The notes below the pieces were generated by a model. The model ran no database searches. It saw only the letters and a program-made list of their open reading frames with translations, and had not been told where the DNA came from. A stretch of 59,104 nt of DNA, counting the filler, from Sphacelaria rigidula (taxonomy: Eukaryota): NCBI GenBank assembly GCA_964200075.2. It is 7 parts of 7 records of this genome, joined end to end, with 100 filler letters (N's around TTAATTAATTAA, not from the genome) between each part and the next. Parts side by side here need not be neighbours in the genome. Positions count along the whole stretch, not along the records: positions 50,748 to 59,104 come from CAXNAA020011406.1; 6 more parts are not named here. One strand, given 5' to 3'. Below, piece by piece: positions 1 to 59,104 of the stretch. The translations under genes and the position numbers were made by a program. Every line of letters starts with the position of its first letter. Position 1 is the first letter of the stretch.

Positions 1-897
1 ATGCGTTGGGTTTTTTCCTCGTAATGTATGGTTTCCACCGTGGAAAGCGTGAGAACGTGAGTAAACAATGTTGTCGACTGGGTTTGTGTGACGTGAGCTC
101 ACGCGGTGCGGGAGTGCTGGCTTAACCCGCGAGATCAAAATGAAAGGCGCGTACCGGGCGAGAGATGGGTTGATCCCTTGAGACCGCGGACTCATCCCGA
201 GGAAGGGGAGGAGTTCGAAGTGTGAGGAGAAAAAAAAAGGTTTGGCCCACCTGGTATTCCCTCCCTGGGTGGGACTACAATATGTGGTCTCTGCATGGCA
301 GTATCTGATTCGTCTTGTCAGGGCAATCGTCTCCCTTTTCCTCGTTGCCCGTGCGTTGCCGTGGTCGCCGTGTTTTTCAGTTGTTTGCACCTCTGCTTGG
401 TATGGACTTTTATGGTCATCTTGAGGCACTCATTCGGCTTGTGCTTCAGACTGAACAGGCCTCTCTATGCTTTTACTTTTCCAACAAAATGGATGACGTT
501 GTGTGTCCGGACAGACGATTTTGAAGCAGCACCTACATATCCACTGCCCGAAGCGCTTCGGAGCATTTGAATCCCGCCGTATCGACGAAAGCACATTTTG
601 CTTACAAGGCCACGTATTGTGTGTTGTAGGACGCGCAGAACTGCGCGTGCCGCTACAATGACGGCCGAACCTATCGTCTTACCACGTACGCCATGTTGGG
701 TCCGTGCCTGCAAGTTCTTGTTTATGCCATGTGCTGGGATGGGTCATCGCGGCGTCATATCTGCCGGGACATGGTGTAGTAAGATGCATTTCTAGGTACT
801 ACGCACCAACACACTCAGACGCTAAGCAAACAGCGACCGTACATCTGAGAACCTCCTTCTATGCTTCCTGCCGAAACAAAACTCGAAACCGCATCAG

Positions 898-1299
898 GTG
901 GACAACTTCGGTTCCGCCGCAACCGCCAGCGTGGAGCTCAGACGGGCCATGAAGAGATGCGTCGAGGTCTCAGTGTCCGACGCCGCGGCTCCGATCATGC
1001 CGACTCAACACCCCACATCTTTCATGGGTGGTGTTTCGCGTTGCCCTTTGGGCGTCTCCTACCCCGCTCCCTCCCAGAGCGCTAAACTTCGTACGCTCGG
1101 CAACAATTGCACCAGCGCCGGCACCCCAGCGTTAGGGAGAGGCAGCGGTGTCGTGTCGTTCGAGAATGAGGTCCTTGTATCGGCAGATCTCAAGAGCGAG
1201 GTGCAACTGCACGTGGAGGCGGACGGGGTGGACGGGCTTGACATCGCCAAGGGGCTGTGGGTTGACGACCCCCAGGTTGGTTGGCTGTTGTTGATTGTG

Positions 1300-1335
<36 letters not shown>

Positions 1336-1824
1336 TTTTGCATGTCCGTTTGTACCATGTTTAACGTGCTTGATTTCACGAGCTGTGTGCGTCCCAACAT
1401 GGCCGTTCTCACACTAGTTACACGCCCTTCAGAAACATCATGTAAACCGCCATCTCATATGTGGCTCTTGTGTTGAGTCCGTCCAGCCACGCAAGTCTTT
1501 TCTAGCGCTCACTGTAATTTCAACCCGATCCCTGGATGACGAACCTCTCTTTCTCTCTCTCTCTCATTATCCTCTTTTCCCTCCAAACCACTGTCTACTA
1601 CTTTTACTGTGCAGGGGGCGAAGGGTACGGAACTCCCTACGCTTGGGGTGGACCCTCCCCTTCTCTGCGACGACGTCCTGGATGCCGAGTTCGACTGCTC
1701 ATCTGGAGCAGACAACCATGACCACGACCACGACCACGACGAGATGTTGGGCTTCTTGGCGTGCGGCGAACCGCAATCACCGCTGATCGGGACGGGGGCG
1801 TTGGGGGGTTTGATAGGCGCATGA
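898..1824 (+). CDS. Last three exons of an unidentified protein (acidic C-terminus)
   Basis: Exons 898-966, 1078-1275 and 1615-1824 have AG/GT boundaries and are all phase 0. They splice to VDNFGSAATASVELRRAMKRCVE|SAKLRTLG...KGLWVDDPQ|GAKGTELP...GGLIGA*. No domain recognised. Confidence 0.55.
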
Positions 1825-2181
1825 AAAGGCTAAGAAGGTGGTAGTAGGGATAAACAGCAATCGAAACGAACCAAAGTGCCCATGGCGAATGGTTACGCGT
1901 GTATACTTGATGTTGTCGTCGATGTGGTGCTTTTACGTGGAGGTGATTGCGGGTGCGTGTGTATAATTGGGTGTGTCGAAGTCGCCATTGTTCGCCGTCA
2001 CTGTTACCCGACGTGCGTCGGAAATTTCCGCGCTCCCTGGTTCTTCTCATGCCATGCCGTCGTCCAGAGTGGGTGCGGGTGTGATCATAAGGGTGGCCAA
2101 CGAGGGCGAGACCGCGTGAACGCGAAATACCACACGTCGCTTGGAGCCGTTCTACAGTATGTACACCACCCTCCCCCCTCC

Positions 2182-2224
2182 GGTGCTCCGTTCCGAAAGG
2201 CAAGCAACAAATGAGTACGCCCCT
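2182..2224 (+). mobile_element. Internally deleted 3' end of the C-run-associated LINE family
   Basis: GGTGCTCCGTTCCGAAAGGCAAGCAACAAATGAGTACGCCCC matches the 51007-51077 copy with a deletion between two AAGG motifs. Both flanks are C-rich. Confidence 0.75.
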
Positions 2225-4404
2225 CTCCCCCGCTCCCAACTTTCCATTCCCCTTATGAGTTGTTTGGTATTTTCGCTAATTATCGTGTCGTTCAGGATTG
2301 GCTGCATCCATTTCTATGCGGGAGGCAAGATTGCATTCCTCACTCGTGGAAGAAGTCACAGTCGAGATATTGTCATGTAGAAAATTACGCGCGATTGGAT
2401 GGTCATCTGGTGCACGTTTTCCAGGGTAAGCGTGGAGAAGAAATACCTCGTTCCTTCAGTAAACAACATTGGCTTTCGCCTCATTTGAGCGCGAAGTTCC
2501 GGGGGAGATTAGTCGTTCGATGCATGAAGTTGTTGTTGATAAATTTTCTAAATCTCCGGAAATACCCGACGCTAACAAACGGAGATTAAAAGTTGAGGAG
2601 GTCGGCATCAGGGATGACAAATGAACAGGTACAGGTTCGTCCGCATGCTCAAATGCCTCTTTGGCTCAATTTCCGTTGCGAGAAATTTCGGATTCGCCGG
2701 GAGCACAGCTTTGAGGGGCACTGGGTCAAACGTTTTGTCCTGTGACCTTTTGATTCAGATTCGTCTTTGGTCAGGAGTTTTCAGGTGTGACTTCTTCGTT
2801 GGGTGATGATGGCGATCGATGAAGTGCATGGTTTATGGAGTACATTGGGAAGAATTTCAACATGTGATCAGAATGTAAGCGAAGTTCGACGCAATGGTGT
2901 TGCTTGTAGAAGTTTCACGTGCATCCTTCAATGGAAGATGATTTTGGTCTCTGCAAAGTTGTCTGTCAGGTGGGAGGTGATGTGGATAAGGATCGATAGT
3001 CGGTTTGTGCGTTCACAAGTTGGCGTGCCGGTTTGATCCTGTGTTCGGTTTGACGATAGTAAGGGGCAAGAGGGCTGAGAACTGTCAGGAGATCGTACCT
3101 TTGCTTCTCCCCTGCGCCATCCATGTTTTCCCTCTTTTGCATACGATCACTAAGTAAAGGATTGACCAAGGACGGGAAAAAACCCCGCCCGGCTGCGTGT
3201 TCTGTCCCATTTGGTTTAACGTGTTCAGCATCGTTCAGAGAATAGCCACGACGACGGTAGTATCGTAGCGTGATCGTCTGTCCAGTTCCAAGAGAAACTG
3301 GCTAGGTAACGGCGACTCGTGCGGCTACCGCGTCGGTGCGCTATCCGATCTATGCCGAAGAAGAAAACGTTACGTGTGATGACCGTGATGTTTGGCTCTT
3401 TTGCGGGAGGAGAGAATGTGCAGTCTACTTGCCCCGGGAGTCAGCACAGGGCATTCATTGGTGGTGTCGCTCTCTTCTTCGAGTAACTTGTGGTTTGGCT
3501 GTATATGCAACGCGTGCCCACTTTTGTTCGGCGCTCACTCTCTTTTAGCTACCACTTCGGGTACCAGTGGTTTGATTTAGATGTGTATTCAGCCACTTTA
3601 TTTTGTATATTTTCCCGTTTATTGCGCGCGGCCTGTGGACGTTGCACGTGAGAGAGTGTACCGTGATGTTCAGCGGATACAAATGATCGTAATCAACCAC
3701 CGCTTTTGTTTCGCTGGAGTGAGGGGGCTGCCGGACATGGTTTGCTGTCGCCCTAAGTTCTTTTCAGGTGTACCTTACTCCATCTCATCTTTATGCGCCG
3801 ACATTGCGCATGTGCACTAGACGCACGATGGTCGTGGAGACGTGCACGATTTTCTCTGTGCGACTTTCGTATACAGAAACGTTGCTGCGTGTGTACAGTT
3901 GGAGGTTACCCAGTGGCCGTGGTCTCGTGGGTCCCGCTGCTTTTGTTTTAGCGGTTGCTTACGGCGTTGGCGTTACCGTTGGGGTTTGTACCTGTTGAAC
4001 TTGTTAAGCAGCCAGTAGGTGATGGCTGCGCAGCAAAAGCATGTTTGTTTAACGCACCAAGTGGGTGCTGTCTTCGAGCATGTCGCAAATTTCACATGGA
4101 CCATGCTTTGGTCCACGGGTTTCATTTCTGGCTGCTGTCCTTATTCGTGAAGTTGGCTATGAAACAGAGAGCAGGGACAACCGTCGTCGTTTGACTAGCC
4201 TCAACGTATAGGAAGAATATCTGATTGATCGACACTCTCTATGGGTCGGGTGGCCACATTCATGAGCCCGATGTCATCTTCTGGCGGAAGGGCCTACACC
4301 GTGACAGACGTCACTCGGAGGGAATGTGACATGTCATCGAACACGGATTGCGGGGAAATGGGCGGGTACATTTCCTCTCTCAATAGGTCCGTGTATGGTT
4401 GTAG

Positions 4405-4775
4405 TTACTAGTGGAGTGGAGCGGTCATTCGTGTCAGTGTATTGGGTACTTCGGCGCGATTTTCGATTGTGCGTTCTTGAAACACAACGGGGTGGGTGGT
4501 TGGCCGGCGGTATATTGTGAGCGGCGAACTCAACATGGGCGCATGTGCTGCCTCCGATTATACTGAAAGTGATTTTTATTGCAGAGCGCTGAGCACTGGT
4601 GAAGTGAAGGGGTCACTCATGTGATTGTATGGGGTGCTTCGGCGCGATTTTTGCGTGTGTCTTGAAACACAACGGGTGGGTGGGTAGTTATATGGTGTGA
4701 GCGACAAAAGCAACATGGACGCGTGTGCGTCTTCCGATATTGCTGACAGTGACTTTTGTTGGGGAGAGCTAAACA
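4405..4775. repeat. Diverged tandem duplication, two units of about 185 bp
   Basis: CTTCGGCGCGATTTT...CTTGAAACACAACGGG...CAACATGG..GC.TGTGC recurs near 4450 and 4637. Confidence 0.8.
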
Positions 4776-5684
4776 ACAAGGCACGGGTACGACGGTGCCC
4801 GGCAGCACATGAGCACTAATGGGGGTGGGCGGCGAACGGGTATAGACGGAGGATCGCTTTTTTCTTGAGGAGTTGTTCCCTTCCGTCCCGGTGGATCACG
4901 TCTCATCTCTGTTGAGTAGAAGATGCATCCGAGCTTCGTCGACTATTCTTTCACATCGACTTCATGTTGAGGAGTTGTGTACCTGTTGGTTGGTTGAGAT
5001 AAGACGTTGAGATTGCGGTGGAAGAGGTAGGTAGGAGGGGTTTTTCTGTGTGCTTTTAGTACTACTGTACTCATGTTAATGGCGTAAGTCAGAAAATGCG
5101 TATACTCAAGTAGTAAACATTACAAGCAAGCACGGGAGCCGAAACATCGATCGAACGAACGGACAGACGACATGGGTGGGAAGAGCGGGTAGAGGGTTGA
5201 AAGCTTTCTCCTCGATCTCGTCGGCTAATATGCTGATGAAAAGTAGATCAAGGACAGCACAGAGAAACGTCGTGGACAGAAACAGGCGGGACACGTTGCC
5301 CCTGTAGACGGTATGTGGAAGAACATTTTGCGATAGAACAAGAAGAAGACAGAAACGAAGACGATATCCATGGATATGGAGGGGTTATTGTCGAAGCGCT
5401 TGTGTTGAAGCCACAAACTATCGGCAAAAAAGTTGTTTGTTGTAGTGTTTTGGCAACCCAGCAACAATGTAGTGGCCCCACCTCGAATCGAAAACGTTCG
5501 AAGCACAAAGAGAGACAAGCAAGCAAGACACAGTGTCAAGCGGAGTTCCCCGATACCTCCATTCTTCACTCGATGCGCTGCGATCGAATTTTGAATACAG
5601 CATGATAATGCTAGAAGTCCGCATACTTCTCAACTGGTCAAAAGGTATGACATACGCACTGATTCGTCGCTCGCTTACTTACCG

Positions 5685-5752
5685 GGGCTCCGTCTCGAAA
5701 GGGATGCGTGGTCAATGGTCAAATGACTAAGGCAAGCAACAAATGAGTACGC
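5685..5752 (+). mobile_element. Short 3' end of the C-run-associated LINE family
   Basis: GCTCCGTCTCGAAAGGGATGCGTGGTCAATGGTCAAATGACTAAGGCAAGCAACAAATGAGTACG, with a TSD-like CTTACC(C)GG on both sides. Confidence 0.85.
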
Positions 5753-7022
5753 TTACCCGGCCGTCCTATTTGATCATACACGTAGCCCACTTCGTCGGAC
5801 GCCACGCAGGGAAGTGAAAACGTCACATCGACAAGATGGAACGAGGCAGTAAGAGATCTCCACCTAACCTCGTGCACCCTCATCACCTTGGTCGTCCAGC
5901 GTGGTACCCCTCGAACGACGGTGTACGACCAAACAGGGCAGTCACGCGTAACCAATCTTGTCTTGTTGCTAAGTGCGCTGCTGAACAAGCACAGCCATAC
6001 TACAACATCAAGCCATGATCAAGATGAACATAAATGAGCGTTGTCTTGTCGACGAGTCTGCAATGTCGGAAACCCTGCACTCATCCCGTCTGTGCTGTCC
6101 TATCAGCAGCATGGCATCACTACATCAGACCTGTTGTCAGACGTGGTGTCACATGCATACGCACACGAAGTAGCCACACCTAGTACCCAAACAACGTAGC
6201 ACTACTCGTGTGGGGGCAGGTATAGGACGCCATCGGAGACAGCGCAATCAGCTATACCCTTGTGCCTCTACCGCAACAAGCATCGCCACTCACAAGATAG
6301 CAACAGCAGCCCCCACCCATCCTCACTTCGTTCATAGACCCTACTATCCTCTTCACATACTCATAGCCACCGCCGCTGCTTGTATGCTCTTTTTGTTGAA
6401 ATGTCTTATTTCGGTATTCAAAATACTTCTGCTCGTAGAGGAAGGCCGCAGGCGGTGGCTACGAAAAGATGGAAGCAAGTCCGGTGGCGGAGTTCCTCTT
6501 TTACGTTGCCTCCTTTCTCAGTGCACCTTTCACCGGTGTGTCCTCTCTTGCTTGCGATGTATATCTCGACACCATCTTTTGCTGCTGCGTCTCATGCGCT
6601 ACTTCCGACTCTTGCTTTGGAGTGGTATCTTACCTTCAACTCCTCGCTCTCCTATCGCTCCGTTCCCATACAGTAGTTCGTCTCTGTCTCCTCCTACGCG
6701 GATATATCTTTGGAGCGGCGTTGAGCCGCAAGGTGAGGTGTGATTTTTCATTAATATTTAGGCAAGGATGTGCCATGAACTGTGTGGTAGGCTCTTGGAG
6801 TCGACCTGCACCGGATACAGAATAGTTGTGACTCCCCAGGGCTCGACGGTGCCTCTTGTTATCTTGATCGTTTCCTACGGTCAAGATTAGTTACCTAGGG
6901 TTCCGGAAATTCCGCTGTCCAAATATAAGATGATGGGGCCTCTCGAACAGTCCACGATCGGACCTGCTCCTGTAACGGCTTCGTGGCCGGTGTACATGTC
7001 ATAAAGGTAATCACTCCGGACA

Positions 7023-7880
7023 TACCCTACATATGACCAACATATTCGTGAGATTAGGAGCGTTTTTTTCGAAACGAGAAGTTTTCCGTGATATGCGCCA
7101 AGACGGTCGAATCGTCCGAAACGGCCGTCACTCCCCTGAAAAGCCCGTGATTTGACGCGAGTTTTGGTGCAAAAATATTTAAAGTCGACGTGGTCAGTGC
7201 AGAGGCATGAGAAAAAGGTGTAAAAAAAAGCGTTTTTTCTACCGTAGCTCATGGAATGCGTCACCGATTCCAAATTTGGTTGCGACAAACTCCCGTCAGA
7301 TGACGGGCTTTAAACAGCCTATCATCGAAATTGAGGATGGAGCTTTTCAGTGAGGAGGAGAACGCAGAGGATTAAAATCTTCGTATCCACACCAAGTCTT
7401 CAAGATATGGTTCCATTCCTTCACCTACAAGTAGCTATTGACAAGTACTACACGTCATGCAAAATTGAATTTCGATAACCGAAATGTTGGGGTCCTAGGT
7501 AAAAAAACAAATCTGTGGAATTTCGGCGATCCGATCGGATCACCTAGATTCCCCAAATTTGTTTTTTCATGTAGGACCCCAACATTTTGGTTACCGGAAT
7601 CCAAATTTGCAGTGCGTGTAGCAGTTGTCGATAGATATCAGTAGGCGAAGAAAAACTCATATTTCGAAGATTTGGTGTGGATACGAAGATTTTAATCCTC
7701 CGGGTTCTCATCCTGAATGAAAAGCTCCACCCTCAATTTCGACGATCGGCTAATTTTCAGGAGTGTGATTATAGCCGGTTGAGGTTTCGGACGATTCGAC
7801 TGTCTTGGTGTTAATCTCGCGAAAAAACTTCCGTCCCAGAATAAAAAATCCGTTATCACGAACATTTGTTTTACAGGGGT
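7023..7880. mobile_element. Palindromic (foldback) MITE
   Basis: Imperfect inverted repeat centred on GATCCGATCGGATC (7528-7541). Matching arms include GAGGATTAAAATCTTCGTATCCACACCAA / TTGGTGTGGATACGAAGATTTTAATCCTC and CCAAGACGGTCGAATCGTCCGAAAC / GTTTCGGACGATTCGACTGTCTTGG. Outer ends are approximate. Confidence 0.8.
7140..7311. mobile_element. Small MITE nested in the left arm of the palindromic element
   Basis: TIRs AAAGCCCGTGATTTGACGCGAGTTT / AAACTCCCGTCAGATGACGGGCTTT. The segment is absent from the mirror arm. The right end abuts TTAA (Kolobok/piggyBac-like, uncertain). Confidence 0.7.
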
Positions 7881-8025
7881 CTTCACACATTCTTGTTTCT
7901 GTTTCTTTACGTTCTTGTGTTTTGTACTTCAGTTTTGTTTCCACGGTATGTGTGTCGTGTGTGTCGTGTGTGTCGTGTGTGTGCGCGTTTGTGTGTGTGT
8001 GTTTCCAACACTTATTCGTTTTGTT

Positions 8026-8170
8026 GAGCGGTTCTACGGTAGGGATGTACCTTCTAGTCGAAAAGGTTTTTAGGGCTGCAGCACAATGAGGTCCAGATGT
8101 TTGTCATCGGGAGGCTCTCGCAAAGTGCAGAGCCCCAGAAAAATCGTACACCCCTACCGTAGAACCACTC
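8026..8170. mobile_element. 145-bp MITE, Sola2-like termini
   Basis: TIRs GAGCGGTTCTACGGTAGGGATGTAC / GTACACCCCTACCGTAGAACCACTC, with 4-bp TSD TGTT. Confidence 0.7.
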
Positions 8171-8359
8171 TGTTTACTTGTTTCTTCCTTCAAATGACTA
8201 ATGCCGAGATAGCCCCCCCACAAAAAGTGCACTGGCACCATCCAACGAACCGGCTGCGATCCCACTATCGGGCTCGTTAGCAGCAATTTCGCCCACATGA
8301 GAGGCGTGTAGCAATCCGAAATCAGCTATAACGCCCAAATCAGCAGCGTCGTGCAACAC

Positions 8360-8459
8360 NNNNNNNNNNNNNNNNNNNNNNNNNNNNNNNNNNNNNNNNN
8401 NNNTTAATTAATTAANNNNNNNNNNNNNNNNNNNNNNNNNNNNNNNNNNNNNNNNNNNN
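8360..8459. other. Artificial contig spacer (also 16818-16917, 25276-25375, 33734-33833, 42191-42290, 50648-50747)
   Basis: Identical 100-nt N-run with a central TTAATTAATTAA (stops in all six frames), recurring every 8457-8458 nt. Confidence 0.98.
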
Positions 8460-8528
8460 CCCGGCTTTGGAGGGATGCGAGGTCAATAGTCTGATGACTA
8501 TGGCATGCATGATCATGAGTACACCCCG
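8460..8528 (+). mobile_element. SINE-like partner of the C-run LINE, variant tail, cut by contig start
   Basis: CCCGGCTTTGGAGGGATGCGAGGTCAATAGTCTGATGACTATGGCATGCATGATCATGAGTACACCCC. The same variant is on the minus strand at 16780-16817, 49886-49981 and 50578-50647. Confidence 0.8.
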
Positions 8529-8699
8529 ACATTATCCAGAACCCACTTGGCATCGTTACACGGCATGAATACTCATAGCGCCTTTGCTTCCATGTTATTT
8601 CTTCGGTCTGCTTTCCTCGTCTCGCACTTACACCTCGTCTTTAACCGTGGTCTATGTGTGGAGCAGGCGATGTGAATGTGATGCTCTCGACAGCAGAGC

Positions 8700-9303
8700 C
8701 TTGTGTATTGTGTGTATGTTCTCATCCCATCTATTCTGGACGCCACTCTACACCTTTCGGTATATGTGGACGTATCAGCCGGGGTCACACAGGAGGACGG
8801 TCAACACAGGAGATTTTTCGTTTCTTTTGTTTTGAAGGAATCCATCTTCCTGCGTTTCTTGTCTTATTATTTCTCGCCTCCAAGGCCGAGGATCGAAGCT
8901 CTCTAAGAGTATAGCGGCGCGTGCAGTGCGCCAAGTTGAACGGGGGTTTAATAATAGTTGGAGCATCCCCCACACTCCCTTGAGCAAAGCTTGCGAACGC
9001 TGGAGGCGCCTTCCCCATATGACTACCGCGAGGCAGTCTAGCCGATCTTCGGATAATTTGCACACAAACTCGCTTTACGAGGCAAGTGCTCCTTCCGTCA
9101 GGTAAGAAAAAAAAATGATCGCGAGAAGCGTTCACCGGTCCCGTTTCCTCGTCGGCCATGAAGTTGAACCTTGTGTACCCGCGACGCAGTCGCCCTCCAC
9201 TGTTAGGCATGATGTGAGAAGAAAGCCAATATCGCGTGACTTCACCGAGATTCGAACCCACGTCCCAACCGTCAGAAAGTGTTGAGGATACCATCCGACC
9301 GGA
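8700..9303 (-). mobile_element. tRNA-derived SINE copy interrupted by a second retroposon
   Basis: The reverse complement gives head ...TTCTGACGGTTGGGACGTGGGTTCGAATCTCGGTGAAGTCA and tail ...TATACCGAAAGGTGTAG...CAGAATAGA..(CA)n, matching 25759-26111. Confidence 0.85.
8876..9116 (+). mobile_element. Poly-A-tailed retroposon fragment nested in the SINE
   Basis: Ends GGTAAGAAAAAAAAA. A homologous copy lies on the minus strand at 38530-38765 (shared GCAGTGCGCCAAGTTGA and AAGCTTGCGAACGCT..AGGCGCC). Confidence 0.75.
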
Positions 9304-10071
9304 GTGTCAGTCATTTTAAATGAGAAAGTGCACCCCCTTCACCCCCTCACCCTCCCCCGAGAATCCGTCGTGTCGTCAGTCGTCAGACGCGGTGCAATCG
9401 CGAACGGATTTGACGGTTTCATGTCTCGTCTAAGAAGAAACGCAGAAATTGGCCCGCATCATGGCATGACTCAACTCCCCGCGCAATTACCCGGAGCCAG
9501 CTCCTTCATGTTCGCAGTTTGCTCGCTCATGACATTTACCCACGTGTTCATTGTTTCATTCCTGTGTTGCACTCTGCTCCACATACTTCCTCCTGCTCTA
9601 CGCCTGCGTTGCTGAGATATCCGTCAACACTGCGCCATGGTTGACTTTCCAAACCAACTCAATGTAGATAGGTGAGGAGGATGTGCTGCATGTACTCGAG
9701 CGTGTGAAATTGCTGCCGTACGGTACACTGACTGTCGACCATTGCAAATCCAGAGGATAGCCGTTTCAGCACTCCATGCGCGCATAGAAGGTGTATCTTA
9801 TGAGATGCAGAACAAATCCATGCACGTTCGGTCGCGCTGGCCCGACAAAACCTGGTCATACGCTTCGCCCACAGACGGCTGTTCGGCCCGCCTGGGTGCC
9901 AGCCACTGTACCAGTAGCAGACGGCATCGGACTTCAGGAGGTACACCAGTACCGAATCCTCTACAAGCACAGCACCAGCGTATAAGTTGCGATCGGACAC
10001 GTGAACGCAGTCACACGTGCAGTATACTAATAACGAACCACAAAATGTATCCGTGTCGTATACTCTCGCAG

Positions 10072-10192
10072 AGGCGCCCGCGTAGTAGTTCATACGAAGG
10101 ACATGGAGTGGGCGCCATCGCCTTCTCCGTCTGTTTGGCGCAAGCGCGTGGCACTAGAAGGCCCTCAAGAATCTGGCCGGGTGACTTCGTTG
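10072..10192 (+). CDS. Exon encoding the N-terminal part of a ChrR-like cupin (Cupin_7) domain; possibly a pseudogene
   Basis: ctcgcag|A GGC GCC...TCG TTG|gtgagt translates GARVVVHTKDMEWAPSPSPSVWRKRVALEGPQESGRVTSL. This matches the RVVxxTxxMxWxxSPSxGVWRKR...ESGxVTS motif of ChrR-like cupins. The frame is not in the ORF track, and downstream exons were not found. Confidence 0.65.
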
Positions 10193-10296
10193 GTGAGTTG
10201 TTGCGTTTCTACCTTGTTCTAAACCCAACTCCCACTGTTCCTCAGGGACAACCCTAGAATAGAAAGTTCTAACCTAGCCCCGAGCGTTGATTGTAC

Positions 10297-10362
<66 letters not shown>

Positions 10363-11225
10363 CTTCACATTAAAAACCGTTCCGATATCCGCGCGATACA
10401 TTCGTACTGGGCATCTGATGCGGACGCCTTCCGTGGTAACAGGCTGGCAAAAAAATATATATATAGACCCAGATTAAAACTCACCAATCGCGATACAAGC
10501 AAAAGAGGGATAAGTAATAAAGAATAAAGAGAGCATATATATGTGGCTAACCTCAGAAGATCCGGTGCCGCAGGTGGTCATTCGGACTTCAGGGGGTGGC
10601 CCCCGGCTTTCCAACTCGACGCGCGACGCCAAGTAGAAATGAATACAGGGTCCGACTACGGGGGAGACTCAAGGCCCCAAATACCGCTAACCAAAGAAGG
10701 AAGAATCGCAAGGTCCCATCTTTCGGCCTCTCGAGGGACAGCCATACGTACAAGGATACCAGGTGTATCAACACAAGCACTGTATGACACAACGACACCC
10801 CTCATCGGGGGGATTCACCCCCCACCCCCGCCCTTCTCTGGACCGTCGTCATTGCTGTGCTTTTTGGGCTTCGTTGGTCTCCCGTCTAATCGCAGGCAGT
10901 CGGCTTGCCTCCTCTTCATTTCTGTACCATGAGGTCATGAACCTCTCCGTTCCCTGCAGCACTCCCGCGTGCCACGGCAACCCCCCCTCCTTTTTTGCTG
11001 CTGAGGTCCATAGGGCGCGGTCACTTCCGAATGTCTGGCGGCTATCGTCCGTGGAGCCGTCTGTGGCTCCGAAAGCGTGGAGATCGTCTCTCAGGCACTT
11101 CAGCCAGTCTTGTTCCAGGCACCCTGGTCCTGGATCCTCCCCCCCGACTAGTGTTCCGAGTGCTATTCGCTTCGGTTGCACTGCGTGCGATGACTCGACT
11201 CGAGCTTCTTGCTTCGCTACCTGAG
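10297..11225 (-). mobile_element. 5'-truncated RTE-clade LINE with (CAA)n tail
   Basis: Minus ORF 10849-11229 (PKRIALGTLVGG...DWLKCLRDDLHAFG...WTSAAKK..W..GV..G.ERFM) resembles an RTE C-terminus. The 3' UTR and (GTT)n tail are repeated at 55772-56218. Confidence 0.85.
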
Positions 11226-11592
11226 ACAACTGGAATCTAGATACAGTATAGCGTTATGTCGAAGCCTCTGCTCGATTGAGAGAGCGTGCCGACCAGCTCA
11301 CTCCGGTTGGAAAAACTCGGCTGTGAACTGGATGTGGTCAAAGTTGGACGTGTTACTGGGTGCGTATAATAGTCGTAAATGATAGCCACTTCGCACCCAA
11401 GGGTACCCATAAAATGAAAGCAACGCACTTCCGGCCCCCAACGGTGACGTTTGGTGTGGTTCCTGATGGGTGGTATCCAGCGAATCTCGTTGCCTCCCAT
11501 CCTGTAGAACGTGCGTAGAGTTGTTCTCCAATGTGAGGTAGTTACGCAGGTACTCTAGTAACTGTTGAACCTGATTGGTCATTAGTCACTAA

Positions 11593-12073
11593 GCCGGTCG
11601 ACCCGGTGGCTCAGTTGGAAACCTCGAAACCATCTGACCGTTGGATCGTGGGTTCAAATCTCGGAGCGATCTGGAATTTTTTCTCACACCATGCCCAACA
11701 GTTGATTGATTGGTTGATTGTCGCACTCCACCTGACCCCCTAGGGGTCCAGCCGTGGTTTCATGATTGACGTACTCAAGACAAACGAAACTGAAACACGC
11801 TCTGAAAAAAAGAAGGAATAGGGAAAAAGTGGAGAGCGACTATGTCGTGGGTACACAAATTTTGACTTTACTGTCGACGAGGGAAAGGGACGGTTGAACC
11901 CCTCTCGCGATGAGAAAAAAAGCAAGCACCGCAGAAGGAAGGTGAGGCCCTAAAAACAAATAAAAAGAAAAAGCTCTTGTGTTGACCTTCCTCCTGTGTG
12001 ACCCCGGTTGATGCGCCCACATATACCGAGAAGTGTATATCGGCGTCCAGAATAGATGTGACGACAACACACA
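11593..12073 (+). mobile_element. tRNA-derived SINE copy with a nested (AATC)n-tailed insertion at 11702-11829
   Basis: A box TGGCTCAGTTGG and B box GGTTCAAATC. The body resumes at TGGAGAGCGACTATG after the insertion, exactly as in 25759-26111. Confidence 0.85.
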
Positions 12074-12499
12074 GTAGTATCTGTTGGACCTGATTAGTGT
12101 CACGTATTGTTACACTCCCAGAGGAAATGGAGTACTGTATGTTGAATTCAACAGAATCAATGATGCACATGATCATAAAATCCCGTGGCAATAAGCCACA
12201 GAAGAACTTTGTACCGACCTTGTTGAAGAACTCCGACTCTTTGCTTTCCGTCACAGCGCACGAACTGGCGATTGATATTTTCTTCACGCTGGCACATCAT
12301 ATACCCTTTTCTTGTTGTGCACATCCCAAAATCATTTTCCATTCTGACCTTCAGAGACTTGTTCAGCACAGAACTGACGCTATACTCGCGGGCGAGTACG
12401 AATACTACGCACACAAGGCATCCTCCATTACCAGGAGTTGCGACGGGCGGTCGCGCACATTACCGCACCAAGTTGCGATTTGCGAAAACGTGTTTGTCA

Positions 12500-12850
12500 T
12501 TGATTGATTGATTGGTTGATTGTCGCACTTTAACTGACCCCCCCAGGGGTCCTGCCGTGGTCTCAAGATAGACGTACCCAAAAAAACAAAACTTGAACAC
12601 TCGCTGAAGAAAAGAAGGAACAGAAAAAAACAAGTCGAACAGAACGACATGGTAGAATAATATGCGAAAAAAGGAATAATAAGAACAAATTTTAGAAAAA
12701 GCAAAGCACGGAAAGAAATGGCCGACTTAAAATAAAACAAAAGGAAAAAAAAAGAGGGAAGTAAAGAGCAAATAAAACAAAATAATATAATATGATGAAA
12801 AAAAGGAAAACGCCCAAGGGATACAGGGCAGCAGAGTAGATACAGATACA
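12500..12850 (-). mobile_element. 3' end of an (AATC)n-tailed retroposon (also 11702-11829, 16626-16765, 56405-56790 on minus; 52130-52425 on plus)
   Basis: Shared TTGATTGATTGGTTGATTGTCGCAC...CTGACCCC..GGGGTCC.GCCGTGG...GACGTAC followed by an A-rich tract of variable length, consistent with variable 5' truncation. Confidence 0.75.
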
Positions 12851-14513
12851 CACCAGTGGGCACCGCAGAGCCACGGTCTGAGGACATAATCAACAACCGA
12901 TATGAGCAGACAGGATTCTTCCATTGGCAGCCCTCGACGCAGCAGCCTCTCGCTTGTGACGACGGTCTGATTCTTGCTTGTCCGCGCGTCGCCACATGTC
13001 CTCGAACTCTTTCGCTCCCTTTTCGACTCCAATATGCCATTTGCCCATGTTTTTCGCCGCAGTGACCCAATCGTATGCATCGTTACCCTCTACACCGTAG
13101 ACGAACCACTTCCGTCGGTCATGAGCTCCACCTTTTCATTTGCGAGAGCATTACAGCACGCGGGACTCGGATAGCTTGTACTTTCAACCATCTACCATAG
13201 ACAGGGCAATTAGAAATGTAGTGGGCTACGACTCTACAAATTACGTGAAGAATCGTGCAAACGAAGATGAATACGGTACATGCAGTACAGTACAGTATAG
13301 GACGGTGGGCTGGGGACTTATTCCTTGAGCGCCGACCCCTGCTTTAGTACAACGTTTTGGCTGAAAGTCCCGGGAAACAAGTTCTTCGAACGGGCTGTTA
13401 CGTAGAAAGGTTGTGAATCGATAGGATTCGACGATATTACTTAGACGGGCAGATGGGCGCAGCCGATATATCGCCGATTTATCGCGAAAATGTCGGTAGT
13501 TGCGCCTTCCGGCGCCAGGTGAGGGCGCACCCTGAGTCAAAATACCTCGCCACCTCCCCCTTCCCCCCCCTGCTGGCGAGGAGGCTTCGCTGGAATCGCC
13601 GCTGGAGGTAAACCAATAATGCAATCTGACTTCATTTCCCTTCAAAACCAGATCCAGAAGCTCGAGAAACAGCCGTGCAGCAGCCGCGCCAAACATTTGG
13701 AGCAATTAACAAAATACGAGACCAGCGCATGAGAATAAAGACATACTGACACAGCACACAAGAAAACTATGTTGAGGCTTTGGCAAGAATTGAGCATTCG
13801 GCCAGGCAATTGAGCTTATGCGCGATTTAAGGTCATTTTATCACTTTTTCTTGGTTCAGTACAATTCATCAGGCGGAGTAAGAAAAATTACGCGGAACCC
13901 ACCGCGAAGTTGATGCTGACTGCTCTCACAGTTGCACCACGAACACATCTTAACCATGAGGTTTAAGACATCTGTAGGAAACCTCGAAATGTTTCCCTTC
14001 CGAATTTGATCCAAGAACACGGTGAAAACTTGAAGTTTTCTGCAGCTAACTGCTTCGGGGTGTAAGAATCCACAGCGTCAATCAGCTGCCTATACTTCGT
14101 CGAACCGTGAGTCATGAGAGTCGTCACACCTTCGCATGATGGAGCTCCACACATCGTTCACGACGAAATGCAGTATTGTAGTGTACTGGACTGGGCTGTA
14201 CTGTGCACCATTCACACCCTCTATATCGGCGCCCAACGTCATTATCTAATCGATAACAACTTATATATCGTACATTCGGGCGGGAACAGCAAATGGCCGA
14301 TACATCGGTCCCAAGAACCGATGGGAAACAACACGATACGATACACCGTGTCGGTCCAACCTATCGGTGTATATCGGTACCGATAAACAACCCTTTTGTT
14401 CAAAGCACAATTATAGTGAGGGTAGTACACAATTGCAAAGATGAACGGAGATGAATCTCAACCTTGCTATTAGAGTGGGGTCAGATTGAGCCTCGACTCT
14501 GAGCTGTGAATAT

Positions 14514-14919
14514 TAGAGCTCGGAAATGGTTCGTTTGACCATTAACCAGTCGAATGGTTACGCGTAGCGCACTCATCAACCAGATACATGGGACATGATG
14601 GTTTAGTCATCGAGCGGCGCAGTCGCGAGCCAAAAAGCCCCCCCGGCAGAGGGGGCCCCGCCGGAAGCGCCCCCGGAGGGGCCCGCCGTGCGGGAGGCAC
14701 GTTTTTACACAATTTGGCTTTACGAGAGCTGAAAAATACATTCAATTTGGGCCAATTTTCAAGGGCTGTATGTAGCATACGTAGCCGGTACCGGCTTATA
14801 AAGCCGGCAACGGTAAATAATGGTTTGAAACCATTATCCAAAATTTTCATATAACCATTACCATTATTACCATTATAACGATAGTGTCCAGTTATAACTG
14901 GTACCATTTCCGAACTCTA
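14514..14919. mobile_element. Non-autonomous hAT element (406 bp)
   Basis: TIRs TAGAGCTCGGAAATGGT / ACCATTTCCGAACTCTA. Perfect 8-bp TSD GTGAATAT (14506-14513, 14920-14927). Subterminal ACCATT repeats. Confidence 0.9.
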
Positions 14920-16917
14920 GTGAATATACAACTACGTCCAGCAAAATTTTCAAAACCTATGTCTAACGCTACATTTACGCAGTCTCTGCTACCCGGCACC
15001 GGTGCGGATGATGCACAAGCAAGCGATGCCCTGTTCTCATCACCCATGGGGTCTGCATTACTCACCACCTCGTGTGAACCGCCGCACGTACGCCGACGCA
15101 AGTGTGTATTGTCGGTGGACTAGTGCACTGTACTGTACTCGTGTGATGGTTGCGTTCTCATTTCGGGACAAACTCTCAGTTCTCTTCCTTTTACCGTGGT
15201 CTAATTAGGAACCACCTGAGGGGAACTGGTGCTCAAAGGCGAGGCGCATTCTGGCAATCCCATCTTGCCTCAGATGTCGCTTGCACGTTCTCTCCCCGCG
15301 CAGCGTGGGTTTTCCCTCAACCCCTTCTTTACTCAGGTATTTGCACGATGCGTGGATAAGAGTAGGCGTATACTACAAAGAGTTGTTTCGCACGATGTCG
15401 AGGCGGGAATGATACTGTGGAGCATAACGTATAGCATCATGGCGCATATGTGTGTTAGCCCGAGTAAATGCAGTATAGAGCACGACAAACTTCATGTCCT
15501 GGGTTAATAAATATGTATGGTACTCAGGGGGCGGTGTTCAGAGAGAGTCCCCACGATGCCAACCCGCGATGTTGCTGTGGCTAGTAGTGCCTATCGCGAC
15601 CAAGTGGCGTCAAAAACTAAACCCTGTGTACATTGGTTAAATGTCTCTTAATCCATGGAGGCCTACCATGCATTCGAGAGTGGTCTTACATGAGGATACT
15701 TGTTGGCTTTACAGCGTCTTTTCTACGAGGCATCCCAAACGTATCATGTCGTTGCGCACCAGTGGTAGACTGACGAGAAATAAATATCTAGGCTTCCGTT
15801 CGGCATTTTTCAACCAAAGCATACCCCTCTCCGCCGATGCCCTCAAAAGTCGCTGCGCCGCTACCATCACCGAGCGACCCTGTAGGGCGCACGGACGCAC
15901 CTCCACTATGCACAATAAACGCTAAACGTCATCCCTATGTGCCGTCATTGGCTTCTCCAGAAAAATCGCATTTTTCGACTATCATTTTAGGCGTCACACG
16001 TACTCTGTGCAAGACATATCCTTTTTCATTCAACAACACAGCTGAATCAACCCTGGAGTCATCATGCTATGGGCTCCAGCTAATTTCGATTCAGTCGTCT
16101 CGCAGAATGTTACTGTAGTCGGGCGCGCACTCTCTTGTATGGATTGCTATGGAAGAACCAAAAACCACGGATAATGGCCAACCCTCCGCCACCGTCGCGA
16201 CCGTTGCGACCATTCGACCCCACACCGCTCTTTGATGTCCCTATAGTCTTCCCCCTCTCCCAGCCCTCGCATGAACCTTCAACAGGGACAAAATCAGCTG
16301 CACCCCGCGACGCCTCGCTCGCTCCCCCAATCCCGTCCAGTAGACGACCCACACTAGACTGCCTCCGTCGCAACCACTCGCCCCTTCCTTCGACGCGTCC
16401 GCTGTCATTACCCTCGTTATCTCGTCCGCCGACATTTCAGCTGCAACCACTACTGTGTGTGGGTGCGGGAGTAGACAAGAAACGCAGTGGCCGTTGCAAT
16501 CGCAACTTAGGGATAGTGCGGTTCCTTAAATACTTTCACGATCGGCACATACGACGTCTTGCCGCTACCCCGCTCCGACTTGTAAGTTCACCGCTACGCT
16601 CGGGGTTTCGACATTTGTTCGCATAACATCGATTGGTCCGATTGGTTGGGTGTTGCACATTAACTGATCCGGTGCGAATCCTGCCGTGCTTACAATATAG
16701 ACGGACGTACCCAACGTAAAAATAATCGGAAAAGATCGCTAAAGAGAACTTGACAAAGACGAAGTATGGGGGGGGGGAGGGGTGGACTCATGATGATTCA
16801 TGCCATAGTCATAAGACNNNNNNNNNNNNNNNNNNNNNNNNNNNNNNNNNNNNNNNNNNNNTTAATTAATTAANNNNNNNNNNNNNNNNNNNNNNNNNNN
16901 NNNNNNNNNNNNNNNNN

Positions 16918-18177
16918 GGCTCCGACCACTCGCCACGGACCTGTCCACGTGGACATCAACTTTGGCGCCACACCTTGCCTCCGAACACGGGCATGCAAAA
17001 CGAATTCATCAACTGCAAACTTGGGCAACACAGCCTGGCCCTGAGCAAGCTTGCGTTTGGTTTCGCGAGACACCGCGACAGCAGCTTGCACTTCGTTACA
17101 AAACCGTACTTGCTCGTCAACCACGCCTCGAACCTTGTCACACAACGAATCAGCATCCATGACATCGACGTTCCACTCGCCGCCACTAACGGAAGCCAGC
17201 GCGGGAAACGCTGTACGTGGCGCATGCCCAAACATTCCACAACACGGAATGTTACGGCAGCGTTCACGAAAATAAGTATTCAAGCCCCACTGGGCGACTG
17301 GCAAAATATCAACCCATTCAGACACCGGCCGTCGCTGTTCCGACAAAATAGACCGCAACGCACGAGTAGCCTCTTTCACCATTTGTTCACAAGCACCATT
17401 CGACCAAGGGTTATACGCAACAACAAATTGGTGTTGCACCTTAAACGCATCGCTCAGCTGCGCGATCACTCGATTGTTTAAGAGCGAGGCGGTATCCCTA
17501 AGCCAAACACGCGGCACCCTCAAAGTCTTGCACCAATGGAGCAATTGCTTAGCCGTAACCTCGGCGGTGCAAGCTTCGGTTGGCTCCAAGCAAACGAAAT
17601 TGGACAAATCATCAATGATAACCAAAATGTACCGAAAACCATCCTCATCAGGCAAACCATTAGTACCTTCAGGTCCGCTACTTCCGACGTACAGAAAATC
17701 AAAGTGAACACCTTCACCTGGCGCAGTACCATGCACAGTATCGCCACACGGACGAGGTAAAATCTCACCAGCACGGGTGTCTACACAATGCAAACACTGG
17801 CGAACGAACTCGCGAACGTGGAAATCCATGTGAGGCCACACACAGAATTCTTTCAAATGAAACAGAGTCGGCGCCACACCACGGTGACCAGCCGACCGCG
17901 TGTGAGCGCACACCATTAAGCGAGTTCGTACAACCTTATCATCCGATGGAATCCACAAAACATCAATACTGCTAACACGCACGCGAAACAAATCATCGTG
18001 AGCCATAGTAGCTGGACCGAAAGTCGGAGAGAAATAATCAACACCGTCGTCGACTGTTTTGCGCTGCGCGGTACGAATGACATCTAACGAGGGCACCGAA
18101 TCATCGGCATCACACGGGCTGCACATGGCAACAGAATGAATAGGCACGGTAGGAACCTTCACCAAGCGAGACAACAA
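16918..18177 (-). pseudogene. Gypsy integrase
   Basis: HHCC (AH...GHRG...CLHC), catalytic core (HFDFL...LRDTA...NGACE) and GPY/F motif (WTGPWRV). Confidence 0.9.
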
Positions 18178-18312
18178 TTATCCCCCAAACATGCCCTCTC
18201 CAGGAAGGTGTTCACTGACATACCGATATTGTTGTTGGGCTCCCAGTAACTCCGGCATGTTTTCTTGGCTTGGCATCACCCCCGGAGACTGTTCCACTTG
18301 CGCCTTCACCGC

Positions 18313-19521
18313 CTAATAGTCGCTGACCAAACGGACTGTGTCCCTCTCCGGCACCGCCATCGCCGGACTCGCCCACACAACCTGAATATTCCTAACCAAC
18401 AAACTAAGTGCCACCATAACTGCGATGCATGAAGCAAGCCACCCGGTCTTCACCGGATCGTACCGTCTGGGCTTGGCCTTCACCGCACTTGTCTGGGACT
18501 TGAGCTGCACTTTCATAGGCTCTACGCGCGCTGGTGGATCACCACGCAGTGACCGGCGAAATGTATTTACGCGGCGAGAAAAAACATCGTGCGGACAATG
18601 TGCGCCATCGGCGCTCAGGCCCTTCTGCTCGGCCTGCCGCACACTATCCTCAAGCGCACTTTCTTGTGCACCTCTTTCCTCTGCTGGGTCCATAAACATG
18701 TCCGGCCCCCGATCGACCAAGCGCTCTACCGCTTCATCAGCAGGAGCCTTCTCCTCATTGGCGCTCTGGAATGATCGTATGTATACGATCAGACGCCTTG
18801 CAGCAAGGTAACTGGGGTTTTCCACGCCGGTTTGAACTGGCACAGCACGCGGACGTACCGTCTCCAACGCCAGCGGATACAGACCAATCCCGAGCTCCTT
18901 CATCGTCGCCATCCCAAATAGAACCAAGTTGTCCCTACCGGGTATGACAGCGAAAGTAATGGGCTGCAACTTCACAGCCCCCCACGGCGTACGCACGCTA
19001 ACAGTAATCGACACCGTTTTGTGTGTAACCGCCACGGGAGCACCCGTGGCGGTCTGCGCCGTTTGCGGTCCGTTTTCGAACGGAATCTGAAGCTGAGCAC
19101 CGCCAAACTGCAAAGATATCTGTTCTAGCAACCCCACACCGATCGACGTGAGCGCGGACCCAGAGGCCAGAATAACGTGGGCCATGAAGGAATCTACAGA
19201 ACCAGGCAAATTTAAATCCGCGCGTAAGCATTCAGCCTTGCGATCGACAGGTACCACGCCTGCCGAAGAACACTGTTCTGGACTAAGAGTCACCTGACGC
19301 CAGGGCTGCCCTCCAGCACTTGGCATCGATCGCTGCGAATCGTCGGTCCAACCAGACCAAGTCGCCGAATATGCAGACGGCGCTGTTACAATCGTCGCAG
19401 CAGTAGGGAATGCACCAGACACGGATCCTGCCTGGTCGAGGGGTTGCGAGCTATTCGCTCCAGCACTCCCCACCGGAGTATTTGCATTTCTCACGTACAC
19501 AGTCCGCCCTGCTACGGACAA
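18313..19521 (-). pseudogene. Gypsy aspartic protease and N-terminal RT remnant
   Basis: 402-aa ORF with VILASGSA (DSG mutated) and ...KAKPRRY...WASPAMAVP...RLVSDY*. Confidence 0.8.
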
Positions 19522-20293
19522 ACAGTAAGATCCAGAGTCACCACCTGATGATGTAGTGAAAGAAACAGCAGCGTAGGAACCACCATCCGCCGCCGATTGC
19601 TTGCTACCGCGGCCGCCGCGCCCGCGTCCCTGATTGGTACGGCCCCGTCCACCGTGACGACCGCTCCGAGATCCTGATGAATCTCAAATTGCCCTGTGCA
19701 GCGGCTTGAGCGTGAGGCTTGTGGCATTCCTTGATCATATGTCCGGTGTCGCCGCAGTTGTAACACGCGCGAGTGGACGACGCTCGCGAAGGCGGCTGCT
19801 GTTTCTGTTTCTGTTGCTGTTTGCGGCGCATACCACCTGCACTTGTTGCAGAATCGCGCCGGCTATGTGCTTCAATGAACTTCCACTGGTCGGCCTCAAA
19901 TATATTTCTAAACACCACCGTCGGTTTTTTTTTCAGCCGTGGACATACGTTAGCAGACTTCTCGCATACGCCTTGAATTCCGGAGGCGGAATCCCGTCCA
20001 CCAAAGCTATAGAAACCGACTCGGTCGAGCCTGGCAACCAACTCCTGTCCTCCGCACGGTACATGGCTTGCACCATCAGGTTTTCGGCTAGAAATCTTTC
20101 CATATCTGAACTAACCATCATCGCACGGTCCTTGACGGATTCTCCCCCGCTTTGCCTCATCGTAAGTACTCTACGCAGGTCTGCTGCAGCCCGCGCAGTG
20201 TCATGCTTTCCCCCGGCTGCAGTGTACCCGGCATGCTGCTTCACAGCATCAAGCAATTCATTAGTGGTCATAGCCCGATGGTCCTTGTACATA

Positions 20294-21302
20294 CAGTAGG
20301 GGTCCCGATATAGTGCGGGTATGTGCCACGGGGTAAAACCCGCACGCACTATAGCGGGCACGCGCACTGTGTAAAATTGGGCTTGAATAGTGCGCCTTCA
20401 CGCACTATTCGGGGTTCTCAGAAAACCCAATAGTGCGGGAAGGCGCACTATTGACGATATCGCTTGTTTGAAGCATAGGAAACAGCCAACAACAAGGTGT
20501 CTGTAGGCAAACAAGGTGTTGAATCCTGCGTCTGTTCGTGGGTAGAAGAGGACAGGATGTCGCAACGGCGAATCCGCATACTGAACGCGAGTAAAATTTC
20601 ACGAGTAGTTGAGTACTGTACAGTACTCCGTTCATGATATGTTCGCACGCTGGGCGTACCAACTGGCCGCGTGTGCAAAGTATCGTGGTTGTTTCAGTCT
20701 GCTTTCGCATCCACTTGTTGACCACGAAAATAATCACAGGGATTCGCCATATAATTCAAGCTAAATACGAAACCAAAACCTACCAACGGAATGCCGTCTT
20801 CAACACGATCCAGACACCTTTGGGGAAAAAACCGGCAAGCAAAAATGATCTATCCCGAAAGTCCCTACTTCTCGCACACTCTACCTCTGTTGCTCCAAGA
20901 AAACGTCATCGAGGTCGACCTGAATGCACGAAGAAAAATGCGCTAACTCTCAACTAATCGACTCATTTACCACACGCGGAAGTCAGGCACCCGCTAGACC
21001 CGGCCAAAAACTAAACCCGACAGCGGTAACTTCTGTGCGTGCGGCAAAACGCAAATCGCTCTACGCGTAAAAAAACTGTACCTGTATTCTGTACTTCACG
21101 TGGTTGTGTGTGATTTGTGCGTGTGTGCGTGTTGGTTCGACCGCATACAGGGCGGGGGTGACGTCAGACCCGCACTATAGAGAGGTGTCCCCAATAGTGC
21201 GGTGCGCGCACTATAGAGGGGTCTAAGTTGTGCCAAGCGATTTCACCCGCGTTAAATCGGGCACGCGCACTATTTAACCCGCACTATATCGGGCTCCCAC
21301 TG
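20294..21302. mobile_element. Non-autonomous Tc1/mariner (pogo-like) element inserted in gag
   Basis: TA TSD (20292-20293, 21303-21304). TIRs CAGTAGGGGTCCCGATATAGTGCGGG / CCCGCACTATATCGGGCTCCCACTG. Many internal GCACTAT/ATAGTGCG motifs. Removal restores the gag frame (...QLIPTNIHRCFED|MYKDHR...). Confidence 0.92.
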
Positions 21303-22868
21303 TATCTTCAAAACACCGATGAATGTTTGTAGGGATAAGTTGATCTATGCTCACCCTCTCATGCCTCACAACTCCTGTACTATTTGCTAAAATCAGCCTC
21401 TCTAAGTAGTCGAGATAAGCGGCAAAAAACCGTCTTGATGCCTCTTCCGTTCACACTTCGCCATACTTGAGCGGTTCCAGTGGCTCACCCAACACCAGCG
21501 GCGCTGCCGCCGCTTAAGCCATGTCGTCTATGCTTCGAAGACTTCACGGAGAGACTCTTGCCTGACTTGTGCGTCCGCCAGCTCACGGAGCGTCCCCCCT
21601 TGCTGTGCGCTTCAAGTTGGTCTCCTCCTGTCTGTAGGCTAAACTGACTCTTAGCTGCTGCCCACGTTTCTCCTCAGCCAAAACTCCTCTAACAGAGTGC
21701 CGGAAAAATAATATCTAGACATTATAGCCTCTGCCAGACGATCTGGACAAGAGGACTATCCACGAGGCACTCCCCCAGTAGCACTGGCCTCGTGCTCGAC
21801 AAGTCTTTTCTTCCCACTTGTTATTATTACGGAGTGATCGTCAACAGACCACATCAAGAGCCAGAGAGCGAGAGGCCACACAGATGAGGGTCATCAATCC
21901 AGGATCCCCTGTCGCCTGGGACTGCCCCAATCATGCATGCGATGATACTGGAACCTACGGCTTGGTATCATTTGGCTACAACACCCACCTTCACCACCAT
22001 GATCACAGCCAGTTCAAATCAATATACCCTAAAAAGCAAAGTGAGGCATCCATCACAACTGTGATGCTCATCACAATGGACCGCCATTCACGAAGTAGAA
22101 ATACTCTGCATCGCAATCAAAAGACCCCCTTATGCAGTCACGGTATCAGCATTCGCTTGGTTGCGATGAGTGAAAACATAAACGGTGGGCGGACACATGC
22201 CGTTGCCTTGGTTGCAGTGCCGCATTCTTGCCAGCTTCAGCTGTAAGAAGATGGTGTGAACGGTTCGTAGTCTACAACGCACAAGCAGTACTACACCTGG
22301 CTACATTGCCAATACGTTGGAGGTCATGCCTTCTTGCACCACCCTTACGGGTGACATATTGGGAAATCATCACGATGCGGCCTTGTCTATTGTTTGAAAG
22401 TGCTGCGTAATGTTGTACTGTTTCACTGTACAACCGGCTGTACGGTATCGCCGTAGGTCACCGTCCCGCGATGTACTGACTGTTGTAGGGTTTTGCATTG
22501 CACTCTCTGTACTGCACTGGCTGTACTTTACCCTGCACAACACTACAGCACTACCACACCCTGTGGTGCGCCGTGGTGGATTGAAGTACTACAGGTGCAA
22601 TGAAGCGTAGTGTACGGTACGTACGGTACCGCGGGGTATGGTACAGTCTGTGCTGTGTCGACCTGTGCATTTTCGGACTCCACGCTGGTCGATCGCACAT
22701 TTGGCAGCACAACCCGCGGCTAATCATTGTGCAGAAGAGAACTCTACATCAAGACACGTGACGTCAGGTTCCGCTGTGAAAATTTTAGCGTCCACTCTGA
22801 AGTTTCAGCGCTTCCACTTTGCACTCTGACTCCATGATGAGAAACAATATCTTCCGAAACTCTCTAAT

Positions 22869-25168
22869 GCTATTTCCAAGTCACGACTTGAACATAGTTA
22901 TGTCCAAGTCCAGCTGCGATTTGCCTACCTGCCCGCGTTCGTCCTATGTCCCTTGCATCGACACTACAACACCCGGAATTCATTCACACAGTCCGTAGCC
23001 ATCGTTCAACCCATCGCACGGTAAAAACAGCCTCGTAGCGGACGAGGAACGCGCCTGCTGCACAGTGCCAAAACATACCGCCGCCCGACTGGAGTTGGAC
23101 ATGAGCTATATGTATGTACAAGTCGCGACTTCGCGACTTATGTCCAAGTCACGACTTGGGCACTTTGGACATAGCTTATGTCCAAGTCCAGCGAGTGGAA
23201 TACCTGTCCGTGCTTGTCCCATGTGCCTTGCATCGTCACCACAGCAGCTGGAGTACACTCACCCAGTCCGTAGCCAACGTTTAAGCCATCGCACGGTGCA
23301 AACGGCATCGCAGCGGACGAGAAACGCGCCTGCCACGCACAGTGCCAAGACATACCGCCAACCGGCTGGAGTTGGACGAAATCTATGTCCAAGCCGCGAC
23401 TCGGCGACTTGAACACAGCTTAGGTCAAAGTCCAGCGAGTGGAATGCCTGTCCGCGCTCGTCCCATGTGCCTTGTATCGACACCACAGCAGCTGCAGTAC
23501 ACTCACACAGTTCCATCATTCAAGCCATCGTGGGGTATAAACGACGTTGTAGCAGAGGAGAAACTCGCCTGTTGCACGCAGTGCCAAAAATTATATCTGC
23601 ACCGGACTGGACTCGGACATAGCTTCTAGCAAGTGGAACATCTGTCCGCGCTCGTCTCATGTGCCTTGTATCGACACCACAGCAGCTGCAGTACACTCAC
23701 ACAGTCCGTTGCCATTGTTCAAGCCATCGTGGGGTGCAAAGCTAAGGTACGGGAGCCGTATCACGGTGCTGTAGCCTTGAGGGCTAGATACACAACAAGG
23801 GCCTTCTTCCTCGCAGCTCCTACAGCCGTGGGATATCGACCCACTGGTTGTGTGTCGAGGACACCGCCGGTGCGACGAAGAAAGGGTCGATTCATGGAGC
23901 CACTTCCGCGTTTGGTACACGTTATCCGCACTTCGTACACAACAGCCCCAGGTTACACGGGCATTGAGCAATATCCATGAAGCTTGTATGAAGTTGGTCG
24001 CACTCGTCTTGACGTTGATAACGTACGACGCGAGAGAGCTGAGCAGTGTGTACATTTCTAGTTTATTGAACACAGTAGATACATGTTCACGCTGCCTGGA
24101 ACCTCAGTGCATCACGGAATAACACAAGTGGAACGTACAAGTGGCAATCACCTGTCGGCGTTCTTGTCTGCAACGCGGCCGGTATCAATCGCAAGCACAT
24201 GATTACGTGCTCCCATGCCCTCAGCCAGCATAGCGTATGTTCAAGTTGCTCAAGTCGCGTTTTTTACAAAAGCTATGTCCGAGTCCAGTCCGTTGCAGAT
24301 ATAATTTTTGGCACTGCGTGCAACAGGCGCGTTTCTCGTCCGCTACAACGCCGTCTGCACCCCACGATGGCTTGAATGATGGCTACGAACTGTGTGAGTG
24401 TGCTGCAGCTGCTGTGGTGTCGATACAAGGCACATGAGACGAGCGCGGACGGGTATTCCACTCGCTGGATTCGGACAAAGCTTATGTTCAACTCCAGTCG
24501 GTTGGCGGTATGTCTTAGCACTGTGTGAGGCAGTCGCGTTTCTCGTCCGCTACGACGCCGTTTGCACACCACGGTAGCTTGAACGATGACGACGGACTGT
24601 GTAAGTGTATTGCAGCTGCTGGGTTGTCGATACAAAGCACATGGGACGAGCGCGAACAGGCATTCCACTCGCTGGATCTGAACATGAGCTTTCTCCAAGT
24701 CGCCAAGTCGCGGGCGGTATGTTTTGGCACTGTGCGTGGCAGTCGCGTTTCTCTTCCGCTCCGAGGCCGTTTTCACCGTGCGATGGCTTGAACGATGGCA
24801 ACGGACTGTGTGAGTGTACTCCAGCTGCTGTGGTGTCGATGAAAGGCACATGGGACAAGCACGGACAGGTATTCCACTCGCTGAAGTTGGACATCAGCTT
24901 AGCTTATGTCTGACTCCAGTCGCGCGGCGGTATGTTTTGGCACTGTGCAGCAGGCGCGTTCCTCGTCTGCTACGAGGTTGTTTTCACCGTGCGATGGCTT
25001 GAACGATGGCTACGGACTGTGTGAACGTATTCCAGGTGTCGTAGTGTCGATGTAAGGCACATAGGACGAACGCGGGCAGATAGTCAAATCGCAGCTGGAC
25101 TTGGACATAACTATGTTCAAGTCGTGACTTGGACAAAAGCTATGTCTAGGTCGCGACTTGAAAATAGC
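22869..25168. mobile_element. Foldback element with long modular inverted arms
   Basis: The left arm (22869-23740) and right arm (24237-25168) are reverse complements. Each is built of about four diverged 200-280-bp units, with a ~500-bp non-repetitive centre. Confidence 0.88.
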
Positions 25169-25189
25169 GTTTCCCCCCCCCCAAAATAA

Positions 25190-25244
25190 AATAATAATAG
25201 AAATAGTAATACTAATAATAGTAATAATAATAGTAATAATAGTA

Positions 25245-25275
<31 letters not shown>
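25190..25275. repeat. (TAA)n microsatellite at contig end
   Basis: Visible TAA/TAG triplet run. Confidence 0.9.
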
Positions 25276-25399
25276 NNNNNNNNNNNNNNNNNNNNNNNNN
25301 NNNNNNNNNNNNNNNNNNNTTAATTAATTAANNNNNNNNNNNNNNNNNNNNNNNNNNNNNNNNNNNNNNNNNNNNGGCATTGTATACTACAGCAGCTTT

Positions 25400-25750
25400 T
25401 AGTTATTCATGTATCGATAGCCGCCATTGCCGCCATAAAAAGATTTTGTACGCACTCTATCAATCATGACCATTGTTGTCGCCATCACTAGGTTTTGTAA
25501 ACAATCCATCAACCGCCATCGATAGATATGGCACGGAGTCTCTCGATATCCATTGTCGCCATCAACGGATTGGAAAGCTTTCTGTCGATACATCCAGTCG
25601 GCCGCAACAGGTTTAGGTGTAGGGTCATCACAGACTGCTGCTCGGGCAATGGTGTGGGAAAGGGGTCTATCGATAGACATTGCTTATGACAATAGCTCTA
25701 CATAGGGAAACTCGTCAATCGATAGCTATTACCGACGACAATACTGGTGT
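25400..25750. repeat. Old dispersed repeat, inverted copy at about 44900-45200
   Basis: GACTGCTGCTCGGGCAATGGTGTGGGAAAGGGGTCTATCGATAGACATTGC is the reverse complement of GCAATGTCCATCGACAGACCCCTTTCCCACACTATCGCTCAGGCAGCAGTC (about 44965-45015). Confidence 0.65.
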
Positions 25751-25758
25751 CTACTGCT

Positions 25759-26111
25759 GCCGGTCGCCCCGGTGGCTCAGTTGGTAACCTCGTAACCTTC
25801 TGACGGTTGGACCATGCGTTCGAATCTCGGTGAAGTCACACGATCTGGACTTCTCCTCACACCATGCCCGACAGTGGAGAGCGACTATGTTGTGGGTACA
25901 CGAAACTCGACTTTACGGTCGACGAGGGAAAGGGACCGCTGAACCCCTCTCGATATGAGAAATACGGCAAGCACCTCAGAAAGAAGGTAATTAAACAAAT
26001 GAAAAACTTCTACGCTGGCGTTCCTCCTGGGTGACCCCGGCTGATGCGCCCACGTATACCGAAAGGTGTAGACGGGCGTGCAGAATAGACGGGGTGGCAA
26101 CACACACACAC
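25759..26111 (+). mobile_element. Uninterrupted tRNA(Gln-like)-derived SINE, about 350 bp
   Basis: A box TGGCTCAGTTGG, anticodon-like arm AACC-TTCTGAC-GGTT (CTG), B box GTTCGAATCTCGGTG, 3' hairpin TATACC-GAAA-GGTGTA and a (CA)n tail. Confidence 0.88.
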
Positions 26112-26701
26112 TCCGACAGATTCGATTACTATTGCAATAGACGCCATCTCTTGTCCAGGGTGTGCAATGCTGCATCACTCATGTATTTTATAAATCACTG
26201 GATCAGATGTTTGCATTGACGGGGCCACTTTGCCCTTCCGTCTTGATATTTTCGCAGTCTTGCCATGAACGACGAACGAGCTACGACTCACTCAGTTAAT
26301 GTACCGTGAAGCAGGTGTTTGGTTCTGAAGTCCGACACTATTGATGATAATTCACCACTAAGCCAATTTACAAAACTGGTCACGTGTTTTGCGTGATATA
26401 CCGCCACGAGTCGGCGGATTTCAGGGACTTCAGCCTGATGTTGTTGGATGGTAGGAGACATACTGCACATTGTATCCGTAATTAAGGGTTATGACGTTTA
26501 TTTTGCTGTACGTAAGATTGCTTGCAAGCCCACCACCCTCCATCCTCCTGCCCTTCCGTAAGACTTGATTCAGTGTCGACTTACTCCCCTCGAGAATTGG
26601 TGCAAAATCTTCCTGTTGGGAAATTTGACTCCCACGCCTCCACGCCCCCACGCCCCCGCTTCCTTATCTTGAATCGCCCCTGGTGTGGTGCCATGTTGAA
26701 G

Positions 26702-29631
26702 TAATGGATGAGGACGTCGTAAGCTGTGGAACTTATGCATATTTTGCGCCGGAAGAGGCTTCGGGGTTTCAGACCGTCAAAATCTCGGCGGCGATGGATA
26801 AGTATACCGTCGGCTTGGTGCTGCTTCAGCTGATCGCGGGGACGCATGTGTCTGCAACGTTGGTGAGTTCAGCGCAGCAGTACTTGTGCTCATCCGTTTA
26901 CCGTTCATTATTGAAATCGCCAGATTGGGGGAAAAGCTGAGCTCAATAAGGAGAGCAAGCCATTCCAAGGCGTTAACATCCGCCTAGCCCTCGTTTCGGG
27001 CGTACATCGATGGACAAGGGCCAAAAGCGAAGTTTTCAACAAGATGAAATGTTTATGTTGACACCTGGCAAGTGGGCTAATGTATCATTTTTTGGCCATG
27101 TTTTGCACATGTAACCTGCTATCCCTTGCGATGTCGTTGTTCCTCTAGGATACAAGAACGATGGGATGCCGCCAGCAGAGCTTCACAACGCTCATGCAAA
27201 GGCAGTTGGGTCAACGAACCCTTCACCGTGAAGACGAGGTGAACCCTAGCTGAATTCATTCGACGTACTGATTTTCGATGACGTAGAACGGACCCGGAAG
27301 TGTTTCCCAGGTGTAATACGTGAGAGGACCGCGTGCTTATAGGACCGCGCCGTAGTTCAAAACACGTCAGGAACGACGTTTTCAAAACCAATCGGGTCAG
27401 TCCCTGGAGGTACCACACCCCTGACCATAACCCCAACACTAGCCCTGACCCACACCCTAACCATAGGGATGTTCAAATCCCGATGTGGTCCTCTAAGTCC
27501 GCGGTCCTCTCACGCATTACACCAGGTGCGTTTCTGTACAGATCGTGCCCACAAAATTCTCATCTCCAAGCGAGATCGTACGACGAGTAGTACCAACAAG
27601 GTGGTGTGTTCATTGAATGTTCAAGACGCATACGCAAATGAGTGAGCGTCCAACGACGGTGCCGGGATCGCTCTGTGTCCAGCATACTCTGTCCACCCCC
27701 GTGCAACCCGAAGTAGTCATCAATTGGCACACGTGTGCTACGACGTCATCGCTCGGTAGCTGCACAATGGTATGCAAAAGCTTGCGCGGCGAAAATAAAT
27801 GAATGCATAGTGTAGCAGCCACGGGAAGTGAGAACGTTCGGCGTTCCCTCGCTTCGGTTCATGTGGCCAATACGCATCAAACATCAGGTGAAGGTTATCC
27901 TCGAGAGCCTCTTGAGCATCGACCCGTCCAAGCGCATGGAGCTCGACAGCTTGGAGACACTCTGCATGAGCGAGGGTATGTGGGCTCCAGTAGCCTCCGA
28001 CAACTCCGTGCCAGGTGATCTATTATGCGATCACAGATTCCACACACACCACGGATAACGCCATTCAGCCAACAGGTGGCCGGTTGACGCAATCGCTGTT
28101 GCCGATTAACCTGCCCAAGTATTGTCAGGGTGGGGGGAACAAATATGGCCTGCAGCGAAATGTCACGTCGGCAATATTACGGAACATACTTCGCACCTTA
28201 TACCCGAAAACACAATCTTGAAGGCTGATTGACGCTTTTTGGTTTGGTTTTGTCCGACGTTAACCATATACAGGTGATGTTTTCATGTCTTCTTATTCTG
28301 CAGTTTTATCCTTGTGTGGTGAAAACAGATAGCGAGCTAGGCCCATACGGCTTTGGATGGCTTGTTTGGGTTGTTTGGGTTTTTGAAACAAGGGAAAGAC
28401 ATTGTAAGGAAAACAACATTTGTACAAATACTGCCTAAAATGCGTCTGACCTCCAGGAGAGTACCATTGTGAACAAAAAGGACACGATCTTTGCACATCA
28501 GTCGCTATCTGACGTTTTCAACATTCAGCACCGCTAAATCTCCACACGTCAGAAACGTCATGGGCTAACTCAGTCATGCTGTACAACTCACCGGCCGAGA
28601 ATATGCATCGCTGTTTTTTCCTCTTGAAACTTACCCTGTCAGAATGTGCACTGCTGAGTCATCTCCTCTAACTCTCCCGGCAAGAATGCGCACCGCTGAG
28701 TTATCTTCTATGGCGCATGCCGCCAGAATGTGCACCGCTGAATGCTGTTGCTACTTCTCACAGGTGATTTACGCAGAAAAGAGTTGACTCGTGTCGACCT
28801 GAGTTGCGTCGTCCGACGTGTGCAAATGTTTCTCTAGTCTGGGACAAAAAAATGATGGGAATGTTTCGGCAGAGGTTCGAATCGCCAACCCTAATCACAC
28901 TTCCTGAGTCTACCGTCATATGAGTTATTTGCTGAACGATAGGGTGTGGTACCTGTACTCCAGCACGGACAACATAACAGTCGTGTTATTCTATACTCCC
29001 GGAAACCATTACCGCTCTGTGTCGTCGCCACTAATGCTATACCGCACCCCACAGCGCTGCCGTTCTAGAAGCTTACTAAGCAAGTCATACTGGGCATGCT
29101 CGAGCATTATCTACGCATGAACGACACTTCTGTGACACTCTTCTTCTCCCTCCGTCACCCTTCACCTTTTTGTTTGACGGGCCATACCGGATCGTACACT
29201 AGAAATTGCCCAATACCACCATGTACGGTAGTAGGCTGTCAAACTGTCACATATACTATTAATACAGAACAAAACAGTCAGCGCTGACTGTTTTGCTCAA
29301 TGGTATCTGTGACATCTCAACATAGGCCACCCGGTGGACCATCCAGGTCTCGCATTTCCCCTCCTTGGCATGCCCACGTGCCAACAGTCAGAAATGTCGC
29401 GTGTCTTCGGTGTTTACGGGGTGTTGGTCAGCGGTGTTCGGTTCGCTCGGGTACCGCACGAGGAAGCACAAGACGCAAAAGACACGCAATATTGCAAACA
29501 GCTCACGAGTCAAAGCCAAATGTTGCTGTTTTTCCGCTTCTACTGACCGGATGATTGATCCACACGCAGATCTCGCCAAAGACATCGAGAACAAAATCGA
29601 CAACGTGCGTCAGCTACTAAGGAGCAGGTAG
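26702..29631 (+). CDS. Protein kinase, C-lobe exons (subdomains VIII-XI); 5' part missing, may be a pseudogene
   Basis: Phase-compatible exons 26702-26862 (SCGTYAYFAPEE...AAMDKYTVGLVLLQLIAG), 27149-27238, 27888-28014 (VILESLLSIDPSKR) and 29570-29631 (DLAKDIENK...RSR*). The acceptor of the first exon is uncertain. Confidence 0.7.
27312..27521. mobile_element. 210-bp MITE with TGT...ACA ends and internal degenerate telomeric hexamers
   Basis: TIRs TGTAATACGTGAGAGGACCGCG / CGCGGTCCTCTCACGCATTACA, with CCAGG on both flanks and CCCTAA-like hexamers at about 27417-27463. Confidence 0.8.
28595..28745. repeat. Minisatellite, about 42-bp period
   Basis: AGAATG(T/C)GCAC(T/C)GCTGA recurs near 28641, 28683 and 28725. 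Confidence 0.6.
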
Positions 29632-30349
29632 CTCAGGGGTCGCTAGCACTCCAGTGGTGAGGAAGAAAGAAGGCAACGCGTGGATGTGCTGGGAAGCAAG
29701 TGGGCCGATGGCCGCGAGCAGCCCAGTCACAAGGAAGCTTGCAGGGAACACGTGAACGCACTGGGAAGCAAGGATACACTGCAACCCGCAGACAGCACGG
29801 AACAATATAGCACAGCACGCATCTGCGTGCAAAAAGCGATTCTTCTAGCTGTCTATTTTCCCGAGCTAGGCTATCATTGACAGTCTTTCTGCGATTTCGT
29901 GTTTTGTTCTGCGGTTCAGTTGGCTCGAATACATAAAACAGTACAAAGACAGCTTCAGGCACAGCACCAGTACTGCAAGAGGCGTCCCCACATGTTCTCG
30001 TGAGTGTTCGGAAACACCCCGGCAACGCTCACTGCAGTCAGCGGGCAGTACAGTGCTGTGCCGTTCAGCATAGCATAATATAGTACCGTGCAATCTGTGA
30101 AGCGGGCAATAGACAACAATACTGCAACACCTTTTATTCCTCCGGCGTGAATCATGAGAACATATTTTATTTCTCCCCTTTCATGTATGCAGCATAAATC
30201 CCATGTATCTGTTTTCCACCTTGCATTCGTGTAGCATATATAATAGGCACACGCTCCCCACTTTCCCTCAATACGAGGTGAAGCACGCGTACATGTGTAT
30301 CCCCTTTACTTCACGCGAGCGTGAGTTCTAGTAGGTACGCACGTGTTCC

Positions 30350-32480
30350 CCTGCTGTCTTCCTCTTCTCGAGGTTAGCTACACACTCCTTTTCTTTGTCT
30401 CTGCCGAATTCTCTCTCGCTCGAGCCACTACCCTCCCGTTTTGACGTCTCTACATTTGCCTCTGCCCACGCGTCGAGTTCTATTTCGAATTCCGTGTCGA
30501 ACGTCGTATTAGGTTTGATGTTTCTCGTTTGCGGTAGTGCTCGACTAGCACGTCTACCTTCCCCTTCGAAATGCCGGCCATTATACCGTTCTGTGCCCGT
30601 AGTGTGGCTATCCCCTTGTCAATCTTTCCTGCCTGGCTTTCCATGATCCCTTTTATTCCTACCCACATTTGTTTCATCCCGCCATCGAAAGCTTCATTTG
30701 TCTTATTCATCACTACATCTTCCCATACCCCCTCCTTTCTCTTCTCTGCCGTATTTTGTACTTCTTTTCAAGCTTTTGTATAATCCTCCCAGCCTACCGT
30801 AGTTTTACTCGATATGCATCTTGCGTGGGCCTCTTTCCTTACCTTCATAGCCTCTTTTACTTCCTCATCCCACCATTATGCTGCTCTGTTGCATACTATC
30901 AGTTTCTTCTCTATGACTTTACTCGCTGTGTTCTTGACCAACTGCTCCGATCCTCCTGTAATATTCGCTCTTGCCCGATCCCTTTTCATTTCGGTATCAA
31001 CTGTACTTACGCGTTCCAACAGCTCGGAAAATATCCCTACATTTTTGGCCATCCCTTCTTGGAACTCCTGCTGTTTTTCATCCATTTCTAGCTTATCGAT
31101 GTTCCATTTGTACATCTTCGTACCCCGCCTATTTCTTCTAGCTCTCGTCTGTCGGCGTTCTGTCCAAATTTGGCAATGACCTGTAGTCCCCACGTCCTCC
31201 GCGCATACATGTACTTCCGTTTCTTCACCATTTCAACGCTCCACCATTATATAGTCAATAACGGAGCGTTTTCCTTCGTCTTTGCATTTTCTAGTCCTTG
31301 TCCATTGCACCTCTGGCTTTTGCGCTCTATCGTTCAGCGCCTTTATGTCGTTATTCTCAAGGAACTTCGGCATGTCTACCCCGTTCGTGTTCTTCTTATC
31401 TTTCCCGTGTTGCCCAATCAATGATATCATCCGGTTGACCTGCTTTGCCAACCCTTGCATTGAAGTCTCCCACTAACATGACTTCTCCTTGTCTTTTTTG
31501 CTCATGTACATCTGCTGCTGTCTCTTCAAACCTCCGCTGTATATCATTCACCCTATACTCTTCGGTTCTCGGGGCATATAGATGTTCCCCACTACGAAGA
31601 AGTCCGTCGTTCCCCGCTCTCCTGGTACCTTTATCCACGACATTCTCTCGTCGAATTTGGTGTCTTCGATCATTTCTACAATGCCACACAGGTATTCTTT
31701 GACTAAGCATCCTACTCCCCCCGCTCCCCTGCTCTTGGGGTTCTGTCCCTTCCTCTTTTCCCCTATCCATGCGTACTCTTCAACTTTGCATCCTCTTTCC
31801 GCCCCCTCATTTTCCCATGATCTTGGATTCCCACTCTATCTAGGTCGTGGTCACTTACTTGTTGGGCTGTATCGCTATTATTCTGCGCTTGTCTGTGGCA
31901 AACTCACACACGTTCCACGATCCTGTTCTCAATTTGCTCTCTGAATCATCATTCACTCTTCTTTTGTCTACTTTCCTCTTTCCGTCGTGTTTTGTATTTC
32001 TACGTTCCCTTGCTTGGTTCTTGTTCCCGTTTCCGGTTTGGTCTTTGTCTATTTGCTTCTGGCCGCTATGCCCCCTCCCCTTCACCTTCCGGGAACGTAT
32101 TTGCTCCTGGTTTTCTTTCCCTGCGTTAACCCGTGGACTACGTGTTAGGCTTGCCGTTCCATTAGCTATGCATACCCTCGACCCTACCCGTCGAATCCAT
32201 CCCGACAACTTTTTGTCTCTATCCTTCTTTTCCAATCCTTGCTCGCGCTGTGTTGTAGCGTGACTCGGAAGTGCTCTCCCCCCTTTCTACTTTTCTCTTG
32301 CCAAACAGTATATAGTCCAACTTCATTGCATTCCTTTCGAACTCTATCCTCGTCATATCGCTTCGGACTCCGAATCTCAGCACTACTACGTTATTACTAA
32401 GTGCTAAACGTCTATATTTTGCTTGCATTCTTGTCTTGCCGTTGTTATGATATGGAGGAAGGATCTCGGTCGTTTTCCGT
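30350..32480 (-). mobile_element. Decayed LINE 5' part: AP-endonuclease and linker, truncated before RT
   Basis: Frameshifted APE motifs LRTGSWNV, GNIYMPP, VMLVGDFNARVG and RSVIDYIMVE, followed by the linker KQMWVGIKGI...VLVEHYRK. Confidence 0.88.
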
Positions 32481-33068
32481 TTTGACATGGGAAAATAAAA
32501 TTGAGCTGTTTCCCTCTACAGTTTACGTCTATATCCGGGCTGTGCTATGGCAGGTCAAAGAAAAAGGATGGTCGGCTTCGCTATTTCATGTCCATCTCCG
32601 GGCTGTGTTATGATCGGTTAAAGAAAACGAATGGTTACCTTTATTACTTCATGTCTATGTCTGTGCAAGATTCAGTTTTGTTTTTCTTCAAGCCCTACTC
32701 CGAGCATTTTTAGCGCGAATTAGGCGCACTTCATGCGCCTTATTCCCATCCTTGTTGTCGCGTTTTGGCAGTTTCCCTTCACCAGGTGCGCCTTCTAGTA
32801 TGAGGACAAGACGGCAAGTTGGGCATTCGAAGCTTTGATGTTTATTTGTTGCACGAAAATGAAGCTTTTCTTCAGCCATCGAGCTTTCAGGCCACAACCT
32901 GCACACCTACACCCTACCCCACGTACGGAAACAACAAATGCTACTACACTTATGATACATGATAGATCAGAAGAAGGTCATTGTAGCCTCTGGACGCAAC
33001 GTGTTACGGCCTTTGGCCTCTCGCTCGGCAAGCTACAAGCTACTGCCCTCCCTCCCCATCATTCACCA

Positions 33069-33135
33069 TGCTCCGTCTCGAAAGGGGTGCGTGGTCAATG
33101 GTCAAACGACTAAGGCAAGCAACAAATGAGTACCC
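33069..33135 (+). mobile_element. Short 3' end of the C-run-associated LINE family
   Basis: TGCTCCGTCTCGAAAGGGGTGCG...ATGAGTAC, flanked by TSD-like CCCCATCAT on both sides. Confidence 0.85.
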
Positions 33136-33186
33136 CCCTCCCCCCCCCATCATCTACAGTCTGTCGACATTGAGAGTCTTGTCGAA

Positions 33187-33450
33187 CTACCGGTACCGGT
33201 GATGGTACTTTCATCATAACGCGGATTTGATCCGGTCACCTAACGTCTTCTGCCGGGAGTTCAAGCACGCCATCAAATCCGAAAACACTCACTCCATAGA
33301 CGCGGACGATGGCTGGATAAATACAATATATATCACCACGAGATAACAACTGGGAAACCTGTTCTTGTTGTCGTCCCAAAACAGAAGCAAATCGAGCTCT
33401 GAGTACGCGCCTGAGGCCGCGAACAAATAGCTGTCCTCTCGGACAGTAAG
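33187..33450 (-). pseudogene. hAT transposase C-terminal dimerisation domain relic
   Basis: A frame not in the ORF track reads ELDLLLFWDDNKNRFPSCYLVVIYIVFIQPSSASME*VFSDLMACLNSRQKTLGDRIKSAL. This fits the W...FP...PSSAxxERVFS hATC motif with R changed to stop. Confidence 0.8.
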
Positions 33451-36147
33451 CCCGCCATGACCTCGGAGTCACAAAAGGGGGAAACGGCAAGCTACTGGTG
33501 GACCTCGTTCTCAGTGTAGCCTGCGTGCTGCTTCATATAAGCGAAGAGGCACAACAGCTGTACGCTGTTGTACGGTGTACAAGTGTTCTAGTCTCAATCA
33601 CATTTTCGAAAACCACCTAGTACAATGTATGTAGAATATAAACTAAAACGTTTTGCTGACCAGACCCGCAACCAAATAACAGCCGATCCTAATTTTTGGG
33701 GTTGAAACATAAAATGAGGTTGAAGTCCCATTTNNNNNNNNNNNNNNNNNNNNNNNNNNNNNNNNNNNNNNNNNNNNTTAATTAATTAANNNNNNNNNNN
33801 NNNNNNNNNNNNNNNNNNNNNNNNNNNNNNNNNGAGCGTGCATTTTTGTGTCTCGCAGTTTTGTTCGTGTTAGTTTTCACGTCTTTTCTACATCCCAAAT
33901 GATCCATAATTCTTGAGGCAAAAGCAAACATATACCACTGCGGAGTTGTCTGGTGCTGGGTGTACTATCCTGTACTCAAAATAATGGGGTCATTTTTTTC
34001 ATCTTCTGCTCGTTTTTGAAATGTTTTCTGAAAAAAACGAGAGTGTTTCTTGTCACGGGATTTCTAATGCCGAATCTGGAATAGCCTGAAACAACAACCA
34101 ATTTGAAAATTAGAATTCCGGCTCATCAAAAAACGATCTCATGAAGCTGTTGCATGTAGATGGTGGCGTTGGTGCCCATGATGTGCGGGCCCTAGTACCA
34201 CTGGAGCTGTAGAATGAAAGGTGTTACCGATTGGAAACGTGTGGCTCAATCCGGGATTATCCTAGCCTGAACACTACATACCAACACGCACTCCGTCAGG
34301 CCTGGAATGCAGTTCAACAGCTCCGGAACTGTAGTGGTATGCGAATTGCCGCCTCCCGGTTGTCGCGTCTCGAACAGATTGACAGCGTCGAGAATGGGAC
34401 TTTCATCGATCGATAGCACTTGACCCGACCTCACTCTCGACTCAGCATCATGCTGTCGACGCGTACTGCGTCAAGGCTGACACTCCGTTCGACTGGTGGG
34501 CATTTGACATCACGTAGTGCTGTCGTTCGGACGACTCGTGTCACCTTGTCCTCACGCGATACACACCTTAACCGTGTTCACTTGACGGTGGGATAAGCTC
34601 TCTTCTCCTGCTCTTATCATAGTGCTTGTACCTAGCCCTCCCACCACCACGTCTCTCGTCTACACACATCAGCACCACGCACAAAAAGACACACCAACGC
34701 ACACGACAACGAGGCTAACTCCTAACGCGGAAACATCACATACAGCAACGTGATCAGCGACACCCTTCAGTTCTCCGGCTCGCACTGTTCCTTCTCTGCT
34801 CGACGCCACACACAACACGACGTACGCGTCCTTTTCTCGTCCTTCCCCGGTCACGGTCACGTGTCCACCCGTCAAACAAACACATCCCAACCGTCAAGTA
34901 TGTCAAGACGGGCTTCCCGCTCCCAACTAACCGAATAGCAATCCTGAAGACAAACAGCAAAACAAGTAATAACAACGGTCTGCCCTTGTGACGGCCACCT
35001 GTTGTAGTATTTTATATTAAATAAAACGCTCAGCGCATGCCATCGTCAGGCGTCGAAGCTCGTTGGAAATAGACACCAAGACTCCGACAAACGAATGCTC
35101 GATGGTTTCAACGCACCCAACAGCCAACCTTGCGCTACCACATCTTTCGAAGCCGCTTGCCTTACTCACCGCTCCACCTGCGAGTATTAGCCTCTGTGAG
35201 GTGTGTTCGCTTCGTTAGTCCGTAGTCGCACACAAGACAAAGACGATTGCCTCGCGTGCTGCTGCCACTCGCGAATTTTGCATGCCCGGCACAACTGCTC
35301 TCAATTGGCTAAAAATGAAGACCCAATAGAAACCATCCCCACACAGTATCAAGTACCACGAGCTGGCTGCTCTGTGCTACCAACACCAGACGAAAATGGT
35401 GTTCATATCATGCTTCATAAAACCAGCAGTCGATATCCTGACGTCCGTGTCCCTTGCTGCCTGACCTCCTACATCGCCGGCCAAGACGAGAAACGAATCA
35501 TGAACATCAACAAAACGAAAACAGGCCGTGTATATTCTCATTACCCAACCTGCTGTGCAGGCTGGCAATTGTAACCAGTCGGCTAACTTACCAATTCATC
35601 GAGCAACAACCTCACTAAAACAGGAAAAGCAGGTGCACATGAAGAAGCAAGCCACACGCCCCTCATGGAAGCAGTGTGATTTGCTCGTGCGTACCCGTCC
35701 ATCCCGCCCCTCCACCACCTCCATGCGTTTCGGTGAACTTATCACGACAACCCGGCCACACGCCGGTTCTTTCGTCATGCCACCAGTTATCCAAGCCATC
35801 GTACACACGCACCCAACAAAGGCCGCATGTACGACTTCAGCCAGATCAACGGAAAAGCAGAGCGGAACAAAACAAAACATACGCGGAAAAAGACTACCCT
35901 GCAAACAGACGCCGCAATACCGTGGTAGCGCCCCCACCGAGACGCACCCACTTCCGCGTACACACAAAAACACATCATCGTTCCACGTAAGTTTCCACGG
36001 TCTTTAGTTCATCCATCCAAGTTATTCCACGAACGGACACCATTGACCCGCCGCACCCTTTTCTTCGCAATTAACCAGCATGAGTACTACCTCCAGGTCT
36101 CCTACGATACTTCCATCCCCCCTCCCCCCCGCGCACGAGCGAGACCT

Positions 36148-39100
36148 TCAAGCATCTACACGAGCTTTTTCCAGGTACTTCCCCAGCGTCAACTTACCGC
36201 CCTCTCGGGGGGCTGCCCTCCTCTTTATCGCGCCCATCTTTCTCTCTAGCGCCACTTTACCGGCCTCGAGGATGTCAATTCCATCGAAGCTGTGCATTTT
36301 CTGCAACTCGACATTCGCGCGGTCCCCTGCCCCAACGCCAGCACCACCATTGGCAGATCCATTGGTGGCCCCAGCAACACCGCCAATGGCACTTGTGCCA
36401 CCGTTTCCAGAGTTGGGCGCAGACGATGGTTCGCTTCCCTCTTTGCCGTCGCCGTCGCCCCCTGCGGCGGCGCCAGCCGATGCGTCCTGACGCTTCGGGC
36501 TGTTCTGTCCAACGGACCAGAGAATCTTCGGGCGACAGTCACGCCGCTTGAAGGGGTCGAACAGCCCTTCGTTACCCGCTGCAGCTTCATCCCTGTAGAG
36601 AGCGTGGGGATGTGTGTGTGTGTGTGTGTGTGTGTGGATGGGGAGAATGTATGAGTGCAGGGTTTCTTCGTTCTTTTGTTTGGTGTGGTGCTTGAGGAGG
36701 CAAGAAATTTTACCTACCAACTTGTCACGGTACATGACTCTCCGACGGCGCGAATCATACACACCTGCGCTTGTTTTCCTCCAGCCTTTTCTTGCGTCCC
36801 ACGTGGGAGTCTACGTGAACGTTAAATCCCCGGTTGCGTTCATTCAGAGCTCGCATTCCCGCGGCGCCCGAGTCAAGGTTCCTCTTGGTCTTAGCTTCCC
36901 TCTCGTCAAGCTGTGTGTACATGACATACATTGTCCCGTTTGTTTTTCGTTGAGTAGGATGAAAGACAAGGGACAACGACAAATCATGGGACGAACGAGC
37001 CCACAACCAGAAACAGCGGGAAAAGTAACAAAAGCGTCAAGATGAAGAGCACAACGAGGGGAGTCGGCATCATCTCCGAACAGGAATGTGCATATTTACC
37101 CTCTCGTGAGAACCTGCTCGTGGAATGAACCGTCATGGTAGAGAGCCCGCATTTCAACCGCCGAACACCGTTTTTTACACTGTGGGTTATTTTACACACC
37201 CTGGACAATGAATTACATTGTCAAAAAGGGTACTGGGTACAGTATCGTCCATTACATTAGACAACAGCTTCCATACTGTGCACAGTACATTTTTGGACAG
37301 TGGAACCTTTTCTCCAGGGTGTGTTGTTCCATTGCCAGTCATCACCCGAGGGCAGTCACCTCTACGCGCATTGCAGTACATCCAAATCAACAAATCTGCT
37401 CGAAAAGCACGATGTGGTGGTTTGTCTGCGCCAAGGTTATGTAAACCTTATCAAGCATACTAAAATGGTAATTTCTTATTGTTGAGAGCTCTTGTTCCTA
37501 CTCCTTGACTTCGATGGTTTTGTCATCACTTGTCACCCGGAAATCAGATTTCAGTCCCTGATGATTCGGTATAATCCCTGACTTGTTGGAAAGTTCCTAG
37601 GTAGTGTTCTGTAGGGTACGAGTTTTCTGTATACCTGGGGTATTTTCCCGGGCGTTTACAGTACCCGACAGTTCTGTAATCTCTGTAAGATTTCCATACC
37701 CTTACCCCATAGTTGTGGGAGTTTTGTATGCCTCCCGTACCGTTACCGGGGACACGGGTATGCTCTTGGTAAGATACCCGGCTGCGGGTACGATCTTCTG
37801 TGCAGCCTTCATACCCTGCCCGACAGTTTCTGTGAGTTTTGTTCGCCTCCCATGCCCTTACCCGACAGTTCTGTGCGTAGAATGCATGCCCGTACCCGGA
37901 GCGCTGGTATGCCCTCAATGGAGTACCCGATTGCCGGTATGGTTTTTCTGTAGACCTCCCATACCGTACCCGACAAGATCTGCAATATCTGCAAGACTTT
38001 CGGATCGGCACCCGATATTTCTGTAAGTTGTGTCAAGAATCCCATACCCTGCAGAGCATACCTGTACCCTACAGAACACAACCTTGGAAAATTCATGCCG
38101 AAGCTACTTGCTTGTGAATTGCGACGTATCACGTACTTCCATCAACCAGATCACGGGAGTGCCCTGTCGTCCCACCACCCCCTTCTGCCCCCACGCGCAC
38201 GCGCAAACGCTCGTCGAATCTCACCTTGGCCAACTTTTCCCTGCAGGTGTCGGCCTCGTCCTCTCTTCCGTCGGCGAGAGCCGCCTCGAGAGCGTTTGAG
38301 AGCTTGATCCTCGACAGAGCGATATTGTTGTAGGCCGCGCCTTCATCCTGCCGTTGCTTCACCATCTGCTGTACCTCCTCCGCGGAGTACTTTTTTGTGA
38401 AGGTGAAGGAAAGTAAACGAAGGGGAGGGAGGGGGGATGATGCGCTTCATGAGGTTTTATATATCAATGGCGAGACAACCGTAGCGCTGAACGAAGTTTC
38501 TGTCAAGCGTTCATGATATTCGAGTCACGTTTTTTTTTTACCTTGAATGAAGGAGGAAACTCACAGAACACTCACCGCGCAAGCGGGTTCGTGTGACGAT
38601 TAGTCGGACGCTCGGCTTGACTGGATCACGGCAGTCATGTGGGGGTAGGCGCCTCGAGCGTTCGCAAGCTTCGCTCAAGGCAGTGTGGGGATCCGACTCA
38701 CTAAACCCCCCCGTCAACTTGGCGCAGTGCACGCCCCGCCCTACTCTTTTGAGTTTGAGCCCTAGGACGAGTTACGGTATATGTATGCTCAGGGATCGGA
38801 AATTTTCGATTCCCGGGCGATTATTTACGACAACAAAAACGCCTACTCTTCAAGTGGGGAAAGGAAAGGCGGGACAGGTAGGGGTGCACACAAAGTAGGA
38901 GGAGAAACGAAGCTGTTCACCAGGGCGCAAGACACGACAAAACTATGGACGTGTACGTGTTGAGTAATGCAAGACAGAAGAAAGGAGGGGGGAAGCCAGT
39001 GCCAACAGAGACGTGGTGATAAGCCAGCGCGAGGATGTCAAACGGCTGAACTTGTAGTAGCACAGCCAGGACACAGCAGCGCTTCGGGGGCTTTCTCATC

Positions 39101-41395
39101 AAAGTAATGGGGGAGCAAGATGGCGTTCCTACATATCATCATCTTCTTCGCATGATCGGCAAAATGTAGATGGTCCGGGACAAAACCGCGTATACCTCGA
39201 CACTTTGGCCGCTCACAAAAGATACCAGGGTAGCAAGTACGGGATACGGGACGCCTTACTTATACGAAGTAAATGAGTCAACATATCCGGCAATGCCTTT
39301 GGCCCGAACAACCTCATGTCCATTTTCTGCTGCTAAAATTCCACTAGTGAGCGACGGGGCGTCTACCTGAGTGCACCGCACTCCCCATGATCCCTCATCA
39401 CATCAGTACGCCAGCAGCCAGTTCATTTTTCCTCGTGTATCTTCAGCAACAATACCCTTTCAACGATCCCACTCATTTCCCTGCTCCGTCACACACTTCA
39501 CGAAAACACACGAAAACACACACACACCTTATGACCCCGGACGATCTTTTTCATCCGCTCGTGGCGGGCTCTGCACTCCGACATAGTGAGCGTGGGCGCC
39601 TTGACCGAATTCCTCCCTGCTTTCCAATGAGTGTACTCCGCCTCCGAGATGCGCGAGTTAGACACAATGTCCATGCACTGGTCGCGCTCCTGCATAGTGC
39701 TTGACGATATCCGTAGGCACTTCGACGTGTACGAGTTACCCTATGGAAAGGCAGGCCATGACGAGAGGGCGAGGCGAAGGAAAGGACAAGGGGTTGCATA
39801 CAAACGCGGAATATTTGTGCGTGTGGACACGGCGTTATGATGTGTCGGTGAACGGGGATTTAGAGGCAAGAGGGGATATGTCCAAGTTCGCCTCGACATT
39901 TTACATGGTTGACACATTTTCGAAATGATATTGACCCTACCCCCGACTCCACCCAAGGCATACCAAAAACCCTCAGGCGAGGGCAGTGCAGAGGGTGGCG
40001 AAGGGCAAGACCCCCAGTTGGCGCCGTTTTGTACAAAAAAATCGAAATCTTTGACATGCCATGAGCTCTCGGGAACGACAGCCCCATCGAAGATCGGAAT
40101 ATTTTCATTCACACTCTAGTCGAGTAATATCAACCATCGCTAATCTAGAGGCGAACCGCGACAAAACTCTACTGCTCGTCTCGGATCCAACGGGTATACA
40201 ACAGTTAAAAACTACTTGTCAGCAGTTTTCCCCTCTCCAGGACACGGACTCATGCACCACCGTGAGCATCGAAAGCCCACCTCACCGCCATACCCATCAC
40301 TCACCACAGCAGAAACTCTCCTCTCCAATCGTTGTCTTCCACGACACACACACCATCACCGACATGACCAAATCGAGCAACCATCGGTACCACCGGTACA
40401 ACCGCGAGACACGGCTCATCCACTCACGATTTTGTACCGGCGCTTGTACGGCACGACCCCGACGATTTCCGCCATAACGTAGACTCTCTCCCCATTTCGC
40501 CCTTGACCCCGCGCCACACGAATAAAGCACCCCTTTACCGCCTTCTCGAAGTAAGGCTCGTTGGCCCATCTCTCCAAGAATTCCCGCGGCACGCGGCACC
40601 TATTAATATCCTCCAGTACGGGTTCGGGTTCGGGTGCCGGCTCGGGCTCTCTCGGCCGATCACGGTCTGCTGGGCGGTTTTTGTGTGCCGAGAACATAGC
40701 GCGGGGGAGGTGCCACGGATGCGGAAGAACCGGTGCTGTGAATTAATAGTGACAAATACATCATGTAGTCCGGCGTTTCCCTTTCGCAGGGTTCGAAAAA
40801 AGAAAGAACAAACCGAACAACGCCTTTCAAAAGAATCACTCTTCATTTCACGTATCAACCTATTCCATGAAGCCGTTCATCACAAGCAAGGTTCAACAAG
40901 TACAGGCACAACGCACCAACCCAACTTGCCAAACATCGACTGATCCACCTAACGACCAACCCACCACAGCTTCCATCTACCCACCGAACACTGGAGACGC
41001 AATACACGATGACAATAAGCTCACCATCTCGACTACCGCGCGAGGAAGCCACCCCCCTCCCCGGCGATCTCGACCTCGACCTCGACCTCGACCTCGACCT
41101 GCCCCGACGCCGGCCGTTTCTATCACGGCTGCGACTCCTATCTCGCCGGTCGCGCGAGCGAGACCTGCTGGATCGCCTGCGGTCACGGTCACGGTCACGG
41201 TCGCCGCTCCCCCTATTGCGGTGCCTCCGGCTCTCATAAGAGTCATCGGAATCGTCATCAGAGGAGTCTCGGGCCCGCCTGGAACTGCCGCCGCCGGCCG
41301 CCGCCGACGAGGACTTAGTGTGGCCTGCCCTACCCGGTGACTCGTCATCGCCGTCGCCGTCGCCGTCGTCGTCTTCGTCACTGTCCGAGAGACCC
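36148..41395 (-). CDS. RTF1: PAF1 complex subunit RTF1 (Plus3 domain), six 3' exons; 5' end missing
   Basis: Phase-compatible exons 41395-41025, 40669-40428 (LEDINRCRVPREFLERWANEPYFEKAVKGCFIRV, Plus3), 39740-39528, 38389-38225, 36910-36765 (LNERNR) and 36592-36148 (DPFKRRDCRP...LTLGKYLEK*). Confidence 0.9.
37597..38086. mobile_element. hAT-type MITE in an RTF1 intron
   Basis: TIRs CTAGGTAGTGTTCTGTAGGGTAC / GTACCCTACAGAACACAACCTTG. 8-bp TSD GAAAGTTC/GAAAATTC. Many TACCC subterminal repeats. Confidence 0.82.
38530..38765 (-). mobile_element. Poly-A-tailed retroposon fragment (same family as 8876-9116)
   Basis: Starts with a T-run then ACCTTGA, and is the reverse complement of 8890-9116. Confidence 0.75.
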
Positions 41396-42599
41396 CTGCA
41401 CAAACGGTGGAAATTGAGAAGGAGACGAGATAAGGTAGGGAGAGCAGAATATGATAAACACATTGATGGAACCGCAGGAGATACGGCGGATATCACCCGA
41501 GAACGAAGAGGAACCATATATTGATTCTCTCCAGAGAAGTGACCCCGCAATGTCATAAAATCTCCACATTATGTTTACTTCGCCGAAAGTTCAGGCGATG
41601 TGACTTTTGGTGACCCATAACCAATAGTCGAATTTCCCAATCGCCGCCTGCGGGGATGCACTCGGCCCGAACCACGACAAGGGCTGTGGACAATACACAG
41701 GGGATCCACGCGTGACTGGTTAACTCGGAAGGCGAACACCAACGTACGGCTTGTCATCTCACTGGCTCATCCCTCTGGTTTTGGTGTGAAGCACTGCATG
41801 AATGGTGTACTGCAGCTGAGAACAGCACAGTGGCACGCTAGAATGTTGGGGAATATCAACGGCACATCCAGTCGGCATAGCATCGTCGCCAACGAAAGAG
41901 ATGCATGAATGCACAAAGCACACGTGCACACATATCTGCGACGGCAAATGAGCTCTTCATTTGAGGACACCGAAAAGCCTCGAGCACACCGCAACCATGT
42001 ACTTGAGACTCGTTGAAAGTTTCACCTCTTGACTACTTTGCCTCTGCAACACCCTCATCACGCACTTCATATACACCCGATCAAGTGAGCCAGACGGCTC
42101 CTTACCCCCTGTATTGAACCCCCCATGAGGCAGTGTATAAGCCGTGGCTGTCTCTGGAAGTGGCGATACCAGAAAATAAAGCAACTCAATNNNNNNNNNN
42201 NNNNNNNNNNNNNNNNNNNNNNNNNNNNNNNNNNTTAATTAATTAANNNNNNNNNNNNNNNNNNNNNNNNNNNNNNNNNNNNNNNNNNNNGGGGGGGGGG
42301 GCGCCGGGTTTTCGCCGGACCAGGCTCGGGGGGGAGGGGGAGCTGGCTAGAAAAAATGCTTTGGGCACGCAGACGCGTGTGTTGTACTACAGTTGTCGTG
42401 TTACGCGTGAGTACGAAATTTGAATTTGGGTTTATTGCGGATTTGACTCGTCAGGGGTTCGCTACCTGTACACTCTTATTTGCCTACCCCACCTGCAAAA
42501 GGGTCGCGCCTCATGGAATGACAGGTGGGAAACAGCATGTAAACATGATTAATATAATGTTAACACAAGGTGGAGAACATGTACGCATGATTTGCGATG

Positions 42600-42850
42600 C
42601 ATGAATGAAAAAGGGAAATATGTACACTAGATCCATCTTGTATGAATGGAAGGTCGGGGACATGTACGTAGGATTCATGCTAAATGAATGGGAATTGGGA
42701 ATCAAGTGTACTTGATTCACCTCGTATGAATGGAAGGTGGGGAACGCGTGCCCATGATTCATGCTGAATGAATGGAAATTGGGAACCATGTATCTATGAT
42801 TCACGCCAGACGAACATAAGGTAGGAAACGTGTACCCCCAATGCTTCAAT
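42600..42850. repeat. 42-bp minisatellite with alternating A/B units
   Basis: ATGAATG at 42601, 42642, 42684, 42726 and 42768. A related array lies on the minus strand at about 30170-30345. Confidence 0.8.
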
Positions 42851-42947
42851 GGTGTATCGCTCCCCCACCCCCCACCCCCCCGCACCATGAAAGAGATGTG
42901 CATGTATAAAGCGTATATTATATAGGTCTACATACATGTATATATAC

Positions 42948-45900
42948 CTGGAGGCAATGGCGTCTCCTGGGGATCCGGCAACTGGGTAGGGGTGACCGAT
43001 GGGGCATCTTTGCCTGGCTTAGGCTTCACTGGAGCAGAGGCAGAGTATTTTGACGTCGCGAGGCCAAACGGGGCAAACAAACCACCAAGACAAGACGAAC
43101 GACCAACAACGTGGCGTTAGGAAGGCGAGCAGCACAAGGACAGGCGAAACCAAAGCAGCTATTTTCCCGATTCCTGCAACGACGGGAAAGAGCAGCACCA
43201 TCCAACCAATTCGCATAGAATTCGGCAGCTCTCACAGTGAAAAATGCGTATAACTTCCACCTAACTTTCAAGCATCTCGGATTCTTTTCTCCTACTCACG
43301 ACTGGTCGGAAGAGCAATCCCGGCTGCGGCAATCGCTTCCAGATCCGATGCAATTCCTCCTCTAGCGGCCGCTGTTGTGGCCTCTTTGGATCCGCCATCG
43401 GAGCTCTGGTAAAGTGTGCTAGCTGCTGCCACGGTATCCACCTTTTCCGAGTCTGTCCACCCCGCCGGCTTCCTCCAGCTGGTTTCTCGTGTGACAGAGT
43501 TCTGGTAGTATGGCCTGCCGTCTGCTGTCATTACCTTCTCCCAAGCTGACGCTACTATTCAAGGACCAGCACGGTGAAAAGACAGCCGAAGCAAAAGCAT
43601 ACCAAGAGTTATATACATTGATAGAACCTTTTTACACATGAGAATATTTGTGGGAACCCGGCAGAATTTTCTCTCCACGTCTTAGGGCAACATTTGTTCA
43701 AATGATTTCAGAGTACGTTAATTTTTCCGTCGAGCCCCGGAGAGATGCGCCATATCTCGTCAGGAAGTGGACATGATCAGGAGCGCTCAGTGCTGCGCTG
43801 TCTTCGCCGCAGTTCTGAATGTTCCGTGCTGCTGTCGTTTGTGCAGTCATGTATATAAAATGCCCAGCTGTCTGCTGCAGCTGCGTACAATGTCTGCTCT
43901 GTTGGGCAGCGGCATACGGCTGCATTGGACTATTGCTGCATCGTGCACGCGTTTGTTTTTCGTATTCCGTTCACTTCACTTTGGTACCCCTTACAGTCCG
44001 TATTTGTGCTCACTTTATTTTTCGGTACGGTTTTTTTTCCCGTCGTTGTCGACCGTGTGCTCATGTTACTCATGCCAACGTACTGCATCTCATTAAACTT
44101 TTTTTGTATGGCGATGATTACTCACGAGCTGGCCAGTACGTGTAGGGGAGGGATGATGGGGTCTTCGCACATATATCCTGTACATTGTGTCAAAATTTCA
44201 TTGAAAACGACACAAGATTGAGCAGTATAATCGCGTGTCAATATGCCTGTCCGTGTCTTGGGCGGCCCAGCCTGTAGTGATTCTCCACACAAAATTCCAA
44301 AGCACAAGCACCAAAACCTGCTAGTGAATGACCTGCAAAATGCTGTTCCGAATATCGACCGGTCCATGCTCGAAATCGCTCATTCTCACTTCAATTTGGA
44401 GAGATGGACTTTCAAACTTGGTGTGGAGAATCGCTCGGGCATGATGAAAAAGTTATTCGCGGTCATCGAGCTTCTTGAGTTTTTCATGACTTGAGGACGC
44501 TTATTTCTGCCCTTACTCATGAAATCAAACGCAAAAAATCTTTTATCAGCAACAAAAAAAATGATATATTGTTATTCTGCTCCAGATATTCTCCGTGTCA
44601 AGTTTAAACGTCCAACTCCAAGAACTGAGGTGAGAATAGCCCTGAAACGCACAGATCCGTTTCTAGGCTGGTACAGCTCGTACTCAGTGCAACATAACAT
44701 CAACAGAACGACACGGCCGTCTTGGAAGTACTAAGTACTTCATGTTACCTCGGTCCCACGTGCGGGCCTTTCTGTCTAGACGTCTTTTGCCGCCAACATG
44801 ACATGGGCTCTCTCTCTCGCTCACACACATCAACACGCGGCCATCTACACATGTATTACATGTTGGGTACTGATATCAACTTTTTTTCCCGCAATAGACG
44901 CTAATATTGTCGTCGGTAATCGCGATCGATCGACAAGTTCCTCTTCATGACTCCATGACCGCCGGCAATGTCCATCGACAGACCCCTTTCCCACACTATC
45001 GCTCAGGCAGCAGTCTTATGTGGTCCTACGCCGAAAGCTGTTGCCGCCGACCCGATATCTCTTCAAGTCTATTGATGACGGCGTGGGACTGTTGATATAT
45101 TGTGTACCAAATCTATCGGTGGCGACAATGGCGAAGGACAAATAGCGCACAAAGTCTGTTCATGATGGCAATTGCTATCGGTAGATACATACTAGAATCT
45201 ACCCAGGTGTACAACACTCTATTGAATTACGATAGAGAAGCCGCAGTGGAACATGCGGTTGGTAAATAATCGTCCTACTTGTGAAAATATGACGTCACGA
45301 TTCTACAAGTTCGCTACGGTGGTCTGTTGTAGGGATCCGCGACATGTGTGGACATAAGTTCACGCGTTCTATTGCTGGTGTGGTGTTGGTACTCGGGGTT
45401 CTCCCTTTGATGGACATAGAAGGGAGCTTGAGAGTATTTTGGTCTGTGGATAACATGTACTTTCACCCTAGATATCAGACTGAAAGGCCATTGCCATCAC
45501 AATAGACCCGAAAATATGACAGTTGATGTCCATTGTCAGCTACAATCGACCAGCATCATTGTCGATCAATAGCTGTTGTAGGCAGGAATAGTCCGGGATA
45601 AGGGACAGAATGTATCATTGCCGTGACAAAGGAGAGGCCAAGTCGCCTATCGATTTTATAGTTGTGCGATAAGCTCTGAATTGCGGCCACCAAGATATGC
45701 TGGTAACACTAGGATCTAAATTGTGTCCACCAATGTCTACTGCTGATCACAAGAGGAGCTAGTTGCCGGCGAATAGTTACTGATACATACTTTTCGGTGG
45801 ATGATCCCACCTCCACACTAGTTATTGCCAGCTATTGCTTGAGCTAGTTGCGTGCTGGCGTATTAGGACTTCTCGTGGTTGATGCCGGAAGACCACTCAC

Positions 45901-48630
45901 TGCCGTGAGCGATATGTATTACCCACATATTGTTGGCATTGGCAATCGATAGCTGCCTACAATAATCCAACCTTGACGGCAAAGGCAATCGATAAGTTGT
46001 TCCCCAAATCAATCGATGATGGAAATGATGATCTAAAGGTACACCCGAGAATCTATTGCGGTATACGATGTCCATCAATGACCAGTGATCTCAATAGATT
46101 GTAACTGCCGTAGACTACTGATTGAGGCTCAAGACATGTCTTGTCGCTCACAATACTCATCAATTGATGTGTTTCACCATCTGTTGCGTTGGACAACATA
46201 TATCGCGAGGTTTCCCCCGCGTATATTATTGAAGAAATTGAATATTGCCGTGTTCATTGCCCAAAGCGAAGTGCTTCGTTCTGTGAACCTTCGGTGTCTT
46301 CATATATGACCACGGCTGCATTGTTCGAGCTTAATAAAATATGCGACAACAAATCCATCAAATATTTGACCAATACGTATACCTCTCTAGTTGTACTTAT
46401 TTCTTATCGGGATTGGCGTTGATCGACTTCCGATGTAGCGGGGATTCTAGCATTAGGTATCTGCCATATAATATCATGATATTTCTCAAAGTTGATGCCA
46501 AAGGTCACTCTACAACGAACATTCGAGTCACAAACGGTTCCAACTGAGAAACACAACTGTTACACATACAATATTGTACTAAATACTACTGAAGCATCTT
46601 TGTTCTCTGTTCCTTACGAAGTAGCTCGTTTCTCTCGCGCTACGGTATTTTGGTCGCCAAGGTCCGACCTACTCGGTCATCATTGTATGTGTCAGGTGAT
46701 GGTGACGCTAGTGTCCAACATGAACAAGACCAGACACGACATCAACATCTTCATGGTACGCTCTTATCCCATCACACGGCAAGCAAGCACGAGCACAGGA
46801 GCACAGGAGCACAGGGCACACACAAATGCGCTCGAACTGCTGAGCACGCGGGCGCTTCACGAGAAAGCACAGCTACGACAAGAATAGACGGCAGCTTCCT
46901 TACCCGCAGGATCGTCCAATTTGGCAGTATCGCGCGGGACGGTTTTTACGTGTTCGTCCGAAGCGTTGACCTTCGGCTTTTTCTCCGGCAGGGGTGCCCC
47001 AGGCCGAGTCCACTGCGTTGTCTTTTTAATGCTGTCCTGGTAGTACGTTTTGCCGGCCGGGGTCTTCAGCTCGATCCACCCTGGTGAGTCCAGCGAGATA
47101 CAGATGATTACAACCAGCGAAACACGAAAGGCCTGATACAATCCCCCACCACGAGCTTTGCGTGATCGTACGAAGCACCAAGACATTTACTGGCCACGAG
47201 CTTGGGGGAAAACGACCACGGAGACAAGAGCAGAGCACAATATCACAAGCTTTTTTGTATTGAATCATTTCGACAGATATATTTCGAATCCGGAGAAAAA
47301 GGTTTTCTTGGACGTCCAGCAGGGAGTCAACGGAACGGCAGAATGCGATTCACGCAAAGCCGTGAGGGTAGGGGCAGAACAAGCGCGATCAGCAACATAG
47401 GCTGCGCATACTTTGGCCAACGCCAGTGATGATGAAGGGACGGGTAGGGCATCGTACATGCAGCAGCGTAGCAAAAATCAAACACATGCTAAGCCCAGCA
47501 ACTGGAATGGACGCCTGCAAAGAAACGGTACAAAACTCTGAAACGACCAGATGACAACTTGAACTATAAAAAAGTTTATAACAAACACACCCACAGCACA
47601 ATTCCCAACCCACACAACGCCCTTCTCTCTTCACACAACAAGCAACGAGGATCCCCGCACACATCCATCTTGCCACGACGATCAAACGCCAACCTGCTAT
47701 CATCGATGACGCTCTCAATCGACGAAAATGCAGTGACACCGTGAGAAGGACATCGTCCACGTAACTTGCCTTCCGGAAGCGGTGGCAACTCGGGCTCGCC
47801 TCTCGAGCCCACCGCACTAGCAGAACTAACTACACCACTCGCACGCGCATCGGCCACCCCCAACTTCGCCACTGTCGCAAGCCCAGTCGCATCATCAGGC
47901 ATATCACTCGTGGGGGTTCCGTGGCCATTCCCGGGCCGGCTTACACTACTACTCCCAGCCCGGTGCTGATCGACAGGTGCTCCAAACAATCCCGTCTTCA
48001 GCGCCGATAAAGGGCCGTTGTTCCCGTCTCGCTCATCTCCTGCGTCCGACTTCCAGTCGGGATTCGCGTGCGCAGCAACACCTGTGGTAGCAGAGGCGAC
48101 GGACCGTGCGGTTCCGGCGACATGTGACGCTGCGGTGGCCGCTGAGGGGTTCGATTTAGCGTGTACGGTAGCTGATGGTGCTCGCTCACCGGATCCGGGG
48201 TCTGCGCTGTGTGCCTGTCGACCTTCCGCGCTCACCACCGCAGCACTGCTAGCACCATTGCCGTTGCTGCCCTCCAAGTAGCTGCTGGGGTTTACATTGC
48301 GGAGGGCTGAATCTCGAGAAGCAGCAGTATTATAAACATCGGTAGGGTCAGGATCTCCGTCGTCATCGTAATCTTCGTCAGGTTGGTCATCTTGCGCACG
48401 ACCCCTTCTACTGTCGGTGATCGAGTCAGACGCCACGGCGGTTTGGTGAGTGCTGTCAGCCGTGGTGAAGGGAGTGTTGTACTCCGGAGACGATGGACCG
48501 CCTCCGTTGTTCGTTGGGGCTCCGTAAACGGTGCCCGGTTTCGGAGCAGGCGGGCGCGTCCAGTGCGTGGTCTTGTCGTTGTGATTAATGTAAAACACCT
48601 TGCCTTCCGCGGACATTCGCTCTTCCCAAC
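42948..48630 (-). CDS. Multi-WW-domain protein, internal exons
   Basis: Exons 48630-47770 (GWEERMSAEGKVFYINHNDKTTHWTRP), 47080-46904 (GWIELKTPAGKTYYQDSIKKTTQWTRP), 43554-43300 (WEKVMTADGRPYYQNSVTRETSWRKP) and 43028-42948 (ends PLPP-G). All junctions are phase 1. Confidence 0.85.
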
Positions 48631-49664
48631 CTGCCACCCGTCAAAACGGAACCGCACCAAACCACGGGCCCACCCATTCTTTTTGAATCAGCATACCTAC
48701 GAATAGACAAGCCCAACTTTTTTAGACCGGTGGTCAACAGGGTGGAGTAGACGCTGTAGAAAAAAACAGGACGCCAGCCTACTCGCCAAGACTGCAGGGG
48801 GTGAAATGAGCAAAAATAGATTGATCAAATACGCATGACGAACGATTGCTTCACTTGAAAAGGCTTTCTTTTCATGAACCAAATATTCATCGTTCTCCCT
48901 TGTCTTCTTCCATATGTTCCCCCTGGTCGAATGGTAGAGGAAATCCACAAAACAAGCACCTTGCTGGAAGTCAGAATACCAAAAACCACACATTCAAGTA
49001 ATGCCATACGCATGGTTCATCAGTAGCAGCAACAGTATTCGCTACTACGCTTCAAATTATACTAGCCGCAGTCCCCACCCTCCCGACAAAGTCAGGTCGT
49101 CCCTATCGGGACGGATTGAAGTCGTGAGTTGGACTGGACTGCAGTGCGGCCCAAGGTATGTATGGTAAATAGGAGCCCTCTTCCCGCCGAGTGCCGTAAA
49201 ACACGGTATTCACCACCGCTGGTGCGTCCGTTTCTTGGAAGTCCAGAAACTTGTTTCCCGTCAATAATATTTAGGATGACTATGAGTGGGGTGATGTGCC
49301 ACGTTTCCCACTGTAGTGCTCTATGTATTGGTATGATGAGGACAGAAGCCGAAAACGTATCGACTAGGGGTGCTTCCCAGGAGGGGTGGGTGTCTGCACA
49401 CTTGCGGTGCAGGCTTGTCGCAGATAGTGTAGTACGACACAGCAACGAAATAACATAATTTTACACTATCTTGTTTTACTACACAACACAACACACCACA
49501 GCACACAATTTATTATTTTTCATTATGTTTCAAGAACTACAATATCATTATGTATTTTCCAACAAGAGTCTGCGCATGGTAAACTTGATCCCGACCTCTC
49601 AAAACATGGGGCTGGGCTCTTACCCGTAACTACATCCATATTCTGGACGGGGCAGGGGCGGGGG

Positions 49665-49981
49665 GTACTCACTTGTTGCTTGCCTTCGTCATTTGGCCAG
49701 TCATAAGGCATCCCTTCCGAGATGGAGCACCAACCCTACTACTCATCACGTTCATTCCACATTACAGAAAACCTTTACATATCTCATTCCACAGATGTTT
49801 CGCCTTCTGTGGTCACCATGATTCTCCTAGTGCAGCGATCATTTTCCAGCTACTTTCTAATGTACAAGGCGAGCGAGGGGGGACTGTACTCATGATCTTG
49901 CATGCCGTTGTCATATGACCAGTGACCTCGGGTCCCTAACAAGCCGGGCCGGAGCACGCCGGGTTTTCGCCGGACCAGGCT
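49665..49981 (-). mobile_element. Older LINE 3' fragment (49665-49870) plus adjacent SINE-like partner (49886-49981)
   Basis: Reverse complements of 50850-51072 and 55481-55576 respectively. Both end in GAGTAC next to G/C-runs. Confidence 0.8.
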
Positions 49982-50326
49982 CACAATCGATCACCAAGCG
50001 CGAAGCGCAGTGATGTAATGTGTTCGGCGGGTCGCGGAAAGGGTGAGCTGCATCCTGCTAAGATCGTTCGGCCCAGAACGTACTGATCATCGAGCAAATT
50101 GATGACAGCCTTCAATGAGTTGCTTCATTTTCTGGTATCGCCACTTCCCGCGGCGGACATGGCTTACACACTGCCTCATGGATCTCACCATAGGAGGGAG
50201 GGAGGGTGGGGGGTCATTTGGGACGTACGAGTCACACGACGCATGAACCGTATTATGCGGTAACAGGGACGTTGTCATACCACAAGCCAAAGGACACATG
50301 ACCCATTCGTAACTGACGGGTCCCCT

Positions 50327-50385
50327 CATATCATATCATATCATATCATATCACATCACATCACATCATACCATCCCATATCATC
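50327..50385. repeat. (ATATC/ACATC)n pentanucleotide microsatellite
   Basis: Visible run. Confidence 0.85.
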
Positions 50386-50747
50386 TTCGAACGGACACAA
50401 TGCAACCAGATGACTCGAGTGAACGGTGATACTGTATTGTAGAGTACATTGTGCACGAAACTGCAACAGACCTTTTGTACCTAGACCGCTCCCTCAATGG
50501 TAATATGTGAAAGTAACTGTTTCTTGCTACAAGTCACAACGCAATCTTGGATGAGTGAGAAATGAAGGGAAGGGTGAAGGGTGTACTCATGATCATGCAT
50601 GCTATAGTCATCAGACCATTGACCTCGCATCCCTACGATGCCGGGACNNNNNNNNNNNNNNNNNNNNNNNNNNNNNNNNNNNNNNNNNNNNTTAATTAAT
50701 TAANNNNNNNNNNNNNNNNNNNNNNNNNNNNNNNNNNNNNNNNNNNN

Positions 50748-51077
50748 TGGCATAATGTGAGCTATACAAGGAGGAACGGGACGTGCTAGAGGGGGAAATG
50801 CGGGATGTGAACGAAGGTGGCATGCATGCAATCGTTTGATGCATTAGACAGTAGGGAGAAAACGATGGCTATACCAGGATAGAGGTGGTGGCCAGAGACG
50901 GCGAAACAGGACGAGGATAAGATATGTATAGGGTTTTTGTGTAATGTATGGAAGGAACGTGATGAGCGCCGAAATATTGGAGTTGTCTCTATTAGGAGTA
51001 GGAACGGTGCTCCGTCTCGAAAGGGATGCGTGGTCAATGGTCGAACGAGGAAGGCAAGCAACAAATGAGTACGCCCC
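50748..51077 (+). mobile_element. LINE ORF2 C-terminus and 3' end, cut by contig start
   Basis: Decayed frame CELYKEERDVLEGEMRDVNEGG...LDSREKTMAI..*RWWPETAKQD..KIC..FLCNVWKERDER...SIRSRNGAPSRKGCVVNGRTRKASNK*, followed immediately by GTACGCCCC. Confidence 0.8.
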
Positions 51078-51536
51078 TCTCATTTATCGTAGGATGACTC
51101 TTACCCACAATCGAATTGTTTCAATTCGACAGGATTCTGTCGGAATGTCCAAACCATCGAGCTGGTATTCAGACGGCGACACAACAGGCAGCAGCAGGCA
51201 AACCTACTCCGCGGGGTCTTCTCGAGTGTCGCACTCCAAGAGTACCCGATCACATTCTCTCACAACGAGCATTGCGGGCGGAAACGGCATTCAAAACTTG
51301 CTCTCCAACAGATCGTACAGTGTAGACTCTTATCGACGCGCTTCTCACTCTGTTCAGCCGCGAACTCTCCGACAGCACAATCACTGTGCCGGATATGGTA
51401 CCCCGTCTCGTTGGTGTATAAACGAAACGAAACATCCACACGAAGAGCCCTTCAGGGTGTCCGGTCCGCTGCACTACTTTTTACCCGCCGTATCCTACTC
51501 GGGTAAGCACCAGAGATCTGACCTTACAGCACCAAC

Positions 51537-54500
51537 CTGTAGAATCTTGATTGCGAGCAGAAAACTGAAAAGTAGCTTGTGGGTCTCGAACAGGCTTCTG
51601 CACACGTTGACGTACACCGCAGCCGTAAAGCAGTCGCACAAATTCTGCAACCTCCCCTCCAAATCCGGCGCGGGGGGTGTCAAGCCGATGGACTTGCAGA
51701 AAAGCGTGTTGAACCAAGGCAGCGCGTACTGATACATCGGGTCGATCTGCCCGGGGGGTGAAGGAGGTGAAAGGTGCGGAGGAGTATGTGCGCAATACTG
51801 TGCGCGTGAGTCGATGGTATCGATAATGTCGCCAGAACATGCAGCAGTATACTATGGTTTCACATCGATGAATGCTCACGAGCCGTTTGTACAGTCAGCG
51901 TCGGAAACGCAAACGCGAGCCTAGAAATCCCGAGTGAGCAGCACAAGCTCCTTCCCGTCTTCGCACCCCACAAAAATGAGCACGTGCGAAAGGGAACGTG
52001 TGTGGACCAGCAAAATCGCGATTTGAGGAGGCAAAAGGTTCAGCAGACGGGGACAAAAAGCGCGCGAGCAGGAAATCGACACCACCTTGTGTGTCCTCAC
52101 TCTATCTTGATCATTTCTTGACAATACCTCGACTATATCTTCACCATATATTTTACTCTTTTTTTTTCTTTCTTTTTCTCCTTCTTTTTTCTTGAAGATC
52201 GATCATTTCTTTCTATGCTTTGCTTTTATGTTGTCTCTTTCTTTTTTTTTCTCACGCCTTCGTCTACTATGTCGTTCTGTTCGACTTTGTCTGTTCCTTT
52301 TTTTTCTTTAGCGAGTGCTTTCAGTTTTGAGTTGTGTTTGTTGTTGAGTACGTCTACAATGTGACCACGGCTGGATCATGACTCCTGGGAGGTCAGTTAA
52401 AGTGCGGAAATCGATCAATCACTGAATCATATCTTGATTTTATCCTGACTATATACCTTCATTACAGTTCACTTTGTCTTCACTGCATGATCACGACGTG
52501 CGTTTTTGTTCATTGTAGCGAACTACAGGCCATGCAGCTGTCGCTTGGCTAAGCCCGGCCGGCAACATTCAGCACGATTCAGCGGCCAACAATCCAACCA
52601 CAGTGGTACACACAAGCGCCACACGTTGGACAAGGGTTTTTGTGCGAAACAATAACAACACCAACAACAACTGGAGTGGAGGACACCGAACCCACGTTCT
52701 CAACACTCTCGTAATTCGATAGTGAAGGGCAGCCCGTTCAGTCTTTGGGTACTGTATGCGTGGCAGAAGACGTTGGGGAAACGATACTAACTGCCTGCCC
52801 TAGAGTCATCCTGCGACAGGGGGCGTAGTATTTGATTGCGCGAAAAAAAAGGCCCATAGGCGAATCAAGCGACCTGCCACACTCGCGGTGCGCTTGTATT
52901 GGTTCAAAACGGTGTCAACCAGTGTGAATGAGCGTTGTATATCTTTAACAAGCTCGTTCGAACAACCATTGCTGCGTTCGAAGACGATTTGACTTGGAAT
53001 TTCGTGCAAGAATTGGCCCGAAATACCCCCCCCTCTCTTCGTAGCATACCTCCCTGGTGGTCTTCGTTGAAACGGTAAATCAACAATAACCCGGTTAGAG
53101 CAGTTGTACTGCTCAGAAAAGCGAGTAAGTCTTTGTCTACACCCATGAAGTAAGCAATGAGAAATACATACGGAATACAGCGGTGGCTCTGTATCTCTCG
53201 CGCAGATACCTTGTAGTTGGCCATATTGATTGATGCTCGTTGATTGATAAATTGATTGATAGAAGGTTGTCGCAGTTCGACAGAATCGTGAACCAATGCC
53301 GTCTATCCAGACCTGATCATTCAATTTTTCAAGCCTTGCTAGTCTTCTATAGGAACCACACACACACACATATATATATAGACGCATTTGGGGTCGAGCA
53401 CTGTTGTAACGTAAGCAGCAACATCTATCCGATGTTTCGGAACCAATTGAGCATTTCATCAGCGAGCACCATTGAAGCCGCAGTATGTACACACATCTCA
53501 ACTTCCAGTGACATCACGGCACTTACCACCGCCAAATCGGCGAGGCAGAAGTAGAGAAGGCTGGCCCGTTTCGCCACCGGCCGGTACTCGTTAGATCTCG
53601 CCTCTATTTCAATTTCTGTCTCTTCGGCCTCCTTCATCTTTACCTTGATCTCGGAAGATGTCACCTGCAGCCATCAGGAAGTTGGTGAGCAGAGAAACAT
53701 GCGCCATTCAGATAAACGTCTATTTCAACCAGCGCTGCGACCGAACCTACCAATATTATATATATACAAATATATAGCCGTCATCTATGTACTGTGGTTA
53801 CACGTTGCCTTCAATTAAAGGTTTTCGATTTTGTTCATGTACCTGTATTCATCAAGTATATTTTGTAGTTGTCCTGTACTCGCATAATGAAGATTACACA
53901 TATTTTCTTCTTGCCAACAACCAGCGCGATTGCGCAGTACAACACAGCTTCGAACTTATATTGATAGACGACCCTTGCAATCCTCGCTAAACGGCGCATC
54001 CGGTGTGCCCGTCACAGAACCCTTCCAGCTTTCCATCGGAAAGTGAAGATTGCCAGAGCTGTCCTCAGGAGTCTTTGCTGCACGACCACTGCTATCATGT
54101 TTTTGTCTTTGATGATGTTGGTGATGCTGTGTGTTCAGTATCTCTCCTTTTTTTACTATTGCCTCATAACTTAATGTACTTAGGATTACTGTTTTTCTCC
54201 TCATTATCGAATAGTTCCGCTGCCATCGCATTGACACGAAAACATCAAAGTCGCAATTCGAATCAGAACAACGGATAAAGAAAGAAACTGCGAATTTGAG
54301 TCAGCTACAAAATTAAGCAAACCGCAGAGCACTCCTGCTCCGGTTGCAGCTCTGACCAAAATCTCTACACTGTTTGTCAGCTTTGTCTTTCTTAAGAAAC
54401 TGAAGCCTAATAGTGTCGTGTTGGTTATTTGTCTCGTGACTGGCAACCAGGCGCTCCAAAGGCCGGACGTATCATGCCTTGATGCCTACCGCGTGTTATA

Positions 54501-55772
54501 ACGCGGTCGGGTTGCATTTCCATTCGCTAACCGACGTCGAAATTGGCGCCAGTACATCTTCCTGAAAAGTCGTCTAGTTCCCGCTGGCGTTTCGTCCACA
54601 TGATTCTCTACCGTACGGGTGCCTCGAACAAATTCGGAGATTAAGCTGCCAGTCTAGGAATCGAGCCCTTTCTCTCGACGATGGGCGCTTTTGTATAACT
54701 CACGGGTAAAAATATCGAAGATCCATCAGGGAAACTCACCTTTGCCTCAGCCAGAGTTTCAATAAGGGCCGTATTGTCCAGAATGTTTCCCTCGCTTTCA
54801 CTCAGCAACCGAAGGATTTGGCTCTCGATGTTGTACAGCTCGATATTCATGGCAGCCCCGTTGATCACAAGCTCCTCCTGGAAGGGATCGATTTGACAAG
54901 ACATGGTAAGCACGGTCAAGCGGCGCGCGGAACGTTAGGGACACGTTGGCTCGCCAAAATCATGCAACAATATCGACGCCGGCGATGAGGATGCTCCGAG
55001 CGTCATCGGGTGCGAACTCGGACGTGCGGTGAGAAACCTCAAACCTAGGGTTAGGGTTAGGGTTAGGATTAGGGTTACCTGCCTTGACGTATATTTTGCG
55101 CGTTTTGTTCTACAAGCAGTAGAAGAGGTGCACGGCTCTTTCAGTGGATACGGTGAGTCGTGCTACGATAGGGGGATAGGGGGGGGGTGTTCGATTCCGC
55201 GAAAAAATGGGTTCATAGGTTCGTCAGACGTCCCAACACACTCGCGGTGCGCTTGTATTTGGGTAGAAGCGATGTTAAACAGTATGAGGGAGCATTACAA
55301 CACGGAAGCAAGCGCGTTCGAACTACCGTTGCTGCTGTTAACGTCGACTGCGAGTAGGATTTCATGGAAAAAAACGGCCCAAAATATCCCCCCCCCCCCC
55401 GTTGCTCCGTCTCGAAAGGGATGCGTGGTCAATGGTCAAATGACTAAGGCAAGCAACAAATGAGTACGCCCCCCCATCGTAGCCTGGTCCGGCGAAAACC
55501 CGGCGTGCTCCGTCCCGGCTTTGTAGGGATGCGAGGTCAATGGTCAAACGACTAAGGCAAGCAACAAATGAGTACGCCCCCCCCATCGTAGAATTACTCC
55601 GGTGCACTGTTTTTCAATTGTTCTACGTGAACACCAGTCTTCTCTCTTGGATACAATCAAGCCCATAGTCGGGTTCCTTCGCAGTGAAGCGATCAAGAAA
55701 CAATTTCAAAACGTCCCAGACATCTGCAGAACAGTGCTCTACAAAACGGTTTCACGGCACCAGAGCACCTGG

Positions 55773-55804
<32 letters not shown>

Positions 55805-58800
55805 GGTATTGCTGTCTTCAAATTACACGTTACACGTTTCGACATCTGCGCGGTACATTCGTACTGGGCATCTGATGCGGACGCCTTCCGTGGTCACAGG
55901 CTAGCAAAAAACCGAAAAAATAAGTAGACCCAGATTAAAACTCACAAAACGCGATAGGAGCAAAACAGGGATAGAAAACAAAGAAAAAAAGAGAGTACAT
56001 ATCGCTAACCTCAGAAGATCTGCTGCCGCCGGTGGCCATTCGGACTTCAGGGGGTGGCACCCGGCTTTCCAACTCGACGCGCGACGCCAAGTAGAAATGA
56101 ACATGGGGTCCGACTACGGGCGAGACTTAAGGTCCCAAATACCGCCAACCAAAGAACTAAGAATCGCAAGGTTCCATCTTTCGACCTCTCGAGTGACAGC
56201 CATACGTACAAGCATCCCGGTGAAAAAGAATTATCGGTGGCGAGGTTCGACGTGCCTGTGTCCAAAACGCGGTGATCTTGCTGAACCCTAGGTTTAGTGA
56301 GAGAATACTCCCACATGTTCATGAGAGAAGATATCGCTTGAAACGGGCAACAGCAAAGTTGAACGTCGCTCTTTTTCGACCGAGCATCGCCACAATTCTC
56401 GGGGTATTGATTGATGAATTGATTCTGATTGATTGTCGCACATTTGCGGATCCCCGAAGGATCCAGCCGTGGTCACGGGATAGGGTGTAGTAGTGCGAAC
56501 AAAACAAAACACGAGAAGAAGGACACTCGAGACAGAAACAAGAGGACAAAACAGGAAAAATCGAACGAGCGGAGGTATCCGAACAAAAACCAGAGACAAA
56601 CAAAACGGTACAAAAAAGAAAACGAAGAAGGGAAAGGAAGAGGAGAAGCAAGGGGAACAAGAACGACGAACAACAGTCGGTCGCGTTTGGGGGGAAAAAT
56701 GACTCTCAAAACGAATAAAGAGAGGGAGAGAGAAAAAGGACGGAAGGAACATGGAGGGGAAACATGAAAGAAAAAACAAACAAGAGCCGACCTCTAGAGC
56801 ATGGTTTTACAACCATGTGAGGCAGAAACTCCACCTTTTTTGAGGCCAGATCCGGCAGTTCTTCCTTCACCGCCGTGTTGAGCAGCTGTTCTTCGAGACC
56901 TTTCACTGTAATCGTGAAATTCAGTAGCGACACTTTAACCTGGGACGAGCGACCGGTGTGAGGAGATGCGGGTGGCTTCAGCAGGCAAGCGCACCCACCT
57001 CGGCAGCCACGATGCTCCGCACGGAAAACAGCGAACACCCCAAAACTACAAAACTGTAAATATTTCACACCCTGGATGATGACAATATATGGTCAATAGA
57101 TGCAATAGACGACAAGTGTACTGCATAAAGTATAGGCCTATTGCGACTATTGCCGGCCGACAATAATCGCAATAGGCCTATATTTTATGCAGTACGTTCC
57201 TTGTCTATTGCAACTGCTGACCACATATTGTCCAAGTTGTGAGATATTTGGAGAGTAAAAACATCTGAGCGACTCTCATTTTCACAAAAATGATTACATG
57301 TGCCGTCCCAGTACCCGTAAGAATTGCATGATCCACAATAATTCTCAAAATATTCCAACATACACCCAGATAGCCAACCCATCGATAGAGCGCCGTTAAG
57401 GCGCCGCATGCGGCTCTTTCACTGGAGTCCCCGACACATGCGAGAAGTGCAATGATATTGAGTTTCGGAGTGCAATGATATCCGTCTCTTGGATACGAAG
57501 TGAGGATATTGAGTTTCAACGAGGCACGGGGACCTCGGTGACACGCGAAAATGTGTAGAGTTTAAAACGTCACGGCCGAATTTTCCCCCGTTTCTCGTGA
57601 CGCGCAAGAAACATCCCTCATTCCGCCTTTTTTTTCCTCAGTAGTGATCACCACTTGGTCGCTTAGAACCTTCCCGGAATTATATTACTGGATTCAAGTG
57701 TAAATACCGATATTCAGATCTTCAGTGGGACTGACAGCCCCAACTGTCCCTAGCCCGCGACGCGTTTTCGTCAAAGTCGGCGCCGCGCTAGGGAACGCTT
57801 TGCACCCCCCTCGCCCGAGGATTCTCGGTATGCCTTGGGTTGGGGTTGGGGTTAGGCTTAGCGTTAGTTCGACATAATGTGTTTCCGAGAAATTTCTTCA
57901 CCGACGAAGTGGCACACACCCCTGCCTTTGTCTTACTCTTGGTGAAAGCAGGAACCTGCCCTCAGTTCCGAACGAACCTGAATTTCAGGCGCGTATTCCG
58001 GATTCGGAAGCTTCGTAATAAGTAGTAGGCGAAAGTCCTCGTGGTAAGGAACGGTGTTGTCTCCGAGTCGGATCATGTCCTGCCCGCCCTGCTTGAACTT
58101 CTGCTGGAGCAGTATCGGCTCCAACGCCGCATCAAGCTCCTGCGGTGTTGTATTTAATTAAAACAATGTCAACAGAGGACGGTAACACAGTCGTGATGGA
58201 GTCGAAATGTACAGAGACTAATACGAACAGAAGTCCAGCGTGTAGAATCACTGCGCAGTCATCCATGGTAGCTGGAACGACGAGAGCACCCGTTCGGTTC
58301 ACATCTGATAGAACCAGTTTTAGTCAGTGTATATCATCTCCAAGTACTTACCATTCAGTGTTTTCGAGTATCCTATTTGGCGTATTTTCTTCTCGTGAAG
58401 CAAATGTGTCTCATTCTCCGGTGAGGATTCTTTGGACACAGGTAGCCATCAACATCGGCGGGGCAATACCCTGGCGAAACATTAAAAAGAGATCCGCGAA
58501 AGTCGGAAGGTTACTGTTAGTTCTGATATCCGGCGAGATGTTCACCAGTGAGACGCCTCTCGACTGATCCCGGATCGTTGTTGAGCGACAAATTTTGCGT
58601 TGCTTCGTCGCGTTGAAGACAGGTGCCACAAATACCTCAGACTACGAGCAAACGCAAAACGTCCTAGTAGATGGGTGCTTGAATGGGTCAAAACCGACGG
58701 AAAATTTCACACCCTGGACAATATGTGGCCAATAGATGCATTAGACGAGGAGTGTACTGCATAAGGTATAGGCCTAGTGCATCTATCGCCGGCTGACGAT

Positions 58801-59062
58801 AGACGCGATAGGCCTACACTTTATGCAGTACGTTTCTTGTCCGTTGCAACTGTTCACCATATGTTGTCCAAGGCGTGGAAAATTTCGACTCAATTTCCAT
58901 GTAAAAACCCGGGACCGTACCTCTCCGATGTTCTCGAGCAGCACCCACTTGCCGAAGCGTACTCCGTTCTCTAGGGTCTGCAACATCTTCTTATGGGTGA
59001 GTTTCGTCACGTCCATTCCGCTCTTGCACAGGGCCTGGTCCTTGCCCATGTTTTTCACAAAC
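51537..59062 (-). CDS. Axonemal dynein heavy chain (probably single-headed inner-arm type), six internal exons covering AAA5 and the strut
   Basis: Exons 59062-58921 (LENGVRFGKWVLLENIGE), 58139-57978 (ELDAALEPILL...TKLPNPEYAPE), 56939-56835 (LLNFTITVKGLEEQLL), 54877-54740 (SEGNILDN), 53664-53527 (YRPVAKRASLLYF) and 51746-51537 (IDPMYQYALPWF...VCRSLFETHKLLFSFLL). All have GT-AG boundaries and are in frame. Confidence 0.95.
52878..53060 (+). repeat. Dispersed repeat, second copy at about 55236-55620 interrupted by insertions
   Basis: Shared CACACTCGCGGTGCGCTTGTATT...GCTCGTTCGAAC..GGCCC.AAATA.CCCCCC..TCGTAG. Confidence 0.7.
55046..55077 (+). repeat. Interstitial (TTAGGG)n telomeric repeat
   Basis: TAGGGTTAGGGTTAGGGTTAGGATTAGGGTTA. 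A degenerate run also lies at about 57835-57867. Confidence 0.85.
55401..55591 (+). mobile_element. Tandem LINE 3' end (55401-55468) and full SINE-like partner (55481-55576) in one C-run
   Basis: The second insertion is flanked by the direct repeat CCCCCCCATCGTAG (55469-55482, 55578-55591). Confidence 0.88.
55772..56218 (-). mobile_element. RTE LINE 3' UTR with (CAA)n tail
   Basis: Near-collinear with 10297-10760. Confidence 0.85.
57066..57241. mobile_element. Palindromic MITE with 8-bp TSD (copy 1)
   Basis: CACACCCTGGA...TCCAAGTTGTG with TSD AAATATTT/AGATATTT and a central hairpin ATAGGCCTATTGCGA...TCGCAATAGGCCTAT. Confidence 0.8.
58708..58877. mobile_element. Palindromic MITE with 8-bp TSD (copy 2)
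   Basis: CACACCCTGGACAA...TTGTCCAAGGCGTG with perfect TSD GAAAATTT. Related TIRs at about 37194-37323. Confidence 0.85.
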
Positions 59063-59104
59063 CTGCGAAATGGTCCAAGAATATAACTATTTCGGTCACA
59101 AAGT

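Follow-up and report, generated by a model that had tools for sequence, protein, structure and literature searches.

The question raised by positions 51006 to 51072 of this Sphacelaria rigidula sequence is whether the last codons of a LINE can also serve as the RNA signal by which the element is copied. An earlier note had described these bases as the 3′ terminus of a LINE that lacks both poly-A and a 3′ UTR, with a branched RNA structure encoded in the final codons. The window, by which we mean the whole 59,104-nt stretch of DNA that was analysed, is made of seven equal pieces of ~8,358 nt each, joined by spacers of the form N44-TTAATTAATTAA-N44, and is not a single locus. The 67-nt module occurs about 12 times in it, and the first 23 nt of the module match the window five times at three mismatches or fewer, against no match in 100 shuffles. 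Copies were placed by BLAST, by regular expression and by a covariance model, R1, which was built on ten consensus-type copies with the proposed structure and which recovered 17 copies. They were sorted into type A, the consensus, whose tails are 96% identical to each other, and the variant types B and C. The positions at which the copies had been reported earlier all proved correct. The copies and their parts are as follows.

50748 to 51072, plus strand: degenerate LINE copy, probably of RTE-X type, 3′ 325 nt, from translation and alignment to the outside relatives L001, L002 and L007
51006 to 51072, plus strand: terminal module of that copy, 67 nt, spanning the final 20 codons, the stop codon and GTAC; scores 92.1 bits with model R1
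51066 to 51068, plus strand: TGA stop of the LINE ORF, within the 3′ strand of the predicted closing stem
51073 to 51077, plus strand: G then CCCC, the lineage-specific last base and the start of a C-run tail or C-rich target
5684 to 5750, plus strand: tail-only copy, type A, with the approximate duplication GCTTAC(TTA)CCGG on its flanks
33067 to 33133, plus strand: tail-only copy, type A, with its start near 33069; the target duplication is C-rich and ends ...CCCCATCAT
55401 to 55467, plus strand: tail-only copy, type A, between C-runs
2182 to 2218, plus strand: tail-only copy with an internal deletion, both closing-stem strands kept
49665 to 49866, minus strand: 5′-truncated LINE copy, ~200 nt, of a diverged subfamily, with a type A tail at 49665-49731
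55481 to 55575, plus strand: 5′-truncated non-autonomous partner, a head fragment and a B tail (55504-55575) with a 9-nt loop and an in-frame TAG
49885 to 50063, minus strand: non-autonomous partner, ~180 nt, with a variant C tail at 49886-49958
8460 to 8522, plus strand: variant C tail, cut by a piece start
50583 to 50647, minus strand: variant C tail, cut by a piece end
16784 to 16817, minus strand: variant C tail fragment, cut by a piece end

The 51006 copy, which lost its 5′ side at the piece boundary, retains 258 nt of decayed ORF upstream to the piece start; the ORF remnant is interrupted by stops and ends ...GAPSRKGCVVNGRTRKASNK followed by the terminal TGA. Of the 12 inner piece ends, five (8460, 16817, 42291, 50647 and 50748) fall within members of this repeat family or within its C-run, a pattern that suggests contig breaks at the abundant tail repeat. 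Elsewhere in the window, a satellite-like block of tandem and inverted repeats occupies 22871-25166, with units of ~200 nt at 71-93% identity, and two long ORFs lie at 16918-18177 (-) and 47576-48640 (-), one with integrase zinc-binding and core domains (Ty3/gypsy-like) and the other with a WW domain.

Because the window's 12 longest ORFs contain no LINE reverse-transcriptase or endonuclease domain (Pfam returned only the integrase and WW domains), outside sequences were needed to identify the element as a LINE. Relatives were found with a 20-nt tail pattern in marine metagenome contigs (L001-L003) and in contaminant contigs of MAGs (L006 and L007). BLAST of two MAGs added no copy and the covariance model added one, L029; a scan of viral contigs gave no match. 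Three further hits to the 20-nt pattern, L004 and L005/L008, were set aside as chance matches, the last two being overlapping stretches of one Clostridia MAG contig.

The intact relatives each have one long ORF, measuring 1,426 aa from stop to stop in L002, 1,382 aa in L007 and 1,253 aa in L001. In L002, Pfam places Exo_endo_phos at residues 235-461 (E 6.7e-13) and RVT_1 at residues 807-1056 (E 1.1e-30). This layout is RTE-like: in the one ORF an APE-type endonuclease on the N-terminal side precedes the reverse transcriptase, and there is no REL endonuclease. Matches in the PDB were to generic LINE reverse transcriptases only (L1 ORF2p, E 2.9e-22; R2, E 4e-18). L007 aligns to L002 over 4,910 nt at 78.5% identity and to L001 over 3,773 nt at 95.5%, and the similarity of L002 and L007 continues to the contig end of L002. 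Among 39 protein matches, the closest named ones are from Ectocarpus sp. (66%, 53% and 46% identity), with one from Undaria, and the host is therefore a brown alga. Judged by its matching features and its Ectocarpus homologs, the element probably belongs to RTE-X.

These relatives also settle how the element ends. The ORFs of L001, L002 and L007 all close with ...KASNK at the same TGA, which is followed by GTAC and stands 4 nt before the end of the similarity. The 51006 copy reads likewise, with TGA at 51066-51068, then GTAC and then G. The idea that the ORF runs into the terminal module and that its stop is followed by only GTAC(G/A) is thus upheld, and the reading of the module as a LINE 3′ end lacking poly-A is borne out by the endonuclease and reverse-transcriptase ORF of the intact relatives.

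The last codons of the ORF show constraint on the nucleotides themselves. Between L002 and L007, 3% of bases differ in the last 22 codons, compared to 23% across the ORF, a value in the lowest 0.4% of 22-codon windows. The 20 identical codons of this stretch contain no synonymous difference, while the ORF-wide rate is 36%; by simple arithmetic on that rate, 0.64^20 is ~1e-4. Comparison of L002 with L001 gave the same outcome for the last codons. The B and C tails, which carry an in-frame TAG or a shifted frame, nonetheless keep the nucleotide blocks TGCTCCG, GGGATGCG.GGTC.ATGGTC, GACTA, GGCA.GCA and GAGTAC. We considered whether the conservation lies mainly at the protein level, such that the last ~20 residues with their VVNG-type motif form a functional C-terminal peptide and any RNA fold is incidental. 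A motif of the form [R/C]-V-[V/A]-[N/D/Y]-G does occur 6-13 residues from the C-terminus in 14 of the 39 relatives, down to 27% identity and with several in the range of 27-38%, and the variant tails read GCEVNG... in one frame. Set against this are the silent sites, the blocks kept in partners that no longer read in frame, and the fact that tail-only units, which are unable to encode protein, are the most abundant form, and we regard a mainly peptide-level explanation as very unlikely. Part of the tail conservation may still act on the protein, with RNA and protein both possibly constrained, and the low divergence between the L002 and L007 tails could also come from exchange of tails between subfamilies. 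The proposal of an element inside the ORF holds to the extent that the terminal module is constrained at the nucleotide level and is common to non-coding partners.

Model R1 matches the tails of LINE copies and of non-coding partners alike. The C tail is the end of a non-autonomous element of ~180-200 nt, present in the window at 49885-50063 (-) and outside it in L029 and at L006:2645-2843; the two MAG copies share 94% identity over 199 nt, and the window copy matches them at 77% over 167-184 nt. The partner head has no Rfam or ARAGORN match, and by these searches it is not the tRNA-, 5S- or 7SL-derived head with a Pol III promoter that defines a strict SINE. Tail-only units carry no head of any kind.

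The head itself can form a small hairpin, written CCGG...CCGG at 49960-49982 (-) and at 55481-55503 (+), and UCGG...CCGA or UUGG...CCGA in L029 and at L006:2720-2745. One C-G pair is changed there to U-A, on both sides. An isolated head fragment (GAGCCTGGTCCGGCGAAAACCCGGC) lies at 42302-42334 (-) in the window, at a piece start, with C-runs on both sides and no tail.

After 14 of the 17 ends there is one base and then at least six C in 10 nt, in a window whose C content is 26%. Directly after GAGTAC, each of the 11 A/B-type copies and a single variant copy have G or C, and the window's four variant copies have A; because this base goes with copy type in this way, it belongs to the element. The 3′ end is thus a very short UTR and a simple repeat, with the (C)n and C-rich duplications of brown-alga RTE-X elements. 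Approximate C-rich target duplications flank tail-only copies, for example CCCTCCCTCCCCATCAT around 33067-33133, and one tail-only copy (5684-5750) has a duplication that is not C-rich, GCTTAC..CCGG. The truncated partner at 55481-55575 is flanked by the duplication GCCCCCCC(C)ATCGTAG. Of the earlier description, the lack of poly-A stands, but the element does have a tail, the C-run. The ending that had been written stem-N-CC and likened to a tRNA is better explained by the element end, one base that is G or A, and behind it a (C)n tail or C-rich target.

The heptamer ATCGTAG recurs just 3′ of C-runs beside tails, at 51086-51092, 55476-55482 and 55585-55591, near 55179 (-), and in the 3′ flank of L002. 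It is also found inside the 9-nt loop region of the variant tail at 50647. Its recurrence may reflect a preferred target or remnants of older copies.

The shortest copies had been said to begin at the 5′ strand of the closing stem, and the four tail-only copies in the window do have their first base among the module's first 4 nt. To this we can add contigs from four public runs aligned to 50748-51250 (57,980 for X1, 28,729 for X3, 2,709 for X6 and 2,877 for X7), of unspecified library type and with one run possibly the source of the window. Among the matches listed, the best-supported 5′ break points were 51007 and 51008 in X1 (170 and 303 contigs), 51008 in X3 (254), and 51008 and 51010 in X6 (44 and 25) and X7 (54 and 26). 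The best-supported 3′ break point among the matches listed was 51077 in every run (394, 281, 100 and 95 contigs in X1, X3, X6 and X7). Truncation points are thus strongly clustered at 51007-51010 and not uniform, and this sharp 5′ boundary in all four runs agrees with the suggestion of a minimal mobile unit. Summed contig depth in X1, which does not give copy numbers, was ~2e7 over 51003-51036, ~2e6 just upstream and ~250 in unique flank, a sign of very high abundance of the tail unit.

A sharp 5′ boundary need not say anything about structure. One or a few truncated founder copies, bounded by C-runs, could have been re-mobilised by read-through, or new copies could have been joined by microhomology at C-rich targets. 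SINE-like families generally inherit the 5′ end of their founder. The contig consensus has poly-C on both sides of the unit, and the contigs contain tandems of the form unit-(C)n-unit, seen as joints of 66-73 nt that go back to the start of the unit across C, CC or CCCC, each of them in as many as 14 X1 contigs. The Ectocarpus family RTEX-N1 is likewise noted as one that 'can be present in tandem' (PMC12477816). All this would suit such an origin, while against it the boundary is spread over 51007, 51008 and 51010 and is not one base, and nothing diagnostic separates the window's tail-only copies from LINE tails. We find this explanation of the uniform 5′ end somewhat unlikely, and it is compatible with the tail being a recognition element. 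Descent from a founder, processing of the RNA, and joining at C-rich ends are all possible sources of the discrete 5′ end.

We then come to the RNA fold that gave the locus its interest. The predicted elements in the 51006 copy are these.

51007 to 51012, plus strand: closing stem, 5′ strand (GTGCTC), predicted from the minimum-energy fold to pair with 51067-51072; 94% of cells paired
51067 to 51072, plus strand: closing stem, 3′ strand (GAGTAC), predicted, the last bases of the module
51014 to 51027, plus strand: hairpin 1 (GTCTC-GAAA-GGGAT), predicted from the minimum-energy fold; four of five pairs vary one-sidedly
51038 to 51051, plus strand: hairpin 2 (TGGTC-N4-GACTA), predicted from the minimum-energy fold and degraded in this copy

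For the consensus 67-mer, ViennaRNA gives exactly the closing stem with hairpins 1 and 2 as the minimum-energy fold, at -17.3 kcal/mol and a z-score of -1.8. The same three-way junction is the minimum-energy fold of L002 (z -2.3), L003 and the B tail (z -1.0). Most other copies have z-scores of -1.0 to +0.5. Taken over all copies, the stability of the fold is not clearly above chance. Mutated copies fold otherwise, as do two C tails of the three partner tails folded alone. The branched fold put forward earlier is thus the minimum-energy fold of the consensus, while its z-scores, -1.8 to -2.3 at best, are weak. Hairpin 2 had been called degraded in the 51006 copy, and comparison to the contigs confirms that the changes are private to it (majority contig letters: 51043 G>A, 51049 G>C, 51050 G>T). 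The copy at 2182, as had also been observed, keeps both strands of the closing stem despite its deletion.

Aligned across 17 copies, 93.6% of cells pair. The alignment counted is that of the covariance model; one made by MAFFT put the 5′ part of the variant copies in the wrong place and was set aside. Of 19 pairs in the model, seven show one-sided variation and none a change on both sides (the same with 16 copies), in a uniform and underpowered sample. The covariation score was 0.079, close to the shuffled mean of 0.073 and reached by 197 of 500 shuffles (17 copies). Lack of significant covariation had been named beforehand as a result that would speak against the fold, and these copies do lack it, with no compensatory pair, in a set too uniform to be decisive. 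The related statement that variants keep the pairing is right in that the stems are kept, with the qualification that all the changes are one-sided, from G-U to G-C or A-U. Minor letters are rarer in paired than in unpaired columns (fraction 0.056 vs 0.147; Mann-Whitney p 0.002). The loop of hairpin 1 is GAAA, GGAA or, in non-autonomous copies, 9 nt long, and that of hairpin 2 takes at least eight different 4-nt sequences, with the stem kept in both. From these folding models, we consider a branched fold of the tail plausible, with the two hairpins appearing to be its best-supported part. When the tail was folded in a 107-nt context, an upstream GGAGUA was predicted to pair with UGCUCC, displacing the closing stem. 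The competing site lies at 50985-51013 in the window (GGAGTAGGAACGGTGCTCC) and at the same place in L001, L002 and L007.

A second feature concerns the other end of the LINE. Outside the window, the 5′ UTR contains an antisense copy of the whole 67-nt tail, at L007:4728-4799 and L002:4745-4816. The predicted duplex of this copy with the 3′ tail has energies of -65.5 and -46.6 kcal/mol, compared to shuffled means of -26 and -23, and none of 500 mononucleotide shuffles was as low. On this modelling, the copy may have arisen by an old insertion in antisense, or it may work as a panhandle.

The sequence was also compared with known structured RNAs. ARAGORN found no gene in the window, so that no tRNA-like gene is predicted there, and Rfam at gathering threshold gave no match over the whole window. 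The 4,227 Rfam families used include tRNA models as well as those for hammerhead, HDV-like, hatchet, pistol and twister ribozymes. At E up to 10, Rfam again matched nothing on 50900-51120 or on L029:1-260, and on 55380-55620 it returned only SurA (E 0.14) and mir-7578 (E 5.1), both on the opposite strand, at chance level, non-ribozyme and far below gathering score. A hammerhead, which CTGATGA in the variant tails had brought to mind, was rejected, with no GAAA in the required place and no Rfam match.

The comparison to a tRNA-like 3′ tag is accordingly not sustained: no ARAGORN gene, no Rfam match to a tRNA or TLS, twelve unpaired bases in the minimum-energy fold where a T-arm would be, and a long C-run where CCA would be expected. 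A stronger version of this idea is that the module is a tRNA-like or self-cleaving tag, in which an RNase P-like activity or a ribozyme cuts at the foot of the closing stem to release a 67-nt RNA and the N-CC end mimics the 3′ end of a tRNA. In its favor, tail-only copies have their 5′ ends grouped within 1-4 nt, one base and then C's come after the terminal stem, and the antisense copy in the 5′ UTR has the same unit boundaries. Weighed against the negative searches, the missing T-arm and a C-run that is long and part of the target duplications, we consider it very unlikely.

We instead favor, as rather probable, the view that the 67 nt are a cis-acting 3′ recognition tail of a brown-algal RTE-X-type LINE, overlapping the end of its ORF. 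The element is about 5 kb or more in length, with one ORF for an APE-type endonuclease and a reverse transcriptase. With essentially no 3′ UTR, its tail consists of the last 20 codons, TGA and GTAC, followed by G or A and then the C-run. We hypothesize that this tail is recognised as RNA by the reverse transcriptase of the element, the probable form being a pair of hairpins closed by a terminal stem, and that synthesis starts from a nicked target, a G-run or C-run able to pair with the C-run, much as the poly-A of L1 is used on T-rich nicks. Other RNAs that bear the tail would then be copied in trans, giving rise to the ~190-nt non-autonomous partner and to the head-less 67-nt unit, with its very high copy number.

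A more elaborate form of this proposal can be imagined, in which the coding tail is a self-contained minimal retroposon defined by its structure. Cleavage or trimming of the RNA at the base of the terminal stem would set its 5′ end and nicks in G-runs would prime its G/A-(C)n end, while access to the tail in the full-length RNA would be gated by the GGAGUA hairpin and by the antisense copy in the 5′ UTR, which could form a panhandle of ~60 bp. We think that so complete a scheme is quite unlikely to be right in full.

If the tail is a recognition signal, the element is an extreme case of LINE compression, with the signal for reverse transcription written over the last codons and the stop, and because it overlies them, a single stretch would serve both protein and RNA. 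The same stretch also proliferates as a head-less 67-nt unit. For the question of what a stringent LINE reverse transcriptase requires, the family would be a small and natural model, and it appears to account for many contig breaks and C-runs in a brown-alga assembly.

Several features of the element are familiar from the RTE clade. RTE-clade elements are described as having 'unusually short 3' untranslated regions' (PMC1291365), and only the last 40-90 nt of RTE tails are reported to be common to dependent SINEs and bipartite non-autonomous elements (PMC5786205). As far as these descriptions go, RTE-1 of C. elegans and Bov-B resemble the element here in having a single EN-RT ORF, a short 3′ UTR and a short tail shared with partners. 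RTE tails end in AT-rich tri- to pentamer repeats, whereas the tail here ends in a C-run; because the UTR has shrunk to 4-5 nt, the shared tail is coding.

Another parallel, of the stringent type, is the eel pair UnaL2 and UnaSINE1, for which Kajikawa and Okada reportedly found in 2002 that the LINE's reverse transcriptase requires a conserved stem-loop in the 3′ tail, with a short repeat after it, to recognise an RNA. The stem-loop of UnaL2 and UnaSINE1 lies in the 3′ UTR, while the putative recognition tail described here lies in the ORF.

The nearest described elements are RTE-X LINEs of Ectocarpus. Supplementary file 1 of PMC12477816 lists RTEX-1_Ec32 as 5.5-5.9 kb with a 'single EN-RT ORF; (C)n 3'' and a TSD that is 'C-rich', and the same source gives RTEX-2_Ec32 '(C)n termini/TSD'. 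RTEX-N1_Ec32, at 607 bp, is annotated '60 bp 3' end 83% RTEX-1/RTEX-2; can be present in tandem' and is the most abundant family there, with >6,000 copies; RTEX-N2_Ec32, at 188 bp, 'could be SINE'. Among the table rows covered, the curated Ectocarpus LINEs with a (C)n end are all RTE-X (PMC12477816). Going by these entries, RTEX-1/2_Ec32 share with the present element a single EN-RT ORF, a (C)n end, C-rich duplications, very high copy number and partners that share a ~60-bp tail. The element here is seen over at least 4.9 kb, compared to their 5.5-5.9 kb, and its proteins are only 46-66% identical to those of Ectocarpus, which therefore makes it another species' family. Compared by description, the partner here (~180-200 nt, with an unmatched head, a LINE-like tail, C-rich flanks and occasional tandems) is similar to RTEX-N1/N2_Ec32.

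The notes covered on RTEX-1/2_Ec32 do not mention an ORF running into the shared tail or 67-nt tail-only units, the table rows covered contain no counterpart of the head-less 67-nt unit, and the words stem-loop, hairpin and secondary structure do not occur in the main text of PMC12477816. To the extent covered by these parts of the literature, three features are refinements not found there: the placing of the tail within the ORF, the existence of a tail-only unit, and the antisense copy in the 5′ UTR. Since curated Ectocarpus entries already cover the family, the (C)n end and partners that share the tail, the element described here is a refinement of a known brown-algal system and not a new kind.

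Follow-up and report, generated by a model that had tools for sequence, protein, structure and literature searches.

The window analysed here is a stretch of 59,104 nt of Sphacelaria rigidula DNA (assembly GCA_964200075.2) and does not represent one locus. It consists of seven whole contigs of a size-sorted assembly (8359, 8358, 8358, 8358, 8357, 8357 and 8357 nt) separated by linkers of the form N44-TTAATTAATTAA-N44, and the runs of N recur every 8458 bases. Public sequencing runs in which the stretch occurs carry the labels of one coded organism and of algal, protist or marine metagenomes. Copies of a LINE 3' end (A1–A6) and copies of a second family, B (B1–B6), are dispersed over six of the seven contigs in flanks that are unrelated to one another. 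Eleven element 3' ends were found: six of LINE type (A1–A6), four with a variant tail (B2, B4, B5 and B6), and that of B1, whose terminal module joins a B-type first hairpin to a LINE-type tail. Six of the 14 contig ends (8460, 16817, 42190, 42291, 50647 and 50748) lie inside these repeats; very high-copy repeats interrupt short-read assemblies in this way. The features are as follows:

2181–2218, plus strand: A1, LINE-type module copy with an internal deletion
5687–5750, plus strand: A2, LINE-type module-only copy; a candidate flank duplication (GCTTAC..CCGG) is not significant, its score being reached by 65 of 500 shuffles
8460–8522, plus strand: B4, B-type module with the variant tail, interrupted by the start of contig 2
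16784–16817, minus strand: B6, diverged B-type tail, interrupted by the end of contig 2; then a C-run
33069–33133, plus strand: A3, LINE-type module-only copy with duplicated C-rich flanks
42123–42190, plus strand: 5' part of a second long-form B copy, starting as B2 does and interrupted by the end of contig 5
42291–42326, minus strand: B3, head only (42302–42326); on the element strand, 11 C and then the end of the contig come next; the upstream flank is C-rich
49665–49862, minus strand: A4, diverged LINE-type 3' fragment of ~198 nt, immediately downstream of B2
49886–50181, minus strand: B2, long-form B copy of ~296 nt with the head internal (49957–49981) and a variant-type tail
50583–50647, minus strand: B5, B-type module with the variant tail, interrupted by the end of contig 6
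50748–51072, plus strand: A5, LINE 3' fragment running from the start of contig 7; its frame enters the module and stops at the TGA of the tail
55403–55467, plus strand: A6, 65-nt LINE-type module-only copy immediately 5' of B1, preceded by a run of 13 C (55388–55400)
55468–55480, plus strand: left copy of the B1 target-site duplication (G, C7, ATCGT); the right copy (G, C8, ATCGT) is at 55576–55589
55481–55575, plus strand: B1, 95-nt short-form B copy, with the head at 55481–55505 and the module at 55506–55575

The original prediction described a SINE-like unit of about 95 nt that begins with a fixed head, carries a swappable tail and is present at three loci. The 25-nt head is found without a single mismatch at 55481–55505 (plus strand), 49957–49981 (minus) and 42302–42326 (minus). 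No match to it appeared in 100 shuffles (three in the window, 0 expected), and it is missing from the LINE-type copies at the equivalent position, as had been proposed. The length estimate was also accurate: from the head to GAGTAC there are 95 nt in B1 (55481–55575) and 96 nt in B2 (49981–49886), two copies that are 85% identical over 105 nt. The claim that all three copies start at the head proved wrong, as the copy at 49981 (B2) reaches ~200 nt further upstream, to 50181.

Both of the proposed tail types are present. The LINE-type 22-mer has six exact matches in the window and one more with one mismatch; the variant tail is exact at 8501–8522, has one mismatch at 50583–50604 and two in the copy at 49981. 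That the tail is swappable is borne out by public contigs, in which loose ends behind 55545 place both tail types on the same body. The switch to the variant tail at this point was found in 624–730 public contigs. The variant is therefore the common tail of family B, and the LINE-type tail of B1 is a minority combination.

A scan of genome contigs with the LINE-type tail led to one stray eukaryotic contig of 5259 nt (L004). Its minus strand contains an ORF of 1382 aa with an Exo_endo_phos domain (E = 8e-11) and an RVT_1 domain (E = 7e-32), that is, an autonomous LINE with APE endonuclease and reverse transcriptase in a single ORF. The ORF crosses the whole module and its stop codon is the TGA of ...AAATGAGTAC, after which come G and 13 C. 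The stop lies 4 nt before the terminal GTAC, and the module, which makes up the last ~66–70 nt of the element, doubles as the last 20 codons of the ORF. The L004 module is identical to window copies A2 and A6, and the frame of the window fragment A5 is that of the L004 LINE and ends at the same stop. The source of L004 is a bacterial bin in which it is a stray contig, and not the assembly of the window. The rest of the genome containing L004 yielded only that one LINE contig and an unrelated reverse transcriptase of 34% identity, and the long form of B had no match in it. Viral contigs gave no match to the LINE protein and 0 matches to the tail and core patterns. Matches to the head pattern in viral and metagenome contigs were rejected as chance, since they lie inside GC-rich bacterial or phage genes.

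The C-terminal 233 residues of the LINE have four relatives, with identities of 83, 69, 67 and 65%. Two of these come from Ectocarpus sp. CCAP 1310/34, which makes Ectocarpus the source of the closest named relatives. The C-terminus ...NGAPSRKG.V.NGQMT.ASNK is kept in three of the four; the remaining one, P0005, breaks off earlier because of a fusion with an unrelated protein. Judged by its APE+RT domain order and by its relatives from Ectocarpus, three of the four relatives sharing the same C-terminus, the L004 LINE is a brown-alga-type element.

The prediction that the parasite and the LINE have the 3' end alone in common agrees with the autonomous APE+RT LINE of L004, which has that 3' end. 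B1 and B2 match LINE copies over only ~70 nt, at 81–95% identity. Inside the module, B has five extra bases in the first hairpin loop and one in the tail, so the reading frame of the LINE is not kept in B. The B body (229 nt that precede the module and include the head) showed no similarity to the LINE above that of shuffled sequences. As DNA it was compared with the last kilobase and the 5' region of the LINE and with the whole L004 contig; it scored 10 (shuffle mean 10.4–10.8), and 11 over the whole contig (shuffle mean 12.2). When its three frames were compared with the C-terminal 400 residues of the LINE, the real sequence was equalled or beaten by 48, 80 and 106 of 200 shuffles. A hand alignment between the head and the LINE coding sequence near the LGDR motif was discarded after failing the shuffle test.

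The 296 nt of B2 hold no open frame, with stops in all three. Frames 1 and 2 of B, searched with the stops as X, had no match among proteins of 145–2000 aa, which is weak evidence. An exhaustive HMMER search with frame 0 returned 63 cluster representatives, none of which carries a reverse transcriptase. Of these, 61 are ORFs of 56–183 aa that result from spurious translation of B copies, each at a different locus. The two long frame-0 matches, P0015 and P0047, are bacterial Ig-repeat proteins. In this limited search of three frames, B had no relative with an RT. One frame of B2 shows a Cys/His pattern, which was dropped because the contig-5 copy does not keep it.

The absence of tRNA, 5S or 7SL similarity, also proposed originally, was upheld: ARAGORN detected 0 tRNAs in the window and the Rfam check gave 0 matches at gathering level. 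Nothing relevant appeared at E<=10 around B1 and B2, where the only hits were SNORD60, sR30, SurA and mir-7578; each of them fell far short of its threshold and lay in an irrelevant stretch. Ribozyme families had no match at E<=10 on either strand of 49600–50260 and 55380–55620, which is a weak test. HDV-like folds are hard to detect with models of this kind. By visual judgement, neither a hammerhead nor an HDV-like core could be drawn.

The first 66 nt of B2 recur at 42123–42188, at the end of contig 5, with 88% identity. Both copies start at CATGAGGCAGTG, and the sequence before each is C-rich and otherwise unrelated. The 95-nt unit can therefore not be taken for the whole element: the window and at least 19 of 61 public copies show a ~296-nt form with a 5' end of its own that these copies have in common, and within family B the head is internal. 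For a wider view, Logan contigs of four public runs were aligned to positions 55350–55650 (301 nt). Each of the three DNA-type runs yielded 54,027–95,531 matching contigs; the fourth run had 5,639. Those that run on before 55481 numbered 1230, 1375, 1486 and 208 in the four runs. Their consensus before 55481 has an agreement of ~0.5, and its last ~12 bases are identical in the four runs and match the upstream sequence of B2. Contigs that run on before 55403 give the upstream sequence of the LINE. In run X6 (guessed to be RNA) the repeats are present in the contigs, which cannot reveal a separate short transcript. Longer elements upstream of AGCCTGG, which the original prediction had thought worth looking for, do exist in B2 and in public contigs, but they continue into non-coding sequence. 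The prediction had further held that copies extending upstream into a LINE ORF would reduce the unit to a truncated sister LINE; copies extend upstream, but there is no RT and no LINE similarity there.

The distribution of 5' ends was taken from the 61 short public proteins, which were mapped back onto B2 by tblastn and whose sequences were inspected. These copies were sampled via ORF callers, a bias that does not obviously favour the head. In 18 of the 61 the similarity begins at nt 198–207 of the long form (the head is at nt 201), preceded by residues that resemble neither B nor one another. At least five such unrelated residues are present in 17 of the 18, and about a third of the 18 end in prolines (that is, in a C-run). 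Copies beginning exactly at AGCCTGG are represented by 18 of 61 public copies and two of the three window copies. The 19 public copies already mentioned reach nt 63 or further upstream. Three of the public sequences (P0011, P0016 and P0029) extend to nt 3, at the long start common to B2 and the contig-5 copy. In P0011, all that precedes nt 3 is unrelated sequence. P0016 and P0029 have a further 48 residues in common upstream of the long start, which are absent from the window, and the true full length may therefore exceed 296 nt. In 24 of the 61 the similarity starts between nt 96 and 176, a position that is mostly set by the called ORF start and is uninformative.

B has two discrete lengths, ~296 nt and ~95 nt. 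The fixed 5' end of the original prediction survives as a real and frequent class (the 18 public copies, B1 and B3); it marks a preferred short form of the family rather than its full length. Mean identity to the short-class reference is 0.87 in the short class and 0.73 in the others. A separate short-only lineage is unproven, as nine rows with B-long upstream sequence are equally close to that reference. The LINE-type short copies A1, A2, A3 and A6 behave similarly: all start within ~3 nt of TGCTCC, and this 5' end coincides with the start of LINE/B similarity.

Flanking duplications were clearest for B1, where the duplication is clean, 12–13 bp long, and has a flank match score of 12 that was reached by 0 of 500 shuffles. 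The flank match of A3 was reached by 5 of 500. Five of the seven target-site duplication tests were not significant against 500 shuffles. Wherever the duplication is clear, the C-run is part of it. The elements therefore insert at C-runs, including C-runs behind earlier copies, and such insertions account for the arrays A6–B1 and B2–A4 and for many joints that lead from a tail back to an element start. In Logan contigs, loose ends behind the tails are long C-runs, and, among 454 joints, those that lead from a tail back to 55403–55406 and to 55481–55483 reveal head-to-tail arrays. Joints back to 55403–55406 are the best supported of the 454, and those to 55481–55483 are among the best supported. 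The window contains 43 runs of C or G of at least 6. A thin literature search found no report of a LINE with a C-run at its 3' end, which is weak evidence.

The module is predicted to fold into a closing stem and two hairpins. The head was originally said to extend the closing stem to 9 bp; such a stem is predicted in B1, the only copy in which the head lengthens it, and does not form in the copy at 49981, which is without the GCC partner. None of seven module copies was predicted to fold better than shuffles (z from -1.31 to +1.05), the best fold of the 49981 copy being at z = +1.05, and the 299-nt long form also folds no better than shuffles. RNAalifold, run on only eight sequences, gave 0 compensatory changes in 13 predicted pairs. 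The changes were one-sided (e.g. U·G to C-G), and MAFFT had misaligned the 5' part of the B rows in the input. Structural recognition of the module by the LINE enzyme would be plausible by analogy with the stem-loops treated in Ohshima's review (PMC3747384).

The 95-nt unit is probably the short form of a non-autonomous retroposon family, B, copied by the reverse transcriptase of an APE-type LINE; this reading is drawn from sequence comparison. The LINE enzyme would recognise the module in trans (stringent 3'-end recognition), and B would be inserted by target-primed reverse transcription, where the nicked strand's G-run may pair with the C's at the RNA's 3' end. The short 5' end could have either of two sources: the enzyme may preferentially stop or switch templates there, or the RNA that it copies may itself start with the head. 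Under the strict definition of a SINE, which includes a pol III-derived head with an internal promoter, the ARAGORN and Rfam results place B outside the class; in being short, non-coding, dispersed and flanked by target-site duplications it is like a SINE. It has its 3' end in common with an autonomous LINE and no RT of its own, as LINE-dependent retroposons do. Longer copies of a truncated sister LINE would be expected to reach an RT ORF, and those of B run instead through ~200 nt of non-coding sequence. B is probably a LINE-dependent SINE-like retroposon of a kind already described in Ectocarpus (RTEX-N1_Ec32).

Three other explanations were weighed. A strong form of the original prediction is unlikely. 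In it, the 95-nt unit, and with it the 66-nt LINE module, would suffice by itself as a minimal template, and its 5' end would be formed at the RNA stage, ahead of reverse transcription, whether by self-cleavage, by endonucleolytic processing or by an exonuclease that halts at the enzyme-bound 3' part, with the 296-nt form as an older or extended relative. The precision of the junction at nt 198–207 in 18 of 61 public copies with unrelated upstream sequence speaks in its favour, as do the well-supported joints from tails to 55481–55483, the greater uniformity of the short class (0.87 against 0.73), and the LINE-type short-copy 5' end at the boundary of A/B similarity. Against this, families of ribozymes and small RNAs gave no match at E<=10, hammerhead and HDV-like cores resisted drawing by eye, and the nine copies with B-long upstream sequence match the short-class reference no less closely than the short copies do. 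It is likewise unlikely that both units are true minimal templates whose uniform 5' ends are made on the RNA, by an unrecognised self-cleaving or processing signal or by a halting exonuclease, and that they were inserted into C-runs tens of thousands of times. If this were true, they would be among the shortest retroposons known, and B would have arisen when the enzyme reached the end of a module-only RNA and jumped to a second RNA; such a jump would make the boundary of LINE/B similarity coincide with the 5' end of module-only copies.

Quite unlikely is the reading of B as the 3' end of an unsampled autonomous sister LINE, with the 296-nt and 95-nt forms as 5'-truncations at two hot spots. 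B2 does extend upstream of the head, the upstream sequence common to P0016 and P0029 suggests that longer forms may exist, the LINE-type copies A1, A2, A3 and A6 likewise show a preferred short form, and 5'-truncation is usual for LINE copies according to the relevant part of Ohshima's review (PMC3747384). However, B2 is without an open frame over its 296 nt, frames 1 and 2 led to no longer protein and frame 0 to 61 short ORFs without an RT, B has no similarity to the L004 LINE outside the module, and B2, the contig-5 copy and P0011 start at the same base with mutually unrelated sequence upstream. Spread by recombination, tandem duplication or a DNA transposon, the common tail being a satellite-like coincidence, is very improbable. 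In its favour, head-to-tail arrays are common and many duplication flank tests were not significant, but the common tail coincides exactly with the 3' end of an APE+RT LINE, the copies are dispersed in unrelated flanks on six of seven contigs, and B1 has its clean 12–13-bp duplication. In addition, the 3' end is constant and the 5' end varies across copies, which is the signature of target-primed reverse transcription, and the copy sequences have no terminal inverted repeats.

With B as a LINE-dependent retroposon, ~70 nt would be all that an unrelated RNA needs in order to reach a very high copy number in a brown-alga-type genome. Of greater interest is how the short 5' ends come to be set, for B at the head and for the LINE at the module boundary; the two sharp ends are useful for asking whether short LINE and SINE copies result from copying stops or from pre-shortened RNAs. 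The C-run flanks are unusual for LINEs. On the practical side, the B and LINE repeats break short-read assemblies and introduce spurious small ORFs into public protein collections (61 clusters).

Eel UnaSINE1/UnaL2 is a stringent-type SINE/LINE pair with a common 3' end. Classical SINEs begin with a head that derives from tRNA, 5S or 7SL and contains an internal pol III promoter, whereas no such head was detected in B. The part in common lies inside the coding region of the LINE here, in contrast to the 3' UTR in classical stringent pairs. As general background, Ohshima's review catalogues 58 SINE/LINE pairs with common 3' ends (PMC3747384, section on such pairs). The tobacco TS SINE and its RTE-clade LINE, as treated there, resemble B and its partner in that the last ~70–100 nt are common and recognition in trans is presumed (PMC3747384). 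Bov-A2, RTE1-N1_LA, MAR4 and RTESINE1, in the passages on such elements, are like B non-autonomous, without a pol III head and equipped with a LINE 3' end (PMC3747384). In the headless RTE-derived elements described in those passages the 5' part comes from the 5' end of the partner LINE, whereas the B body is unlike any part of the L004 LINE. The green-algal RTEX families listed in the same review end in (CA)n, (CAA)n or (CCAT)n, in place of which a C-run is found here (PMC3747384). The simple-repeat-ended LINEs it portrays are nonetheless like B and its LINE: a repeat other than poly(A) follows the 3' end, and copies adjoin the same repeat at the target.

The closest parallel comes from Ectocarpus. 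In the portion of PMC12477816 that deals with it, the most abundant Ectocarpus TE family is a ~600-bp non-autonomous element with the 3' end of an RTE-X LINE and a 5' region of unknown origin. This element, RTEX-N1_Ec32 of Ectocarpus sp. 7, is called 'possibly a SINE' there, with RTEX-1 and RTEX-2_Ec32 as partners (PMC12477816). It was compared with B by description only, and at ~600 bp it is longer than B at ~296 and 95 nt. A discrete short form and C-run flanks are seen in B and are not mentioned for RTEX-N1_Ec32 in that portion of the source (PMC12477816). As far as that description goes, both are short, non-autonomous elements of very high copy number with LINE similarity at the 3' end only. 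Both also belong to the brown algal lineage, the LINE of B being closest to Ectocarpus among its named relatives.

The window is composed of seven whole contigs of 8357-8359 nt each, joined by linkers of the form N44-TTAATTAATTAA-N44 (8360-8459, 16818-16917, 25276-25375, 33734-33833, 42191-42290 and 50648-50747), and there is no physical linkage between adjacent pieces. Of the 14 contig ends, six fall within repeats of the LINE type (A) or of the non-autonomous retroposon family (B). The other repeats, the open frames and the LINE sequences are as follows.

10286-10765 and 55772-56222: ~450-nt repeat, 87% identity between contigs 2 and 7
16870-18177, minus strand: open frame of 435 aa; Pfam integrase zinc-binding domain and integrase core
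22869-25140, both orientations: arrays of a ~209-nt unit
25185-25275: (AAT)n run of ~31 copies, following these arrays and reaching the contig end
47576-48640, minus strand: open frame of 354 aa; Pfam WW domain at its start
50748-51072: LINE 3' fragment, the window counterpart of the LINE on L004 (a stray eukaryotic contig in a bacterial bin)
L004:113-4261, minus strand: LINE ORF
55388-55400, 33133-33148, 16768-16777 and 25173-25182: examples of C or G runs

The ~450-nt repeat has a short tandem array at its start. The 435-aa integrase frame probably belongs to an LTR retrotransposon; a Pfam search with the adjoining 456-aa frame (18313-19683) returned no match. The WW-domain frame is probably an exon of a host gene.

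C or G runs of at least 6 nt are common in the window (n=43), and many of them have no recognisable A or B copy adjoining. Such runs may be insertion targets, or they may be relics left by very short copies or by other families.

At 42291-42334, at a contig end, the 25-nt head of the B family stands alone, with a C-run on either side and without the module (the last ~66-70 nt of the LINE). This lone head could result from an internal deletion across the stem base, from an unusual insertion or from a break in the assembly. In the LINE-type copy at 2181-2218 an internal deletion takes out most of both hairpins, while both module ends are retained. On L004 a diverged, antisense module-like stretch is found upstream of the LINE ORF (sense strand ~520-570), and it suggests additional module-bearing families.

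Public collections contain small "proteins" that are mere translations of the B repeat. They make up at least 61 clusters, whose representatives lie among P0006-P0068, found in a protein search with frame 0 of a long B copy. One of these translations, P0067, begins in a B copy and continues into a LINE-type tail.

In the LINE itself at most 4 nt separate the end of the ORF from the 3' end of the element, so that the module presumed to serve for recognition doubles as the last ~20 codons of the ORF. The C-terminus encoded by the module is conserved in relatives from Ectocarpus that are 67-83% identical.
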